This document shows positions 1 through 32,000 of a stretch of DNA of 32,000 nucleotides, one piece after another. The DNA is from Okeania sp. (lineage in GTDB: Bacteria > Cyanobacteriota > Cyanobacteriia > Cyanobacteriales > Microcoleaceae). The notes beneath the pieces were generated by a model. That model had not been told where the DNA came from and made no database searches. It saw nothing but the letters and a program-made list of their open reading frames with translations. Each line of letters begins with the position of its first letter. The first letter of the stretch is position 1. Location of the stretch: positions 4,420 through 36,419 of the forward strand of contig NZ_JAYKGW010000070.1 of the NCBI RefSeq assembly GCF_035285525.1, written 5' to 3'. The translations under genes were made by a program, and so were the position numbers.

Positions 1-350
1 CGGTTTATGGTGCAACTAAGGCTTTTGTTTTGAGTTTTAGTGAGGCTTTGTGGGCAGAAAATCAAGATTCAGGGGTGAAGATATTAGCTCTTTGTCCTGG
101 ACCTACAGAATCAAATTTTTTCCAAAAAGCAGAATTTCCTAGCTCTGCTGGAGGAGGTTCAATGCAAAAATTGGCATCTGCTAAAGAGGTAGTAAAAGAT
201 GCTCTTCAAGCATTAGAAAAAAATCAGTCTAATGTTGTTACTGGAGGATTTTTAAATCAGGTTATTGTTAATAGTTCTCGTTTTCTTCCACGAGAAATTT
301 TAGTTAGTGCAGTCGCAAAACAGTTTAAAAGCCTAAAGTCTAATTATTAA
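1..350 (+). CDS. short-chain dehydrogenase/reductase (SDR) family oxidoreductase, C-terminal part (5' end lies outside the window)
   Basis: Frame 3 from nt 3 reads VYGATKAFVLSFSEALWAENQDSGVKILALCPGPTESNFF. This contains the YxxxK catalytic motif and the downstream PG motif of classical SDRs. The frame is open to the window edge and stops at TAA 348-350. Confidence 0.8.
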   Translation, partial: VYGATKAFVLSFSEALWAENQDSGVKILALCPGPTESNFFQKAEFPSSAGGGSMQKLASAKEVVKDALQALEKNQSNVVTGGFLNQVIVNSSRFLPREILVSAVAKQFKSLKSNY

Positions 351-876
351 TAATTAGGGCTTGCTGATTAAATCTAAAAGTCTTCATAGATAAATATTTC
401 AGTCTTTTTATAGTCTAAAAAAGTGCAAGTTTTTAGGAGAATTAGGTTGAAAAACTTAGGATTTTACATGAACTAAGACAGAAAAATTAAGAAACTCTAA
501 CTTCAACTACTTCCTCTGTAACTTTCCTAAATCCTTACTCTTAACTACTCCCTATCTCGACAAAAAGACTGAAGAAGCGCAAACTCTAATTAGGGTTTGC
601 TGAATTATTGATGAAAGCCTTTACAGATAAATATTTTAGCATTTTTAGGTAGGTCAAAAGTACCAGCTTTTAAGTCTTGAAAGCTGAAAAGTCTAGGATT
701 TTCTGCCATAATTAGCAGATTTTTCGGGAACCGTAAATCAAGAGATAATTCTTCTGTACGGACGTTGCATGCAACGTCCCTACTCTTCTGTAACTCCTAT
801 TCCCATCAGGATTCTGGATTGCTCGATTTTGGCTTCTCCTTGCTACTAAAAGACTTTTTCAGCAAGCTCTAATTAA
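351..876. mobile_element. two tandem copies of a MITE-like element (about 351-592 and 586-876) with TAATTAGGGCTTGCTGA-type ends
   Basis: Left ends are TAATTAGGGCTTGCTGA (351) and CTAATTAGGGTTTGCTGA (586). The right end TCAGCAAGCTCTAATTAA (859-876) is the inverted complement. The copies share internal blocks (ATAGATAAATATTT, CTCTGTAACT). A third, isolated left end lies at 24606-24622. There is no coding capacity. Confidence 0.7.
760..779. repeat. perfect 20-nt palindrome GGACGTTGCATGCAACGTCC nested in the MITE (small dispersed repeat type)
   Basis: The perfect palindrome can be read directly. A related copy, GGGACGTTGCATAAGGGCGTCCC, sits nested in another element at 22709-22731. This nesting resembles the small dispersed repeats described for Nostoc genomes. 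Confidence 0.7.
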
Positions 877-1078
877 AGATTATTTCTTGCTAAAGAGGAT
901 TCTAAATTAGTGCAGAAATATTATTTCTTTTCTTTCCTGAAAAGGAGAGGCTTTAAACCTCTGAATATCAATTATTCATTATTCACTATCTATTGGTAAA
1001 TCTATTGCCAAAATGGTCATTTCCATTTTAAATCTAATAATAGAATCCTAAAATTAGTCTTGACAAATAAAGGAGATT

Positions 1079-1525
1079 ATGTTAAAAAAACAATCCATAG
1101 TATTATGGGTAATGGCACTATTAATGGCATTTTTGGCGAGTTGTAGTTCTCCGACTCCACCACCAACTTACTCCGATGCTCAATTACAGAAAATAGAACT
1201 TTCTACTTCTGGAATACAAGCTTTGCGCGATCGCATGGTGGATGAGCTAGAAAGTCTAATTCAAAAAGGTGACTGGGTAAATGTGGGTACATTTATCCAC
1301 GGGCCTTTGGGAGATTTACGGAGTAAAACTAATTATTTGACCCAAATTTTACTCTTAGAAAAAGACAAAGCACCTGTGATAGATGCAGCCAAAAAAGTAT
1401 ATGAAGATTTAGAGAGTATTGATGTAGCAGCAGCAGCAAATGATACAACGGCAGCTCTAAATAACTATGAAAAAGCAGTAGCTGATTTTGATACTTTCTT
1501 AGGTTTGGTGCCAACAGATAGTTAA
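1079..1525 (+). CDS. psbQ: photosystem II extrinsic lipoprotein CyanoQ (PsbQ)
   Basis: The N-terminus is a signal peptide with a lipobox (LASC). WVNVGTFIHGPLGDLR and the C-terminal ADFDTFLGLVP match my recollection of Synechocystis CyanoQ (WVDTQTYIHGPLGQLR, ADFDSFLNLLP). AGGAG lies 6 nt upstream of the ATG. Confidence 0.8.
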   Translation: MLKKQSIVLWVMALLMAFLASCSSPTPPPTYSDAQLQKIELSTSGIQALRDRMVDELESLIQKGDWVNVGTFIHGPLGDLRSKTNYLTQILLLEKDKAPVIDAAKKVYEDLESIDVAAAANDTTAALNNYEKAVADFDTFLGLVPTDS

Positions 1526-1570
1526 GTAGCTTTCAGCTTAAGTCAAAACTATAACAATCCTATAGAAAAC

Positions 1571-1745
1571 AGGGAGAAAGGGAGAGTGGGAGTAGGGGAG
1601 AGGGAGAGGGGAAGACACGGAGACGCGGATATCTGTCACCGTGCCATCGTGTCAAATCTTAAAAACTTACTCTTACTCTCCCCGACTCCCCGACTTCCCG
1701 ACTCCCCGACTCCCCGACTCCCTACTCCCTACTGCCTACTCTCTA
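1571..1745. repeat. purine-rich tract (1571-1615) facing a pyrimidine-rich octamer/heptamer STRR array (1668-1745)
   Basis: AGGGAGAAAGGGAGAGTGGGAGTAGGGGAGAGGGAGAGGGG is followed about 55 nt later by (CCCGACTC)x5 and then CCTACTC-type heptamers. The two arms are partly complementary. The listed ORF 1586..1816 is an artefact of this repeat. Confidence 0.75.
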
Positions 1746-1754
1746 TAGAAAAAT

Positions 1755-2921
1755 ATGACTCATATAGTAATTATTGGATGCGGAATAGTTGGAGCGACGA
1801 TCGCTTACCAACTTAGCAAAATAGAAGGTTTAAAAATTACAGTATTAGATAAACAAATGCCAGCTCAAGAATCTACTGGTGCTGCTTTGGGTGTTTTGAT
1901 GGGAGTTATTAGTCAAAAAGCTAAAGGTAGACCTTGGAAAATGAGACGGATGAGTGTGCAAGCTTATCATAGTTTAATTCCGGAGTTAGAAGCCAAAATA
2001 AATCGGTCTATTCCTCATAACCGTCAAGGTATTTTACATTTGTGTTTTGAAGATAATCTAGATAAATGGCAAAGATTAATTGATATTCGAGAAGCAGACG
2101 GTTGGCCATTAGAAATGTGGAATGTCGAACAACTGAGCGATCGCTGCCCCCAACTGGAAACATCGGAGGTGAAGGCAGCTATTTATTCTCCTCAAGATTT
2201 ACAAATCAATCCTAGGGAGTTAACTTTAGCTTTAGTGGAAGCTGCTCAACAAAATGGGGTTAAGTTTCATTTTGGAGTTACTGTTACGCAATATAAAACT
2301 ATTTCTCATCCCAAAAATGAATTTAGTTGTCGCCAAGTTTATATCAAAAGTTTGGATGAGGGAAAAAAAGCTCCTGCTTTACCAGATGTAGATTGGTTGG
2401 TTGTGGCTGCGGGGTTAGGTTCATTGTCCTGTTTGCAAGGAATAAATGGGGGTAAACTACGGTCTCTGGAACTCAAGCGTAAATCTAATCTGGAGAATAA
2501 ATTTACTATTGTGCCTGTGTTAGGTCAAGCTTTACATCTCCAAGTACCAGCACTTTTGGGAAATCCAGATTTTCAACCAGTGATAACTGGGGATGATGTG
2601 CATATTGTACCAGTGGCAGAAAATGAATATTGGGTGGGAGCAACTGTTGAGTTTCCTAATGATAGGGGTGAAGTGGTAGCTGACTCTAGTTTATTAGATA
2701 CGGCGATGGCAAGAGCTATTAGTTTTTGTCCGGGTTTAGCAGAAGGAACTATTCTCAGGAAATGGTCTGGTTTACGACCTCGCCCAGAAGGTCAAGCTGC
2801 TCCTGCTGTTGGTTATTTGGAAGGGTTTAAAAATGTGTTGTTAGCAACTGGTCATTATCGGAATGGAGTTTTGTTAGCTCCAGCAACCGCAGAAGCAGTT
2901 GAGAAAATGATTGTGAAATAG
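1755..2921 (+). CDS. FAD-dependent oxidoreductase, DAO family (glycine oxidase ThiO-like)
   Basis: The N-terminus IVIIGCGIVGATIAYQL is a GxGxxG Rossmann motif. The C-terminal ATGHYRNGVLLAPATAEAV is typical of ThiO/DAO enzymes. The ORF is 388 aa. Confidence 0.8.
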   Translation: MTHIVIIGCGIVGATIAYQLSKIEGLKITVLDKQMPAQESTGAALGVLMGVISQKAKGRPWKMRRMSVQAYHSLIPELEAKINRSIPHNRQGILHLCFEDNLDKWQRLIDIREADGWPLEMWNVEQLSDRCPQLETSEVKAAIYSPQDLQINPRELTLALVEAAQQNGVKFHFGVTVTQYKTISHPKNEFSCRQVYIKSLDEGKKAPALPDVDWLVVAAGLGSLSCLQGINGGKLRSLELKRKSNLENKFTIVPVLGQALHLQVPALLGNPDFQPVITGDDVHIVPVAENEYWVGATVEFPNDRGEVVADSSLLDTAMARAISFCPGLAEGTILRKWSGLRPRPEGQAAPAVGYLEGFKNVLLATGHYRNGVLLAPATAEAVEKMIVK

Positions 2922-3058
2922 AAGGAAGAAGGCTTTAGTTATCTAGGAGAGAAGGAAGAAGAAAAGTATTGTAAAGTTTTATCAATTTTATAGAAAAAGA
3001 CAGGAAAACAACTAAAAATATCTTAGACTGAGAAAGGAAAGCCCCAACAGCTCGTTAA

Positions 3059-4335
3059 ATGTTTACAGGAGGGATGATGCAGTTAGTGGAACGTACTATC
3101 ATTAACAAAAATCATCCCAATTATAAATCACTTGATGCTCTAGCTTTCTTGTCTAAAAATCTCTACAATATAGCTAACTACATAGTCAGACAAGAGTTTA
3201 TTAATAAAGGAAATTATCTAGATTATAAAAAGGTTCAAAATTTATTACAGTCGGGAGTAGATTATCAAGCAATACCAGCCAAAGTTGCTCAACAGGTTTT
3301 GATTCTTTTAGATAAAAATTGGCAAAGTTTTTTTCAAGCTATAAGAGCTTATAATGAATGTCCGAGTAAGTTTAAAAGTCGTCCTAAATTGCCAAAATAT
3401 AAAGATAAAAAGAAAGGGAGGAATATTTTAGTCTATACAAAACAAGCCATTAGTAAACCTCAATTAGTCAAAAATAAGAAGATATTACTATCAAAAAGTA
3501 AGCTATTTTTTGACAGTAAAATAAATTATGATTCTCTGCAACAAGTGAGAATTGTTCCTAAACTTAAATTACTTTGTGATAGAAGTGGTTTACGAATCCG
3601 TTGAAGTTAAATTAGATTTGTCAGAATATCATGTAGCTTCTGTAGATTTGGGAGTGAATAATTTGGCAACTGTAACATCAAATAAAAAAGGTTTTCAACC
3701 CTTAATTATTAACGGCAGACCAGTCAAATCAATCAATCAATTCTATAATAAGAAAAAGGGTAAACTACAATCAGAATTAAAGGATGCTAAAAGTAGTAAT
3801 CGAATCAAAAGATTATCGACAAAAAGAAATTTAAAGATTGATGATTATCTACATGTATACTAGCAGATATATTATTAATCATCTGATAGAGAACCAGATA
3901 GGAATTTTAGTAATAGGAAATAATCCTAACTGGAAACAAGGTATAAATCTGGACAAAAAAAACAATCAAAACTTTGTTCAAATTCCTTTTTTCAAGTTAA
4001 TTGAACAACTAAAATACAAAGCCTTGCTTAGTAGGAATCAAAGTAATAATTAATGAAGAGAGTTATACCTCAAAAGCTAGTTTTTTAGACTGGGACGATT
4101 TACCAGTTTATCAAAAAGGTGTCAAATATAAATAAGCGTGGTAAACGAGTGAAAAGAGGACTTTATGAAGCTTCAAATGGTGTCAAATACAATGAAATGC
4201 GTCAATTGAAGTTTAAATATATTACGAAAATTAGTCCCAAACGCTTTTAGCAATGGGATAGAGGAGCCAGTGCGTTGGGGGGGTTTCCCGACAGTCACGC
4301 AACTGGCGTGGTGTTGTAGTTCACCCCATTAAGGT
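3059..4335 (+). pseudogene. tnpB: IS200/IS605-family tnpB (OrfB/IS1341-type RNA-guided nuclease), multiply frameshifted, with no tnpA
   Basis: Homology runs through four reading frames: 3059-3604, 3552-3863, 3838-4053 and 4052-4135. Motifs include VDLGVNNLATV (RuvC-I Asp), IGILVIGNNPNWKQ, and NEESYTSKASFLD followed by GKRVKRGLYEASNG. The tail PKRFSNGIE...VVVHPIKV is broken by stops and by a roughly 40-nt hairpin insert at about 4266-4307. Confidence 0.85.
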
Positions 4336-4423
4336 AACACTTAATTAAAACACTTGTCAAGGAATATTTTTCTATAGATTTAGTAACTATGAATCTTCTA
4401 CAGATAAACCTGTTCTCTCCATA

Positions 4424-4459
4424 CCTATTCCCTGTTCCTTGTTCCCTGTTCCCTATTCC
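4424..4459. repeat. STRR heptamer array (TTCCCTG-type)
   Basis: CCTATTCCCTGTTCCTTGTTCCCTGTTCCCTATTCC lies immediately 3' of the DarT-macro stop codon. Confidence 0.8.
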
Positions 4460-4469
4460 TTTGATTTGC

Positions 4470-5681
4470 TTAAAAATCAACAACTTGACTCAGTAAAAAA
4501 TCTGGGGATATTAGCCTTTCATCCAACTTTTTTTCTGCTGGTAAATATATAGCTACAGTAATATCCATAGAAGTTAAATATTTACACATTAGAGGTCCGA
4601 CATCTTCCCAATCTAAACCTCCTAAACCACGTCCAAGTGCAGGCATAGCTAAAGATTTTATGCCTTGTTTTTGATAATTATTGGCAAGCCATTCTAAACC
4701 ATTTTTTATATCTTCAATTTCCGAAGCATTTCGCCAATGTTTTTTGGTGGGAAAGAGCAAAAACCATTTTTGTTCATTATTCAAAAAATCTTGAGGGAGA
4801 AAAAATTTACTATCTCCTAATTGTTCTTTTACGGATGATTCTCTTTTATATAAATATGGCTTTCCTATTTGCAAATATTTGCTTTTACAAACTTCTTGGT
4901 ATCTAACATAAACATCTGGAAATCTATATTTTGCTGTTGATGCTAATCCTTTTCCCATCACACCAACACAATTAACACTTACAGTCAAAGTTTGCATATT
5001 AGAAAAGAACATATCCCCGCGAATCAGAGAAATATTTTCTGTTAACTTTCGACTCCATTCTGGTTGGAAAAACTTTGTTGGTTCAACTACAATAGAAATA
5101 TTTTTACCATAATTATTTCGGGCAAAAGTGTCTCTTAAAGATTGATTGGCTTTTTCACAAGCCACATAAATAGTTTGAATATTAGTAGCAGGAACTACAT
5201 CAGGAACTAAACATTCAGCCATAATTTTTCTTTTAGAACCATCCTCATTACTCCACCATTCTTTATCGGTTTCTTTTTTAATTTGTTTCAGAATATTTAA
5301 TTCTTCTGCTTCCTGAATAGAAATAATTTCCGAATCGTTATGAGCAGCATTCCCTGTAGTAATCCAAATATCTCTTCTAGTTAAAATATCTCGTTTCACT
5401 GAAATAATAACAATTTCTTCAATAGCATATTTATGAATAATTGAGTAAAGCATTGCATTTATAGGTTGAAAGTAAAGATTCGCAAAGCTCCACAATGATT
5501 TATTATTAAAAACTATTTTTTGATAACGATTATCGACTATTTGTGAGTTGTAAATTGTTGTAGGTTTTAGTTGATTATATTCTATTAATTGGTGAGATAG
5601 AATGCCTTTCTCTAAAATAGAGATGATATTTTCGATATGAGTAATATAGAATAAATTTTGAATACTTGTTTTGTGTACCAT
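4470..5681 (-). CDS. fusion protein: DarT-like (DUF4433) ADP-ribosyltransferase domain plus DarG-type macrodomain
   Basis: The N-terminal half carries FYITHIENIISILEKGIL, LYFQPINAMLYSI, ITTGNAA and KIMAECLVPDVVP (Glu156 at nt 5214-5216). The order and spacing match DarT. The C-terminal half carries VNCVGVMGKGLA, FPTKKHWR (Lys313 at nt 4743-4745) and PALGRGLGGLDWEDV, as in the DarG/TARG1-type macrodomain. It is one uninterrupted 403-aa ORF. Confidence 0.8.
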   Translation of the reverse strand: MVHKTSIQNLFYITHIENIISILEKGILSHQLIEYNQLKPTTIYNSQIVDNRYQKIVFNNKSLWSFANLYFQPINAMLYSIIHKYAIEEIVIISVKRDILTRRDIWITTGNAAHNDSEIISIQEAEELNILKQIKKETDKEWWSNEDGSKRKIMAECLVPDVVPATNIQTIYVACEKANQSLRDTFARNNYGKNISIVVEPTKFFQPEWSRKLTENISLIRGDMFFSNMQTLTVSVNCVGVMGKGLASTAKYRFPDVYVRYQEVCKSKYLQIGKPYLYKRESSVKEQLGDSKFFLPQDFLNNEQKWFLLFPTKKHWRNASEIEDIKNGLEWLANNYQKQGIKSLAMPALGRGLGGLDWEDVGPLMCKYLTSMDITVAIYLPAEKKLDERLISPDFLLSQVVDF

Positions 5682-5810
5682 CTGTTTTTAATGTTTGTAG
5701 TTCCGCTGTCACGTTTCTTTGCCTGACTGAAAGGCAGAGCCTAGCGGCAGCTATATCGCTCAGGTTCAGAAAAAAATTATATGGTTATTTACTTATATTT
5801 AATAGTTAAA

Positions 5811-6221
5811 TTAACTATTCCAGAAATTATCATAAATAGATTTAATAGCCTTTTCTAAAGGTGGTAGATAATTTTCTACCACATCCCAAACTACTTCAAT
5901 ATCAATCCCTAAATATTCATGGGCTAATCTATTTCTAAATCATGCTATTTTTTCCCACAAAATGTTTGGTTCTGAATCTTTCCATTCTGTCGGTAACTTT
6001 TTAATAGACTCACACATAACCTCTAGATTTTTCAAGACAGCATCTTGGATAATAGGTAAACATTCAGTCGTCAGCTATCAGCTATCATAAGACTGATTTT
6101 AATCTTTGATAAAAGCTTTATTAATTAAGCAAAAAAAATCTTCTTTCCCTTCTTTATTATCAACCTTTATCCTGGTTAAACAGTCTCTAATGTGAATTAA
6201 ATAAACTCTCTTTTATTTCAT
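5811..6221 (-). pseudogene. HEPN (DUF86) toxin gene remnant
   Basis: The minus strand reads MK*KRVYLIHIRDCLTRIKVDNKEGKEDFF, then a frame break at the inserted GCTGATAGCTGA heptamers (about 6066-6082), then LPIIQDAVLKNLEVMCESIKKLP...WEKIA*FRNRLAHEYLGIDIEVVWDVV. The Rx4-6H HEPN motif (RNRLAH) is present. There is a TAA at codon 3 and an in-frame TGA at 5940-5942. Confidence 0.7.
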
Positions 6222-6238
6222 AAATTAATCGCCTACTT

Positions 6239-6511
6239 TCAGACATTTTCCTTAATAAAATAATGTAAAGATTTAGTAGAAACTACATCGACTTTTCTAT
6301 TTAAAAGCTGTTCTAAATCTTCTATTAAACCAACAGGAAACCAAGGAGAAATCTTAGACAAATCATAATCAATCAAAAAATCTATGTCACTATTTTCTGC
6401 CTCTTCTCCCCTAGCTACCGAGCCAAACACCCTGACATTAAATGACCCATGTTTAGCAGCTAAAGCTAATATTTCCTCTCGTTTTTATTGTAAGTATTTC
6501 TTAAGTTTCAT
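6239..6511 (-). pseudogene. MNT-type nucleotidyltransferase antitoxin gene with a premature stop at codon 9
   Basis: From the ATG at 6511 the minus strand reads MKLKKYLQ*KREEILALAAKHGSFNVRVFGSVARGEEAENSDIDFLIDY. The GSxxRGE...DxD motif marks a minimal nucleotidyltransferase. The in-frame TAA is at 6485-6487. The listed ORF 6239..6430 is the part after the stop (GTG start). The gene lies directly upstream of the HEPN remnant, as in HEPN/MNT modules. Confidence 0.7.
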
Positions 6512-6846
6512 TTTTCTATGTTAACATTTTATTGGTAATTTTTTGCCACAATTTTAGTTTCCCATAATTTTAGTCTTTTTTGAGTATTAAGTATTAATAG
6601 TTAAAAATATTTGTACCCACATTCGGCACTTAAATTTATAATCTTAAAAGAACCGGTAAGTTGGCTAGATAAAAATATAATTTACTGATATAATGGATAA
6701 TAGTTTGGTCAGAAAAAGCTTCTTTCCTTTCTTTTTTGGAAAGGAGCGATAATGCTCCGCATCGCTGACGCGATCGCCTCTTGGTAACAACTATCCTGAA
6801 TAAAATATTTTATAATTAAGTAAGCTCTTAACTTTCAAAAGTTTCT

Positions 6847-7521
6847 ATGTCTCAAAGCACTTTAATATCAACAAAAATTCCACCCCTGGAAAACGGCGAT
6901 AAACTTAATTGTATTCAATTTGAAAGGCGTTATGAACAAATGCCTCATATCAAAAAAGCTGAACTAATTGCAGGAATTGTTTATATAGCATCACCTTTAA
7001 GGATTAATGAACATGGAGAACCTCATGCTTCAATTATAACATGGCTTGGTTTCTATAAAGCTTTTACTCCTAATCTGCAAATAGGAGATAATTGTACAGT
7101 ACGTCTTGATGCAGAAAATCAACCTCAACCTGATGTTTTACTCAGAATTAATGTTGATGGTCAATCGACAATTAGTAAAGATGGCTATGTAGAAGGTGCG
7201 CCAGAATTAATTATAGAAATTGCAGCTAGCAGTGCATCTATTGATTTACATCAAAAATTAAAAACTTATCAAAATAATCAAGTACAAGAATATTTAGTTT
7301 GGCGGATTTATGACAGAGAAATTGATTGGTTTAGGTTAAAAAACAGAAAATATATTAAACTTAAATCCAATGAAAAAGGGATTATTTGTAGTGAATATTT
7401 CCCTGGTTTATGGTTAGACAAAGAAGCTTTAATTTCAGGAAATTTAGCCAAAGTATTAGCAATTTTACAACAGGGATTAAATTCTCCAGAATATCAAAAA
7501 TTTGTCAAAAATTATGATTAA
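6847..7521 (+). CDS. Uma2-family (DUF820) putative PD-(D/E)xK endonuclease
   Basis: QPQPDVLLRI followed by APELIIEIAASSASIDLHQKLKTYQNNQVQEYLVW matches the Uma2 core pattern (PD..., PEL.vEi.S.s....D...K...Y...gv.EYw). The ORF is 224 aa. Confidence 0.85.
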   Translation: MSQSTLISTKIPPLENGDKLNCIQFERRYEQMPHIKKAELIAGIVYIASPLRINEHGEPHASIITWLGFYKAFTPNLQIGDNCTVRLDAENQPQPDVLLRINVDGQSTISKDGYVEGAPELIIEIAASSASIDLHQKLKTYQNNQVQEYLVWRIYDREIDWFRLKNRKYIKLKSNEKGIICSEYFPGLWLDKEALISGNLAKVLAILQQGLNSPEYQKFVKNYD

Positions 7522-7574
7522 GTCTTAAGCATTGAACTAAAATAGTGAGGATTTAATCATAAACGCTATTAGTA

Positions 7575-7681
7575 GTGGACTGTTTCATCTTAAATGGTGC
7601 AATAGCAAATTGGTCTGAGATTGCTTCACTATCGTTCGCAATGACAAATAATCATGCACTATTTTAGGTGAAACAGTCCAG
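7575..7681. mobile_element. MITE-like element with imperfect terminal inverted repeats of about 27 nt
   Basis: GTGGACTGTTTCATCTTAAATGGTGCA (7575-7601) is matched by the reverse complement of TGCACTATTTTAGGTGAAACAGTCCAG (7655-7681). Confidence 0.6.
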
Positions 7682-7969
7682 TAGGGTATGTTACGAAGTG
7701 CGCTAACGCACCAAGGCACTATATCTATGTAGCTCCTTTGCGTAAGTTCTGATAGTAAAAAAAATCAGTATCTTGTAGAGAAAAATATCATTTCCTGATA
7801 TAATATTTAGTTCATTAGTAGGACTTACGCAAAGGTACTATATATATAGATATATAGTCAAAAAACTATTGCGTATGGGGTTACACTATATCTATGGTCG
7901 CTGCGTAAGTCTTGAAAAGTACTATGTATGGCGTATTGGTGCGTTACGAAGTGCGCTAACACACCCTAC
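7681..7969. mobile_element. composite inverted-repeat element enclosing a copy of the ACTTACGCAAAG...TGCGTAAGT MITE family (7821-7914)
   Basis: The outer arms are GTAGGGTATGTTACGAAGTGCGCTAACGCACCAA (7681-7714) and TTGGTGCGTTACGAAGTGCGCTAACACACCCTAC (7936-7969). The inner element is GGACTTACGCAAAGGTACTATATATA...CTATGGTCGCTGCGTAAGTCTTGA. A right-end half copy lies at about 7722-7755. Confidence 0.55.
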
Positions 7970-7978
7970 CACTGAAAA

Positions 7979-8006
7979 AGCTGATAACTGATAACTGATA
8001 ACTGAA
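7979..8006 (+). repeat. CTGATAA heptamer (STRR) array abutting the helicase start codon
   Basis: GCTGATAACTGATAACTGATAACTGAA is followed directly by the ATG at 8007. No Shine-Dalgarno-like purine run lies between them. Confidence 0.9.
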
Positions 8007-11000
8007 ATGGCAATATACCAAACCGAACCATCTAAATTTTCCCAATTACTCAAAAAAGTAAAAAATGGAGACGAACTCAACCTCCAACCAGGAGATTACA
8101 AAGCTCCTTTTACCATTGATAAATCAATTACTATTCGTGGTAGCGGCACCGATACCGTAATTTTTGCTGCCACCGAAACTCCTCTCACCATAACAGTTCC
8201 CGAAGTACGATTGGAAAATCTCACAGTGGAGCGTACAGTTGGTGGCGAACAAGGGGAAGTTGCTATATTTGCCGAACCTAATACTAAACCCATTTTGAGT
8301 CAAGTCAAATTAAATGGGGTTGCGGAAAATGTGGAATGGGAGGGAGCAAGTTGGGATATTCCCACGATGCTCGATTTTGGGGAAGTAGAAATTAACCGAC
8401 AAGTGGAACGAGGATGGGAGTTACAACTGGGTGCGGTTTGTCAGGTTTTGTGTAATCTAAATTGGTTGCAGGTGCGCTCCAGTTATCTTTCACCGGGACG
8501 ACAAAATTTGGATTTGGTGTTGAATACTGCTGATGTTCCTACTGGTACAAATTTATCTGGTTTAATTTCTCTGTTTTCAGAAGGTGGGAGACGAGAGTTG
8601 GAGGTTGCTGCTAAGGTTATTTCCTCAGCTCCGGCAACTCCAGTGGTGGCAGTGGAAACACAAGATTTATCTGCTAAAGTTTTGACTTCTCAAGATTGGG
8701 GTTATCGGTTTATCGGTAGTGCGGTGGATAGGTTGGTTCGGACTCAGTTGGGTGAAAGTGCCATGAAGAAATATCCAGAATTTTCGGATCGTCGCGCGAA
8801 AGCAGAATTATTGATGTCTGAGATATTGGATGAAGATTCTCATTTATATTATGTGCGTCGTCAAGCACCGGGAAAGGAAGAGGGGGAGGAAGTTTGGGAA
8901 CTGACAATGGCTACGGATAGGGAGGATGAATGGGAAAAAACGTTGAAACTTAGGGGAGCAGTTAATATTGATGGAGACAGGGTTTTCAAAATATTATCGG
9001 TGCAGTTTATTTCTCATAAAGCAGAAGCAGATGAGTTTAGTGTTGCTTTGCAAATCCGTTTATTGCCACAACATCAGTTCCGACGAAAGATACCATTGGG
9101 AGCGGTGCGCTCTATCCAAAAAATGCCTTTTTTTGGCGATCGCTTACTAACGGAGGATCAACTTCCTATTTGGACGACTTTTGTGAAAATGGAGCAGCGT
9201 CTCGCAGAAAAACGTCAATTTTGTTTACCTTATTCTAGTCACAACTACGGTAGTGCTAAGAAAAGGATTACTTTTGAAATTGATATTCGGGCGGCAACTA
9301 TTGATGGAACGCCAGAAACTTCTCTGGAAGATATGGAGTTACGGCGACGACTTTTTGAGGCAAAAAATCAAAATATTCAACTTTTTTCCAGTTCTCCAGC
9401 AGGTAGGGATGGTAGAGATGGGGAAAAGTTGGGAGCGATCGCTTCTATTGATTGGGAGAAGAGTCAAGTACGGATCGCGTTGGATAGTGAGATTGTGGAA
9501 AGTATTGTTCGTGGGAGTTATCGTATACCGTCTACAGGATTTTTATTTTTTGTGGATTCTGGAGATATTGCTCAGGTGCAACGGAAACGAAGAGCGTTGG
9601 AAGATTTACAAAATGGTCGTTGTCAGAATCCATATTTGGGGGAATTTTTCTTTGATGCTACTTGTGCGCGAGTTCCAAAAAAGCGAGTGGAACTGCAACC
9701 CCAGAATTTATTGTTACCTGCTGCGAATGCTCATCAACTTGCTGCTGTGGAAAAGGTTTTGGCAGCAAAAGATTTGGCTTTGATTCAGGGTCCTCCTGGT
9801 ACTGGGAAAACTACTGTGATTGCGGAAATTTGTTATCAAGTTGCGTTACGGGGAGGGCGGACTTTGATTGCGTCTCAGGCAAATTTGGCGGTTGATAATG
9901 CTTTGAGCAGGTTGGTTCATAATCCGGTGATTCGTGCTGTACGCAAGGGAAAAGCTGAGAAGGTGCAAGTGGAAGGGGAGCCATTTTTGGAGGAACGGGT
10001 GATTGATACTTGGTTAAAAAATACTGCTAATGATTGTGAAAAAGATTTGGGGGAGCGACTGCAACGGGTGGAAGTTTTACGGAATTTATTGATAGAGTCT
10101 GAGAGATTTAATGGTTATTTCGAGTTGGAGAAAAAATGGGTAAATGAACAGAAGGAGTTGAGCGATCGCCAAATTATTTTGGAGGCAAGTCGGATAGCAT
10201 TGGAGGCTGAATTTTTGCAGTTGGAAACTGATAGGAAGGAGTTAGATTTTTTGGTATTGGGATTAGATAATTTGTTAAATTCTGCACCGAATATTAATTG
10301 GGAAAATGAGGAAGTTAGAATTTTTTTAGCTCGTTTACAACCTTATGCTCAGGAGGAAAGTTCGGTTAAAGATTTAATAGAGAATGTGGGTTTAGGTCGG
10401 AATCTTGCTAAAGATATTGGTTGGGAAATTCCGCAATTAGGAGCTTTTGGTTTAGCAGTTTGGTTACAGGAAAATTTAGTTGTTTTATTGCCAGAATTTC
10501 AGAGTGGTTTAGCTGTGGCAAAAAAAGCTGTTTTGGCAATGTCGGAAACTGAGAAATTATTACAGATTTATCAACAGGTTCATGGTAATTTTGAGCGGTT
10601 GAAAAAAGATATTCAGCAAGGAGAGATAATTTCAGAAAGTTTAGGAGAAAAGCGTCAAGAATTAGAAAGGGAAAAAAGTCAGATAGATTTAGTTGTTGGA
10701 GAAGTAGGTGTCTGGATAAAAAAAATTGGTAAAGAACGGATATTTGAGGAATTGAAAAAATGTTGGGAAACTGGTGAAAGTTTTCAATTAGATTCAATTG
10801 GATTACCAGAAAGTTTAATGAAAGTTGCTAGTAGAGAAAAATTACAACTTTTGCCAAATTATGCTCAACGGATTAATCATTTGCCAGATTGGGAAAGATT
10901 GGAAAAAGCATTAAATGCCGAGTCAAGTCGTGGCTTTAAAAATATCCAAGGAAAAGAATATCGTTTTGATGAATTTTTACAAATTACTCTGAGTCAAGCA

Positions 11001-12968
11001 CCGATAGTTTTGTCAGAAAGAGATTATCAAAACTGGCAAGAGTTTGCTAAATCATTTATAAATTATCCCCAACTTGGTCAACAAGAACGACAAAGTTTAG
11101 TGAGAAAAATTCAACAATTTTTCCATAAAAATAAACAGAAATATAGTTTAGTTTGGCAACCAGAGAATATAACAAAAACTTTCACAGAAGTGATAGATAA
11201 AATTTTCAATAAAATTCTCCATAATTCTCGTGAATTTTTACTTCCTGCTAAACAAGAAAATCTCAAACAAATCCTGAAAAATGAGAAACTATCAGAGGAA
11301 AATATACAATTATTGGCAAACCAGAGACAAAGACTAGAAATAGTCGATAAAAAAGGAAAAGATTCTCGACAAAAACTGGAAGAAAAATATCAAGAGCTTG
11401 TGGCAATTTTAAAAGAAATAGATTCTCAAACAGGAGTTAATCCAGAAATTAGCGATTTAGTCAAACAATATCTTGAATGGCAACCATTGCAGATATTAAA
11501 CGATAAATCAAATTTTGCCGAAAAAGTAAATTATTGGGAAAATAGTTTAAATCAACTTAAAAAAATATCTCCTCAACTACAACCTTTTACCGTTCTGAAA
11601 GAAATCAAAAATATTCTCCAAGAAAGACTAAACACCATCCAAGAAAAAGCCGATAAATTGCCGGAAAAAATCGAATCTTGCCAAACAAAAATTAATCAAA
11701 TTAAAACGGAATTAGAACAAACATTACCAACCAACTTAATTCAAGAAAGAAACTGGTGGAAATTAGCATGGTCAAAAATTCCAGAAAATCTCAAACCCGC
11801 CGTTGAGGAAACAGAATTATTTGCCATCGAACTATTACATAAAATTAAACTGCAACAGAAAAATTGGCAACAAGAATTAGAAACAGAAGAAACCCTCCTA
11901 AATCAACACCAAAAATTTATTCAAGACTGGATAAAAAAACTCAAACAACCTTCAGAAAAAGATAGTAACGAGCTGAGAAAAATTTACCTTGATAATGCCA
12001 ACGTTATTGGTATTACCTGCGTCCAAGCTGCCAGTCGAAACTTTGCCGAAGAATTTAATAGTTTCGACGTCGTAATAATAGATGAAGTTAGTAAATGTAC
12101 TCCTCCAGAAATATTAATTCCGGCATTAAAAGGCAAAAAATTAGTATTAGTAGGAGACCATCGTCAATTACCACCAATGCTTAACGATAATACCATTGAA
12201 GAAATTGCTGAAGAGATGAAAATTTCCAAAGAAGAATTAGACTTTTTAGAAGAATCACTCTTTAAAACTCACTTCGAGACAGCCAAAGAAGAAATCAAAC
12301 AAATGTTAACTATTCAATATAGAATGCACCCCAATATTATGGGAGCAATTAATCAATTTTATCAACATCGTTTAGAATGCGGTCTTATCAGACCAGACAA
12401 AAAACGTTCCCATAATTTAGAAGGTAAAATTATTCAAGAAAATCAACATCTTATCTGGGTAAAAATGCCACAGTCAGAAAACTTTATGGAACAAAAAGAA
12501 GGAACATCACCTTTTAACAAAAAAGAAGTTGATGCCATTGAAAAAATATGTGGAGAAATGGAGAAATCTTGGTCTGTGAAAGTTGCTGAGGGTTTGCCAA
12601 GAAAAGAATTAGGAATTATTACATTTTATAATGCTCAGTTGCGATTAATAGAGTCGAGAATTAATCCTGAAAATTTTCCATCCTTACATATTAGAACTGG
12701 AACAGTTGATAGATTTCAAGGAATGGAAAGACAGGTAATTATTGTTAGTATGGTCAGAAATAATGACTTAGGAAAAGTAGGATTTGCCAAGAAACCAGAA
12801 CGGGTAAATGTTGCTTTTTCTCGCGCTCAAGAATTGTTAATTATTGTGGGATGTCATAAATTATTTACACAACATTATGGAACTGTAGGAAATATGTATT
12901 CAGAAGTTTCTGATGTGGTGCGCAGTCAAGGGGGATTGATAGAAATTTCAGATATTTTAATGACCTAA
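8007..12968 (+). CDS. 1653-aa multidomain SF1 (Upf1/DNA2-like, AAA_11/AAA_12-type) helicase with a beta-helix-like and Ig-like N-terminus and a very long coiled-coil-like insertion
   Basis: Walker A is LIQGPPGTGKTT (aa 595-602, nt 9789-9812) and motif Ia is LIASQANLAVDNAL. About 700 K/E/Q/L-rich residues follow. Motif II is VVIIDEVSK (Asp-Glu at aa 1359-1360, nt 12081-12086) and motif III is LVGDHRQLPPM. Further motifs are QYRMHPNI, GIITFYNAQ, TVDRFQGMERQVIIVS and VNVAFSRAQELLIIVG. N-terminal aa 1-105 resemble a short right-handed beta-helix (ITIRGSG..., LENLTVER). Aa about 115-205 resemble an Ig-like sandwich (LDFGEVEINRQV...LDLVLNT...). Confidence 0.9.
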   Translation: MAIYQTEPSKFSQLLKKVKNGDELNLQPGDYKAPFTIDKSITIRGSGTDTVIFAATETPLTITVPEVRLENLTVERTVGGEQGEVAIFAEPNTKPILSQVKLNGVAENVEWEGASWDIPTMLDFGEVEINRQVERGWELQLGAVCQVLCNLNWLQVRSSYLSPGRQNLDLVLNTADVPTGTNLSGLISLFSEGGRRELEVAAKVISSAPATPVVAVETQDLSAKVLTSQDWGYRFIGSAVDRLVRTQLGESAMKKYPEFSDRRAKAELLMSEILDEDSHLYYVRRQAPGKEEGEEVWELTMATDREDEWEKTLKLRGAVNIDGDRVFKILSVQFISHKAEADEFSVALQIRLLPQHQFRRKIPLGAVRSIQKMPFFGDRLLTEDQLPIWTTFVKMEQRLAEKRQFCLPYSSHNYGSAKKRITFEIDIRAATIDGTPETSLEDMELRRRLFEAKNQNIQLFSSSPAGRDGRDGEKLGAIASIDWEKSQVRIALDSEIVESIVRGSYRIPSTGFLFFVDSGDIAQVQRKRRALEDLQNGRCQNPYLGEFFFDATCARVPKKRVELQPQNLLLPAANAHQLAAVEKVLAAKDLALIQGPPGTGKTTVIAEICYQVALRGGRTLIASQANLAVDNALSRLVHNPVIRAVRKGKAEKVQVEGEPFLEERVIDTWLKNTANDCEKDLGERLQRVEVLRNLLIESERFNGYFELEKKWVNEQKELSDRQIILEASRIALEAEFLQLETDRKELDFLVLGLDNLLNSAPNINWENEEVRIFLARLQPYAQEESSVKDLIENVGLGRNLAKDIGWEIPQLGAFGLAVWLQENLVVLLPEFQSGLAVAKKAVLAMSETEKLLQIYQQVHGNFERLKKDIQQGEIISESLGEKRQELEREKSQIDLVVGEVGVWIKKIGKERIFEELKKCWETGESFQLDSIGLPESLMKVASREKLQLLPNYAQRINHLPDWERLEKALNAESSRGFKNIQGKEYRFDEFLQITLSQAPIVLSERDYQNWQEFAKSFINYPQLGQQERQSLVRKIQQFFHKNKQKYSLVWQPENITKTFTEVIDKIFNKILHNSREFLLPAKQENLKQILKNEKLSEENIQLLANQRQRLEIVDKKGKDSRQKLEEKYQELVAILKEIDSQTGVNPEISDLVKQYLEWQPLQILNDKSNFAEKVNYWENSLNQLKKISPQLQPFTVLKEIKNILQERLNTIQEKADKLPEKIESCQTKINQIKTELEQTLPTNLIQERNWWKLAWSKIPENLKPAVEETELFAIELLHKIKLQQKNWQQELETEETLLNQHQKFIQDWIKKLKQPSEKDSNELRKIYLDNANVIGITCVQAASRNFAEEFNSFDVVIIDEVSKCTPPEILIPALKGKKLVLVGDHRQLPPMLNDNTIEEIAEEMKISKEELDFLEESLFKTHFETAKEEIKQMLTIQYRMHPNIMGAINQFYQHRLECGLIRPDKKRSHNLEGKIIQENQHLIWVKMPQSENFMEQKEGTSPFNKKEVDAIEKICGEMEKSWSVKVAEGLPRKELGIITFYNAQLRLIESRINPENFPSLHIRTGTVDRFQGMERQVIIVSMVRNNDLGKVGFAKKPERVNVAFSRAQELLIIVGCHKLFTQHYGTVGNMYSEVSDVVRSQGGLIEISDILMT

Positions 12969-12976
12969 TTTGAGTA

Positions 12977-13160
12977 TTAGGGCGGAGTTTATATAAATCT
13001 TAGAGTCAGTATTAAAATCCTAATTAAAAAGTTTTCATTAGGGCGGGTTTATATAAATCTTAGAGTCAGTATTAAAATCCTAATTAAAAAGTTTTCATTA
13101 GGGCGGGTTTATATAAATCTTAGAGTCAGTATTAAAATCCTAATTAAAACCCGCCCCTAC
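12977..13160. repeat. three tandem units (61, 60 and 63 nt) of a GGGCGGGTTT...AAACCCGCCCC hairpin element
   Basis: TTAGGGCGG(A)GTTTATATAAATCTTAGAGTCAGTATTAAAATCCTAATTAAAA occurs three times, starting 9 nt after the helicase stop. Units 1 and 2 end in AGTTTTCA. Only unit 3 ends in the closing arm CCCGCCCCTAC. Confidence 0.9.
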
Positions 13161-13182
13161 TATTACAGTAATATCAAATCCA

Positions 13183-13470
13183 CTTAATTTAGTAGAAAAA
13201 AATCTTCGATTTTCAACCATTACCAAATCTCTCCACACCAACCACACTTTTCTGAACAAAACTTACCCAAAGATACTATATATAAAGTCAAAAAACTGTT
13301 GCACAATAATTTTTGAAACTATATCTAAACTCTAGTGCATAAGTCCTGACTATTTAAGATCACATCCTCTTAATTTAGTAGAAAAAAATCTTCGATTTTC
13401 AACCATTACCAAATCTCTCCACACCAACCACACTTTTCTGAACAGAACTTACACAAAGATACTATACTAT
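13183..13470. repeat. about 1.5 copies of a 186-bp tandem duplication (about 100-bp shared block at 13183-13283 and 13369-13470) containing members of the ACTTAC(C/A)CAAAGATACTATA MITE family
   Basis: CTTAATTTAGTAGAAAAAAATCTTCGATTTTCAACCATTACCAAATCTCTCCACACCAACCACACTTTTCTGAACA(A/G)AACTTAC occurs twice, 186 nt apart. A full MITE copy at 13260-13349 aligns with 7821-7914. Confidence 0.8.
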
Positions 13471-13569
13471 ATATATAAAAATTACTCCCTATCTCCCCAT
13501 CACCCCATCTCCTTATAAAGAGTTTTTCAGCAGACCCTAGCTAAAACCTCCCCCCATTTAAAAACACAA

Positions 13570-13615
13570 AAATACAGGGCTTAAATGCTTAAATTTTTAG
13601 CCCTGTATTTTTTGA
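13570..13615. terminator. bidirectional rho-independent terminator (serves the minus-strand EF-G gene)
   Basis: The stem ATACAGGGC (13572-13580) / GCCCTGTAT (13600-13608) is flanked by A-runs upstream and T-runs downstream. On the minus strand it is followed by TTTTTGTG. It lies about 65 nt beyond the EF-G stop. Confidence 0.7.
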
Positions 13616-13678
13616 AATTAACTAAGTATTCAGCTTTTCCCAAAAATAGCTGACCGCTGATAACTGAAAGGTAAATGC

Positions 13679-15772
13679 TTATTTAGACTTAGCTTCCTGA
13701 CGTTCCTTAGCTTCCTTAATCACCACTTCTGCCACATTATTAGGACAAGGTGCATAATGAGAAAACTCCATAGAAAACTGACCCCGACCAGAAGTCATAG
13801 TCCGCAAATCCCCAATATAACCAAACATCTCACTTAATGGCACATCCGCCTTAATACGACTACCAGTTGCTGTCGAATCTTGAGACTTAATCATACCCCG
13901 ACGACGATTAAGATCTCCAATCACATCACCAACATGATCGTCAGGAGTAAACACATCAACCTTCATTATCGGTTCCAATAACTGAGGAGAAGCTTTAGAA
14001 AAAGACTGACGATAAGCAGCTTTCGCAGCAATCTCAAAAGCGATCGCTGAGGAGTCAACCGGGTGGAAAGCGCCATCCGTTAATGTGAACTTCATATCCA
14101 CACAAGGATAACCAGCTAACATACCCTTGGCAAAACTACTCTCAAAACCTTTTTGTACAGCAGGCCAAAATTCTCTGGGCACATTTCCACCAGTCACCTT
14201 TGACTCGAACTGGAAACCTTCACCAGTTTCAGCAGGTTCCATCACATAATCAATCTTAGCAAATTGACCAGAACCGCCAGACTGCTTCTTATGAGTATAG
14301 CTATCTTCAAGACGCTTAGTAATAGATTCACGATAAGCTACCTGTGGTTTACCAACTTCCACATCAACTCCATAAGTCCGTTTCAGAATATCAACCTTAA
14401 TATCCAAATGTAATTCACCCATACCCTTAATGATGGTTTCATTACTTTCAGCATCTGTTTCAACTCGGAAAGATGGGTCTTCCTGAACCATTTTACTCAA
14501 TGCCAAGCCCAATTTTTCTACAGAACCTTTATCCTTAGCTGCCACAGCAATAGAAATTACTGGGTCAGGGAACACCATCGGTTCCAAAGTAGCAGGTTCT
14601 TTGGGGTCACAGAGAGTATGGCCAGTTTGTACATTCTTCATTCCCACAATAGCAACAATATCCCCTGCTTGAGCAGATTCAATTTCTTCGCGGGAGTTGG
14701 CGTGCATTTCTACCAAACGTCCAACTCTCTCAGTCTTACCTGTAAAAGTATTAAGAACGGTGTCGCCTTTAGACAAAGTACCAGAATAGATACGGGTAAA
14801 AGTCAAAGCACCATATTTGTCATCCATAATCTTAAAGGCCAAAGCTCGCAGTGGCTTTTCTGGATCGACATAGGCTACTTTACCAGTCTCGTTACCTTCG
14901 AGGTCAATTTCTGGTTGTGGCTTAACTTCTGTAGGATTAGGTAGATAATCAACTACTGCATCAAGTACCAACTGTACGCCCTTATTTTTGAAAGATGAAC
15001 CACAGTAGGTGGGGAAGAAAGCTAAGTCCCTAGTACCCTTACGAATACAACGTTTGAGAGTATCAATATCTGGCTCTTCTCCTTCCAAATATTGTTCCAT
15101 TACGTCGTCGTCTTGCTCTACAGCAGTTTCAATTAACATTTCCCGATATTTCTCAACATCATCAACCATATTCTCTGGAACATCTTTAATCTCATATTTG
15201 GTTGGGTCTCCAGAATCATCCCAAATCCATGCTTTGCGGGTTAGCAAATCCACAACTCCCACAAAATCATTTTCAATACCAATTGGTAATACCATTACTA
15301 ATGGTTTGGCCGCGAGTACATCTTCTACCTGCTTGACAACTCTGTAGAAATCTGCTCCTGTGCGGTCTAACTTATTTACATAGATAATTCGAGCAACTTT
15401 AGAATCATTAGCATAACGCCAGTTAGTTTCAGATTGGGGTTCTACACCACCAGAACCACAAAATACACCTACACCACCATCGAGAACCTTGAGGGAACGA
15501 TATACTTCGATGGTAAAGTCAACGTGGCCAGGGGTGTCAATAATATTTAATTGATGGTTATTCCAGAAGCAACTTGTGGCAGCGGACTGAATCGTAATAC
15601 CACGTTCTTGCTCCTGTTCCATAAAGTCTGTTGTCGCGGCACCTTCGTGGACCTCACCGATTTTATGAATTTTTCCGGTTAGTTTCAAAATTCTTTCTGT
15701 TGTGGTGGTTTTGCCCGCATCAACGTGGGCGAAGATGCCAAAATTGCGATAACGAGTGAGGTCTTTTGCCAT
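13679..15772 (-). CDS. fusA: translation elongation factor G family GTPase (paralogue outside an rpsL-rpsG-fusA-tuf context)
   Basis: [21 protein letters not shown] is the G1 motif, DTPGHVDF is G3, NKLDR is G4. EF-G domains II-V are present at full length (697 aa). Confidence 0.93.
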
Positions 15773-16017
15773 GTTTTACTCTCTTGTTAGATATTACAAA
15801 CTGTACTCTTTTAGTATTACACAAAGGGGATTAGTTTCACCAGAAAAATCAATTTCAGTATGTCAAGTCTCTAGATTTGAGCAACTGGTACTGATAACTG
15901 ATAGGCTGGCCCTTGGCTGAAGTGGGATTTCTTAAGATATAGTTAGAAATTCTGCTTCTTGCCCTATGTTATAGTGTCAATTCTAAAGTATCTTGACCAA
16001 AAATCAGCTTTGGGTAG

Positions 16018-16058
16018 TCATTTCAGTTATCAGCCCTTTCAGTTATCAGCCTTTTCAG
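16018..16058. repeat. CAGTTATCAG-type STRR array with spacer motifs
   Basis: TCAGTTATCAGCCCTTTCAGTTATCAGCCTTTTCAGTTA. Related arrays lie at 15892-15903, 13659-13668 and 22490-22520. Confidence 0.8.
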
Positions 16059-16447
16059 TTAGCCTCCTGGGGAGGAGTTGCGCTAACAGTACCTTGGAGC
16101 TATTGCCAGAGACTTGAGACTTTATAGCAACCGCCAAGGCAGTTAGGACATATTAAAAGCCTAAAACCCAGACAAAGCCAGATTTTTCCTTCTGCCTTCT
16201 CCCCTCTGCTATATTTTTTGGTCAGAATTCAGAAGTTAGATAATAAATGTCCTAAATTATTTATTTAGCACACTCATCTTGCCTATGGTAGCTTTTTCAA
16301 TATGACTTGCGCATAAGTACCTTTAACAATGGTGTAGAATTTTTTCTTTTCCGTAAGTCTTGATTAAGATAATATTTAATGTATTGTTGTAACTAATCTG
16401 AAAAAATCAACTTCAGTATTTCAAACCTCTGTCTAAAGCCAAAGACA

Positions 16448-16489
16448 CTGATAACTGAAAAGGCTGATAATTGATAACTGATAACTGAC
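16448..16489 (+). repeat. CTGATAA heptamer array abutting a start codon
   Basis: CTGATAACTGAAAAGGCTGATAATTGATAACTGATAACTGAC is followed directly by the ATG at 16490. Confidence 0.9.
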
Positions 16490-16939
16490 ATGACTATGGA
16501 AATCGAAAATTTTCTGACTTGGTTAATCTTTTTTGGATTAATAAGTAGCTTTGGTATTAGTGCAATGATATATGCTTATCGTGGACAAGGAAGTATTTCT
16601 ATCCTATTTACAGAACCAATATCAAAATCTTCATTAATTCCACCAGAAATAACAGTTAACTTTGAACAAGGATGTGAAGCTTTTCGAGTTAAAAATTATC
16701 AACAAGCTATCAATAAGTTTACTGAAATTATACAAAATAATTCCAATATTCCTGAAGCTTATCATAATCGAGGTTTAGCTTTTGCTAACTTACGTCAAGA
16801 TGATGAAAGTGTAGCAAATTTATTACAAGCAGGAGAATTATATCTCCAAGCAGAAAATCAACAAGCGATCGCTCTGATTAAAAAAAATCTAGAGTTATTA
16901 AAAGCCAGAAAAGAATCTATTTCAATAATTAATAATTAA
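16490..16939 (+). CDS. small membrane-anchored TPR-repeat protein
   Basis: The N-terminus is a hydrophobic helix (FLTWLIFFGLISSFGISAMIYAY). TPR-like repeats follow (YQQAINKFTEIIQNNSNIPEAYHNRGLAFANL). Confidence 0.6.
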   Translation: MTMEIENFLTWLIFFGLISSFGISAMIYAYRGQGSISILFTEPISKSSLIPPEITVNFEQGCEAFRVKNYQQAINKFTEIIQNNSNIPEAYHNRGLAFANLRQDDESVANLLQAGELYLQAENQQAIALIKKNLELLKARKESISIINN

Positions 16940-17254
16940 CAATTACCTCTTCTTTGATTGAATTTGATATGGCGTTTCAGCTATCGCGAATAGTTTCAGC
17001 TTTCGCCGACATGAATGCGCTCCCATTTCCTATACGAAAAAGCGGATTTTGCATCAACAAAATGACTGCTTTTTCTCCATAAATGAAAATGCTTTATACT
17101 TTAATTAATTTTTAGGTAAAAATAACAATTAATTGATATAATATGATAGATTTGACCAAAAAATAAGGTTTCAAGGCTCTGGCAATAGCTGAGAGTTATA
17201 CCATTTCTAAATTGGTATTACTGAGAACTGATAACTGAAATTTAGGAGGTAAAA

Positions 17255-18217
17255 ATGGGTTTAGGAATTTTAATAGATGGTAAGTGGATTTCTGAGAGAG
17301 AACAAGAAGATTCTCAAGGTAGATTTATTCGCCCTCAAACCACTTTTAGAAATCAAATTACAACAGATGGTTCTAGTGGCTTTAAAGCAGAAACAGGACG
17401 TTATCATCTATACATTTCTTGGGCTTGTCCTTGGGCACATCGAACTGCTATTATGCGAAAAGTTAAAGGGCTAGAAGATGCTATTGGTTTGTCAGTTGTT
17501 GGTGCTGTAATTGACCAAAATAGTTGGGAATTTACAGATGAACCAGGAGCTATTCCTGATACTATTAATTATCATAATTATCTTTGGCAACTTTATCTTC
17601 AAGCAGACTCTAATTATAGCGGTAGAGTAACTGTTCCGGTACTTTGGGATCGCCAAACAAATCAAATAGTTAATAATGAATCCCGTGAAATTATTCGGAT
17701 GTTCGATACTCAGTTTAATGGCATTGCTAAAAATGATATAAATTTATGTCCTGAAGATTTATTGGATAAGATTGAAGAAACTATTGATAAGATTTATCAA
17801 CCTATTAATAATGGTGTTTATCGAGCAGGTTTTGCTGGTTCTCAGTTCGCTTATGATGAAGGAGTAAAAGATTTATTTGCAGCTTTAGATTCTTGGGAAG
17901 ATGTCTTATCAAAACAACGTTATTTATGTGGCGATCGCTTAACTGAAGCTGATATTTGTATGTTTACTACTTTGCTTCGTTTTGACCCGGTTTATTATGT
18001 TCATTTCAAATGTAATTTACGTCATATTTGGGAATATCCAAATCTCGGGAATTATTTGAAGGATATTTATCAACATCCAGGGGTAAAAGAAACTTGTAAT
18101 TTTGACCATATTAAACGGCATTATTACATGAGTCATCCTAAAGTTAATCCTACTAGAATTGTACCAGTTGGTCCGGAGATGGATTTAGATTCTTCTCATA
18201 ACCGTGCTTCAATGTAA
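17255..18217 (+). CDS. yqjG: glutathionyl-hydroquinone reductase (Xi-class GST, YqjG/ECM4 family)
   Basis: RYHLYISWACPWAHRTAIMRKVKGL contains the family-specific CPWA active-site motif. Length (320 aa) and the C-terminal HIKxHYYxSH motif fit. AGGAGG lies 8 nt upstream of the ATG. Confidence 0.9.
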   Translation: MGLGILIDGKWISEREQEDSQGRFIRPQTTFRNQITTDGSSGFKAETGRYHLYISWACPWAHRTAIMRKVKGLEDAIGLSVVGAVIDQNSWEFTDEPGAIPDTINYHNYLWQLYLQADSNYSGRVTVPVLWDRQTNQIVNNESREIIRMFDTQFNGIAKNDINLCPEDLLDKIEETIDKIYQPINNGVYRAGFAGSQFAYDEGVKDLFAALDSWEDVLSKQRYLCGDRLTEADICMFTTLLRFDPVYYVHFKCNLRHIWEYPNLGNYLKDIYQHPGVKETCNFDHIKRHYYMSHPKVNPTRIVPVGPEMDLDSSHNRASM

Positions 18218-18780
18218 AATGACAATTTAGCTGTTAGTTTCGGCTATTAATATCTGAATTATTGCAATCTAACTGAATATAAAATAGGGAAAAAGATAGC
18301 AGTTCAAACAGAAACTTTATACTCTTTCTCTTTACCCTGTTTTCTTAATCTATTATGTTTATTTTTCCAAAATAAATATAGCTCCTAAATGATTTGTAAA
18401 AAAAAATGTAGGGGTTTGGTCTCCAAACCCAAGGGTAGATAAAATTTTACAATCTACTTAGGAGTGCTATATTTTAAATTATCAGCTCTACTGCTATTTT
18501 CTCTAATTTTTGTTCGTAGTTTTTTTGTCGCTTGCGGATTTTTTTTTGCTGCATCTCAATGGGCGAAGAAAACGAAAAATTTATTGCTTTTAGGGAATAG
18601 GGAATAGGAAAAAAGTATTTTTGCGAATGGGAGATTAATCCTTTTTTTTTGAGCTAGATAAGTATTAATTTCCTTTAAATATAATCATACTATAGAGAGT
18701 TGATTTTTGATACAAAAAATTATCATTAAGTTGATTAATTTTATTTAAAATTATCTTGAATCAAAATAATATTTATGTTA

Positions 18781-19272
18781 CTAAATTAGCTCTAAATTAA
18801 AATCAAACTTACCAATGGAAATTAATTTAGCATGACGACCGCAGAGGGTTTTGTCAACAGTATTTTCTATATTAGAAAAATTCAAACAAACTCGTAAAAA
18901 ATTAGGAGGATAATCAACTAATTTTTCAGCCCATTCAATAGCAACAATACCCAAAGGTACTTCTAAACCTTCCCAATAAATCTCTAAATTTAAAGCTTCA
19001 ATCTCTGAACTTTCTAAGCGATATAAATCAAAATGATAAAGAGGAATTTTGCCAGAAAAATATTCATTAATTAAAGTAAATGTCGGACTATCAATTGTTT
19101 CATTTATTCCCAAACCTGCGCCAATACCTTGAACCAAAGTAGTCTTACCACTACCTAAATTTCCCTCCAATAAAATTACACTACCAACAGGTAAAAATTT
19201 CCCTAAACTTTTACCAAGATTATAAGTAGCTGCTGCATTTTCTAGTGAGAAAAAAACTTCTTGATTCTTCAT
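18781..19272 (-). CDS. tsaE: tRNA t6A37 threonylcarbamoyladenosine biosynthesis ATPase TsaE
   Basis: LEGNLGSGKTTLVQGI is a P-loop. SPTFTLINEY and YHFDLYRL are canonical TsaE/YjeE motifs. Confidence 0.9.
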   Translation of the reverse strand: MKNQEVFFSLENAAATYNLGKSLGKFLPVGSVILLEGNLGSGKTTLVQGIGAGLGINETIDSPTFTLINEYFSGKIPLYHFDLYRLESSEIEALNLEIYWEGLEVPLGIVAIEWAEKLVDYPPNFLRVCLNFSNIENTVDKTLCGRHAKLISIGKFDFNLELI

Positions 19273-19298
19273 TTCAATTATCAGTTATCAGTATTTTA
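19273..19298 (-). repeat. CTGATAA heptamer array abutting the tsaE start codon (sense orientation)
   Basis: The minus strand reads ACTGATAACTGATAATTGAA followed directly by the ATG at 19272. Confidence 0.85.
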
Positions 19299-19341
19299 TA
19301 CTGAGGTAAAAGTATATCCTATTTCTACTTTTTCCTTTTTA

Positions 19342-19545
19342 TAAAGTATAGAAATCAGGTTGGTTAGAGACAAATTTCAATATATTCAGCTATCTAATAA
19401 AAACCCGGTTTCTCCGAGATCTAGGTTTTCCTTCTTTCTAAAGTATAGAAACCAGGTTGGTTAGAGACAAATTTCAATATATTCAGCTATCTAATAAAAA
19501 CCCCGGTTTCTCCTTCTTCCTTCTTCCTTCTTCCTTCTTCCTTTT
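19342..19545. repeat. two copies of a roughly 74-nt hairpin element (19342-19415, 19439-19512) followed by a (CCTTCTT)n STRR array
   Basis: TAAAGTATAGAAA(T/C)CAGGTTGGTTAGAGACAAATTTCAATATATTCAGCTATCTAATAAAAACCC(C)GGTTTCTCC occurs twice, about 98 nt apart. The arms GAAACCAGG and CCCGGTTTC are complementary. TCCTTCTTCCTTCTTCCTTCTTCCTTCTTCC follows. Confidence 0.85.
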
Positions 19546-20932
19546 AAACCCGACTATACCACTGAAATAAAACCCGTGCCAACATCATAGAATCATGGCG
19601 AATAACACCAGTTTTTTCATCCTCATACATGACATTAGTTAAAAGAATTTTCCGCCCCAAATTTTTAACCGCTTCTCTGTCAAGAAAAACCGGATGAGAA
19701 CCCTCTTGAGCATACTTAATTAATGCTTTTTCTGAAGGACTTTTTCCCTGAGCTAAAACAGTATCAAATAATTTCTTACCACAAGCAACATCAATAGCAC
19801 GAATATGATCCGCTACAGTATATCCATCAGTTTCCCCAGGCTGAGTCATAATATTACAAACATAAATACTAGGAATATTTCTACAAGCGATCGCCTCAGT
19901 AATTTCAGATACTAATAAATTAGGAATTACGCTAGTATATAAACTCCCAGGACCGATAATAATATAGTCAGCTTCTTCTATAGCTTGCAACACTTTAGGT
20001 AAAGCAGGAGGATTTTCAGGAGTACAACCTATTTTGACAATTTTCCCTCCTGCTTCAGTAATATTAGACTCCCCTTCAATACGTCGCCCATCGGATAATT
20101 CTGCCCAGAGGTTAACATCAGTCAAAGTAGCAGGCAAAACTTGACCTTGCACAGCTAAAACCTGTGAACTAGCAGCTATAGCTCTTTCTAAATCTCCTGT
20201 CACCTCACTCATTGCTGTGAGAAAGAGGTTGCCAAAACTATGTCCATTCAAACCATCACCAGCACTAAACCGATATTGAAACAACTCAGTTAATAACTTT
20301 TCCTCACTAGCTAAAGCTGCCAAACAATTCCGAATATCTCCAGGTGGCTGTACTCCTATCTCTCGGCGTAACCTACCAGAAGAGCCACCATCATCAGCCA
20401 CTGTGACTACAGCGGTAATATTAGCACTATAATCCTTAAGACCCCTTAATAAATTGGAAAGGCCAGTACCTCCACCAATGGCTAAAATTTTAGGACCTCT
20501 ATTTAATCGTCGATGAGTAAGTAAAAGATCTACAAGTTTATCATTTCCTTCCGGCATTAATACTTGAGTAATATTATTTAAACTACGGTTTTGTCCCCAG
20601 AAGATAAATAATAAACCACTAAGAATGGCTATTGGCCCGGAAATATAATTAGGTAATATAGTTGTGATCCAAGCCAAAAATCCTTTTAATGTTTGTAGGG
20701 TATAAAAAACAGGAGTCATTCCTGTTGATATTCCTATTCCTAAGCTAGTTAGTAGTACACCAACAGCACTTAAAAGTAACCATCGTTTAACGAATAATCC
20801 TGGGGCAAGCCATTTAAACCATTGGTAAATGACGTGGGAATTAGTTTTATGATATTTCCTTGGAGAAGAGTTACTTTTGAGGAAATTGCGTAGGGTTTTT
20901 TTCAGTAAAGCAGTTGACATAGGAATTTTCAC
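19544..20932 (-). CDS. yvcK: YvcK-family (CofD-like, UPF0052) gluconeogenesis/morphology factor with an N-terminal membrane extension
   Basis: [18 protein letters not shown] and [16 protein letters not shown]...PPGDIRNCL are hallmark YvcK/CofD motifs. Three predicted TM helices lie in aa about 50-115. Confidence 0.88.
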
Positions 20933-21383
20933 CTTAGCTTAAATTCAGGACAAATTTTTATGGAAATTTTATATATAATAAGGAGAGTTCTGGCACTATT
21001 ATGTAGCTTCAGGACTAGATTTTCTGGGAAGAAAATGTGTGAAGTAGGAAATTAGGAGGGTGAGAGAGTTTGATGGGATAAGGATTTTAGAAAAAAATCT
21101 ACCCTTGTTTCAGTTATCAGTGATCAGTTATCAGTACCCCGTAGCTTTTGCCAGAAGTTGGAAATACTGAATTGAAAATTATTTCATCTCCTTGAAAGTT
21201 TAGGGCTAATTCTTTGTCTTCAGAGAATATTTAGAACCCTATATTTTTGGTTAATTAATTCTAGCAAGGTGTACAAAAATTCAAAGGATTCTATTTTCTA
21301 GCAACAATAAATAGACCCTGCTTTGAAAGGGGAGGCACATACCCCAATCTTTTGCTAAAAGTAGGGAAGTCAGGGAGTAATTT

Positions 21384-21437
21384 CAGTTATCAGTTATCAG
21401 TTATCAGTTATCAGTTATCAGTTATCAGTTATCAGCA
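21384..21437. repeat. longest STRR array in the window, (CAGTTAT)x7
   Basis: TTTCAGTTATCAGTTATCAGTTATCAGTTATCAGTTATCAGTTATCAGTTATCAGCACC. A shorter array lies at 21108-21137. Each is followed by a conserved ...GCCAGA(A/G)G(T/C)TGGAAATACTGAAT block. Confidence 0.9.
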
Positions 21438-21697
21438 CCTCTGTCTGTTTGCGCAGCATGACCTAGGAAAGCCAGAGGCTTGAAATACTGAATCGAATAT
21501 TTCTCTTGGTCGATTGGATATGCTTAGGGAACCCATCCATCTCACCCTGCGGGGAGTTTTGATAACGACCGCTTTTTCATCCCTTTGAAAGGGGAGGCTT
21601 TATACCCAATTTTTCGGTAATCAGGATTTCCTAATTTATTTTTTTGGTGTTATGTTGCTATATAATATATCTTGGGAAAAAAGTCAATACCTAATTT

Positions 21698-22486
21698 ATG
21701 AACTATGAACCTCTAATTGAATTAAAGGGAGTTAGTAAGTCATTTGGGCAAAATATTGTTTTAGATCGAGCAGACTTAACTATTTATCGTGGAGATGCCT
21801 TAGCTATTATTGGTCCATCGGGTACTGGTAAATCTACAGTTCTCAGAATTATTGCTGGTTTATTGACTCCTGATGCTGGAGAAGTTTATGTGCAGGGAAA
21901 GCAAAGAGTTAGATGGATGGATGATTTAAAAGACCCAATTACTATTGGTATGGTATTTCAGAATGCAGCTCTGTTTGATTCTTTGACTGTAGAAGAAAAT
22001 GTTGGTTTTCTATTGTATCAACATTCTAAGTTATTACCTTCTCAAATTCAGGATTTGGTGAACCAGAAGTTAGAAATGGTGGGTTTGAGTAATATTGGCG
22101 ATCGCTATCCGGCAGAGTTATCTGGTGGGATGCGTAAACGGGTTAGTTTTGCTAGAGCTATTATTACTAATCCGGAAAATCCCCATGATGATCCAGATGT
22201 ATTATTATATGATGAGCCTACTGCTGGTTTAGACCCTATCGCTTCTACTGTAATTGAGGATTTAGTCCGTCGCATACAATATTTGGATGGTGGTTGTAGC
22301 ACTTATGTTATGGTGACTCATCAACATAGTACCATTCGTCGCACAGCGGACAGAATTATTTTTCTTTATCAGGGTAAGGTGCAGTGGGAAGGTAGTGTTA
22401 AGGAAATTGATAATGTTGATAATCCTCTAGTACGACAATTTTTTACGGGTAGTGTAGATGGCCCGATTAAGGTGGTGGGTTATTAA
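21698..22486 (+). CDS. mlaF: ABC transporter ATP-binding protein, MlaF/TGD3-like (lipid trafficking)
   Basis: Walker A is GPSGTGKST, the signature is LSGGMRKRVSFARAI and Walker B is LLYDEPTAGLDP. It pairs with a downstream MCE-domain gene. Confidence 0.85.
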   Translation: MNYEPLIELKGVSKSFGQNIVLDRADLTIYRGDALAIIGPSGTGKSTVLRIIAGLLTPDAGEVYVQGKQRVRWMDDLKDPITIGMVFQNAALFDSLTVEENVGFLLYQHSKLLPSQIQDLVNQKLEMVGLSNIGDRYPAELSGGMRKRVSFARAIITNPENPHDDPDVLLYDEPTAGLDPIASTVIEDLVRRIQYLDGGCSTYVMVTHQHSTIRRTADRIIFLYQGKVQWEGSVKEIDNVDNPLVRQFFTGSVDGPIKVVGY

Positions 22487-22568
22487 ATTCAGCTATCACT
22501 TATCAGTTATCACTACCAATATCTGAAATATCTGGATTGCAAATACTGAAGTTATTTTTTTCATTACT

Positions 22569-22855
22569 CTAGGGCGTGTCATCAATTAAATAAGTTGACA
22601 AAAAGGCTATTCTCTGTTAGGTAAAAATGGCGATCACGGTTGGGTAAGTTCAGATACAGCGAGCGCATACCTGAAATTTTGCGGTCGGTAGGGGCGGGTT
22701 TCTGCTTAGGGACGTTGCATAAGGGCGTCCCTACAAAGATTTTCATAAGTTTAGATAAACCCGCCCCCCCCAATGATGTAATGAACAGTTTTAGCTTTGT
22801 CAGTCCACTACTTTTGTTGATAAAGCTTCTAACATCTAATTGATGACATGCCCTA
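22569..22855. mobile_element. 287-bp MITE with 21-nt TIRs carrying a nested GGGGCGGGTTT...AAACCCGCCCC hairpin, which itself carries a nested GGGACG...CGTCCC repeat
   Basis: TAGGGCGTGTCATCAATTAAAT (22569-22590) is matched by the reverse complement of ATCTAATTGATGACATGCCCTA (22834-22855). The inner arms start at about 22691 and about 22759. The inner-most repeat is at 22709-22731. The listed ORFs 22582..22884 and 22640..22843 lie inside this element. Confidence 0.75.
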
Positions 22856-23202
22856 AAAGGGGCAAAAACTAATCTTTTGGTCAAATAAAGTTAAAAGTTG
22901 TTTTGGTAACAGAAATTTTGATTAACCTTCCAAAAGAAAGTTAGAAGTTAATATAGTAATTCTATTTTATTTGTGTCAAAAATCTTACTGCTTTTTACGG
23001 AAAAGGAAATAAGGAGTAGGTGGGGATTTCAATTTTTTTATTTACTTGTTGATTTATCACAACCTATTTTAGGATTATTATAGAAAATAAAGATAATTCT
23101 AGTAACATAAAATCAAGGTAATTACCATAACATAATATTTGTTGATTATAAAGTCAAAATCTTACGGTTCAATATCATAATTGAAAAAACTTTTTTAGAT
23201 AT

Positions 23203-24597
23203 ATGCGATCGCGAACAACTAGGGAAGGTTCAGTCGGTTTATTAGCCTTATTAGGAATAGGTTTATTTGGGGCTTTAGTTTTTTGGCTAAAGGGAATAGA
23301 ATTAGGTAAACGTAGTTATATTGTTATAGTTGAATTTGAAAGTGCATCTAGTGTTGATATAGGCACATTAGTTAGGTATCGAGGTATTGATGTTGGACAA
23401 GTAGTAGATATTAAACCAGGGCCGAATGGGGTAGATATTTCTCTAGAAATTAAGCCAGAAGATTTAATTATACCTCGTGATGTATACATCCAAACTAATA
23501 TATCGTCATTTATTGGTACTGCTCATATAGATATTATTCCGAGAGGAAAAATACCAGAATCAAAAATTTCTGCTACTCCTTTATCGCCAAATTGTCCAGA
23601 AATAATTATCTGTAATAATGACCGTTTACAGGGAGATGCCGGAGTAGAAATGCAGCAATTATTAAGAGCAGGAATGCGTTTTATTGATGTTTATAGTGAC
23701 CCAGAATTTTTTGATAATCTGAAGATAATTGCTAAAAATACAGCGGATGCTTCTGCTGAAGCTTCTAAGGTAGCTAAACAACTTTCTAAATTATCAGAAA
23801 CTTTGGAAAAAGAAATGGACAGTTTAAGTCAAGATTTAACAGAAGATGTTGATAATATAACAGTAGTTCTGGAAGGAGAAATTGGCGGTTTGACTAAAAC
23901 TATGAAAGGAGAAATTGGCGGTTTGACTAAAACTATAAAAGGAGAAATTGGTGGTTTAAGCAATAAAGTAGAGCAAGATTTAGACAGTTTAACTCAAACA
24001 GTGAATCAAGAAGTGAGTAATATTTCTAGTCAAGTAACTACTGTTACTGATGCCATGAAAGAATCTACAAAAAAAGTTTCTTCTGCTGCCATCTCTTCAG
24101 CAAATTCTGCTGAGAAAGTAGCTAATAAATTTAGCATAACAGCAGATAATATTAATGGGATTGTGAAGACAAATCGTTCTAATATTATTAATACATTGGA
24201 AAATCTGGAAAAAACAACTGAAAAATTAGTAGTGTTAACAGAAAGCTTAAGTCCTATTACTAATGAATTAGAAAAAGGAGAGTTTATTAATAATCTGAAA
24301 ATATTATCAGCAAATGCGGTAGAAACTTCTGCAAATTTACGAGATTTTTCTAGTGATTTAAACAATCAGAAAAATATTCTTCTGTTGCAAGAAACATTAG
24401 ATTCTGCTAGAGTAACATTAGAAAATGTGCAGAAAGTAACGTCAGATTTGGATGATATTACAGGGGATAAAAAGTTTAGGGAAAGTCTCAAACAAATTGT
24501 TAATGGATTAGGTGATTTATTATCTTCAACTAAGGATTTGGAGGAACAAACTAGGGTTGCTAAAAATATTGAAGTTTTGTTGAAAGAAAGTAATTAA
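23203..24597 (+). CDS. mlaD: MlaD/MCE-domain protein (TGD2-like) with a long C-terminal coiled-coil/repeat extension
   Basis: An N-terminal TM anchor (VGLLALLGIGLFGALVFWL) is followed by an MCE domain (YIVIVEFESASSVDIGTLVRYRGIDVGQVVDIKPGPNGVDISLEI). The C-terminal half is helical and low-complexity, including an 11-aa tandem repeat (E)GEIGGLTKT(M/I)K. Confidence 0.85.
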   Translation: MRSRTTREGSVGLLALLGIGLFGALVFWLKGIELGKRSYIVIVEFESASSVDIGTLVRYRGIDVGQVVDIKPGPNGVDISLEIKPEDLIIPRDVYIQTNISSFIGTAHIDIIPRGKIPESKISATPLSPNCPEIIICNNDRLQGDAGVEMQQLLRAGMRFIDVYSDPEFFDNLKIIAKNTADASAEASKVAKQLSKLSETLEKEMDSLSQDLTEDVDNITVVLEGEIGGLTKTMKGEIGGLTKTIKGEIGGLSNKVEQDLDSLTQTVNQEVSNISSQVTTVTDAMKESTKKVSSAAISSANSAEKVANKFSITADNINGIVKTNRSNIINTLENLEKTTEKLVVLTESLSPITNELEKGEFINNLKILSANAVETSANLRDFSSDLNNQKNILLLQETLDSARVTLENVQKVTSDLDDITGDKKFRESLKQIVNGLGDLLSSTKDLEEQTRVAKNIEVLLKESN

Positions 24598-25052
24598 TAA
24601 TGGATAATTAGGGCTTGCTGAAAAAGTTGTAGGTTGGGTTGAGGGACGAAACCCAACACAACTTCGTTATATTTCTAAATCTCCCCTTTGACAAAACGCC
24701 ATAATGTATAATGCACAAGAGATAGGTCGGATTGTCCACCCCTATTTACTGGGTACAATATAAATAAATTGTTAAATTATCTAGTAAACCTAACCCTTTA
24801 TGTTGTGGTAAGGGTGAGTCGCAATACATGACTACATTTTAGCAGATATTCCCTACAAATCTTTGTTAAGAAATATTACAGAATTACATGGCTACGTCTA
24901 GAAAAGGCGGTCGCGGAGCGCGGAAGGTCGTTCTATGGCTATATCATAAGACTGAAAGGGGTTTCATAGTTTTATAGTACATTTGGCTGCGGGGGGGAAG
25001 TTCAGATATTGTGGTTTCACTCCATACCACCCCTACTATGGATAATTAATTT

Positions 25053-25263
25053 TGTATGAGGGCGGGTTTATCTAAATTTTCGAGTAAGTATGAAAGTTAT
25101 AGTTAAAACCCGCCCCTACTAATTGTATGAGGGCAGGTTGAGCTAAATTTTAGGGTGAGTATGAAAGTTACAGGTAAAATCAGCCCCTACTAATTGTATG
25201 AGGGCGGGTTGAGCTAAATTTTAGGGTGAGTATGAAAGTTATAGGTAAAACCAGCCCCTACTA
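25053..25263. repeat. three tandem 71-nt units of the GAGGGCGGGTT...AAAACCCGCCCCTAC hairpin-element family
   Basis: TGTATGAGGGC(G/A)GGTT...GTATGAAAGTTA(T/C)AGGTAAAA(CC/TC)(C/A)GCCCCTACTAAT occurs three times, at 25053, 25124 and 25195. It belongs to the same family as 12977-13160. It lies 3' of thrB. Confidence 0.9.
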
Positions 25264-25276
25264 AAAAATAATTGTT

Positions 25277-26179
25277 TTAGCTACAAACTGCACCTTTAGT
25301 ATCAATTTCTAAAACTTTTACTTCAGCAATTACTCCTTGATTTTTCCAAGCATCAGTCATTGCCACTACTACTTTTGAACTTACTGATGAATTTGTCAAA
25401 GCTAATAAAGTTGGACCTGCACCACTAATTACCATTTCATAAGCACCAGCATTTAAAGCAGCAGAACGCACATTTTCATATCCTTTAATTAAAGACTTAC
25501 GGTAGGGTTGATGAATTTTATCTTGCATTCCAGTTTCCAACCACTCTCGACGACCAGTTTCTAAACCTCTCAACAAAATTCCAATATGACCAGAATTAAA
25601 TATAGCATCAGCACGACTATATTCTCCTGGTAAAACTTGTCGCGCTTCTACTGTTGAAAGTTCAAAGTTGGGTATTGCTACTACTGGCACAATATCCGAA
25701 TGCCAGGGAATATCGCATATTTCCCAACCTCTGGAGGTAGAAGCGGTTAAACGACAACCACCAAGTAAGGCAGGTACCACATTATCTGGATGGCCTTCAA
25801 TGGCGATCGCTAAGTTCATTACTTCTGTTTGACTTAAGGGATTTCCTGCTAATTGATTGGCCCCTATTAAACCTCCGACTATTGCGGTGGCCGAACTTCC
25901 TAATCCTCTGGCTAAGGGTACGCCTAAATCAATCTCAATTAACACAGATTGGGGAGTTTGGTCGATATGTTCATATAATTTTACAAATGCTTGATAGGCA
26001 AGATTGCTTTTGTCTGTGTTGACTCGTGGAGCTTCTTTGCCTGTGACGATGATTTTTACTTCTGTGGCGCTATCGGCAATGGAGAATTTGAAGCGGTTAT
26101 ATTGGGATAGGGCGGCTCCGAGGCAGTCGAAACCTGGGCCTAAGTTGGCGGTAGTTGCAGGTACGGTAATGGTGGTCAT
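25277..26179 (-). CDS. thrB: homoserine kinase
   Basis: The N-terminus is VPATTANLGPGFDCLG. The GHMP kinase motif PLARGLGSSATAIV is present. The ORF is 300 aa. Confidence 0.95.
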   Translation of the reverse strand: MTTITVPATTANLGPGFDCLGAALSQYNRFKFSIADSATEVKIIVTGKEAPRVNTDKSNLAYQAFVKLYEHIDQTPQSVLIEIDLGVPLARGLGSSATAIVGGLIGANQLAGNPLSQTEVMNLAIAIEGHPDNVVPALLGGCRLTASTSRGWEICDIPWHSDIVPVVAIPNFELSTVEARQVLPGEYSRADAIFNSGHIGILLRGLETGRREWLETGMQDKIHQPYRKSLIKGYENVRSAALNAGAYEMVISGAGPTLLALTNSSVSSKVVVAMTDAWKNQGVIAEVKVLEIDTKGAVCS

Positions 26180-26208
26180 TTCAGTTATCAGTTATCAGTT
26201 ATCAGCCA
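26180..26208 (-). repeat. CTGATAA heptamer array abutting the thrB start codon (sense orientation)
   Basis: The minus strand reads GGCTGATAACTGATAACTGATAACTGAA followed directly by the ATG at 26179. Confidence 0.9.
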
Positions 26209-26459
26209 ATACGGTTCAGTTAAGAATTTTTTGGCACTTTTTTACTTTGAAAAGCCTATATAATGGTTCCATATTTTATGAGTTTTCGTCTTAACTAAAC
26301 TGTATTGAGTTATCAGCAGCTTTTTTGATAGCTATGCTTGATCAACATCTTTCTTAACATAAAACTTGACAAAACAGGCAGTTTTTTAATATCTAAAAAG
26401 GCTAAGATTTTTATCTGTCAATCTTTTTAGGGTTAATAGGCAACTCCTATATTTATTTT

Positions 26460-26876
26460 GTTGAATAAAAAGTCATGCGCATAGGCGAACAGCCCCAGTT
26501 AATTTCTATCCTATCACAAAAAATGTGGGGGCGCAACCATATCTCTTTTTTACCGCCGATTTTTTTTCGGGAGCTTGAGGAAATGAAAATGTTTATGGTT
26601 TTGCACTCAAAAGTTATTGGCGAAAGGATTTGAGGATAGGGAAAAACCTTAAGTACCTCTAGTTGTGCCTTTGTACCTTGACTCTTCTTTCCACAAGGGA
26701 AGGTGATCGCTTTCCTACTTTCTTGGGTTGAATAAAAAGTCATGCGTATAGACGAACAACCCCAGTTAATCTCTATCCTATCACAAAAAATGTGGGGGCG
26801 CAACCATATCTCTTTTTTACCGCCGATTTTTTTCTGGAGCTTTAGAAAATGAAAATGTTTCTGGTTTTGCATTGAG
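26460..26876 (+). repeat. two direct copies (26460-26610, 26727-26876) of a roughly 150-nt conserved element (GTTGAATAAAAAGTC... family)
   Basis: GTTGAATAAAAAGTCATGCG(C/T)ATAG(G/A)CGAACA(G/A)CCCCAGTTAAT(T/C)TCTATCCTATCACAAAAAATGTGGGGGCGCAACCATATCTCTTTTTTACCGCCGATTTTTTT...GAAAATGTTT occurs twice, 267 nt apart. A third, more diverged copy starts at 31629. The listed 139-aa ORF across them is judged non-coding. Confidence 0.85.
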
Positions 26877-27081
26877 GAAAAATGGAAAGAGTCAGAAAGC
26901 AGAAGGCAGAATGGAAGAGCTTTTAGAGCGACTTTACTTTTTATTGCATAATTGCATAATTAGTTTTTCGTGCTTACCTACTCTACTATAAGCAATAATT
27001 TAGAGCGCTTCCCGTTGCTCGTCAGGTACACTCCGATAGAGATAAAATGCCTGACACTACAATATTTTGACTTAAAAACCT

Positions 27082-30000
27082 CTAACTTTTGACTTTTGAC
27101 TTTTGACTTTTGACTTGAAAACCTCCACCACCTGGAGTTTCAATCACAAACACATCACCCACATTCATCTCCACAGTAGCAATACCTCCCAACTCCTCAA
27201 CTTTTCCATCATTCCTTTCCACATAATTTTTTCCTACCAAACCATCACCCCCACCATTCAAACCAGGGGGAGAAACAAAGCGACGACCTGATAATATTCC
27301 AGCAGTCATCTCCTCCAAAAAACGCATTCGCCGAATTACCCCATCACCACCCTTATATAAACCTTCACCTCCACTACCATAACGAATAGTAAAACTTTCT
27401 AGTAATATCGGAAAGCGGAATTCCAAAACTTCGGGATCGGTTAGCCGGGAGTTAGTCATGTGGGTATGCACCGCATCTGTGCCATTAAAGTTCATACCTG
27501 CACCAGAACCTCCACAGATAGTTTCATAATATTGATACTTACTATTACCAAAAGTAAAATTATTCATAGTTCCCTGAGATGATGCCATTATTCCTAAAGC
27601 ATTGTATAAAGTATCAGCGATCGCCTGGGAAGTTTCGACATTTCCTGCTACTACTGCTGCTGGATATTTGGGGTTTAACATACTATTTTGAGGAATGATA
27701 ATTTCTAATGGTTTGAGACAACCTGCATTGAGGGGGATATCATCATCAACTAGGGTACGAAAGACGTATAATACTGCTGCTTTACAAACTGCTTTTGGTG
27801 CGTTGAAGTTGTTAGGAAGTTGGGGAGATGTGTCTGTGAAATCTATTTTGGCAGTGAGATTTTTGGGGTCGATACTGACAGAAATTGAAATTTTATTGCC
27901 GTCGTCTAGAATGCAGGTTGCAGTTTTATTGGTGAGTGATGAAGATAATTTGTTGATAGCTTTTCGCACTGAGTTTTCGGCATTATTTTGCACAAATTTC
28001 ATGTAGGTTTGTACGGTTTGTAAACCATAATTTTCTGTCATTTTTTGCAGTTCTTGTACGCCTTTTTCATTGGCAGCTACTTGTGCTTGTAAGTCGGCGA
28101 TATTTTGGTTTGTGTTTCTGGCAGGATATTTGCCGGAGGTAAGGATTTTTAATATTTCTTTTTCTTGAAATTTTCCGTTTTTGACAAGTTGGAAATTGTC
28201 GATTAATATTCCTTCTTCTTCGACTGTTTTACTATGGGGTGGCATTGAACCTGGAGTAATTCCGCCAATATCTGCATGGTGTCCGCGAGAGGCGACATAA
28301 AATATGGGAGTTGGTATTTTTTCTTCTGTGTTTTCAGGGGAAGTTGGGGAAATATTTGTCTGATTTTCTAAAGTTAAGTTTTGATTAATAGGAAGTTTTG
28401 CCAAAGGGAAATTTTCAGTAATAGATTTATTTCCTAAACCAAGATTTTTCTCAGATAAACTTTCTGAAGAGGAGTTATTTTCTGGGAAATTCTTTAGACA
28501 GATATTTGTCTGATTTTCTAAAGTTAAGTTTTTATCTAAATTTTCTTCAGGGGAATTAGTTTCCGGAACAATATCATCATTATTATTTTTCTTTTCCAAA
28601 TCCTGCTGCACAATAAAATAAGAATCTTTTGATTTTTCTAGACTTAGAAATACAGGAGTAATAACTGTTATATCTGGCAGATGAGTACCACCATTGTAAG
28701 GATTATTTAAAACATAAACATCTCCTGGTTTAAGGATATTACCTTTCTCAGAAATTAAAGCATTAACACTTTCACTCATCGAACCTAAATGTATAGGAAT
28801 GTGAGGAGCATTAGCAACTAATTCTCCGTCTTTGTCAAAAATAGCGCAGGAAAAATCTAATCTTTCTTTAATATTTACTGAAGAACTCGTATTTTGTAAT
28901 GTAATTCCCATTTGTTCAGCGATCGCTCGAAATAAGTTATTAAATATTTCTAGCATTACGGGGTCTGCTGAAGCAGGAATTTTGTCTTCAGATTTACTAA
29001 TTATCTCTACAGAAGAATCTGTAGTTTTTATTTTGGTTAATATGAGATGATTTTTGGCAGTTAATTCTGCTTCCCAACCAGGTTCGATAATATTAGTTCC
29101 AGTTTTTTCGATGATTAATGCTGGACTATTAATTTTGTCTCCCACTTGTAAATTTTCTCGGAGATAAATAGGAGTATTATGCCATTTTCCGGCTGTATAA
29201 ACTTGTGTTGTTGTCACTGGAGTTGTAGGAGATTTTCTAGTAGGAGATTTTTCTATTTCTTCTGGAGTTTCCATTTGCTGAATAACCTCTAGAGAAACAG
29301 CTTCAACTATTAAAGATTTTTCGGCCATAATAAATCCATATCTTTGTCGATGAGCTGTTTCAAATTCGGCTTTTATTGCCGAAATATTTTCAGAAAAGTC
29401 TACTATTAATGTTGAATCACTACCTTGATATTTGAGATGAACTTTTAATAACAACGATGTAACACAAGCATCTTGCTTGTTAAAATTATTCCTTTCTGAA
29501 ATTAAATCTGTTGTAGATTCTAAATTTGAATTTTCCGACGAATAATTTTCAGATATTAACTCTTGCTTTGCTTCAATTTCTAACTTAGCAAAAATCCCCT
29601 TCAACTCCGACAATAATTCCGAACTTAGCATTTTTTCAACCGCCTTTTCCTTCATAACTCGAATATCCGCCAATCCCATTCCATAAGCAGATAAAACTCC
29701 CGCATAAGGATGAATAAAAATTTGTTTCATTCCCAAAGCATCAGCAATTAAACAAGCGTGTTGCCCCCCTGCTCCTCCAAAACAACAAAGAGTATATTCC
29801 GAAACATCATAACCCTTTTGCAAAGAAATTTTCTTAATCGCATTTGCCATTTTTTCCACGGCAATAGCTAAATATCCACTTGCCACTTCTTCAGGTTTTT
29901 TACCATTACCTATTTCCGCTGCTAACTGAATAAACTTTTCTCGAACAACCTGGAAATTTAAAGGTAAATTTCCCTCATTGCCAAACACTTTAGGAAAAAA

Positions 30001-31461
30001 TTCCGGCTGTATTTTTCCCACCATTAAATTACAATCTGTAATAGTTAAAGGTCCGCCTTTTCCATAAGCAGCAGGTCCAGGATTTGCTCCAGCAGATTCA
30101 GGTCCGACACGATATCTAGCACCATCAAAAAATAAAATTGAACCTCCTCCAGCAGCAACAGTATGTATCGACATCATCGGAGTTCGTAACCTAACTCCAG
30201 CAATTTCTGTTTCAAATTCTCGTTCATATTCTATTGTTTTATTCCCTGCTCCAGCATAATGAGCAACATCTGTAGAAGTACCTCCCATATCAAAACTAAT
30301 TATCTTATGAAAACCTGCCATTCTACTTGTTTGAACAGCTCCCACAATTCCTCCAGCAGGACCTGATAAAATACTATCTTTTCCTTGAAATTTTTGAGCA
30401 TCTGTTAAACCACCATTCGACTGCATAAACATTAGTTTGACTGGATTTGGTTTGGAGAATTTGCTACTATTTAAACTCTGTTTTTTTAATTTCAAATCTA
30501 ATCTTTTTTCCGGTTTTTTTTCATCTCCTAGCTCAACGTCTATTTTTCCTATTTCCAAATCAGGAGTTTGTTGAAATTTATTTATTTCTGAACCATCTTT
30601 ACTACTTAAACTTTCTTTGGCTAAATTAAAATTAAAATCTTTTTCCGGTTCTTTTTCATCCTCTAGCTCAACATCTATTTTTCCCTTTTCCAAAGAATAA
30701 TTTTCCTGAAAAATTCTATTTTCTTTCCCACAATTTTCAGAAGATTCTAAATAACTACTAACTTGATTAACATATCGTCGTAAAATTGGTGATAAATAAG
30801 CATCAACCACCGTAGTATCTCCCCGACTAACTAATTTCATTAAAGGACTAACTTCATGGGAAACAGATATTTGAGTAAATCCAATTTCTTCAGAAATTTC
30901 TTTAATTTTTTGTTCATGCTTCGGATAGCGATAACCGTGCATTAAAACAATCGCACAACTTCTAATTCCTTCCTTATATACTGTTTCCAGTTGATAAATT
31001 AATTCTGTTGTTTGAAGTGGAATTGTTTCTTCCCCTTTAACTGTATAACGACACTCAACCTCAATAACTTTTTCATAGAGCATTTCTGGCAAAATAATTT
31101 CCCTAGCAAAAATATTAGGGCGGTTTTGATAACCAATTCTTAGAGCATCTTTAAAACCCTTATTAATTACTAAAACTGTGCGATCACCTTTCCTTTCTAA
31201 TAAAGCATTTGTCGCTACAGTTGTACCCATTTTTATTACTTCTATTTCTGCTGAAGGTATAGGTTCATTTTCAGAAATTCCTAATATTTCTCTAATTCCT
31301 TGAACTGGTGCATCGGGGTAGCGTTCTGGATTTTCTGATAGTAATTTATGAATAATAATTTCACCGTCGGGAGCTTTGGCTACTATGTCTGTAAATGTGC
31401 CTCCACGGTCTATCCAAAATTGCCAACGATTGTTAGTAATTGATGTGTTGTTTATATTCAT
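27082..31461 (-). CDS. 5-oxoprolinase (ATP-hydrolysing), fused hydantoinase A (HyuA) / hydantoinase B (HyuB), with two large in-frame low-complexity insertions
   Basis: The N-terminus is WQFWIDRGGTFTDIVA. Further motifs are MQSNGGL, SGPAGGIVG, FDMGGTSTDV, then the HyuB half with NPYNGGTHLPDITVITPVF and ASRGHHADIGGITPGSMPP. At 1459 aa it is longer than the lengths I recall for this fused enzyme class. The excess maps to aa about 238-340 and to about 114 aa between PVF and IFYVASRGHH. Confidence 0.9.
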   Translation of the reverse strand: MNINNTSITNNRWQFWIDRGGTFTDIVAKAPDGEIIIHKLLSENPERYPDAPVQGIREILGISENEPIPSAEIEVIKMGTTVATNALLERKGDRTVLVINKGFKDALRIGYQNRPNIFAREIILPEMLYEKVIEVECRYTVKGEETIPLQTTELIYQLETVYKEGIRSCAIVLMHGYRYPKHEQKIKEISEEIGFTQISVSHEVSPLMKLVSRGDTTVVDAYLSPILRRYVNQVSSYLESSENCGKENRIFQENYSLEKGKIDVELEDEKEPEKDFNFNLAKESLSSKDGSEINKFQQTPDLEIGKIDVELGDEKKPEKRLDLKLKKQSLNSSKFSKPNPVKLMFMQSNGGLTDAQKFQGKDSILSGPAGGIVGAVQTSRMAGFHKIISFDMGGTSTDVAHYAGAGNKTIEYEREFETEIAGVRLRTPMMSIHTVAAGGGSILFFDGARYRVGPESAGANPGPAAYGKGGPLTITDCNLMVGKIQPEFFPKVFGNEGNLPLNFQVVREKFIQLAAEIGNGKKPEEVASGYLAIAVEKMANAIKKISLQKGYDVSEYTLCCFGGAGGQHACLIADALGMKQIFIHPYAGVLSAYGMGLADIRVMKEKAVEKMLSSELLSELKGIFAKLEIEAKQELISENYSSENSNLESTTDLISERNNFNKQDACVTSLLLKVHLKYQGSDSTLIVDFSENISAIKAEFETAHRQRYGFIMAEKSLIVEAVSLEVIQQMETPEEIEKSPTRKSPTTPVTTTQVYTAGKWHNTPIYLRENLQVGDKINSPALIIEKTGTNIIEPGWEAELTAKNHLILTKIKTTDSSVEIISKSEDKIPASADPVMLEIFNNLFRAIAEQMGITLQNTSSSVNIKERLDFSCAIFDKDGELVANAPHIPIHLGSMSESVNALISEKGNILKPGDVYVLNNPYNGGTHLPDITVITPVFLSLEKSKDSYFIVQQDLEKKNNNDDIVPETNSPEENLDKNLTLENQTNICLKNFPENNSSSESLSEKNLGLGNKSITENFPLAKLPINQNLTLENQTNISPTSPENTEEKIPTPIFYVASRGHHADIGGITPGSMPPHSKTVEEEGILIDNFQLVKNGKFQEKEILKILTSGKYPARNTNQNIADLQAQVAANEKGVQELQKMTENYGLQTVQTYMKFVQNNAENSVRKAINKLSSSLTNKTATCILDDGNKISISVSIDPKNLTAKIDFTDTSPQLPNNFNAPKAVCKAAVLYVFRTLVDDDIPLNAGCLKPLEIIIPQNSMLNPKYPAAVVAGNVETSQAIADTLYNALGIMASSQGTMNNFTFGNSKYQYYETICGGSGAGMNFNGTDAVHTHMTNSRLTDPEVLEFRFPILLESFTIRYGSGGEGLYKGGDGVIRRMRFLEEMTAGILSGRRFVSPPGLNGGGDGLVGKNYVERNDGKVEELGGIATVEMNVGDVFVIETPGGGGFQVKSQKSKVKS

Positions 31462-31628
31462 ATTAATGTTGGGAGAAATAGTTTTGATTTTTTACTGAAA
31501 AATAGTAATGGTTATTGCTATACATAATTATAGAAGGTTGTTATTGCGATGGGAATGGAGTGGAAGAAAGCAATCTCAAACTTTGCCACAATTAATCCGT
31601 GTATCCGTGGCAAAATCCTTGTGAGCAA

Positions 31629-32000
31629 GTTGAATAAAAAGTCTAGTGTATGGGCGAACACACCCCAACTAAATTTATTATATCAGACCGGGTTGCGGAA
31701 TGCAACCCCAATATCTTCTTTCGGCGCCACTTTTTTTGGTGCTTCAGAGAATGAAAAATTTTCGCCAGGTAAATAGAGAGATTTTTCTGGGGCGGATATT
31801 TCTCAATTTTTGGTGTTTCAGAAAATGAAAAATTTTCCTGGTAAATAGGAAGGAGGCGATCGCTCACACAACAACTTCTCAATTTCGGGTGCTTCACAGA
31901 ATGAAAAATTCTCAGGTAAATAGAAGGATTTTTCCGAGTCAAAACACTACTTCTCAATTTCGGGTGCTTCACAGAATGAAAAATTCTCAGGTAAATAGAA
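31629..32000 (+). repeat. third copy of the roughly 150-nt element (31629-31790), whose 3' part is amplified into a tandem array with a period of about 75 nt running off the window edge
   Basis: Unit cores lie at 31715-31780, 31800-31853, 31875-31927 and 31950-32000: CTTCTCAATTTCGGGTGCTTCACAGAATGAAAAATTCTCAGGTAAATAGAAGG. They are separated by segments of about 19-22 nt (ATTTTTCTGGGGCGGATAT, AGGCGATCGCTCACACAACAA, ATTTTTCCGAGTCAAAACACTA). The hairpin GGGTTGC-GGAAT-GCAACCC is at 31690-31708. Confidence 0.85.
31893..31922 (+). promoter_or_regulatory. sigma70-like promoter motif repeated in each array unit (TTCACA-N18-TAAATA)
   Basis: TTCACA (31893-31898) and TAAATA (31917-31922) are 18 nt apart. 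The same arrangement recurs in the next unit (31968-31997). In the two more diverged units it is TTCAGA with a 19-21 nt spacer. This is motif-level evidence only. Confidence 0.3.

What the first reader, a model, noticed from the sequence alone, without database searches (positions are those of the whole stretch)
4470..5681. DarT-type ADP-ribosyltransferase and DarG-type macrodomain fused in a single 403-aa polypeptide
- Seen in sequence: one uninterrupted ORF. Its N-terminal half carries the DarT/DUF4433 signature blocks in the correct order: FYITHIENI, LYFQPINAMLYSI, ITTGNAA and KIMAECLVPDVVP with Glu156.
- Seen in sequence: its C-terminal half (aa about 215-385) carries the DarG/TARG1-type macrodomain blocks: VNCVGVMGKGLA, FPTKKHWR and PALGRGLGGLDWEDV.
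- Established knowledge: in characterised DarTG (Jankevicius et al. 2016; phage defence shown by LeRoux et al. 2022), the DNA ADP-ribosylating toxin and the de-ADP-ribosylating antitoxin are separate proteins. DarG also has a C-terminal DarT-binding domain. That domain is absent here.
- Inference: both presumed catalytic residues look intact, so writer and eraser would be tethered in cis. That would need a different control logic, such as conformational gating, proteolytic release, or a substrate-limited modification system.
- Alternative: this is a recent read-through fusion of a decaying darT-darG operon whose 3' half was lost next to the STRR array and tnpB remnant.
Basis: partly seen in the sequence, partly recalled or inferred. 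Interest (0 to 1): 0.8.

Follow-up and report, generated by a model that had tools for sequence, protein, structure and literature searches.

The report
Single-chain DarT–macrodomain (fused DarTG) gene
This cyanobacterial gene really does join a DNA ADP-ribosylating toxin to its eraser in one protein, but the fusion is an old, widespread type whose Thermosipho member was crystallised in 2021, and this copy has unusual changes at two strictly conserved residues.

Summary
Window 4470-5681 (minus strand) is one 403-aa ORF. It has an N-terminal DarT domain (Pfam E=1e-35) and a C-terminal DarG/TARG1-type macrodomain (PADLOC DarG E=4e-50). It lacks the DarG C-terminal domain.

The fusion is neither new nor a local lesion.
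- The protein is 51% identical over its full length to PDB 7OMU, "Thermosipho africanus DarTG in complex with ADP-ribose" (released 2021). My template-free model superposes on it across both domains (TM 0.89/0.95).
- At least 521 species-representative genomes from many phyla encode a relative. The 80 best loci kept all match over essentially the whole protein (47-91% identity), with a conserved junction and no conserved partner gene.

The catalytic residues are intact (E156, R52, K313). It sits beside decayed MNT/HEPN and tnpB genes, and one sister Okeania ortholog is a pseudogene.

Best reading: an Okeania member of the known fused DarTG2-like family, acting as a self-neutralising ssDNA ADP-ribosylation module and possibly attenuated here. 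How the fused family is regulated is not treated in the papers I could read.

The parts
4470..5681 (-). Complete 403-aa ORF encoding the fused DarT-macrodomain protein (single-chain DarTG), stop codon included.
   Evidence: Searches show the ORF. It is 100% identical to P0001, [quoted passage not shown]. It has a full-length match to PDB 7OMU.
5067..5660 (-). DarT (DNA ADP-ribosyltransferase) domain, aa about 8-205.
   Evidence: Pfam PF14487 E=1.1e-35 and PADLOC DarT E=4.7e-30. A family profile against PDB hits Thermus DarT2 7omv at 7.5e-12, E. coli C7 DarT1 8baq at 5.8e-8 and Mtb DarT 7yk3 at 6.2e-5. H15, R52 and E156 are invariant.
5214..5216 (-). Codon GAA for Glu156, the catalytic glutamate of the ART fold (equivalent to Taq DarT E160).
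   Evidence: The residue is invariant in A1. In a motif scan, E filled this position in all 213 sequences that carried the motif. The 7OMU chain has Ala here while the natural Thermosipho gene has Glu. The E160A mutant is non-toxic in Taq DarT (PMC5179494).
5526..5528 (-). Codon CGT for Arg52, equivalent to the active-site arginine R51 of DarT2 and R52 of DarT1.
   Evidence: The residue is invariant and aligns to the Thermus DarT segment ...QERRN.... Its role is described in PMC11543638.
5460..5462 (-). Codon ATA for Ile74, where the family has a near-invariant Arg (AGA in the closest relatives). The motif is F-x-P-R-x-P-M-L-Y.
   Evidence: Position 74 is R in 191, K in 1 and I in 1 (this gene only) of 193 fused relatives. 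Arg is also present in T. africanus DarTG, Thermus DarT2 and Mtb DarT. Codons are given.
5037..5096 (-). Domain junction, aa about 196-215 (VVEPTKFFQPEWSRKLTENI). It is a structured, conserved connector, not a loose linker.
   Evidence: F204 is invariant and P201, F205 and P207 are at least 90% conserved. The model shows strand 196-199, helix 201-204 and strand 209-212, with block pLDDT of 82 (aa 191-200), 74 (201-210) and 91 (211-220).
4527..5036 (-). DarG/TARG1-type macrodomain (ADP-ribosyl glycohydrolase), aa about 216-385.
   Evidence: PADLOC DarG E=4.1e-50 and NCBIfam DarG E=3e-47 over profile positions 1-155 of 338. The family profile hits DarG macrodomains 5m3i and 5m31 at about 1e-28 and TARG1 at about 1e-11. 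Fold matches are 5m3e, 5m31 and 5m3i.
4743..4745 (-). Codon AAA for Lys313, equivalent to the catalytic Lys (K80) of DarG and K84 of TARG1.
   Evidence: The residue is invariant and aligns with the first K of ...FPTKKHWR... in Taq and Mtb DarG. K80 is stated to be critical for catalysis in PMC11543638.
4629..4631 (-). Codon CGT for Arg351, where the family has an invariant Cys (TGT in the closest relatives) in the macrodomain glycine-rich loop P-A-L-G-C-G-L-G-G.
   Evidence: Position 351 is C in 192 and R in 1 (this gene only) of 193 fused relatives. DarG and TARG1 have A, V or C here. Codons are given.
4424..4459 (.). Heptamer STRR array (CCTGTTC x5) directly 3' of the stop codon. It marks the downstream end of synteny with related genomes.
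   Evidence: One search shows the array. Homology to L001 and L002 stops at about 4465.

Best explanation
**What it is (shown)**
The gene is an Okeania member of an old, widely transferred family of single-chain DarTG proteins. The prototype is Thermosipho africanus DarTG (PDB 7OMU). A DarT2-like DNA ADP-ribosyltransferase domain (aa about 8-205) is joined to a DarG-type macrodomain (aa about 216-385). The connector is short, conserved and structured, and the two domains keep a fixed geometry.

**How it most likely works (inferred)**
- The DarT domain transfers ADP-ribose from NAD+ onto thymidine in single-stranded DNA, as DarT2 does.
- The tethered macrodomain uses Lys313 to remove that mark. 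Writer and eraser are therefore made 1:1 from one gene, and the cell's own DNA is kept clean without a separate antitoxin or a DarG C-terminal clamp.
- The gene travels alone, like a small toxin-antitoxin or abortive-infection module.
- Net DNA modification would appear only when the balance is tipped. That could be a surge of phage ssDNA, or a factor that blocks or moves the macrodomain, by analogy with the fused toxin-antitoxin CapRel.

**This particular copy**
- It carries two lineage-specific substitutions at otherwise invariant sites, one per domain (R74I and C351R).
- It lies among decayed genes, so it may be attenuated or on the way to inactivation.

**Confidence by step**
- Family identity: about 0.95.
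- Self-neutralising toxin/eraser logic: about 0.5.
- Anti-phage role: about 0.35.
For: **Domain identity**
- Searches support both domains.

**Match to the solved fused protein**
- 7OMU aligns over aa 8-398 with E=4.6e-128. The family profile gives E=1.5e-179.
- The template-free AF2 model (pLDDT 85.5, pTM 0.73) superposes on 7OMU over 391 columns. TM is 0.89 by query and 0.95 by target, rmsd 2.0 A. Both domains must therefore sit as in the crystal.
- The 7OMU chain is the natural Thermosipho protein with the catalytic Glu changed to Ala. That is compatible with an active toxin domain in the fusion.

**The fusion is ancient and under selection**
- All 120 best protein hits are about 380-520 aa, and all carry DarT plus (in all but a few precomputed annotations) Macro.
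- At least 521 species-representative genomes encode a relative. The 80 best loci kept match essentially the whole query.
- There are about 45 full-length clusters at 50% identity.
- H15, R52, E156, K313 and G350/G352/G354 are invariant, and the junction is conserved.
- dN/dS against L001 and L002 is 0.22-0.26 overall, 0.24-0.30 for the DarT half and about 0.19 for the macro half.

**No partner gene**
- The largest neighbour family occurs in 9 of 80 loci.
- Among 115 immediate neighbours there are 154 Pfam families, none present in more than 4.

**DarT2-like rather than DarT1-like**
- The family profile scores Thermus DarT2 above DarT1.
- The partner is a macrodomain, not a NADAR domain.
- The model has a helix at 46-54 carrying R52. 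PMC11543638 says the NAD+-binding loop helix is prominent in DarT2 and lacking in DarT1.
- Macrodomain DarG reverses thymidine ADP-ribosylation through K80.

**Precedent for a fused toxin-antitoxin released by a phage protein**
- CapRelSJ46, PMC11578894.

**Local context is defence- and mobile-element-like**
- MkoA-like helicase and Uma2/PDC-S03, an MNT/HEPN remnant and a tnpB remnant.

**Oddities of this copy**
-.
Against: - No biochemical or genetic data exist for any fused member in the papers I could read. Target base, toxicity, trigger and defence role are all inferred from DarTG2.
- The 2021 Nature paper that goes with 7OMU is not in the held library, so I could not read what it says about the fusion.
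- Across 77 other genomes the immediate neighbours are mostly ordinary metabolic genes, with only scattered defence hits. Guilt by association for defence is therefore weak.
- No fused copy was found on PLSDB plasmids. The plasmid hits with at least 80% coverage are 27-33% identical, and the three I inspected are canonical two-gene DarT plus full-length DarG.
- I could not inspect coordinates. Whether the macrodomain occludes the DarT cleft is unknown.
- For this copy, R74I and C351R might abolish one or both activities. Then nothing works here at all.
Confidence: 0.6

Rival explanations
1. This copy is a functionally dead or strongly attenuated relic. The ORF is still open, but R74I has crippled the transferase and C351R the hydrolase, in that order or together. 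The gene would be drifting towards the pseudogene state already reached by a sister Okeania genome. This rival concerns the state of this copy, not the family identity.
For: - Among 193 fused relatives, this protein alone lacks R/K at position 74 and lacks C at position 351.
- The Arg is also conserved in Thermus DarT2, Mtb DarT and T. africanus DarTG.
- Both changes are single-base and specific to the window lineage (AGA>ATA, TGT>CGT).
- Of the 18 amino-acid changes on the window branch, 2 hit columns that are at least 98% conserved. The count is 0 of 12 for L001 plus L002, and 1 of 16 (plus one column at 96%) for the proven pseudogene L003.
- L003 (Okeania sp. SIO3B5) has M1I and S62*.
- Adjacent genes are decayed: MNT and HEPN with in-frame stops, and tnpB in three pieces.
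- The sequence is reproduced in an independent Logan assembly of SRR19514071, which argues against a contig error.
Against: - The ORF is intact, and E156, R52, H15 and K313 are all present.
- The number of departures from columns at least 90% conserved (3) is ordinary for family members, which range from 1 to 9.
- The branch-specific N:S count is 18:16, roughly omega 0.3. That is the same as the apparently healthy L001 and L002 branches and far from neutral.
- Only 2 of 18 changes hit the 32% of columns that are at least 90% conserved. Most of the branch therefore evolved under constraint.
- The structural roles of R74 and C351 were not established here. DarG and TARG1 tolerate A, V or C at the 351 position.
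Confidence: 0.35
2. The fused family is not a toxin-antitoxin or defence element. Instead it would be a housekeeping reversible ADP-ribosylation enzyme, for example marking ssDNA at replication or repair intermediates, or acting on another substrate. In that view writer and eraser are coupled to give a transient signal.
For: - In most genomes the gene sits between ordinary metabolic genes, with no defence-island signal.
- It is chromosomal rather than on plasmids.
- Strict 1:1 tethering makes classic antitoxin-turnover activation impossible.
- In M. tuberculosis, DarT is reported to target replication origins and slow growth (PMC10789625).
Against: - The distribution is patchy across unrelated phyla and there is no conserved synteny. 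That pattern fits horizontally moving accessory genes, not housekeeping ones.
- Sister Okeania genomes lose the gene by pseudogenisation.
- In Okeania it is linked to an MkoA-like helicase, Uma2 and toxin-antitoxin remnants.
- Every characterised DarT is a growth-arresting toxin.
Confidence: 0.2
3. This is the first reader's alternative: a recent, strain-specific read-through fusion of a decaying darT-darG operon that lost the 3' half of darG next to the STRR and tnpB remnant.
For: - There is local decay around the gene.
- Synteny with relatives ends right after the stop codon.
- Canonical two-gene DarTG with a 345-362-aa DarG does exist in cyanobacterial and other plasmids.
Against: - The same fused architecture, with the same C-terminus (…FLLS…) and a conserved junction, is present in the 120 best protein hits. 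It is also present in the 80 best of at least 521 related loci, from Cyanobacteria to Thermotogota, and in crystal structure 7OMU.
- The closest relatives L001, L002 and L004 have the identical single ORF, and dN/dS is about 0.2.
- The DarT half is only distantly related to canonical DarT2 (19% identity by structure). It cannot be a recent derivative of a canonical operon.
Confidence: 0.02
4. The polypeptide is a precursor. A host or phage protease cuts the junction and releases free DarT from the macrodomain to activate the toxin.
For: - Tethering rules out differential synthesis as a control.
- Some toxin-antitoxin systems are controlled by proteolysis of the antitoxin (general knowledge; summarises the labile-antitoxin model).
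Against: - The junction is conserved and structured (strand-helix-strand, pLDDT 74-91). It has invariant F204 and near-invariant P201, F205 and P207. It is not a disordered, exposed linker.
- The two domains keep one rigid arrangement in both model and crystal.
- No protease gene is conserved nearby.
Confidence: 0.05

Closest known systems
Thermosipho africanus DarTG (PDB 7OMU, released 2021-06-23), a natural single-chain DarT-macrodomain protein
   Same: - It has the same length class (403 aa here; the 406-aa deposited chain includes about 20 extra N-terminal residues) and the same domain order.
- It is collinear over aa 8-398 at 51% identity.
- It has the same junction motif (…EP/DPxxFFxP…).
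- It has the same catalytic residues, apart from the engineered E>A in the crystal construct.
- It has the same two-domain geometry (TM 0.89/0.95, rmsd 2.0 A).
   Different: - The host is a marine filamentous cyanobacterium (Okeania) instead of a thermophilic Thermotogota bacterium.
- This copy has Ile instead of Arg at position 74 and Arg instead of Cys at position 351. T. africanus keeps the family residues at both.
- From memory, 7OMU accompanies Schuller et al. 2021 (Nature 596:597). That paper is not in the held library, so I could not check what was measured for the fusion.
Canonical two-gene DarTG2 (Thermus aquaticus, M. tuberculosis, EPEC): DarT2 toxin plus DarG antitoxin
   Same: - The DarT fold is shared, with the catalytic Glu and the active-site Arg.
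- The macrodomain is TARG1/DarG-type with the catalytic Lys.
- The gene order is toxin then eraser.
- The expected chemistry is reversible ADP-ribosylation of thymidine in ssDNA.
   Different: - Here there is one polypeptide instead of two.
- The DarG C-terminal (DarT-binding) domain is absent. By contrast, the plasmid DarG proteins I inspected are 341-362 aa.
- Scores are below the NCBIfam equivalog cut-offs for both DarT (81 against 150) and DarG (161.5 against 250).
- The DarT half is only about 19% identical to Thermus DarT, so this is a separate deep branch.
DarTG1 (DarT1 plus NADAR antitoxin; E. coli C7, Geobacter lovleyi)
   Same: It is a homologous DarT-family transferase acting on ssDNA, paired with a dedicated eraser, and it has an anti-phage role.
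   Different: - DarT1 targets guanine, and its eraser is a NADAR domain, not a macrodomain.
- DarT1 has a catalytic Asp two residues after the Arg (R52/D54) and lacks the NAD+-loop helix. The family here has no conserved Asp at that position, and the model has a helix at 46-54.
- The profile match is weaker (5.8e-8 against 7.5e-12 for DarT2).
CapRelSJ46, a fused toxin-antitoxin anti-phage protein
   Same: It has an N-terminal toxin and a C-terminal antitoxin in one chain, and it is a single-gene module. It is the documented precedent for cis-autoinhibition relieved by phage proteins.
   Different: - There is no homology.
- The CapRel antitoxin domain acts by binding the toxin, not enzymatically.
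- The CapRel toxin pyrophosphorylates tRNA (from my own knowledge).
- Whether fused DarTG senses anything is unknown.
DarHTG (DarT + DarG3 + helicase DarH; PMC13069673)
   Same: It is a DarTG variant with a non-canonical make-up. Here an SF1 helicase gene (MkoA-like) lies next to the fused DarTG in three Okeania-type genomes.
   Different: - DarH is UvrD-like and in the same operon, and DarG3 is ARH-like.
- Here the helicase is Upf1/MkoA-like and divergently transcribed. It is separated from DarTG by Uma2 and toxin-antitoxin remnants, and it is not conserved next to fused DarTG in other lineages.

Membership tests
DarT (Pfam PF14487 / DUF4433) DNA ADP-ribosyltransferases | Significant full-length match to the family profile, above the curated threshold. 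| tested here: met
   PF14487 scores 123.7 bits against a cut-off of 22.5, with profile positions 1-201 of 201 matched. PADLOC DarT gives E=4.7e-30.
DarT (Pfam PF14487 / DUF4433) DNA ADP-ribosyltransferases | Catalytic glutamate (Taq E160) and active-site arginine (DarT2 R51) are present. | tested here: met
   E156 and R52 are present and invariant in relatives. Their roles are described.
DarT (Pfam PF14487 / DUF4433) DNA ADP-ribosyltransferases | Conserved Arg of the F-x-P-R-x-P-M-L-Y motif. | tested here: not met
   The residue is Ile74 here. Arg is found in 191 of 193 fused relatives and in Thermus DarT2, Mtb DarT and T. africanus DarTG. The functional consequence is unknown.
DarT (Pfam PF14487 / DUF4433) DNA ADP-ribosyltransferases | NAD+-dependent ADP-ribosylation of ssDNA bases, and toxicity. 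| not testable with these tools
   This needs in vitro assays and expression tests.
Canonical DarT toxin equivalog (NCBIfam NF048013) | Score above the equivalog cut-off. | tested here: not met
   The score is 81 bits against a cut-off of 150. The protein is a family member but not an equivalog of characterised DarT.
DarG antitoxin (NCBIfam NF048014 / PADLOC DarG) | TARG1-like macrodomain with the catalytic Lys (DarG K80). | tested here: met
   aa 217-385 match DarG profiles (E=4.1e-50; E=3e-47). K313 aligns with the catalytic Lys and is invariant.
DarG antitoxin (NCBIfam NF048014 / PADLOC DarG) | C-terminal DarT-binding domain (second half of a protein of about 330-360 aa). | tested here: not met
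   Only profile positions 2-149 of 329 and 1-155 of 338 are matched, and the protein ends at aa 403. The score of 161.5 is below the cut-off of 250.
DarG antitoxin (NCBIfam NF048014 / PADLOC DarG) | Separate gene in a two-gene operon with darT. | tested here: not met
   There is a single ORF with no stop at the junction, here and in all close relatives.
Fused single-chain DarTG (prototype T. africanus DarTG, PDB 7OMU) | Collinear full-length sequence homology covering both domains and the junction. | tested here: met
   aa 8-398 align with chain residues 24-405 (E=4.6e-128). The profile gives E=1.5e-179.
Fused single-chain DarTG (prototype T. africanus DarTG, PDB 7OMU) | Same two-domain fold and the same relative domain arrangement. 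| tested here: met
   Foldseek gives TMq 0.89 and TMt 0.95, rmsd 2.0 A over 391 columns, using a template-free model.
Fused single-chain DarTG (prototype T. africanus DarTG, PDB 7OMU) | All strictly conserved family residues are retained. | tested here: not met
   R74I and C351R are unique to this copy among 193 relatives. All other invariant residues are retained.
Fused toxin-antitoxin immune sensors (CapRel type) | Cis-autoinhibited toxin that is released by binding of a phage protein. | not testable with these tools
   Only the architecture (N-terminal toxin, C-terminal antitoxin, single gene) is analogous. There is no homology, and no trigger is known.

The most novel reading that the evidence does not exclude
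**Family-level reading**
The fused DarTG family would work by a control logic different from two-gene DarTG. It would be a rigid single-chain writer-eraser that is constitutively present and discriminates invader from self in one of two ways.
- Kinetically: phage ssDNA floods the transferase faster than the tethered eraser can clear the marks.
- By a phage factor that blocks the macrodomain, in the manner of CapRel.

**This copy**
The Okeania copy, with matched hits in both domains (R74I and C351R), would be a naturally re-tuned, low-activity variant rather than a dying gene.

**Sub-clade with an N-terminal extension**
This group would add self-repression of transcription through a DNA-binding module.
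Probability: 0.2. Interest if true: 0.6.

Novelty: new member of a known kind. Interest (0 to 1): 0.33.

Why it matters
**For this window: little.** The gene is a correctly recognisable member of a family that is already annotated (NCBI names it a DarT family protein) and already has a crystal structure (7OMU).

**For the family: some open interest.**
- Reviews still describe DarTG as strictly two-component.
- The fused form nevertheless occurs in at least 521 species-level genomes across many phyla, with both active sites under selection and no partner gene.
- A toxin permanently tethered 1:1 to its enzymatic antitoxin cannot be activated by antitoxin turnover. The family is therefore a clean system for asking how DarT toxicity is unleashed, a question that is still open even for canonical DarTG.

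**The natural double variant.** The R74I/C351R copy offers a ready-made pair of reversion experiments.

**Practical annotation point.** Defence-system finders that expect separate DarT and DarG genes, and equivalog models with high cut-offs, will under-call this family.

Tried and rejected
1. **Literature.** Seven full-text searches and several in-paper searches found no discussion of a natural DarT-DarG fusion, T. africanus DarTG or 7OMU. The 2021 Nature paper and LeRoux 2022 are not held. What is known about the fusion therefore rests on the PDB title and date and on my memory of the source paper.
2. **Conserved partner gene.** All-against-all clustering of ORFs within 4 kb in 80 loci found no family in more than 9 loci, and those were Poribacteria synteny. 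Pfam and PADLOC scans of 115 immediate neighbours found no recurrent family and no clear defence enrichment. I rejected the idea of a hidden third component, and also the idea of a DarHTG-like helicase partnership outside Okeania.
3. **Plasmid or phage carriage.** No close fused homolog was found in PLSDB or in the phage collection.
   - Plasmid hits with at least 80% coverage are 27-33% identical, and the three I inspected are canonical two-gene DarTG.
   - Phage hits are essentially macrodomain-only.
4. **N-terminal extension of the ~470-520-aa relatives.** From its strand-helix(-helix) pattern I suspected a ribbon-helix-helix DNA-binding module. No Pfam, PDB-sequence or PHROG support was found, so this is unresolved. 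The window gene lacks the extension.
5. **Relaxed selection on this copy.** Pairwise dN/dS (0.22-0.26) and the branch-specific N:S count (18:16) do not differ from those of healthy-looking relatives. Only the two hits at invariant sites stand out, so this is inconclusive.
6. **Occlusion of the DarT cleft by the macrodomain.** This could not be examined because the tools return no coordinates.
7. **Promoter and terminator scan around the gene.** Counts were at shuffle level, so it was not informative.


Full report

Yes. The ORF listing and the raw sequence show one uninterrupted 403-aa ORF at 4470..5681 on the minus strand.

Profile searches put both domain calls far beyond chance.
- Pfam DarT covers the whole 201-position model at E=1.1e-35, and Pfam Macro gives E=9.4e-10.
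- PADLOC gives DarT 4.7e-30 and DarG 4.1e-50.
- NCBIfam gives DarT 9.4e-23 and DarG 3e-47.

The DarG matches stop at profile position about 150 of 329-338, and the protein ends about 18 residues later. The DarG C-terminal domain is therefore truly absent. Both NCBIfam scores are below the equivalog cut-offs (81 against 150; 161.5 against 250). The protein belongs to the families but is not an equivalog of the characterised proteins.

**2. What is it?**

*The decisive result: a solved fused homolog.*
- PDB 7OMU is a 406-residue chain that aligns with aa 8-398 of the query in one stretch (E=4.6e-128).
- An AlphaFold2 model was built without templates from 47 relatives (pLDDT 85.5, pTM 0.73). Its best Foldseek match is 7OMU, described as "Thermosipho africanus DarTG in complex with ADP-ribose", released 2021-06-23.
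- That match has TM 0.89 (by query) and 0.95 (by target), rmsd 2.0 A over 391 columns, at 51% identity. A TM-score that high over the whole length means the relative placement of the two domains is also the same.
- The next matches are the isolated parts: DarG macrodomains of T. aquaticus and M. tuberculosis, Thermus sp. 2.9 DarT, the Mtb DarTG complex, TARG1 and, more weakly, E. coli C7 DarT1.
- The 7OMU chain equals the natural protein of a Thermosipho genome (L078), except that the catalytic Glu is Ala. It is thus an engineered inactive mutant of a natural fusion.

*The fusion is widespread and old.*
- The identical protein is in NCBI as [quoted passage not shown].
- All 120 best hits of the protein search are about 380-520 aa. 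All carry DarT plus (in all but a few precomputed annotations) Macro, and they are 51-100% identical over 91-100% of the query.
The 80 best match essentially the whole query.
- Those 80 come from Cyanobacteria (Okeania, Symploca, Hormoscilla, Dolichospermum, Nostoc, Spirulina), Chloroflexota, Poribacteria, Planctomycetota, Ignavibacteria, Acidobacteriota, Thermodesulfobacteriota, Aquificaceae and Thermosipho.
- An exhaustive HMMER scan of 1.84 billion cluster representatives gives about 45 full-length clusters at 50% identity.
- In an alignment of 47 members the following are invariant: H15, R52, E156 (DarT), K313 and G350/G352/G354 (macrodomain), and F204 in the junction. P201, F205 and P207 are at least 90% conserved.
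- The model shows the junction as strand-helix-strand, not a floppy linker.
- dN/dS against the closest relatives is 0.22-0.26, and it is similar in both halves.

*Which DarT?*
- A profile of the family hits Thermus DarT2 (7.5e-12) better than E. coli DarT1 (5.8e-8) or Mtb DarT (6e-5). At about 19% structural-alignment identity it is a deep branch of its own.
- Its eraser is a macrodomain, the mark of the thymidine-specific DarTG2 class. DarTG1 uses NADAR and targets guanine (PMC11543638).
- It lacks a conserved Asp two residues after the active-site Arg, a feature of DarT1.
- The model has a helix in the NAD+-binding loop (aa 46-54), a feature that PMC11543638 ascribes to DarT2 and not to DarT1.
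- Thymidine ADP-ribosylation of ssDNA is therefore the best guess, but it remains an inference.

**3. Context**

*No partner gene travels with the fusion.*
- Among ORFs within 4 kb in 80 loci, the commonest family occurs in 9 loci, and that is Poribacteria synteny.
- The 115 immediate neighbours in 77 genomes hit 154 Pfam families, none more than four times, and most are metabolic. PADLOC hits among them are scattered.
- On plasmids I found only canonical two-gene DarTG: DarT of about 210 aa plus DarG of 341-362 aa, at 27-33% identity.
- In phages I found essentially only DarG-like macrodomains.

*In this window the gene lies in a small accessory patch between housekeeping genes.* PsbQ and a DAO oxidoreductase lie on one side; EF-G, TsaE, CofD and oxoprolinase lie on the other. 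The patch contains:
- a tnpB remnant in three pieces (3059-4053);
- an STRR array (4424-4459);
- the DarTG gene;
- an MNT/HEPN pair broken by in-frame stops (5700-6617);
- a Uma2 nuclease (PADLOC PDC-S03);
- a divergently transcribed 1653-aa SF1 helicase that matches Mokosh MkoA (E=2.6e-115).

*Synteny with relatives.* The order DarTG-Uma2-helicase is shared with L001, and DarTG-helicase with L002. The MNT/HEPN segment is an insertion specific to this genome, and homology ends at the DarTG stop codon.

**4. What is odd about this copy**

- Among 193 fused relatives, position 74 is R in 191, K in 1 and I only here. Position 351 is C in 192 and R only here.
- The Arg is also conserved in T. africanus DarTG, Thermus DarT2 and Mtb DarT.
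- Both are single-base changes on the window's own branch (AGA>ATA, TGT>CGT).
- They are reproduced in an independent assembly of SRR19514071.
- The sister ortholog in Okeania sp. SIO3B5 (L003) is a pseudogene (M1I, S62*).

Against decay:
- The ORF is open and the catalytic residues are intact.
- The branch's N:S count (18:16) equals that of healthy-looking relatives.
- Only 2 of 18 changes hit conserved columns.

I therefore rate "attenuated or recently inactivated" at about one in three.

**5. How it most likely works**

*Shown:* two enzymatic domains with conserved active sites, rigidly joined, encoded by a solitary and horizontally scattered gene.

*Inferred:*
- The DarT domain ADP-ribosylates ssDNA thymidines from NAD+.
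- The macrodomain removes the mark through Lys313. The protein thus carries its own antidote at fixed 1:1 stoichiometry. This replaces both the separate antitoxin gene and the DarG C-terminal clamp.
- Because antitoxin turnover cannot activate such a protein, release must come from something else. One option is substrate excess. Another is something that blocks or shifts the macrodomain. The documented precedent for a fused toxin-antitoxin is CapRelSJ46, which is opened by phage proteins.
- How DarT is unleashed is still unknown even for two-gene DarTG.
- The depositors of 7OMU crystallised an E>A mutant. This is compatible with the wild-type fusion being harmful in E. coli, but it is only a hint.

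*Rivals:* a dead or attenuated copy (0.35; this concerns only this gene), a housekeeping reversible mark (0.2), proteolytic release (0.05), and a recent read-through (0.02).

**6. Comparison with what is known, and novelty**

- The gene is a member of the fused DarTG family of 7OMU. Full-length homology and fold arrangement are met, and two invariant residues are not met.
- It works like DarTG2 but fails three defining features of the canonical system: a separate darG gene, the DarG C-terminal domain, and the equivalog scores.
[quoted passage not shown] I found no paper that discusses the fusion, so the family's biology is under-described.
- The architecture itself is nevertheless on public record (PDB, Pfam-based annotation, NCBI name).

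Verdict: new member of a known kind. Interest is modest. It rests on the open regulation question for a large family and on the natural R74I/C351R double variant.

Noticed in passing
window 5700-6617 (minus strand): There is a degraded MNT/HEPN toxin-antitoxin pair here. The nucleotidyltransferase reading frame has a stop after its first 8 codons (…KYLQ*KREEIL…), leaving a 63-aa GTG-started ORF at 6239-6430. The HEPN/DUF86 frame (motif RNRLAH) is broken by in-frame stops. The whole segment of about 920 bp is absent from the syntenic locus L001, where Uma2 directly follows DarTG.
   Followed up: partly
window 8007-12968 (plus strand): This is a 1653-aa SF1 (AAA_11/AAA_12) helicase matching PADLOC MkoA of Mokosh (E=2.6e-115). 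It is transcribed divergently from DarTG and is syntenic with it in L001 and L002. No PLD/MkoB partner is visible nearby, and the first ~1000 aa have almost no annotation (only a short Walker-type ATPase match at aa ~575-630).
   Followed up: partly
window 3059-4053 (plus strand): A tnpB (OrfB_IS605) remnant is split into three overlapping ORFs (181, 103 and 71 aa). It lies just beyond the point where synteny with related genomes ends.
   Followed up: partly
window 4424-4459: A short tandemly repeated heptamer array (CCTGTTC x5.1, 86% matches) starts about 10 bp after the DarTG stop codon. Homology to L001 and L002 ends at about 4465, so the array marks a rearrangement boundary.
   Followed up: partly
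window 6847-7521 (plus strand): A Uma2-family putative restriction endonuclease (Pfam E=1.1e-29), which also matches the PADLOC candidate system PDC-S03 (E=6e-16).
   Followed up: no
relatives P0007, P0015-P0017, P0020, P0022-P0026, P0028, P0030, P0033, P0035, P0036, P0039, P0045, P0046, P0060, P0095, P0101 (not in the window): About 10% of fused DarTG proteins carry a conserved N-terminal extension of 65-120 aa (M-x-RGG-x-R-x-GAGAK-x-W…T-T-IRVP…LL-x-IA-x-x-LD…). Its strand-helix(-helix) pattern suggests a ribbon-helix-helix-like DNA-binding module. No Pfam, PDB-sequence or PHROG match supports this.
   Followed up: partly
L003:6941-8152 (Okeania sp. SIO3B5): The ortholog of the window gene (88-91% identical) is a pseudogene. 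Its start codon is lost (M1I) and there is a premature stop at codon 62. It also carries N68S at a 98%-conserved site.
   Followed up: yes
phage records H27-H40 (phiEco32-like Escherichia and Shigella phages): These phages encode stand-alone macrodomains about 42% identical to the macro half of the query (aa 221-387). In total 195 phage records have such a match. They may be anti-DarT counter-defence genes of the kind reported for other phages.
   Followed up: no
L081, L082, L083 (Tolypothrix, Pigmentibacter and Bacillus thuringiensis plasmids): These carry canonical two-gene DarTG loci (DarT 197-211 aa plus DarG 341-362 aa) next to tyrosine recombinases or VapC. They are only 27-33% identical to the fused protein and serve as a useful contrast set.
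   Followed up: partly

Follow-up and report, generated by a model that had tools for sequence, protein, structure and literature searches.

Mokosh is among the commoner anti-phage systems. In E. coli, defence by type I Mokosh depends on the ATPase site as well as on the PLD site, and its helicase, MkoA, is described as having a Ser/Thr kinase domain (Millman et al. 2022). The type I system has not been purified or mechanistically resolved in the literature. In CoCoNuT systems, the UPF1-like SF1 helicase CnuH has a large helical insertion, coiled coil in part, that follows Walker A, and the gene downstream specifies CnuE, in which an elongated wHTH domain is joined to effectors of various kinds, PLD among them (PMC11090510). 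CnuE was proposed to dock on this insertion, and Bell et al. (eLife 2024; PMC11090510) modelled its wHTH domain there.

Here we describe a gene in a 32-kb stretch of DNA from Okeania sp. (the window) that encodes a giant helicase assigned, by its sequence, to a cyanobacterial clade of MkoA-like proteins. We consider it probable that this protein is the helicase subunit of a cyanobacterial variant of type I Mokosh (MkoA/MkoB), in which a long hairpin in the motor is paired with an adaptor–effector partner, and its likely role, judging from matches and gene contexts, is to protect against phages or other mobile DNA. The clade offers natural structure–function variants.

Helicase motor, helical insert and tip module

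The gene is a single frame of 1,653 codons in the translation of the window (Table 1), and its product (P0001) has 100% identity to the NCBI entry 'AAA domain-containing protein [Okeania sp.]'. Pfam returned AAA_11 (E 2.2e-42), in a match divided into two stretches, and AAA_12 (E 6.6e-48), which spans aa 1414–1617. Helicase motifs I, Ia, II, III, IV, V and VI follow in order across two RecA-like domains, with Walker A GPPGTGKT at aa 595–602, motif Ia ASQANLAVDNAL at aa 622–633, motif II IIDEVSK at aa 1357–1363 (DE at aa 1359–1360), motif III GDHRQLPP at aa 1383–1390, and the motifs QYRMHPNI, TVDRFQGMERQ and VAFSRAQ at aa 1437–1444, 1566–1576 and 1602–1608. Upf1, IGHMBP2 and Dna2 are matched in sequence as well as in fold; human Upf1 aligns (E 3.9e-36) to aa 570–647 and aa 1325–1633, and Foldseek matches SETX, IGHMBP2 and Upf1 at probability 1.00. 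The PADLOC MkoA profiles PDLC03920 and PDLC03921 match at E 2.6e-115 and 2.1e-102, and in a fragment scan aa 570–659 match positions 619–721 of the former. The protein is thus a Upf1/DNA2-like SF1B helicase, and its ATPase and helicase motifs are all intact. An earlier sequence-only reading had proposed the same, and motif, Pfam and Upf1 matches agree with it; every motif that it quoted lies where it had placed it.

Table 1. Features of the helicase gene and the adjoining spacer, in window coordinates
Feature	Residues	Positions	Strand	Basis
MkoA-like (Mokosh type I-like) Upf1-family SF1B helicase, predicted		8007..12968	+	Complete ORF, ATG start, 1653 aa
Short beta-helix-like module	aa 1–112	8007..8342	+	AF2 short strand turns, pLDDT 80–90
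Ig/PapD-like beta-sandwich	aa 121–205	8367..8621	+	AF2, pLDDT ~80–90
Alpha/beta region	aa 229–381	8691..9149	+	AF2 secondary structure
Two long helices around six strands	aa 382–535	9150..9611	+	AF2 secondary structure
RecA1 N-terminal part, Walker A and motif Ia	aa 570–659	9714..9983	+	Upf1 alignment, motifs
Ascending insert arm (predicted)	aa 660–922	9984..10772	+	~246 helical residues, breaks near aa 760–812 (AF2)
Hairpin apex region (predicted)	aa 923–1054	10773..11168	+	AF2: mixed short helices and strands
~88-aa RecG-N-like tip module	aa 958–1045	10878..11141	+	NCBIfam, phmmer, alignment
Descending insert arm (predicted)	aa 1055–1331	11169..11999	+	~246 helical residues
RecA1 C-terminal part, motifs II and III	aa 1332–1410	12000..12236	+	Upf1 alignment, PADLOC fragments, motifs
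RecA2, motifs IV–VI	aa 1411–1653	12237..12965	+	Pfam AAA_12, Upf1 alignment, motifs
Repeat-rich spacer after stop codon		12976..13466	.	Repeats found downstream of helicase

The motor is interrupted within RecA1. Walker A and motif II are 764 aa apart, compared with 120–310 aa in other Upf1-like matches, and because the Upf1 alignment breaks off after aa 647 and resumes at aa 1325, an insert of ~677 residues stands where Upf1 has ~60; by this alignment, it would occupy the site of the 1C 'prong' of RecA1. The insert is rich in L, E, K and Q (14, 13, 10 and 9%) and is modelled by AF2 as near-continuous helices at pLDDT 80–90, in a run on aa 560–1653 that left the RecA1 halves at pLDDT <50. In periodograms of the family profile, with shuffled controls as the heptad test, six of the seven long insert helices have a hydrophobic periodicity of 3.42–3.60 residues, exceeding the controls. 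The gap, the helices and the periodicity together bear out the earlier description of a RecA1 divided by a long coiled-coil-like insert.

Several features indicate that the insert is probably folded as an antiparallel coiled-coil hairpin. In the AF2 model its two arms are equal in helical length, at ~246 residues each, from which we infer a hairpin some 30–37 nm long; natural deletions among homologues are symmetric around aa ~985–1008, and insertions come paired, one of 7 residues at aa 775 with one of 4–5 residues at aa 1236. Foldseek matches the insert to MukB, Smc5/6, cohesin and JetC (E 1e-6 to 1e-3), at a TM of ~0.08, so that these matches speak for generic coiled-coil likeness only. The resemblance to SMC/Rad50 arms raised in the sequence-only reading therefore stands as far as topology goes, on arms, indels and Foldseek matches. 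Searched alone against the PADLOC profiles, the insert matched no family, and the possibility that it is a piece of canonical MkoA is excluded by the PADLOC fragment scan and by the span of the STK-type MkoA matches.

The apex carries a module that matches positions 5–141 of the NCBIfam RecG model NF008170 (E 3.6e-18). A word-indexed search with the apex alone gave nothing, and exhaustive HMMER searching gave matches: phmmer with the module returned 90, whose identity as RecG was confirmed. It aligns to the extreme N-terminus of cyanobacterial RecG at 32–43% identity and is also present in a Ser/Thr kinase–WD40 protein. No Pfam family covers it and no solved structure matched it significantly; the search has thus uncovered an unannotated domain of ~88 aa common to the helicase tip and cyanobacterial RecG. 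A sister subfamily carries a DnaA_N-like domain at the tip instead, with no detectable homology between the two modules, and one subfamily is without a tip yet retains its PLD partner. The apex of the window helicase holds a single Cys, and so there is no CxxC zinc hook.

Ahead of the motor, the beta-helix plus Ig-like N-terminus proposed earlier was recovered by three approaches: AF2 strands, a below-cutoff NCBIfam match to the NosD family at aa 13–96 (E 1e-8), and Foldseek, which relates aa 121–205 to a PapD-like domain of HYDIN (target-relative TM 0.60) and also to Ig domains. The beta-helix-like module is optional, matches to Nostoc and Microcoleus homologues beginning at ~aa 185–228. A Pfam search gave no family for aa 229–381. 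Residues 383–557 weakly match positions 862–1005 of an MkoA profile, immediately ahead of the core (PADLOC), and from its modelled secondary structure aa 382–535 is probably the stalk and 1B barrel of Upf1-like helicases. The helicase has no Pkinase match at E ≤ 0.1, and Pfam found no nuclease domain in its ORF.

Partner genes, selection and gene neighbourhoods

We found 537 relatives in species-representative genomes, the best 80 of which are full length without exception and nearly all from cyanobacteria; homologues over the full length, at 42–85% identity, occur in many cyanobacteria. Against four relatives, two of them likewise unlinked from a partner, the helicase has a dN/dS of 0.22–0.26 (0.30–0.42 within the helical insert). 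Given these full-length homologues and this dN/dS, the split-helicase architecture is not a product of chance.

Downstream of the helicase gene, and often overlapping it (typically by 16 nt), relatives usually encode a protein of 610–640 aa that matches PADLOC MkoB (E 8.4e-36) over both the N-terminal domain and the PLD domain. This partner carries the single-HKD PLD motif HxK(x)4D(x)6GSxN, a weak PADLOC match to WH_III-A (E 0.0014) is its one hint of a wHTH, and no significant relative was found in the PDB. Among 75 informative loci, a full PLD partner is present in 31, an adaptor-only form in 29 and no partner nearby in 15. The absence of a nuclease reported earlier thus holds for the window ORF and for the window, and fails for the family; and because the family has a dedicated MkoB-like partner, we regard it as a Mokosh type I-like pair, not the mechanically distinct, nuclease-free device that the sequence-only reading had built on the SMC/Rad50 comparison.

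The contexts of these pairs are diverse. On plasmid pC052_C of Nostoc sp. C052, the partner is an adaptor domain (E 2e-36) fused to DarT (Pfam E 9.2e-16) and is followed by an ADP-ribosylglycohydrolase gene, with helicase, partner and glycohydrolase all inside a BREX-1 operon, and on a plasmid of Cyanobacterium HL-69 the helicase/partner pair lies between hsdR and toxin-antitoxin genes. Further copies are found on conjugative or mobilizable plasmids, several loci have tandem helicase paralogues and C-terminal remnants, and the gene neighbourhood differs from genus to genus, as do N-termini and tip domains among family members; this is not the fixed, single-copy housekeeping gene that had been considered at the outset. 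Two Microcoleus genomes do have the gene at the same chromosomal locus, which suggests vertical inheritance. Interruption of a Nostoc helicase gene by an element was considered and rejected, the downstream matches being tandem second copies or C-terminal remnants ahead of the MkoB-like gene.

No MkoB-like coding sequence lies anywhere in the 32-kb window. Similarity to related loci stops at the helicase stop codon, a point at which the MkoB-like gene is present or near in relatives, and the spacer beyond it contains a 60-nt unit repeated 2.9 times (12976–13149) and a 112-nt direct repeat (13169–13280 and 13355–13466). An intact MkoB-like gene of Okeania sp. (P0184, HKD intact) is present on another contig in sequencing run SRR19514071, in which the exact window helicase also occurs. 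From the shared run and species label, the two appear to come from the same genome, suggesting that the pair works in trans. Two related genomes likewise have helicase and MkoB-like gene on separate contigs. At least three species share the unlinked state while retaining, at another place, a partner with an intact HKD, and this state is therefore old and tolerated. For a defence operon, such unlinking in the Okeania clade is out of the ordinary, and a cellular role accounts for it just as well.

Elsewhere in the window we found a DarT-macro fusion, Uma2, a nucleotidyltransferase (MNT) fragment and an IS605 fragment, in keeping with the accessory, defence-flavoured setting that had been noted from the sequence. 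Uma2, to which that reading had pointed as a possible companion, is not a conserved partner: it is immediately upstream in only 5 of ~89 loci (the window's included), from three lineages, and we discarded it as a general functional partner. An EF-G paralogue was likewise set aside, since, apart from the window, just one locus has it close to the helicase, probably by chance. An Rfam scan of the window gave no matches.

Candidate roles of the helicase

As the motor of a Mokosh variant, the protein would probably travel in the 5'→3' direction along a single strand of nucleic acid. The likeliest track is ssDNA, given that the known effectors are a single-HKD PLD nuclease and DarT, an ssDNA ADP-ribosyltransferase. 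The helicase would probably license or deliver the effector, with the partner's adaptor domain probably docked and regulated on the coiled coil, in line with the CnuE–CnuH model, and the exchangeable tip module probably recruiting the complex to a DNA structure or to a replication or repair factor. In Okeania, the pair would act in trans, with its partner unlinked.

The alternative that survives best, and that we still judge unlikely, is a cellular helicase for genome maintenance or nucleic-acid quality control, mainly in filamentous cyanobacteria, whose tip brings the motor to replication or repair intermediates and whose PLD partner is an accessory nuclease that many lineages have dropped. 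The number of relatives, with the best 80 of 537 full length and almost all cyanobacterial, and the purifying selection on the gene would suit such a role, as would the syntenic locus in two Microcoleus genomes, but genomes differ in how many copies they have, tandem paralogues and decayed remnants among them, and the neighbourhood changes with the genus. The tip modules, common to RecG and a DnaA_N-like domain, are what one would expect of a replication or repair helicase, yet tips and N-termini are variable. A dispensable nuclease would account for the loss of the effector at 29 of the 75 loci, for the 15 with no partner and for the unlinked partner in three Okeania-clade genomes; against this, the effector has been swapped for the toxin domain DarT, copies sit on conjugative or mobilizable plasmids, in a BREX operon and beside RM and TA genes, and the best profile matches are to the defence proteins MkoA and MkoB.

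It is less probable still that we are dealing with the leftover of a Mokosh-like operon, orphaned and without function, that has yet to decay since a rearrangement took the nuclease gene. The lack of any MkoB-like sequence in 32 kb, the end of similarity exactly at the stop codon, beside repeats, and the decayed helicase copies known from Nostoc loci would all be in line with such a history, but the ORF is wholly intact with all motifs conserved, its dN/dS is low against four relatives of which two have the same unlinked arrangement, and at least three species in the unlinked state have an intact HKD partner elsewhere. About as improbable is an SMC/Rad50-like machine that bridges DNA or handles loops through two heads dimerizing via their hairpin tips, with no nuclease required: the order of Walker A, long antiparallel coiled coil and Walker B is indeed analogous, MukB, Smc5/6, cohesin and JetC are Foldseek matches, and some loci are without an effector, but the motor is an SF1 helicase matching Upf1 and Dna2, with no ABC head or signature motif, the tip is a RecG-N-like module with no hinge or CxxC zinc hook, one subfamily drops the tip and retains its PLD partner, and a TM of ~0.08 reflects generic coiled-coil likeness only.

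Returning to the Mokosh variant, a more specific version, which we put forward only as speculation, is that the hairpin is a reach arm whose swappable, replication/repair-derived tip cassettes steer the SF1B motor to replication intermediates that are foreign or stalled, where an adaptor-bound PLD or DarT acts on exposed ssDNA, the components possibly residing at separate loci. If so, it would be an undescribed sensing architecture among nuclease–NTPase defence systems and would give a first function to the uncharacterized N-terminal domain of cyanobacterial RecG. The variants at hand, with long, short or tip-swapped hairpins and with PLD, DarT or no effector, hint at the function of the insertion site and at ssDNA as the substrate. 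Furthermore, a defence-type pair can endure with its genes apart, and would then escape annotation pipelines that go by adjacency. Okeania, Trichodesmium, Nostoc and Microcoleus are important bloom-forming, nitrogen-fixing and toxin-producing cyanobacteria whose phage defences have been little studied.

Comparison with known systems

Among characterized helicases, Upf1, IGHMBP2, Senataxin and Dna2 are the best PDB matches by sequence and fold, and the insertion site corresponds to their 1C prong; that element is ~60 aa in the eukaryotic SF1B proteins and ~650–680 aa in the window helicase, which is without their CH, R3H or nuclease domains. In SMC, MukB and Rad50, too, a long coiled coil with antiparallel arms and a domain at its tip interrupts the nucleotide-binding domain, but their ABC head, signature motif and hinge or zinc hook have no counterpart in this SF1 protein, and the likeness is best taken as analogy, not homology.

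Large inserts at the 1C site are already known among defence helicases, in CnuH, MkoC, Hhe and PDC-S37. The last three are single-gene systems with Upf1-like cores like that of the window helicase, and their PADLOC profiles have ~340 (MkoC, type II Mokosh), ~900 (Hhe) and ~580 (PDC-S37) positions between motif Ia and motif II; unlike the window helicase, they carry a nuclease in the same polypeptide, and matches to MkoC (E 7.8e-27) and Hhe (E 2.6e-5) are weak and limited to the core. Nhi, a nuclease fused to a helicase, gives only a P-loop-level PADLOC match (E 0.0011), and the window protein has no nuclease domain. The CnuH of type II/III CoCoNuT, compared by description, shares the large helical insertion after Walker A, but the McrB/McrC-like CnuB/CnuC are found neither in the window ORFs nor at annotated related loci, and SmpB-like or RNase-toxin-like N-terminal domains are absent from the window helicase.

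From type I Mokosh, the locus differs in three respects. The Ser/Thr kinase domain of MkoA is replaced by a beta-helix plus Ig-like N-terminus; canonical MkoA profiles have ~20–40 positions where the window helicase has ~520–610 residues, and in plasmid-borne STK-type MkoA ~635 aa cover query aa 506–1641; and the adjacent PLD gene is missing from the window, reduced to an adaptor in many relatives and, once, fused to DarT. The COG1112/Upf1-like SF1B core is nevertheless the same (MkoA, E 2.6e-115; Millman et al. 2022), and the downstream partner of the relatives matches MkoB in its N-terminal and PLD domains alike.

A helicase core split by a long helical insert

The protein encoded by the helicase gene is a 100% match to an Okeania sp. 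protein in NCBI (P0001), where it is annotated only as 'AAA domain-containing protein'. Every motif quoted in the sequence-only reading lies in the translation at the residue given there, and the split RecA1 domain that it described is borne out by profile and alignment results: Pfam breaks AAA_11 into two stretches, with AAA_12 at aa 1414-1617, and the alignment with human Upf1 covers aa 570-647 and resumes over aa 1325-1633, so that about 677 residues stand where Upf1 has its ~60-residue 1C element. Walker A and motif II lie 764 aa apart; among the other Upf1-like proteins that were retrieved, this distance is 120-310 aa.

An AlphaFold2 model of aa 1-600 (mean pLDDT 77.5) agrees with the N-terminal β-helix and Ig-like modules recognized earlier. 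Residues 1-112 form short strands like a small β-helix, with a match to the NosD family (E 1e-8), and aa 121-205 form a β-sandwich that matches PapD-like and Ig domains. These are followed by an α/β region without family assignment (aa 229-381) and by six strands flanked by two long helices (aa 382-535), which weakly match the section of the PADLOC MkoA profile immediately preceding the core and which we read, from the model, as a putative Upf1-type stalk and 1B barrel. The first ~200 residues are absent from the Nostoc and Microcoleus homologues.

For the insert, structure prediction, proposed by the sequence-only reading for aa 640-1340, was carried out on aa 560-1653 with an alignment of 26 sequences. 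AlphaFold2 returned near-continuous helices over aa 660-1331 (pLDDT 80-90) around a mixed region at aa 923-1054; the RecA1 halves were poorly modelled (pLDDT <50). We infer the pairing of the arms from three independent lines, which support an antiparallel hairpin. First, the arms are of equal length, with ~246 helical residues on each side of the mixed region. Second, indels are symmetric: insert length is constant in most homologues, even at 45% identity, one Microcoleus subfamily lacks aa 856-880 and 891-1115 (centre ~aa 985), another homologue lacks aa 837-1180, and a 7-residue insertion at aa 775 is coupled with a 4-5-residue insertion at aa 1236. Third, Foldseek searches matched MukB, Smc5/6, the cohesin elbow, JetC and condensin over ~800-1200 aligned columns (E 1e-6 to 1e-3, at a TM score of only ~0.08).

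In six of the seven long helices, family-averaged hydrophobicity periodograms have a peak at 3.42-3.60 residues that rises above shuffles, and a/d positions are 47-86% hydrophobic versus 14-26% elsewhere. At ~0.15 nm per residue, an extended arm would measure ~30-37 nm. Within window 8001-13000, GC content falls from ~43% in the N-terminal third of the gene to ~30-35% in the coiled-coil-encoding part, in agreement with the K/E/N/Q/I-rich composition. Different hairpin-length alleles also occupy the same syntenic locus in two Microcoleus chromosomes (L086 and L087): one genome has a 1423-aa short-hairpin allele without tip and the other a 1703-aa long allele, each followed by a 641-aa PLD partner gene, and in L087 HicAB and Uma2 are inserted upstream.

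Features of the helicase, its surroundings and the BREX-1 insert of plasmid pC052_C
Feature	Position	Strand	Details
IS605 OrfB fragment	window 3552-3863	+	Pfam E 1e-14; upstream of helicase
DarT-macro fusion ORF	window 4470-5681	-	403 aa; upstream of helicase
Nucleotidyltransferase fragment	window 6239-6430	-	63 aa; upstream of helicase
Uma2			upstream of helicase in window
Helicase ORF	window 8007-12968	+	1653 codons, ATG start
Walker A	aa 595-602	+	motif location
Motif Ia	aa 622-633	+	motif location
~88-aa RecG-N-like module	window 10878-11141, aa 958-1045	+	also in retrieved proteins P0077, P0090, P0142, P0165, P0143
Motif II DE	aa 1359-1360	+	motif location
GDHRQLPP	aa 1383-1390	+	motif location
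QYRMHPNI	aa 1437-1444	+	motif location
TVDRFQGMERQ	aa 1566-1576	+	motif location
VAFSRAQ	aa 1602-1608	+	motif location
Tandem repeat after helicase stop	window 12976-13149		60 nt, 2.9 copies, 99% match
Direct repeat after helicase stop	within window 12976-13466		112 nt, copies 186 nt apart
pC052_C BREX-1 insert, gene 1			1246-aa helicase family member
pC052_C BREX-1 insert, gene 2			overlapping partner: MkoB-like adaptor (E 2e-36) + DarT (Pfam E 9.2e-16), not PLD
pC052_C BREX-1 insert, gene 3			ADP-ribosylglycohydrolase

The module at the hairpin tip

Unexpectedly, aa 956-1091 matched positions 5-141 of the NCBIfam RecG model (E 3.6e-18). When aa 939-1100 served as query in an exhaustive HMMER search, 90 proteins were retrieved, most of them matching over their first ~90 residues; those tested were cyanobacterial RecG proteins or fragments, with the module N-terminal to the wedge domain (which starts at ~residue 130), and one match was a Ser/Thr kinase-WD40 protein. 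They align convincingly, at 32-43% identity and with the consensus PDWxRLQKALxVEAExGFxNLxGKQYRFSEFL. In cyanobacterial RecG, the module forms the extreme N-terminus. Searches of Pfam and of solved structures returned no family and no structure covering it.

In a sister subfamily (P0028 aa 892-968, P0034 aa 901-976), the same hairpin position holds the STICHEL DnaA_N-like domain PF23007 (E 9.3e-13) in place of the RecG-like module, and comparison of the two revealed no similarity. Members of the short-hairpin subfamily lack a tip domain. With RecG-like, DnaA_N-like or absent tips in different subfamilies, the tip is an exchangeable cassette.

Partner genes and genomic context

In Trichodesmium and Laspinema, the gene after the helicase encodes a 614-631-aa protein (41.5% mutual identity) that carries an HxK(x)4D(x)6GSxN motif and matches PADLOC MkoB, the PLD nuclease of type I Mokosh, across the N-terminal and PLD domains (E 8.4e-36 and 1.4e-26). 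A 16-nt overlap of the partner gene with the helicase stop is typical. Our survey covered the window and 85 related loci of species-representative genomes, with up to 10 kb fetched; among the 75 informative ones, 31 have a full partner, 29 only its ~270-300-aa N-terminal domain, and 15 lack a partner in the sequence fetched. The window falls in the last class, as no partner sequence was found throughout its 32 kb. Its likeness to related loci stops at the helicase stop codon, where tandem and direct repeats come next, a region with no match in Rfam. Sequencing run SRR19514071 contains both the exact helicase and an MkoB-like protein that is intact and carries the label Okeania sp. (P0184, HKD at aa 420), on separate NCBI contigs (99 kb versus 36 kb), and this separation is repeated in two related genomes.

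Tandem paralogues and decayed C-terminal remnants occur among the helicase relatives. Ten loci (L042, L048, L056, L060, L064, L071, L073, L078, L026 and L011) carry such second copies or remnants directly upstream of the MkoB-like gene, with a complete first copy that has no partner of its own.

In the window, core genes flank the accessory, low-GC stretch that holds the helicase gene. The upstream DarT-macro ORF (DarT aa 11-205, Pfam E 1.1e-35; macro aa 236-363, PADLOC DarG E 4.1e-50) would combine DarTG toxin and antidote activities within a single protein, with DarT preceding macro. The ORF also sits beside the helicase in L009 (91% protein identity), where the order DarT-macro, Uma2, helicase is retained; L007 has Uma2 without the DarT-macro gene. 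Uma2, singled out as a neighbour in the sequence-only reading, does adjoin upstream here, but the loci survey places it directly upstream in only three lineages overall. The nucleotidyltransferase fragment resembles the MNT type, judging from its GSVARGEE..SDIDFL stretch, and with the IS605 OrfB fragment is debris typical of an accessory region. An EF-G paralogue lies near the helicase in the window (13679-15772, -) and in L086 (4227-6278); the copies share 29% identity, and their presence at two distant loci is probably chance.

Helicase relatives are also found on plasmids. The pair on pCHL69-1 of Cyanobacterium sp. HL-69 has a type I restriction subunit on one side and several toxin-antitoxin genes on the other. 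In Nostoc sp. C052, the conjugative plasmid pC052_C carries three genes (L094 7016-13764) that separate pglX from pglZ within a BREX-1 operon, and the effector of the partner is swapped. DarT is a partner effector this once among the relatives, and the closeness of the DarT-macro ORF in the window may or may not be coincidence.

Possible function and relation to known systems

DarT targets thymidines in ssDNA, and PLD nucleases with a single HKD work as dimers on nucleic acids; from these two effectors we infer that the substrate of the system is probably ssDNA. The coiled coil may serve as a docking platform for the partner adaptor, and the hairpin tip may recruit the complex. The main rival is a cellular genome-maintenance role for the helicase, favoured by tip modules with a replication and repair flavour, by how often the effector has been lost and by the unlinked helicase and partner genes of the Okeania clade. 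A dead remnant is less likely: pairwise dN/dS of 0.22-0.26 overall (0.30-0.42 in the insert, 0.13-0.19 in the core) shows that the gene is maintained. A true SMC-like machine is likewise less likely.

Most economically, the locus is read as a variant, found in cyanobacteria, of the type I Mokosh or CnuH-CnuE kind of nuclease-NTPase system. In this reading, what the analysis shows directly is the identity of the helicase, its insert and tip module, the family of the partner, the swapping of effectors and the settings in defence islands. PADLOC identifies the helicase as MkoA, the Mokosh helicase (E 2.6e-115 and 2.1e-102). Fragment scans map aa 576-676 and 1321-1637 to positions 619-721 and 760-1096 of PDLC03920, and aa 573-690 and 1204-1623 to positions 1027-1152 and 1170-1573 of PDLC03921; canonical MkoA is therefore nearly without the insert, with only ~20-40 positions where the helicase has ~520-610 residues. 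Kinase-type plasmid MkoA genes, some of them cyanobacterial, cover query aa 506-1641 in only ~635 aa. The insert alone matched no defence family among the PADLOC profiles. The helicase is not alone in having a large insertion at this site, as the PADLOC MkoC, PDC-S37 and Hhe profiles have ~340, 580 and 900 positions, respectively, between motifs Ia and II. Our literature search found no description of the helicase clade, its hairpin or its RecG-like tip. In CnuH helicases of CoCoNuT systems, Walker A is followed by a "large helical insertion" that includes coiled coils, on which CnuE, the downstream wHTH-effector protein, is predicted to dock (Bell et al., PMC11090510). Systems of this kind have already been published, and so has the idea that an effector adaptor binds to a helical insertion.
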